Assembly: GCA_964603405.1 (NCBI GenBank) | Contig: CAZRUK010000004.1 | Coordinates: forward strand, 1 to 27,197 | DNA: 27,197 nucleotides | Reading direction: 5' to 3' | From: an uncultured Candidatus Saccharibacteria bacterium | GTDB lineage: Bacteria > Patescibacteriota > Minisyncoccia > Phycocordibacterales > DSPV01 | In this document: one piece after another, positions 1-27,197 of the stretch | Layout of the letters: the number at the start of each line of letters is the position of its first letter | Numbering within the stretch: position 1 is the stretch's first letter | Made by a program: the position numbers and the translations under genes | The notes under the pieces: generated by a model | What the model saw: the letters and a program-made list of their open reading frames with translations, nothing else | The model's database searches: none | What the model was told of the DNA's origin: nothing

Positions 1-6632: not shown

Positions 6633-7460
6633 TCATCGGTAGGAATTTAAAACACTCTCAAGTAGTTTTCTTTTTTCCAAAGACTTTTTCCAAACACTAT
6701 TAGAGCGTCTGCCATTAATTCTCACTCCCTCGGTAAAGTTTATATGTCTGGCAAATTTTGCTAAATTCTCTCTCCTACTTATCACTATTTCTTTATATTT
6801 TAGTTCTGTCCTACTGTTAATCCCCAACCCCTTTAACAGGCCCTTTATCGTACATAAAATCTTATTATTGTGCTGGTAGCCATGAATCTCTCGACGTTTC
6901 CTTATGAAATAAACCGATCCTTCGTCATCAAAGAAAGACCTCAAAAATATCTTCTGGTAATCAGAGTTCATCTTAGTGATTTTTTTAATTAACTGTTCCG
7001 ACTTCTTTTTTAGAAAAGGGCCCAATTCCACATTGTGATACGCGGTCTTAAACACACCGGGCAAAGACTCATATTGCCTAAAAGGAAATGGGTAAATCTT
7101 TTTCATTCCCTTACGAATTTGAAAGTGGAGAACTAAGTTTCGATTAGTATAAACACATCCATTTTTGTTTATAGTTCCATCAAAGATTAAGTGGCTAATT
7201 AATCCCACAAGATCACGATTCCATCCTTTTATTTTTAGCGGGTGCCGACCCAAAAGACTCTTCCCTCTTATCATAGAGCTGTATTTATTTAATCTTCTGG
7301 TCGCGGCTAAACGAATCTCCTTCCTGCGAACAGCACCGAGAGGAATACTCTTAATATGAAAATAGACGGAGGTTTTTGGCCGACCGGTTTCCTTCACAAT
7401 TTGATTTAAAGATAAACCCTGTTTCCTAAGAAAAATACACCGAGTTTTAAAATAGACCAC
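6633..7460 (-). CDS. Free-standing LAGLIDADG-type endonuclease with an N-terminal HTH
   Basis: HTH RKQGLSLNQIVKETGRPKTSVYFHIK; two LAGLIDADG-like helices LISHLIFDG and FLRSFFDDEGSV; GTG start 6 nt after TGaTATAAT. Confidence 0.85.
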   Translation of the reverse strand: MVYFKTRCIFLRKQGLSLNQIVKETGRPKTSVYFHIKSIPLGAVRRKEIRLAATRRLNKYSSMIRGKSLLGRHPLKIKGWNRDLVGLISHLIFDGTINKNGCVYTNRNLVLHFQIRKGMKKIYPFPFRQYESLPGVFKTAYHNVELGPFLKKKSEQLIKKITKMNSDYQKIFLRSFFDDEGSVYFIRKRREIHGYQHNNKILCTIKGLLKGLGINSRTELKYKEIVISRRENLAKFARHINFTEGVRINGRRSNSVWKKSLEKRKLLESVLNSYR

Positions 7461-7597
7461 AGTACTATTATATCAAGATCTCCACCAGTCCCCTCACCAA
7501 GAGATTATTATAAATATCCTTTCCGACCAGAATTACATGCAGAATATGTATAATCAGTTGCTTTATATTAAAGAAATAGCGAGGCATGGGGCGGTAT

Positions 7598-7631
7598 AAA
7601 AGAAACCGGCGGCCAATTACCTGGTCGCCGG
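7598..7631 (-). terminator. Rho-independent terminator after the 7644-8069 gene
   Basis: Minus strand ccggcgacca-ggtaat-tggccgccgg followed by tttctttt. Confidence 0.7.
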
Positions 7632-7643
7632 AAGCTTAAACAA

Positions 7644-8069
7644 TCAGAACTGGTAGCCACTGTTTCTGTAAACAGTGTTGATGGCCTCGAATACATCGGG
7701 TGGCGCCCAATTCTCGAAGTCTCGGGTAGTCCAGTGTTCTAGTTCATCTTTGCCCCGAACATGGAGTCTTTCACCAGTATCTCTGTCGAAATACCTAGTG
7801 AATTTATTGAACTGCTTGTCATCTCGGTCCATCTTGGCAACGAAGCCAATCTCGACCTTGATGTGACCCCTTCTGTTGAACGAGAGCGAGGCAACTATTC
7901 GCTCCGCGAATCGAACGGAAACCACCAACGGAAGTTCTGCCAGTGTGCCGGCGAGACTGCTAACTAGATTTCTTTCTGACTTGTCACCGAGACTGAACTT
8001 CACTATATCCACAGGAAGCTGCAAAGCTTGCCCGAGGGCAGGGGTGAGAGTGAAATTTTTTGAATCCAT
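7644..8069 (-). CDS. Hypothetical protein (~141 aa; upstream ATG at 8117 is an alternative start)
   Basis: Open frame with its own consensus promoter (8219-8247) and terminator (7598-7631); no family recognised. Confidence 0.65.
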   Translation of the reverse strand: MDSKNFTLTPALGQALQLPVDIVKFSLGDKSERNLVSSLAGTLAELPLVVSVRFAERIVASLSFNRRGHIKVEIGFVAKMDRDDKQFNKFTRYFDRDTGERLHVRGKDELEHWTTRDFENWAPPDVFEAINTVYRNSGYQF

Positions 8070-8218
8070 CCACTCTCTGACGGATTTGGTGTAGCACCAG
8101 CTTACTCGCTTATGCATCGTGATTTTCCTTTCCGGGTTTGGCTCACTACGGCCATTGTTTCAACGAACTCTTGCAAGTGGCTATCCTGCATACTCTGCAG
8201 GCACTTGTTTCGCAAACC

Positions 8219-8247
8219 ATTTTATCATGTATATGTGTTTATGTCAA
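8219..8247 (-). promoter_or_regulatory. Consensus sigma70 promoter
   Basis: TTGACA-17 nt-TAAAAT with an extended -10 TG on the minus strand. Confidence 0.75.
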
Positions 8248-8348
8248 GCTGTTCGATTCCTGTTGGGCTTAAACCAGAAATCGCCAGTTTTGGAAATAAC
8301 CCTGCCATTTCAGAGCCAAAAATCTACGGTATAAAATCCTTCTGAAAA

Positions 8349-8422
8349 TCCGCCCAGGAGGATTTGAACCTCCGACCGTCTGCTTAAAAGGCAGCTGCTC
8401 TACCAGGCTGAGCTATGGGCGG
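8349..8422 (-). tRNA. tRNA-Lys (anticodon TTT), CCA not encoded
   Basis: Acceptor ccgccca/tgggcgg; D arm gctc/gagc; anticodon loop CTTTTAA; T arm ggagg-TTCAAAT-cctcc. Confidence 0.95.
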
Positions 8423-8485
8423 ATTTAACGAAATATTTATAACACGTTTACTCAAAATTTAGAAGGCCATACGAAATCCGCCTCT

Positions 8486-9229
8486 TCAAACTTTCAATAC
8501 AAACCTCTCTAAAGCCGTAATGAGATCGAAAAAACCGCGGCGGGAATCGTGGTAAAGATCCACCAAATCTCCCGACATTTTAATCAGTTCCTCCCGCTTG
8601 AAATTTGAAGCGTATCTCTTTGATTTACCAAAAACAAAAGAGCTAAGTCCTGCTTTAGAGGCATCAGAAGTTTCTCCGGCAAGAACCATGCTTTTTACCT
8701 GCCAAAACAAAATTCCGCTGATTTCTTCGGGTGAAATTCCTTTGAGCGCCGCTTCTGTAAACAAGGCCCACAATTCTTTTCTATCCCGCCGACCGAGAGC
8801 GTCGCTTATGGCAAAAATTTTGAAATCTCCGGAATTGAAAACTTGAGACGAACCGGAACCATTGCGTCCCGAATTTTTTGTAAATTCTTTCGTTTCCCGC
8901 GCCGCCACTTTTATTTTTTTAAGCGAAACAGCGTCAATTCCATTTTCAAGAAAAACAAAAGCATTCTCTGATCCGCCCAGTTCTTTAGTTCGAGAAATAA
9001 TCCAATCCCGGCCTTGCTTGTTTTCAAAAAGACCGTCGACAAAAATAATAAATTTTTGATCGAACAATCCTTGTCCGCTGATAAAGCCCTCAAACTCCGC
9101 CTGATTCCAATTATCGGCGGTAATTCTGAAATACTCCGCCTCAGGCCTTTTCTTTTTCATAATATCCAAAACCGCTCTGGCCCGTGCCCGCGTCCCCTCT
9201 CTGTCCACGCCGTAGAAAAAATAAATCAT
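8486..9229 (-). CDS. holA: DNA polymerase III subunit delta (HolA-like)
   Basis: MIYFFYG start, GLFDQK, FKIFAISDALG.RD, GISPEEI.GIL.WQ and LERFVL end. ATGA overlap with the polA stop. Confidence 0.8.
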   Translation of the reverse strand: MIYFFYGVDREGTRARARAVLDIMKKKRPEAEYFRITADNWNQAEFEGFISGQGLFDQKFIIFVDGLFENKQGRDWIISRTKELGGSENAFVFLENGIDAVSLKKIKVAARETKEFTKNSGRNGSGSSQVFNSGDFKIFAISDALGRRDRKELWALFTEAALKGISPEEISGILFWQVKSMVLAGETSDASKAGLSSFVFGKSKRYASNFKREELIKMSGDLVDLYHDSRRGFFDLITALERFVLKV

Positions 9230-11628
9230 GACTTTATCTTCTCCATTTCCGCCCAATTATCACCCGCACTGGCGTCAGTCTTCATAATAATTCCAGCTGT
9301 CTCTTCCGGAGAAATAACGGACTCCATAATTTTCTGGATTTCAGGAACGACCTTTTCTACCAAATCTTCTTCGATTTCAAAGACCAACTCATCATGAACT
9401 TGCAAAAGCATCCGGGCATTTTTATCTAATTTACCTTCCCCCAAATATTCATCTATCCGCACCATGGCAAGTTTTATAATATCCGCTTCCGTGCCTTGAA
9501 TCGGCGCGTTTATGGCCATTCTCTCGGCCCCCGCCCGAACGTAAGGCAGTTTGGATTTAAGCCCCTCAAAATAACGGCGCCGGCCGAAGAAAGTTTCCGT
9601 ATACCCTTTCTTGTGAGCTTCCAATTTTACGTCATCCAAATATTCAGCAAGACCAGAAAACTTTTCGAAATATTCATTATAGAACTTTTGGGCTTCGGCG
9701 CGATCCGTGCCAAGATTTTCTCTTAAAGCATTCACCCCCATACCATAAATAATTCCAAAATTTATAACTTTGGCATGACGTCTCATCTCCGGATGCACCT
9801 TGTCCCCGGGCACGCCAAAAACTTCCGCCGCCACAGCCGTGTGGACATCTTCTCCCCTCTTAAAAATCTCAATTAGTTTTTTATCCTTGGAAAGAAACGC
9901 TGCGATGCGTAATTCGATTTGGGAATAATCGAAAGAAACCAATTTTTTTCCTTTTTCCGCCACAAACGCTTTCCGAATAGCCCTACCCAACTCGCTTTTG
10001 TGCGGGATATTCTGTAAATTCGGATTTCGGGAAGACATTCTGCCCGTCGCCGCCCCATTTGAAAGAAAATTTGTGTGTAGTCTGCCATCCAACGCCACCA
10101 GCATAGGAATGTTATCAATGTACGTGGACAAAAGTTTTTGAAATTCTCTGTATTCCAAAATCGGCTCGATGATGGGGTGCTCGCCTCGAAGTTTTACGAG
10201 TTCCGATTCTCTGGTAGAAAGCGCCCCGCCCGCCGTCTTTTTTTGGCGCGAGGCCTTGAGTCCCATTTTCACAAAAAGCACCTCGCCAAGCTGCTTCGGC
10301 GAATTAATGTTGAATTCCGCACCGGCCTCGCGCCAAATTTTTTTCTCCAAAGCACTCAATTTTTTATGATATTCATCCGAAAGCTTCTTCAGGTAATCCA
10401 AATCAACCTTAACTCCGGTTTTCTCCATTTTCTCTATAACTGGAATCAGGGGTTTTTCGATTTCTTTAAAAACCCTTTCCAACTTGAGTCTTTTCAATTC
10501 TCCAAACAAAAACTCTTCGGCTTTGGCTATGGATTCCGTTTTGGCTAAGCGGAAAATATCTTCTTCCTTCGGGTCCGTAATATTAGAATTGATGAGAGAA
10601 ACTGCGACTGCAAGTTCTTTTGAGAGATTGGCCGGAATGCTTTCGTGCGCCTCCTCTTTTTTCTCTTCCGAGTCAGTCTGCTCGTTTCCCCTAATTTTCC
10701 CCAAAACCTCCCTAGCTCGGTTACCTAAAGTTCTGAATTCCAATTCACTAAAAAGCGCTGTGATTTTCGCCATCTCAACCGAATCAATCCATTTCTTCTC
10801 TGGTAAAACAAAATCAATGGGCGCGTCTCGGCGAATAGTAGCCAATTCTTTGGAAAATTCGGCCTCCTCCTCGTGCTCCAACAAAAGATTAACAATCCTC
10901 TCCTTGAGACCGGCTTTGATAAAGGTATCCTTATCTTTCTTCAACGTTTTATAGATTTCGCCTATCGAACCAAATTTTGTGATGAGAATTGTGGCAGTCT
11001 TCTCGCCAATGCCTGGCACACCAGGGATATTGTCCGAGGGATCGCCATTTAAGCCTTTGTAGTCCGGTAAAAGCTCAGGACCGAAACCAAAACGGGTTTT
11101 TACTCCCTCTTCATCATAAGTAATCGTCTCACTCAAGCCCTTTTTCATTGTATAGACTTTCACTTCTTTACCACTAACCAATTGGAGTGTGTCCATATCT
11201 CCCGACGCTATGACTACGTCAATATCAGCTTGGGGTTTGAGGCTTGGGGTTTTTAGCTTGGAAACAATGGTTCCTAAAATATCGTCGGCTTCGAAACCCG
11301 GGCTGTCATAAATCGGAATGTTAAAAGCCTTAAAAACATCTCTCGAGCGCTTGAGTTGAATGACAAGTTCGTCTTCGGCTTTGACCCGCTGCGCTTTATA
11401 TCCCTCATAAGCCTCGTGGCGATACGTCGGCCCGGGCAGATCGTAGCAGGCAAAAATATAATCGGGCTTCAGATCACCTACAATTTTCAGAAGCATGGAA
11501 GACAGGCCGTATATTCCCCCCGTCGGTTCGCCTTTGCTTGAAACAAAATCAGGCAGAGCATGATAGGCCCGATGAATAATAGCGTGGGCGTCCAGCAAAA
11601 CTATTTTTGTTTTTTCTTTAGCGGGCAT
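9226..11628 (-). CDS. polA: DNA polymerase I (5'-3' exonuclease plus polymerase; 3'-5' exonuclease region mostly absent)
   Basis: LLDAHAIIHRAYHA, GDPSDNIPGVPGIGEKTA, TGRMSSRNPNLQNIP, DYSQIELR, AKVINFGIIYG and LLQVHDELVFE. Confidence 0.98.
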   Translation of the reverse strand: MPAKEKTKIVLLDAHAIIHRAYHALPDFVSSKGEPTGGIYGLSSMLLKIVGDLKPDYIFACYDLPGPTYRHEAYEGYKAQRVKAEDELVIQLKRSRDVFKAFNIPIYDSPGFEADDILGTIVSKLKTPSLKPQADIDVVIASGDMDTLQLVSGKEVKVYTMKKGLSETITYDEEGVKTRFGFGPELLPDYKGLNGDPSDNIPGVPGIGEKTATILITKFGSIGEIYKTLKKDKDTFIKAGLKERIVNLLLEHEEEAEFSKELATIRRDAPIDFVLPEKKWIDSVEMAKITALFSELEFRTLGNRAREVLGKIRGNEQTDSEEKKEEAHESIPANLSKELAVAVSLINSNITDPKEEDIFRLAKTESIAKAEEFLFGELKRLKLERVFKEIEKPLIPVIEKMEKTGVKVDLDYLKKLSDEYHKKLSALEKKIWREAGAEFNINSPKQLGEVLFVKMGLKASRQKKTAGGALSTRESELVKLRGEHPIIEPILEYREFQKLLSTYIDNIPMLVALDGRLHTNFLSNGAATGRMSSRNPNLQNIPHKSELGRAIRKAFVAEKGKKLVSFDYSQIELRIAAFLSKDKKLIEIFKRGEDVHTAVAAEVFGVPGDKVHPEMRRHAKVINFGIIYGMGVNALRENLGTDRAEAQKFYNEYFEKFSGLAEYLDDVKLEAHKKGYTETFFGRRRYFEGLKSKLPYVRAGAERMAINAPIQGTEADIIKLAMVRIDEYLGEGKLDKNARMLLQVHDELVFEIEEDLVEKVVPEIQKIMESVISPEETAGIIMKTDASAGDNWAEMEKIKS

Positions 11629-12061
11629 CTTCTATTTTTATTTTTCTTTCGTTTTCGGAAACATGTTCAAAATGTATTTTTATGGAGTTTTTCGGCATAA
11701 GATCCTCTATTTTCTCCGCCCACTCAATAACAACGAGGTTGTGCTCATCCGAAAGAATGTCACTCCAACCCAAGGGTAAAAGTTCCGCCGGTCCTTCCAA
11801 TCTGTAAACATCCAAGTGAAAAAACTTTTTAAAATTTTTATGGGTTAAATCGTAAACTTTTTCAATAACAAAAGTCGGGCTTTGAACTTTTTCTTTAACG
11901 CCAAGGGCTTCGGCCATTGCGCGAGTAAAAAAACTTTTACTGGCGCCCAATTCGCCATAAAGACCGACAACCACAGCTTCCTTTTTGGGCGAGAGGTTCT
12001 TAATAAAATCCGCCGCTATCTCGGCTGTTTCTTCTTCTGATTTTGATAAATATTCCTTCAT
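11618..12061 (-). CDS. tsaE: tRNA threonylcarbamoyladenosine biosynthesis ATPase TsaE
   Basis: LYGELGASKS P-loop variant, VQSPTF, HLDVYRL and IEWAE. Confidence 0.93.
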   Translation of the reverse strand: MKEYLSKSEEETAEIAADFIKNLSPKKEAVVVGLYGELGASKSFFTRAMAEALGVKEKVQSPTFVIEKVYDLTHKNFKKFFHLDVYRLEGPAELLPLGWSDILSDEHNLVVIEWAEKIEDLMPKNSIKIHFEHVSENERKIKIEDAR

Positions 12062-12134
12062 TCCGTTAGGCGCATTCTAGCACGGCCTCTGGTTTGAAAA
12101 ACCAAAATTGTGTGCAAGCTGTTAAAAACCAAAA

Positions 12135-12216
12135 ACCCGACGAAATTCCTCATGGAATTTTTTCGGGTAAAGAAAGGGCCCGGCTCACTCCGCTGGTTGG
12201 CGGATTGAGTCGGGCC
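12135..12216. terminator. Two tandem stem-loops downstream of the small lipoprotein gene
   Basis: acccga..aaattcc/ggaattt..tcgggt (12135-12168) and ggcccggctca..tccgc/gcgga..tgagtcgggcc (12177-12216). Confidence 0.5.
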
Positions 12217-12233
12217 TCGAAACAAGTGTTGGA

Positions 12234-12506
12234 TTACCGATGTCGCGTAACGCGGTTCGGCGGGACAACCCCGTAGGGTCCGTGTCCGCGATTCTCGCGG
12301 ACCCAGGCGCCGTAGCGCCTGCCGAAGGAATCCTCCGGCCGGTAGTAACCGTGGCCACTGCCACGGTAATAATAAGGACGGCGGGGCGAATAGACCCTCA
12401 CCCCATGCCTCCAACCGGGTTCGTACCCGTAAGGATACGGGGTTGACGAGCAACCCGCGAAAAACATTACCACAATAACCAACAATATCAATTTAAGAGC
12501 TTTCAT
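12234..12506 (-). CDS. Small putative lipoprotein with a Tyr/Arg/Gly/Pro-rich body
   Basis: Signal peptide MKALKLILLVIVVMF with lipobox FAG-C (Cys19); AAAGGA upstream; TGaTATAAT further upstream. Confidence 0.7.
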   Translation of the reverse strand: MKALKLILLVIVVMFFAGCSSTPYPYGYEPGWRHGVRVYSPRRPYYYRGSGHGYYRPEDSFGRRYGAWVRENRGHGPYGVVPPNRVTRHR

Positions 12507-12644
12507 TCTGCTTTCCTTTCATTTGAGGTTTTTTCTGTTTACCGAAATTCCTTCTAATTATATCATACATAATTGATTTATGTCAAGTATCACAGAGTCA
12601 ACTAAAACCCTGTTTCCTAGCCCTAAAAATGCTATTATTTTCTC

Positions 12645-14321
12645 ATGATTGAATTTGACGAGGACAAGCAAAAACTTCATCTCTCCGAAATTCATAAAAG
12701 AGAGGAGGAGGAATTCGCTCATATAGCCGCCGACAAAAGAGGCTTGAGTTATATAAATCTAGCAAGCTCTCCCGTGAACTTGGATGCCCTGAGAGTTATC
12801 CCCGAGGATAAAGCCAAAAGCGCCGGGGTGGTGGCTTTCAACATTCTCGACAAAAAACTCGGGGTAGCTATAACCAACCCCGACAGTAAAGAAGCTCTTG
12901 AAATTATAAAAGATTTGGGCAACCAAGGTTATAAAATAACAACTTTCCTGGTCTCTAAAAGAAGTTTTGAAAAAACTTTGGAAAAATATAAGGAGCTGTC
13001 TTTAAATAAGGGCACCAAAGCCGGGTCGTTTCAATTATCAAGCGAGGAAGTCGCCGCTTATCTAGGGAAAATAAAAGACGTTACCGATGTCAAAAAATTA
13101 ATTGAAGAAATTCTATCCGACAAAAAAGCTTATAAAACTACTAAAGTTGCCGAAATAGTTCTAGCTGGAGCTTTGGCTGTAGGAGCTTCAGATGTTCACA
13201 TCGAGCCGGAGCAAGCGTATGTCAGATTGCGTTACCGCTTGGATGGCGTGCTGAACGATATTTATCATTTGGAAATTCAGGTTTACAACTATGTTTTATC
13301 CAGACTGAAACTGATTTCAGGTATGAAATTAAACGTTCATCTGGAAGCTCAAGACGGCCGGTTCAGTATAAAGACAAACGAGGCCGATATAGAAGTCCGT
13401 TCCTCAATCATTCCGGGCGCTTATGGAGAATCTATGGTGATGAGAATCCTTGATCCGAAATCAATTCAGGTTCCTATGGAAGAACTTGGCATAGAACCTC
13501 ACCTGCAAAAAGTTCTGGAACGAGAAATATCCAAACCTAACGGCATGCTTTTGAATACAGGACCGACAGGTTCCGGCAAAACAACCACTCTTTACGCTTT
13601 TCTTCGCAAAGTACATACACCTGACACAAAAATCATCACAGTTGAAGACCCTGTTGAGTACCACTTGCCAGGAATAGTCCAAACGCAGACGAACGCAGAG
13701 GAAGGTTACACTTTCCTTTCAGGGCTTCGCGCCATCCTTCGGCAAGATCCGGATATTATAATGATCGGCGAAATTAGAGATCACGAAACTGCGGAAATCG
13801 CCACCAATGCCGCCTTAACAGGCCACTTGGTGTTCTCTACCCTGCACACAAACAACGCCGCCGGCACATTCCCAAGACTTTTTGACCTGGGTGTAAATCC
13901 AAAAATTGTCACCTCGGCTATAAACGCCGCCATGGCTCAAAGACTTGTGAGAAAACTTTGCAAAAAATGCAAAAAGGAAGTGGCTTTGAGCGGGGTTGAG
14001 AAAAAAGAAATTGAAGAAATAATTAAAAATGTTTCTATAGAAGAATATCGCGATTTGCCGACCGAAAAAATTTGGGCGGCTGGCGAAGGCTGCGAAGCTT
14101 GTAATCATACCGGCTATAAGGGACGAACCGGAATATATGAAGCGATTCTTGCCGATGAGGAAATCGGTAAGGTGGTTTTAACTAATCCAAATGAAAAAGA
14201 AATAAGTGCCGTGGCCAGAAAACAGGGACTCCTTAACATGAAAGAGGACGGCATTGTGAAAATTTTGAAGGGTATTACCTCCATGGACGAACTGCAGAGA
14301 GTGATCGATTTGGAAGATTAA
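12645..14321 (+). CDS. Type IV pilus / type II secretion assembly ATPase (PilB/GspE family)
   Basis: Walker A GPTGSGKTTT, Asp box TVEDPVE, LRQDPDIIMIGEIRD, His box STLHTN, CKKC...CEAC and YKGRTGIYE. Confidence 0.93.
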   Translation: MIEFDEDKQKLHLSEIHKREEEEFAHIAADKRGLSYINLASSPVNLDALRVIPEDKAKSAGVVAFNILDKKLGVAITNPDSKEALEIIKDLGNQGYKITTFLVSKRSFEKTLEKYKELSLNKGTKAGSFQLSSEEVAAYLGKIKDVTDVKKLIEEILSDKKAYKTTKVAEIVLAGALAVGASDVHIEPEQAYVRLRYRLDGVLNDIYHLEIQVYNYVLSRLKLISGMKLNVHLEAQDGRFSIKTNEADIEVRSSIIPGAYGESMVMRILDPKSIQVPMEELGIEPHLQKVLEREISKPNGMLLNTGPTGSGKTTTLYAFLRKVHTPDTKIITVEDPVEYHLPGIVQTQTNAEEGYTFLSGLRAILRQDPDIIMIGEIRDHETAEIATNAALTGHLVFSTLHTNNAAGTFPRLFDLGVNPKIVTSAINAAMAQRLVRKLCKKCKKEVALSGVEKKEIEEIIKNVSIEEYRDLPTEKIWAAGEGCEACNHTGYKGRTGIYEAILADEEIGKVVLTNPNEKEISAVARKQGLLNMKEDGIVKILKGITSMDELQRVIDLED

Positions 14322-14333
14322 GGAAAGAAAACC

Positions 14334-14371
14334 AAAACAGCCTTCCGTCAAAATTGACGGAAGGCTGTTTT
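14334..14371. terminator. Strong bidirectional terminator
   Basis: Perfect 18-bp arms aaaacagccttccgtcaa / ttgacggaaggctgtttt. Confidence 0.85.
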
Positions 14372-14438
14372 CTTTGAACAGTGAATAACCTTATTGCTAA
14401 AAATTTTTCGGGGACTATAGTGAATTCAGACACTAACC

Positions 14439-14600
14439 AGTCCAGGACATTAACCTCCAAGCAAAACTTCTGGTAACGAGGTACTAGAAGCGAGGCATAT
14501 CACCTGAGGAGTAAACCAGAAAGCGCGGAGCCACCAGATTATCCTTAGCGAAATGTCAAAAGGCGCGAGCCTTATTGCTTAGAGGTTGTTATCCTGGACT
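14439..14600 (-). ncRNA. Candidate structured ncRNA (162-nt long hairpin; 6S RNA is one possibility)
   Basis: The ends pair over ~26 bp (agtccagga/tcctggact, aacctct-aagcaa/ttgctt-ggaggtt), with G:U pairs only in the minus orientation. An upstream consensus promoter and a downstream terminator frame it. Confidence 0.55.
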
Positions 14601-14697
14601 TTTTATTACCTGACTTTAAAGGAACACGAAATCAGACTGGATTTTTCCCCAAAATAGAAGGAGAATAAATATATCGCACTTAAGTACGAACATCAAG

Positions 14698-14726
14698 AGT
14701 CTAGCATAAATTATTTAAAGTGTCAA
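14698..14726 (-). promoter_or_regulatory. Consensus sigma70 promoter firing into the pilB-ruvB intergenic region
   Basis: TTGACA-17 nt-TAGACT with an extended -10 TG; overlaps the ruvB start. Confidence 0.75.
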
Positions 14727-15739
14727 GTAAAACCAAACCAACCAAAAACAACACCAAGGAGGACACCTTTCTTGATCAAACTCTGAGGCCAACCGAGTGG
14801 GATCAATACATAGGCCAGAAAAATATCAAAGAAAACTTGAAAATCCTCCTCAAGGCGGCCAAAGAACGGGGCCACCCGCCCGAACATCTTATGTTTTACG
14901 GACCGCCGGGCCTCGGCAAAACCACTCTTGCCTATCTTGTCGCGAGCGAGATTGGCGGGCAAATGAAAGTTACTTCTGGACCAACGATAGAAAAGGTTGG
15001 CGATTTAGCTTCTGTGCTGACAAATTTATCCCCGGGCGACATCCTTTTTATTGATGAAATTCATCGTCTAAACAAAACCATCGAGGAAGTTCTCTACCCC
15101 GCCATGGAATCGGGATCGCTTAATATAATTCTCGGCAAAGGACCATCAGCTCGAACCATCCAGTTGGAATTGCCACCTTTCACTTTAGTGGCCGCCACCA
15201 CCAGAATCGCAATGGTCAGCTCGCCTTTGCGCAGTCGTTTTTCCGGCGGCGTCTTCCGATTAGATTTTTATAGTCACGAAGATATAGAAAAAATCATAGA
15301 ACGCTCGGCAAAAATTCTGGGTGTAGATTTGCCTGAGGAAGCGACGAAGGAAATTTCCAAACGAAGTCGATTCACTCCAAGAACCGCGAATTATCTCCTG
15401 AAACGCTGTCGCGACTACGCTCAAATAAAAAAGACCGGCTTGGATAAAAAGACCGCTATAGAAGCACTGGCGCTTATTGGTGTTGACGATATGGGGCTTT
15501 TGCCTTCGGACAGACAAATGCTTGAAGTTATAATAGAAAAATTCGGCGGGGGTCCTGTTGGTCTCGGCACTATTTCTGCAGCCCTATCCGAGGATGAGGC
15601 CACCCTCGAGGAATATAATGAACCATACCTTATGCAAATCGGGTTTATCGACAGAACACCGCGTGGCAGAACTGTTACGGAACATGGCTATAAACACTTG
15701 TCGAAAAAACCTAAACCCTCGCAGAAAAAACTTATTTAA
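14720..15739 (+). CDS. ruvB: Holliday junction branch migration helicase RuvB
   Basis: LRP..WDQYIGQ, GPPGLGKTTLA, LFIDEIHRL, FTLVAATTR, SPLRSRF and RFTPRTAN. Confidence 0.98.
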   Translation: MSSKTKPTKNNTKEDTFLDQTLRPTEWDQYIGQKNIKENLKILLKAAKERGHPPEHLMFYGPPGLGKTTLAYLVASEIGGQMKVTSGPTIEKVGDLASVLTNLSPGDILFIDEIHRLNKTIEEVLYPAMESGSLNIILGKGPSARTIQLELPPFTLVAATTRIAMVSSPLRSRFSGGVFRLDFYSHEDIEKIIERSAKILGVDLPEEATKEISKRSRFTPRTANYLLKRCRDYAQIKKTGLDKKTAIEALALIGVDDMGLLPSDRQMLEVIIEKFGGGPVGLGTISAALSEDEATLEEYNEPYLMQIGFIDRTPRGRTVTEHGYKHLSKKPKPSQKKLI

Positions 15740-15744
15740 AAAGA

Positions 15745-15768
15745 GTGGCAAGCCCATGGGCTTGCCAC
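15745..15768. terminator. Perfect 24-bp palindrome between convergent genes
   Basis: gtggcaagccca/tgggcttgccac; U-tract (tctttttaa) on the minus side. Confidence 0.6.
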
Positions 15769-15783
15769 GAGATCGTTTGGCCG

Positions 15784-15984
15784 TTACAGCCATGCGGGGT
15801 TAATCCCCTTCTCTTCGGCTTCAAGCCTGAGTGCCGCAATCTCTGCCAGGGCTTCGTCAACCTTTTTTTGGTCGGTCGCCCATTTAGGGTTTAACCTTGG
15901 TTGCGCAATCTCAATCCCGAGTCTGTTGTGGGCAAGATTCCACCTGCTTATATAAACCGTGGGGGCCGTCGATTCTTCGCTCAT
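15784..15984 (-). CDS. Small hypothetical protein (~66 aa)
   Basis: MSEESTAPTVY...; AAAGGA precedes the ATG at 15984; predicted helical C-terminus. Confidence 0.5.
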   Translation of the reverse strand: MSEESTAPTVYISRWNLAHNRLGIEIAQPRLNPKWATDQKKVDEALAEIAALRLEAEEKGINPAWL

Positions 15985-16069
15985 AAAAATCCTTTCTTTT
16001 AATCTGAATACAGAATAATCCTTCGTCAAAAATATGTCCATCTTATGCAAGCTTGGTTTTTTATTCAAA

Positions 16070-16104
16070 AAGCTATAAGCTAAAAGCTAATAGCTAAAAG
16101 CTTT
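16070..16104 (+). repeat. Five-unit heptamer array just upstream of the yebC start
   Basis: aagctat aagctaa aagctaa tagctaa aagcttt tt ATG. Confidence 0.9.
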
Positions 16105-16106
16105 TT

Positions 16107-16634
16107 ATGTCTGGACATAATAAATGGTGCCAAATAAAAAGACAGAAGGAAAAAACTGACGCCAAAAAAAGCCAGACTTTTTCGAAAATGGCCAAGATGA
16201 TTAGTGTTGAGGCCAAATTGGCGGGCGGCAATCGCGATGCGCCCGGCCTTAAGTCAGCCATCGAAAAAGCCAAAGCGGCCAATGTGCCGAACGATAATAT
16301 CGAAAGAGCTATTAAAAAGGCTTCCGAGCCGGGGGCTGGCATGGAAACAATTACCTACGAGGCTTACGGGCCGGGGGGTGTAGCGATGATTATCGAATGT
16401 TTGACCAACAACAGAAACAAAGCGGCCCAAGAAGTAAAATTCATTCTTTCCAAGTATGGCACCGGTCTCGGCGGCATCGGGAGTGTTACTTGGGCTTTCG
16501 AAAAAAATCACAGCGGCTGGGCTCCTAAAACTACCATACCTCTTGGAAACATCGATTTGGAAAATCTAGAGAAACTCGTTGATGAGCTTGAAGCAAACGA
16601 GGAAGTGCAGGAAATTTACACAAATGCAGAATAG
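16107..16634 (+). CDS. yebC: YebC/PmpR-family protein, shortened (175 aa)
   Basis: MSGHNKW, ANVPNDNIERAIKK, YEAYGPGGVA..IECLTNNRN and EEVQEIYTN. Confidence 0.93.
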   Translation: MSGHNKWCQIKRQKEKTDAKKSQTFSKMAKMISVEAKLAGGNRDAPGLKSAIEKAKAANVPNDNIERAIKKASEPGAGMETITYEAYGPGGVAMIIECLTNNRNKAAQEVKFILSKYGTGLGGIGSVTWAFEKNHSGWAPKTTIPLGNIDLENLEKLVDELEANEEVQEIYTNAE

Positions 16635-17127
16635 AGGTTCGCGATTAAGGGTTTTGGCTATCGATCCTGGATTTGCCAGAATCGGCGTGGCGGTTCTGGA
16701 GAAAGATAGAACCGGCGAGAAACTTTTATTTTCGTGCTGCCTGTCAACGGATAAGGAATCGGAAAAATCAGACCGTCTTGCTATTATCGCAAATTTTATA
16801 GAAGAAAAAACCAACCAATTTAAACCGAACGCTCTGGCCATAGAAGACCTTTTCTTTTCAAAAAATCAAAAAACCGCCCTCGGGGTAGCGGAAGCGCGAG
16901 GCGTGGTGCTTGCCGAGGCCTCAAAAAATAATTTGAAGGTTTTTCAATACAAACCAAGAGAAATAAAAATTGCCGTGACAGGCTACGGCGCAAGCGACAA
17001 AAAACAGGTTACCGAGATGGTGAAAAAGCTTCTAAAAATGGGGAATGAAAAAAAACTGGATGATGAGTACGACGCCATCGCCATCGGCCTAACACATCTG
17101 GCCTGTGTTGGTCAGACAAACATCTAA
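16624..17127 (+). CDS. ruvC: Crossover junction endodeoxyribonuclease RuvC
   Basis: VLAIDPG, LAIEDLFF, AEARGV, TGYGASDKKQV and DDEYDAIAIG. Start moved to the ATG at 16624. Confidence 0.96.
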   Translation: MQNRGSRLRVLAIDPGFARIGVAVLEKDRTGEKLLFSCCLSTDKESEKSDRLAIIANFIEEKTNQFKPNALAIEDLFFSKNQKTALGVAEARGVVLAEASKNNLKVFQYKPREIKIAVTGYGASDKKQVTEMVKKLLKMGNEKKLDDEYDAIAIGLTHLACVGQTNI

Positions 17128-17193
17128 CTTTAAAACTCTTCTAAAATTTTCTTACTTCTGAAACCATATCTTTAGAAGTAATAAAGGGAGGAA

Positions 17194-18408
17194 TTACTGT
17201 CTAACCTTAATTTTTATGAACCGCTTCTTCCCTACCCGAACAGATAAGTCGGATTCAATTTTGAAAAACGGATCTGTTATAACTTCACCTCCAAACACGG
17301 AAATGGCCTTTTCATCAACCAATCGCCGGAATTCGGTTTTTGAAGAAACTAAACCGGACGAAAGGAGGGCTTCTGAAAGCAAGCCGCCCTTTGGAGAAAT
17401 GAATTCCGGAGAATCTGAAGGAAAACTTCCCTCTTTAAATGTTGAATCGAAATCCTCGGCTACTCGCTCCGCGTCTTTGTCGGTGTGGTAAAAAGAAACA
17501 ATTTTTTTAGCCAGAATGATTTTGGCGTTTTTTGGATTCATATTCCCCGTTTCCATCTCGGCGCCAATTCTTTTTATTTCCGCCTCCTCCGTATCGGTGC
17601 ACAAAAGCAAATACTTGGTAATCAGCTCGTCTTTAAGAGACATAATTTTGCCGAACATCTCTTTTGGAGAATCAGTGGTGTTGATGACATTTCCCCAAGA
17701 AGTGCTCATTTTCCGCCCGTCCGTTCCCTCAAGCATTGAAGTGGTGAGAATGTCTTGTTCTGTCTGCCCGTAATGCCTTTGAATTGTTCGGCCAGCCTTA
17801 AGATTAAAAAGCTGATCAAAACCGCCAATCTCCACGTCTGCTTTTACCACAACCGAGTCGTAACCCTGCATCAGCGGATAGAGAAATTCCCTTAGAGAAA
17901 CCTCTTCGCCCCGGTCAAAGCGTTCCTTAAAATTGCGGCGGCCGGACATTTGTTGGATAGAAAAACTTTCGGCAAGCTCGGCAACTTCTCCAAAATTCAG
18001 TTTTGACAACCATTTGCTGTTGAAATGGAATTCCGCCCTGCCAAGATCAATTATTTTGCCAACTTGAAATTTGTAATTCTTTAAGTTGTCCGCTATTTGT
18101 TTATCGGTAAGAAAGGGTCTTTTTTCAAGTTTGTCCGAGGGGTCGCCAATTTTCGCCGTGAAATCACCGACGATAAAAACGATTTTATGTCCCAAATCCT
18201 GAAACTCCCGAAGTTTTCTTAGAATTATCGCCCGGCCGATGTGAATTTTGGAACCTGTTGGATCAAAGCCAAGCTTCACCCGCAATTGTCTCCCCGACAA
18301 AAGCTTCTTTTCCAAATCATCTTTTACAAAAATCTCCTCCACCCCCCTCGAGAGAAGGCGGTTTATACGAACCCTATCGGTCAATATCTTATGGCCAAAA
18401 CCCAACAT
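17194..18408 (-). CDS. tyrS: Tyrosine--tRNA ligase
   Basis: GFDPTG..IHIG (HIGH), YPLMQGYD, GGFDQLFN, KMSTS and a C-terminal S4 domain (VGKKRF). Confidence 0.97.
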   Translation of the reverse strand: MLGFGHKILTDRVRINRLLSRGVEEIFVKDDLEKKLLSGRQLRVKLGFDPTGSKIHIGRAIILRKLREFQDLGHKIVFIVGDFTAKIGDPSDKLEKRPFLTDKQIADNLKNYKFQVGKIIDLGRAEFHFNSKWLSKLNFGEVAELAESFSIQQMSGRRNFKERFDRGEEVSLREFLYPLMQGYDSVVVKADVEIGGFDQLFNLKAGRTIQRHYGQTEQDILTTSMLEGTDGRKMSTSWGNVINTTDSPKEMFGKIMSLKDELITKYLLLCTDTEEAEIKRIGAEMETGNMNPKNAKIILAKKIVSFYHTDKDAERVAEDFDSTFKEGSFPSDSPEFISPKGGLLSEALLSSGLVSSKTEFRRLVDEKAISVFGGEVITDPFFKIESDLSVRVGKKRFIKIKVRQ

Positions 18409-18482
18409 AAGAATAATTTACCATAAAAAACGGCTCAAGACAGCCGATTGTTTAATTCCTTTTCGGTTGATAATATAGCCAG

Positions 18483-21008
18483 ATGAAAAGAAGGGGGTCT
18501 AGACACCATCATTTCCTGAGATTTATCGCCTTTTTTGGGTTATCCTGCTGTCTTGTGGTGGGCGGAATTTTCTTTTTGTGGATTGCCAGTTTTAAAATCC
18601 CCTCTCCAGAGAGTTTCAATCAAAGAGTGGTGGTAGAGCCGACAAAAATCTATGACCGAACAGGAGAAATTATGCTTTACGAAACCCATCCAGATATAAA
18701 AAGAACCATTCTGTCTTTCGATCAGATAAGCAGGAACATAAAAAACGCCACTATCGCCATCGAGGACGCCGAGTTTTACCAACACCATGGAGTCCGGCCT
18801 CTGTCTTTCCTACGCGCCGTTATTGCCAACATAAGTTCTGGTTCTTTTCAACAAGGAGGTTCGACAATAACCCAACAAGTAGTTAAAAACAGCATTCTGA
18901 CAAAAGAAAAGACCATTACCAGAAAACTCAAAGAGTGGGTGCTCGCTTTTCGTTTGGAGCAAATTTTAAGTAAGGAAGAAATTCTTGCTATGTATCTGAA
19001 TGAATCGCCCTACGGAGGAACTATTTATGGAATAGAGGAAGCTTCTCAGGCCTATTTAGACAAAAAAACTTCGGATTTAACAGTGGCTGAATCAGCTTAT
19101 CTCGCTTCGCTACCAAACGCCCCAACTTATTATTCTCCTTATGGAAATCACAAGGATAAGTTGGAGGAAAGAAAAAATTTGGTTCTCCAAAAAATGCTTG
19201 ATAATAATTTCATAACAGAGGAAGAATATAAAAAAGCTTTGGCTGAGAAAGTGGTTTTTCGCCCACAAGGCGACACAAGCCTGAAAGCTCCGCATTTTGT
19301 TTTTTACGTCAAAGAATATCTGGAACAAAAATACGGCCGTGAGGCGGTTGAAAACCAAGGACTTAAAGTGGTTACCACTCTAGATTATGACCTTGAGCAA
19401 AAAGCCGAGGAAATTGTTAGGCGGTGGGCGTTATCCAATGAAAAGAATTTTAACGCCGAGAACGCTTCTTTGGTGGCTATCGAAGCTGAAACAGGACAAA
19501 TTCTCGTTATGGTGGGCTCCCGAGATTATTTTGACGAGAACATAGAAGGAAACTTTAACGCCACCCTATCACACAGACAACCGGGTTCAGCTTTCAAACC
19601 ATTTGTTTACGCAACAGCTTTCATGAAGGGTTACACTCCTGAAACCACTGTTTTCGATCTCAAAACAGAGTTTTCAACTTTCTGTAACCCCGATGGCTCT
19701 CCGAAACTGCCGGAAGACGAGGATAAATGTTATCAACCGGTTAACTACGACGAAATTTACAGAGGCCCGGTCACGTTAAGAAACGCCTTGGCGCAATCAA
19801 TAAACGTTCCAGCAATCAAAGTTCTTTATCTGGCGGGACTAAAAGATTCTCTACAGGTAGCCAAAGATATTGGCATAAATTCTTTGGATAAGCCAGACCT
19901 ATACGGACTCACTCTTGTTTTGGGCGGCGGCGAAGTTTCCCTACTTGATATAACAAGCGCCTATTCTGTCTTCGCCAATAAAGGAATTCGAAATAACCCC
20001 GTGGCAATTCTTGAGATAAGAGATAAAAACAATAATTTAATCGAGAAATATCAGCAAAGACCTTACCGGGTGCTACCTGAAGAAGTCACCCTGACCGTCT
20101 CCGATGTTTTGTCCGACAATAAAGCGCGCGCGCCAGCCTTCGGGGAAAACTCTTATCTTAATTTTCCAAACCGAGACGTTGCCGTTAAAACCGGAACCAC
20201 TAATGACTACCGTGATGCTTGGATTATAGGCTACACGCCCAAAATAGCCGTCGGAGCGTGGGCGGGAAATAACGACAACAGCCCTATGGAGAAAAAGGTT
20301 GCTGGTTTCATCATCGCCCCGCTCTGGAACGAATTTATGCAAACTATTTTGGCTTCGAGTTCGCCCGACGAGAAGTTTGAGAAGCCGGAGGAAAAAGATT
20401 TGTCGGTATTAAAACCGGTTCTGAGGGGGTTTTGGCAAGGTAATAAATCGTATTTCATAGACAGCATATCCGGCAAATTAGCCACAGCAAACACACCAAA
20501 GGAAACCCGTGTAGAAATGGTTGTTAAAGAGGTGCACTCGATACTTTATTGGGTAGACAGAAATAATCCCTTGGGAGAAAAACCAACCATTCCAAGCAAC
20601 GATCCACAATTTGATTACTGGGAATATGCGGTAAGAAAATGGGTAACCGAGCAAGGAATTTTCGAGGAAACGGAAGCGATTATTCCCACCACCCAAGACG
20701 ATATCCACATCCCCGAAAATTACCCGAGACTTTCCCTGTCCGGAATAAACACCAGCAAAGAATATGCAATTGGCGAAAGAGTCTTCTTCCAAACAAATTC
20801 AACCGGCCGCTACCCCTTAAAAAAGGTGGATTACTTCGTTAATAATAAATTTATTGGCTCTACGGTAATGGCGCCCTTCAATTATTCGTTCGTGCCGGAA
20901 ACAATAGAGGGCGTTGGAACAACAAATGTGTTAAAAGCCGTCGGCTATGACAGCGTCTACAACCAAGGAGAGGCCTCGGCTGTCTTTAATGTGAATTTTG
21001 TTCGTTAG
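18483..21008 (+). CDS. Class A penicillin-binding protein (transglycosylase/transpeptidase) with a C-terminal Ig-like extension
   Basis: EDAEFYQHHG, GGSTITQQ, RKLKE, YLNESPYG, RQPGSAFKP (SxxK), QSIN (SxN) and KTGT. Confidence 0.95.
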   Translation: MKRRGSRHHHFLRFIAFFGLSCCLVVGGIFFLWIASFKIPSPESFNQRVVVEPTKIYDRTGEIMLYETHPDIKRTILSFDQISRNIKNATIAIEDAEFYQHHGVRPLSFLRAVIANISSGSFQQGGSTITQQVVKNSILTKEKTITRKLKEWVLAFRLEQILSKEEILAMYLNESPYGGTIYGIEEASQAYLDKKTSDLTVAESAYLASLPNAPTYYSPYGNHKDKLEERKNLVLQKMLDNNFITEEEYKKALAEKVVFRPQGDTSLKAPHFVFYVKEYLEQKYGREAVENQGLKVVTTLDYDLEQKAEEIVRRWALSNEKNFNAENASLVAIEAETGQILVMVGSRDYFDENIEGNFNATLSHRQPGSAFKPFVYATAFMKGYTPETTVFDLKTEFSTFCNPDGSPKLPEDEDKCYQPVNYDEIYRGPVTLRNALAQSINVPAIKVLYLAGLKDSLQVAKDIGINSLDKPDLYGLTLVLGGGEVSLLDITSAYSVFANKGIRNNPVAILEIRDKNNNLIEKYQQRPYRVLPEEVTLTVSDVLSDNKARAPAFGENSYLNFPNRDVAVKTGTTNDYRDAWIIGYTPKIAVGAWAGNNDNSPMEKKVAGFIIAPLWNEFMQTILASSSPDEKFEKPEEKDLSVLKPVLRGFWQGNKSYFIDSISGKLATANTPKETRVEMVVKEVHSILYWVDRNNPLGEKPTIPSNDPQFDYWEYAVRKWVTEQGIFEETEAIIPTTQDDIHIPENYPRLSLSGINTSKEYAIGERVFFQTNSTGRYPLKKVDYFVNNKFIGSTVMAPFNYSFVPETIEGVGTTNVLKAVGYDSVYNQGEASAVFNVNFVR

Positions 21009-21010
21009 AG

Positions 21011-21271
21011 CTAAAACCAACTAACATCGGTGTACTTAGATTTACTGGTGGTATTTATGTTTTCTAAAATCTCCTGCTTCCTTAAATAAATTTGATTTTT
21101 CAATACCGGATCAGCTTCAAAATAAACCGTTTTATTTTTGAATTTAACATTTTTCTTGTCCAGATCGGCCCCAAACATATCATTTACAATTTTGGCGGCA
21201 ATTTCCATCCGCTGCTCCTCGCCGAGCAAAAGAGCGCTAACTCGCGACAGTAGTTCGGCAACACGTTTCAT
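21011..21271 (-). CDS. Small protein, probably DUF721/DciA-like (replicative helicase loader family)
   Basis: 86 aa, ATGA-coupled to the dnaN stop; VKFKNKTVYFEADPVLKNQIYLRKQEIL resembles the DUF721 beta-beta-helix pattern. Confidence 0.55.
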   Translation of the reverse strand: MKRVAELLSRVSALLLGEEQRMEIAAKIVNDMFGADLDKKNVKFKNKTVYFEADPVLKNQIYLRKQEILENINTTSKSKYTDVSWF

Positions 21272-22368
21272 TTATTCATTGGCATTACAAGGTAGGTGAA
21301 GGATTTGTCGCCCACCCCCTTGATAAGCATCGGCTTATGGTGCCCGTTGAAGCTTAAAACCACACTGTCGGATGTAATTGATTGGAAGCACTCGGAAATA
21401 TATTTATGGTTGAAGTTTATACTGAGGTCATCTCCTTTTATCACAGAGTCGAGGGAGATTGAGTTTCTTCCAATGTTTTGGTTTTCTGTGTTCAAAACTA
21501 AACTTTTTTTATTCTTATCGATGTTAAAACTTATCTGATTAAAATTGTTGGCAAAAATGTTTGAAAGCTTAATGGCGTTGATGAGATCTTGCTTCAAAAC
21601 CACAACTTCTGTTTTGCTTTCTTTTGGCAAAATCTGCTCGTAATCCGGAAAATTTCCCTCTACCACCCGGGAAGACACTGTGTCCTCGCCAAAAGACAAG
21701 GAAATTTGGTTTTTACTCACACTTATTTCCAAAACATCCTCAACGTCGTCCAGAATTCTTATTATTTCCGCGGTGTTTCTGAAGGGAAGAAGAATATACC
21801 CGAAATCCTTGAGGTTTTTTACCAAAACCCTTTTTTCCGCCAAACGAAAAGAATCTGTGGCCGCAAAAATCATCGTTTCGTGCGAGCTTGAAATATAAAC
21901 ACTGGAAAGTTCGGGTTTCATATTTGACGTTGCGCTTGAGTACCAAACCGACTTTAGGCCGCCCAGGAACGCTCTTGCTGGAATTTTTACCTTCACCCCG
22001 CTATCAACTTGTGGAATTATCGGGAAGTCTTTCGGGTTTTGGGTGTTTATGATTGTTTTGGTGGTTTTTGTCTCCAACACAAGATTATTTTCCTTGGGAT
22101 ACACGGAAATACTCGAGTTGTCCGGGATTTGGGAGACAAGGTTGTAAAAAACAGAAGCCGATACAGCAACAACTCCATTCCCCTGGCCCTTAACAGGCAC
22201 ACTCATTTTCACACCAAGATCCAGGTTGGTGGCGCTTAAAGTCAAAATATTCCCTTTTAAATCCAAAAGGATACATTCTAATATTGGCAGATTTAAATTT
22301 TATCCAGAAACTTTTTCCACCTTATATAACACCGGCACCAATCTGTTTTTTAATAATTCAAATTTCAT
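21268..22368 (-). CDS. dnaN: DNA polymerase III beta sliding clamp, interrupted by an in-frame TAA at codon 23 (22300-22302) as given
   Basis: Reading from the ATG at 22368: MKFELLKNRLVPVLYKVEKVSG*NLNLPILECILLDLKGNILTLSATNLDLG, in frame with the tracked ORF; ATDSFRL, FPDYEQI and YLVMPM motifs follow. Confidence 0.92.
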
Positions 22369-22568
22369 ATAAATAATTTATTATAGTTATTAGAACTGTT
22401 TATATGTGGATTTTCCAACATACCCTTATTTTTCTTAGTATAAACACCTTTTTTATCCACAGCTTTTTGTTAATTTCTACTAACAAAGAGGTTTAATTTT
22501 TTGATATCCGTTTTTTCTGTGTGGAAATTAACTGTTTTTAAACAAGTTTCTAAACAACTTATTAACAA
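22369..22568. promoter_or_regulatory. Chromosomal replication origin (oriC) between dnaA and dnaN
   Basis: Very AT-rich 200 bp; perfect DnaA box TTATCCACA (22453-22461); near-matches at 22405-22413, 22520-22528 and 22559-22567; AT-only stretch beside dnaN as a likely unwinding element. Confidence 0.85.
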
Positions 22569-23909
22569 CTAAATCATCGACCGAATCTGATTTAACTCCT
22601 GAGATAGAACAGGGTCTGTTTTTAATTCATTTTTGATTTTTTCACAGGAGTGGATGACGGTGGTGTGATCTCTGCCGCCAAGTTTTTGACCGATAGAAGG
22701 GAAAGAAATGCTGAAATCCTCCCTAAGAATATACATAATAAGTTGGCGGGGTTTAACAACCTCCTTCCTTCTTGTCTTTTCATATATACAGTTTTCCTCG
22801 ATATTGTAAAAATCGGATATTATTTTTATCACCTCCTTAACAGAAATATTTTTCTTTGGTTTGGCGGAATTCCTTATAAGATTTTTAATTTCCTGAACGG
22901 ACAAATCTTTTCCTTTGAGTTGGGTTTGGCAAATAATCGAATTAACCATTCCCTCAAGCTCCCTAATATTTGTGTCCATATTAGTGGCGATAAAATCTAT
23001 TATCTCAACAGGCAACTGGTAATTTTGCTGGGCGGCCTTGGTTTTTATAATCGCCTGCCTGGATTCGTGGTCCGGCTGGGGAATATCCACTATCATTCCG
23101 GCCGCAAAACGGGATTTCAGTCTATCTTCCAAATTTGGGATGAAATTTGGGTGTTTGTCCGAGGAAAAAACAATTTGTTTGTTGTCGTTATACAAACTAT
23201 TGAACAAATGGAAAAGTTCTTCTTGGGTTTTTTCTTTATTAGAAAGAAACTGAATGTCGTCCATAATAAAAACATCGTATCTTCTATATTTTTCTTTAAA
23301 CTGGCTTACTCTTTGGGCCTGAATCGAATTAACCAGCTCCGAAGTGAATCTTTCCGAGGTGATGTAAAAAATTTTCTTTTCCTTGTAGCTGGTTTTTATC
23401 TGATTTCCTACAGCTTGGATCAAATGTGTCTTGCCGTGGCCGGTTCCGCCGTAAACAAATAACGGATTGTAAACCAGCCCCGGCTTTTTAACCACCGCTT
23501 GGGCGGCCGCGTGGGCCAGTTCATTAAAAGGTCCGATGATAAGCGAGTCAAAACTATACCTCGGATTCAGATTGTCTTCCTTATTGATGTAGTATTCCTG
23601 CAACGGCAGTTCCCTGTTTATGGTTTGTATGGGAGGGTCTTTTTCCTGGGATGGTTTATATTTTCCCGATATTAAATAATCCACGTTTCGCACATGCTCG
23701 GCGAAAGAACGGATGAATTTAAGGATAAGTTTGTGATACTTATTAACCAGCCACTCCTTAACAAAAGCGTTTGGAACATTAATGTAAATAATCCCGTCTT
23801 CTTGTTTAACAACGTAAGTGTCTTTAAACCATGTGTTGAAATTGGCAGGCGAGACATTTAGCTTGATTTCCTCAAGAACGCTACCCCAAAGTTTTTTGCC
23901 GTCTGTCAT
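22569..23909 (-). CDS. dnaA: Chromosomal replication initiator DnaA
   Basis: LNPRYSFD, YNPLFVYGGTGHGKTHL, DDIQFL, RLKSRF, NIRELEG and GGRDHTTVIH. Confidence 0.99.
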   Translation of the reverse strand: MTDGKKLWGSVLEEIKLNVSPANFNTWFKDTYVVKQEDGIIYINVPNAFVKEWLVNKYHKLILKFIRSFAEHVRNVDYLISGKYKPSQEKDPPIQTINRELPLQEYYINKEDNLNPRYSFDSLIIGPFNELAHAAAQAVVKKPGLVYNPLFVYGGTGHGKTHLIQAVGNQIKTSYKEKKIFYITSERFTSELVNSIQAQRVSQFKEKYRRYDVFIMDDIQFLSNKEKTQEELFHLFNSLYNDNKQIVFSSDKHPNFIPNLEDRLKSRFAAGMIVDIPQPDHESRQAIIKTKAAQQNYQLPVEIIDFIATNMDTNIRELEGMVNSIICQTQLKGKDLSVQEIKNLIRNSAKPKKNISVKEVIKIISDFYNIEENCIYEKTRRKEVVKPRQLIMYILREDFSISFPSIGQKLGGRDHTTVIHSCEKIKNELKTDPVLSQELNQIRSMI

Positions 23910-23973
23910 TTCGTTTTTTGAAGTTAAAAATTACGTAAGAGTAATTATATACTGCTTCGAGACAAGTAAAACT

Positions 23974-23982
23974 TGTGAAAAA
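23974..23982 (-). promoter_or_regulatory. DnaA box upstream of dnaA
   Basis: TTTTTCACA fits TTWTNCACA; lies ~25 nt upstream of a TATAAT at 23944-23949 (minus). Confidence 0.5.
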
Positions 23983-24093
23983 CCCCCACTTATGTTCGTA
24001 AGCTGTTAATATGCTGGGGAAATTTTTTAAACCCGATTATACCAACAAGGGAATGGGTTTGATGGTTTGTGTTTTTTCTGTTAAAGTGCTCGT

Positions 24094-27197: not shown

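What the first reader, a model, noticed from the sequence alone, without database searches (positions are those of the whole stretch)
14334..14726. Unannotated ncRNA locus between pilB and ruvB (possible 6S-like RNA)
Seen: a consensus minus-strand promoter (14698-14726) drives a ~350-nt region with no substantial ORF that ends at a strong terminator. Its core (14439-14600) closes with a ~26-bp helix and has inner stems (tctggt/accaga, cctt/aagg). G:U pairs in the closing helix and in two leader hairpins (tcgtac/gtgcga, ttctcc/ggggaa) all favour the minus strand. Established: 6S RNA is a ~160-200-nt irregular hairpin mimicking an open promoter. Inference: a divergent 6S or a new RNA class; the internal loop is asymmetric and not a textbook 6S bubble.
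Basis: partly seen in the sequence, partly recalled or inferred. Interest (0 to 1): 0.62.

Follow-up and report, generated by a model that had tools for sequence, protein, structure and literature searches.

The report
New four-armed small RNA beside ruvB
The gap between pilB and ruvB holds a real gene, with its own promoter, for a ~170-nt four-armed RNA; it is conserved across a whole class of ultra-small (Paceibacteria/CPR) bacteria, matches no catalogued RNA family, and is not their 6S RNA, because true 6S RNAs sit elsewhere in the same genomes.

Summary
On the minus strand a near-consensus promoter (14698-14726) leads into a highly structured region with no real ORF, ending at a strong terminator (14334-14371).

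The functional unit is the 168-nt core (14436-14603). It has a 25-bp closing stem P1 and three hairpins (P2, P3, P4) that form a four-way junction. Covariance models built here find one copy per genome in 128 of 151 genomes of the same order, in other orders of the class, and in more than 118 named Paceibacteria/Parcubacteria species. Covariation is strong, the strand is clear, and 131 of 132 loci carry the same TTGACA-17-TGnTAnnnT promoter. No Rfam family matches.

It is not 6S RNA:
- The "bubble" is filled by covarying hairpins.
- Canonical 6S RNAs (GGGAGUCC...CACCCACCUGG, rod plus bubble) lie elsewhere in seven genomes that also carry this RNA, one of them in the window's own order.

SRP RNA, Y RNA, a MITE, a riboswitch and a plus-strand ruvB leader were also rejected. 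One genome keeps an intact copy far from ruvB, so the RNA probably acts in trans, most likely as a protein-binding RNA. Its partner is unknown.

This scan found the same RNA before in seven other genomes. The new points here are the coexistence with 6S, the relocated copy, and the overlap of ruvB's start codon with the RNA's -35 box.

The parts
14721..14726 (-). -35 hexamer TTGACA of the RNA gene's promoter. Its reverse complement overlaps the GTG start codon of ruvB (14720-14722).
   Evidence: TTGACA is present in 125 of 131 homologous loci. In 75 of 124 loci ruvB's start codon is the reverse complement of the base triplet at the end of this box.
14698..14706 (-). Extended -10 element TGcTAGACT, 17 nt after the -35 box.
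   Evidence: The spacer is 17 nt in 122 of 131 loci and the TG extension is present in 129 of 131.
14604..14691 (-). Lineage-specific 5' leader, from the inferred start site near 14691 to the core. It includes the hairpin 14674-14689.
   Evidence: The start site is inferred from the -10 position and was not mapped. The first hairpin is kept, with changes, in six close relatives. Leader length varies from 3 to 162 nt across the family, so the leader is not part of the conserved unit.
14436..14603 (-). Conserved core RNA: a four-way junction formed by P1 to P4.
   Evidence: Model R1 scores 154.9 bits and R2 scores 133.9 bits. On 35 sequences 91.4% of cells are paired, 49 of 62 pairs show changes on both sides, and 0 of 500 shuffles reach this. 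Folded alone, 124 of 139 sequences give a closing stem plus three branches.
14574..14599 (-). P1, 5' strand. It pairs with 14440-14465. The inner 13 bp (AACCUCUAAGCAA here) are nearly invariant within the order.
   Evidence: P1 was recovered de novo from a MAFFT alignment of 26 diverse sequences, with compensatory changes at nearly every pair.
14440..14465 (-). P1, 3' strand.
14560..14573 (-). P2: a short hairpin of 5-6 bp, capped by a tetraloop in most relatives.
   Evidence: 5 of 6 pairs change on both sides and 94.9% of cells are paired.
14496..14555 (-). P3: a long irregular arm. It holds the conserved AGGA...CUGGU / CUGG...UCCU module, a tandem U.G/G.U step and a variable tip.
   Evidence: Two further base pairs at its foot were found.
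14466..14491 (-). P4: a 10-bp A/U-rich hairpin (CUUCUAGUA...UACCAGAAG) that joins P1 with no unpaired base between them.
   Evidence: 8 of 10 pairs change on both sides and 95.9% of cells are paired.
14372..14435 (-). Lineage-specific 3' tail. On the plus strand it carries a weak promoter-like site, TTGCTA-16-TATAGT (14394-14421), pointing at ruvB.
   Evidence: Across 131 loci such plus-strand sites are no better than in shuffled sequence, so this is tentative.
14324..14371 (-). Intrinsic terminator: a 17-bp stem (14334-14371) plus a U tract. It also terminates the convergent pilB.
   Evidence: Terminator-like hairpins lie within 130 nt of the core in 56 of 131 loci, and 24 of them begin within 7 nt of the core's end.
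12645..14321 (+). pilB-type T2SS/T4P assembly ATPase, convergent with the RNA gene.
   Evidence: Pfam T2SSE, E = 9e-116. pilB lies downstream and convergent in 55 of 57 loci.
14720..15739 (+). ruvB, divergent from the RNA gene. Its start codon lies inside the RNA's -35 region.
   Evidence: Pfam RuvB_N, RuvB_C and AAA_lid_4. ruvB lies upstream and divergent in 55 of 57 loci. The overlap is shown.

Best explanation
This is a stand-alone gene for a previously uncatalogued structured non-coding RNA of the class Paceibacteria (Parcubacteria, CPR).

Shown here:
- It is transcribed from the minus strand by a near-consensus sigma-70-type promoter and ends at an intrinsic terminator.
- The conserved unit is a ~170-nt four-way junction: a 25-bp closing stem P1, a short hairpin P2, a long irregular arm P3 with an AGGA/UCCU and tandem G.U module, and a 10-bp hairpin P4.
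- It occurs once per genome.
- It is a different RNA from the lineage's 6S RNA.

Inferred:
- It acts in trans as an abundant, stable protein-binding RNA (an RNP scaffold or decoy). The sequence-conserved duplex segments in P1, P3 and P4 would be the recognition surfaces. The leader and tail seen in this window would be dispensable, and possibly trimmed at the foot of P1.
- Its fixed place beside ruvB is largely explained by physical overlap, because its -35 box is ruvB's first codons. That overlap may also let the strong RNA promoter hinder ruvB's own initiation.
For: Promoter, terminator and fold in the window.

Distribution:
- Homologues in 128 of 151 genomes of the order, one locus each.
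- 46 of 151 genomes in the class sample.
- More than 118 named Paceibacteria/Parcubacteria species by an exact 24-nt pattern.

Structure and strand:
- Covariation far above shuffled and slid controls.
- 124 of 139 sequences fold alone into a closing stem plus three branches.
- Strand asymmetry of about 2-3 fold in bit score, and a conserved tandem G.U step.

Transcription unit:
- Promoter in 131 of 132 loci at a variable distance of 3-162 nt from the core.
- Terminators directly after the core in many loci.

Not a catalogued family: no Rfam hit.

Not 6S: canonical 6S RNAs coexist with it.

Trans action:
- In G131 a full-scoring copy (124 bits) with its own promoter lies on a different contig from ruvB. 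ruvB there has no such RNA upstream.
- Conservation sits in the helices rather than the junction loops, and P1 is 25 bp long. Both features fit protein recognition better than a ligand switch.
Against: - No transcript data: no RNA run was listed.
- No partner protein was identified.
- The trans inference rests on one relocated copy.
- The near-universal antisense position between pilB and ruvB (55 of 57 loci) could reflect a cis role.
- Some of the alignments used for covariation were fitted to the model. P2 and P4 were not recovered from the independent MAFFT alignment, although single-sequence folds do recover them.
Confidence: 0.5

Rival explanations
1. A cis-acting antisense or promoter-interference element. 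The strong RNA promoter overlaps ruvB's start and any leaderless ruvB promoter, and the transcript converges on pilB. Its job would then be to throttle ruvB, pilB or both, by promoter occlusion, polymerase collision or sense-antisense pairing. The fold would serve mainly to stabilise the RNA.
For: - The RNA is antisense between pilB and ruvB in 55 of 57 loci.
- The core's 3' end lies 0-50 nt from the pilB stop in many loci.
- ruvB's start codon is the reverse complement of the -35 box in 75 of 124 loci.
- Only 56 of 131 loci have a recognisable terminator before pilB.
Against: - In G131 the RNA is fully conserved away from both genes.
- An intricate four-way junction with covariation, and invariant helix sequences kept across a whole class, is more than a stabilising fold needs.
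- In this window a strong terminator separates the RNA from pilB.
- A plus-strand ruvB promoter beyond the core is not supported above shuffles.
Confidence: 0.2
2. A second, non-canonical RNA-polymerase-binding RNA, like 6S or Ms1 in function though not in family. P1 and P3 would mimic the downstream and upstream duplexes of a promoter, and P2 and P4 would melt or dock on the enzyme.
For: - Size, a single copy, its own very strong sigma-70 promoter, a long closing stem and an irregular apical arm all recall 6S.
- The definition of 6S is taken from PMC8876501.
- Some bacteria carry two RNAP-binding RNAs. Examples are 6S-1 and 6S-2 (PMC8876501) and Ms1, listed (PMC9130861).
Against: - No 6S covariance-model signal at all.
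- The would-be bubble is closed by covarying 6-bp and 10-bp hairpins, leaving only a few unpaired junction bases.
- Canonical 6S is already present in the same genomes.
Confidence: 0.1
3. The functional RNA is on the plus strand, as a structured leader or intercistronic element of the pilB-ruvB mRNA.
For: pilB and ruvB share the plus strand. Most helices would also form in the reverse complement: reverse-strand model scores reach 40-65 bits.
Against: - Forward scores are 2-3 times the reverse scores.
- The conserved tandem U.G/G.U and many other G.U pairs would become A.C mismatches on the plus strand.
- A consensus minus-strand promoter is present in 131 of 132 loci.
- ruvB in G131 lacks the element.
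Confidence: 0.03
4. A highly divergent SRP RNA or Y-RNA-type RNA.
For: - No SRP RNA was detectable in five near-complete relatives.
- A long terminal stem with conserved sequence recalls Y RNAs.
Against: - Neither the Ffh M domain nor an SRP54-type GTPase was found. Loss of ffh and ffs in Parcubacteria is already published (PMC4508563).
- The RNA has no GNRA-capped helix-8 motif.
- No TROVE/Rsr protein in 151 genomes of the class.
Confidence: 0.02

Closest known systems
6S RNA (SsrS; Rfam RF00013)
   Same: - About 170-200 nt.
- One gene per genome with its own strong housekeeping promoter and a terminator.
- The 5' and 3' ends form a long closing stem, opposite an irregular apical arm.
   Different: - No covariance-model similarity.
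- The centre is a closed four-way junction with two covarying hairpins, not an open bubble.
- It lacks the lineage's 6S hallmark GGGAG(U/C)C...GGACACCCACCUGG.
- Canonical 6S genes lie elsewhere (for example downstream of ndk) in the same genomes.
Ms1 RNA of Actinobacteria (binds RNAP core)
   Same: A lineage-restricted, abundant structured RNA. It coexists with or replaces 6S and was found through conserved synteny (PMC9130861, listed).
   Different: Ms1 is about 300 nt with a different architecture, and there is no sequence or model match. Binding to RNA polymerase is untested here.
Bacterial Y RNA / YrlA with Rsr (Ro60)
   Same: A long terminal stem with conserved sequence, topped by a multi-branched module. 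Y RNAs are protein-binding RNAs that act in trans.
   Different: No TROVE-domain protein in 151 genomes of the class. The RNA has no tRNA-like T-arm motif and no Rfam match.
Orphan conserved structured RNAs found by comparative genomics (for example the raiA motif, OLE, ROOL; from my own knowledge)
   Same: Defined by covariation and wide conservation in one lineage, with no known function and a likely protein partner.
   Different: The fold, the sequence and the host lineage (CPR) all differ. None of them matched in the all-Rfam scans.

Membership tests
6S RNA (RF00013) | Match to the family covariance model | tested here: not met
   No RF00013 hit on 14250-14800 even at E <= 10. None in 20 homologous loci at E <= 1.
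6S RNA (RF00013) | Rod shape with a largely unstructured central bubble between two helical arms (PMC8876501) | tested here: not met
   Both strands between P1 and P3 form hairpins. P2 has 5 of 6 covarying pairs and P4 has 8 of 10. 124 of 139 sequences fold alone into three branches. Two extra pairs tighten the junction.
6S RNA (RF00013) | It is the lineage's 6S gene, so no other canonical 6S is present | tested here: not met
   Canonical-type 6S RNAs lie elsewhere in G320 (52.1 bits), G360, G402, G375, G331, G215 and G062. All of these also carry this RNA next to ruvB.
6S RNA (RF00013) | Binds sigma-70 holoenzyme and templates pRNA | not testable with these tools
   Needs biochemistry.
SRP RNA (RF00169, RF01854) | Helix-8 motif or model match, plus an Ffh partner | tested here: not met
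   No model match. The Ffh M domain was found in 0 of 151 genomes of the class. E. coli Ffh finds nothing in the window's own genome or in five relatives. The loss is published (PMC4508563).
Y RNA / YrlA | Co-occurring Ro60/Rsr (TROVE) protein | tested here: not met
   PF05731 was found in 0 of 151 genomes of the class, and the control genomes rang.
MITE or other repeat element | Several copies per genome | tested here: not met
   One copy in the window's own genome and one locus per genome in relatives.
Riboswitch or cis-acting 5' leader | A co-directional downstream gene, with conservation concentrated in junctions and a short switching P1 | tested here: not met
   The downstream gene (pilB) is convergent in 55 of 57 loci. 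P1 is 25 bp long, and conservation lies in the helices.
cis-encoded antisense RNA | Obligate overlap with the target gene's transcript | tested here: inconclusive
   The RNA gene's -35 box overlaps ruvB's start codon in 75 of 124 loci and the gene abuts pilB. However, G131 keeps the RNA at another locus, and no transcript ends are known.

The most novel reading that the evidence does not exclude
The RNA is a structural mimic of a four-way (Holliday) DNA junction, in the way that 6S RNA mimics an open promoter. It has two long opposite arms of about 25 bp (P1 and P3) and two short ones (P2 and P4). Its promoter overlaps the start codon of ruvB, which encodes the junction branch-migration motor. 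The RNA would bind or titrate RuvA, RuvB, RuvC or another junction-recognising protein, and so tune recombination of DNA taken up through the neighbouring pilus system.
Probability: 0.05. Interest if true: 0.95.

Novelty: categorically new. Interest (0 to 1): 0.68.

Why it matters
CPR/Patescibacteria make up a large share of bacterial diversity, have tiny genomes and are almost uncultured. A ~170-nt RNA kept once per genome, behind one of the strongest possible promoters, in a whole class of them is very likely part of their core biology.

The RNA lies outside every catalogued RNA family, so it adds a new orphan class comparable to earlier comparative-genomics discoveries. Showing that it coexists with a true 6S RNA removes the easy explanation and makes the search for its partner a defined, testable problem.

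Two by-products are useful for annotation:
- Paceibacteria 6S RNAs exist but mostly score below Rfam's cut-off.
- ruvB's start codon is embedded in the RNA's -35 box.

Tried and rejected
- **All-Rfam scans.** I scanned the window at gathering threshold, the region at E <= 10 and 20 homologous loci at E <= 1. Only terminator-hairpin noise came back.
- **6S.** Rejected on structure and on coexistence with canonical 6S (see the membership tests).
- **The weak RF00013 hit in the window's own genome (C26:3251-3464, 18.8 bits).** This is a different, strongly folded intergenic element. It is not conserved in the family and lacks the 6S hallmark.
- **SRP RNA.** Rejected: no Ffh or FtsY was found, and this loss is published.
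- **Y RNA.** Rejected: no TROVE protein.
- **MITE.** Rejected: single copy.
- **Plus-strand leader.** Rejected on G.U pairs, the promoter and the G131 copy.
- **Riboswitch.** Rejected on gene orientation, the length of P1 and the pattern of conservation.
- **Pseudoknots.** A search by pairwise covariation only extended P1 and P3.
- **A conserved plus-strand ruvB promoter beyond the core.** Not above shuffles.
- **Transcript evidence.** DNA runs from sediment, groundwater and soil hold the locus. No RNA run was listed.
- **Other classes of the phylum.** Model R2 found nothing, and ruvB is not next to pilB there.
- **Literature.** Searches for CPR or Patescibacteria with 6S, SRP RNA or RNA motifs found no description of this RNA.
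- **Caveat.** Whole-genome model searches with default filters give false negatives. G062 was missed but scores 94.5 bits. The counts of genomes carrying the RNA are therefore lower bounds.

Full report
**1. The observation**

The window is contig C4 of a 439-kb, 64%-complete genome. The finding lies between a pilB-type ATPase (12645-14321, plus strand) and ruvB (14720-15739, plus strand).

On the minus strand, one search finds:
- a promoter, TTGACA-17-TAGACT with a TG extension, at 14726-14698;
- a 17-bp terminator hairpin at 14371-14334.

No ORF above 61 aa overlaps the region. The 367-nt transcript folds far better than shuffled sequence, z = -7.35. The description is accurate except for one inner stem.

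**2. A conserved RNA gene**

A DNA search of relatives found the core in five genomes of a sister genus. All five copies lie between ruvB and pilB, and all have the same promoter.

A covariance model of the 168-nt core (R1) found one locus per genome in 128 of 151 genomes of the same order. The minus-strand orientation scored about twice the reverse orientation.

A second model from 35 sequences (R2) gave these results:
- It found the RNA in 46 of 151 genomes sampled across the class, 41 of them outside the order.
- It found nothing in other classes of the phylum.

Apart from one record titled Planctomycetaceae, the informative titles name Patescibacteria groups: Paceibacterota, Parcubacteria, Adlerbacteria, Taylorbacteria, Zambryskibacteria, Minisyncoccia, plus many TPA records labelled Saccharibacteria. 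Other records are titled only "bacterium" or "uncultured bacterium".

**3. Structure**

The core is a four-way junction (window coordinates):
- P1: 25 bp, 14599-14574 paired with 14465-14440.
- P2: a short hairpin, 14560-14573.
- P3: a long irregular arm, 14496-14555. It has an AGGA/UCCU helix, a tandem U.G/G.U step and a variable tip.
- P4: a 10-bp A/U-rich hairpin, 14466-14491, joined to P1 with no unpaired base between them.

Support for this structure:
- On 35 sequences, 91.4% of cells are paired against 38-45% when the partners are slid. 49 of 62 pairs change on both sides, and no shuffle out of 500 reaches the observed values.
- An independent MAFFT/RNAalifold run on 26 diverse sequences recovers P1 and the middle of P3, with compensatory changes at nearly every pair.
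- Folded one by one, 124 of 139 sequences give a closing stem (median 25 bp) with exactly three branches.
- Pairwise covariation added one pair to P1 and two pairs to the foot of P3. It found no pseudoknot.

Conservation sits mainly in the helices. The inner 13 bp of P1 are nearly invariant within the order, yet they are replaced by other complementary sequences in distant orders such as G215.

**4. Transcription unit**

In 131 of 132 loci a promoter lies upstream of the core:
- TTGACA in 125 loci;
- a 17-nt spacer in 122;
- a TG-extended -10 in 129.

The distance from the -10 box to the core ranges from 3 to 162 nt, with a median of 37. Terminator-like hairpins lie within 130 nt downstream in 56 of 131 loci, and many of them sit directly after the core. 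The core is therefore the functional unit. The 88-nt leader and 64-nt tail in this window are specific to this lineage.

**5. What it is not**

*Rfam.* No family matches at any threshold.

*RNase P RNA and tmRNA.* Both are found elsewhere in five near-complete relatives.

*SRP RNA.* The following were not found:
- SRP RNA in the five relatives;
- the Ffh M domain, in 0 of 151 genomes of the class and 0 of 151 of the phylum sample;
- an SRP54-type GTPase;
- any match to E. coli Ffh.

This agrees with the published loss of ffh and ffs in Parcubacteria (PMC4508563). An SRP-RNA reading therefore has no protein partner.

*Y RNA.* No TROVE/Rsr protein occurs in 151 genomes of the class.

*Mobile element.* The RNA is single copy, so it is not a MITE.

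**6. The 6S question**

6S RNA is defined as a ~200-nt rod with a relatively unstructured central bubble (PMC8876501). In this RNA that region is closed by covarying hairpins.

More decisively, canonical 6S RNAs exist in this phylum (22 of 151 genomes, 7 of them over Rfam's cut-off) and in this class. They share GGGAG(U/C)C...GCGGACACCCACCUGG and fold as a rod with a bubble. At least the G215 copy shows a recognisable promoter of its own. None of them lies near pilB or ruvB. Two of them lie just downstream of ndk.

Every one of these genomes that I could examine also carries the present RNA beside ruvB:

| Genome | Score of this RNA with R2 (bits) |
|---|---|
| G360 | 50.5 |
| G320 | 43.8 |
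| G331 | 37.0 |
| G375 | 35.3 |
| G402 | 27.4 |
| G215 | 24.9, with a perfect TTGACA-17-TATAAT promoter |
| G062 (the window's own order) | 94.5 |

The two RNAs coexist, so this one is not the lineage's 6S. No 6S was found in the window's own incomplete genome.

**7. Relation to its neighbours**

In 55 of 57 loci the RNA lies antisense between pilB and ruvB. In 75 of 124 loci ruvB's start codon (ATG TCA AG...) is the reverse complement of the RNA's -35 region, CTTGACAT. In this window the GTG at 14720 abuts the hexamer at 14721-14726. This physical overlap is enough to explain the near-perfect synteny. It also implies that the two promoters compete if ruvB is leaderless, as an earlier first-reader note on this window suggests.

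A plus-strand promoter beyond the core is not supported above shuffles.

In G131 a full-scoring copy with its own promoter lies between a LOG-like gene and a tRNA synthetase gene. ruvB is on another contig there and has no such element upstream. This points to a function that does not depend on the ruvB context.

**8. Verdict**

The element is a real, new, class-wide structured RNA. The mechanism I think most likely is a trans-acting protein-binding RNA, at about 50%. The rivals are:
- a cis antisense or promoter-interference role, about 20%;
- a non-canonical RNAP-binding RNA, about 10%;
- a plus-strand leader, or an SRP-type or Y-type RNA, about 5% together.

RuvA, RuvB and RuvC are all encoded in the window. 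The speculative reading that the four-way RNA mimics a Holliday junction therefore cannot be excluded, but it rests only on shape and adjacency.

**9. Earlier work in this scan**

Seven earlier follow-up reports on other genomes describe the same RNA, and each names 6S as the closest known family. I reached the same description independently before reading them. This report adds:
- the coexistence with canonical 6S;
- the relocated copy in G131;
- the overlap of the -35 box with ruvB's start codon;
- the false-negative rate of filtered model searches.

Noticed in passing
L205:1541-1682 (G215), L252:1501-1658 (G095), L256:1501-1685 (G062), L206-L210: Paceibacteria have canonical-type 6S RNAs that share GGGAG(U/C)C...GCGGACACCCACCUGG, and two of them lie just downstream of ndk. 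Most score only 20-42 bits against RF00013, whose cut-off is 46.4, so standard annotation would miss them.
   Followed up: partly
window 14720-14726 and 75 of 124 related loci: ruvB's start codon and second codon (ATG/GTG TCA) are the reverse complement of the RNA gene's -35 hexamer. The two genes cannot be separated without damaging one of them, and a leaderless ruvB promoter would overlap the RNA promoter.
   Followed up: partly
whole genomes: G000, five near-complete relatives, and the class and phylum samples: No SRP RNA, no Ffh M domain, no SRP54-type GTPase and no match to E. coli Ffh. For Parcubacteria this loss is published (PMC4508563). The 0 of 151 result for the whole phylum sample goes beyond what that paper states and may partly reflect the tool's first-look filter.
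   Followed up: partly
G000:C26:3251-3464, minus strand (L003:1490-1730): A ~200-nt intergenic element that folds very strongly (z = -10) and ends in a terminator. It contains the 11-mer CCUCUAAGCAA, identical to the 5' strand of P1 of the RNA studied here. A DNA search found no counterpart in the family. It may be another small RNA.
   Followed up: partly
L023:1501-1670 and L220 (G131): In one genome of the same order the RNA gene has moved to a locus between a LOG/lysine-decarboxylase-like gene and a class I tRNA synthetase gene. ruvB there follows another gene after only 78 nt.
   Followed up: yes
window 16107-17127: The yebC ORF is short: 175 aa, with only about 136 residues aligning to E. 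coli YebC, which has 247. Its end overlaps the start of ruvC (16579-17127). ruvA lies 13 kb away, at 1277-1834.
   Followed up: no
G062 (L265:19298-19469): The whole-genome covariance-model search with default filters missed a 94.5-bit copy. The counts of genomes with this RNA are therefore lower bounds.
   Followed up: yes
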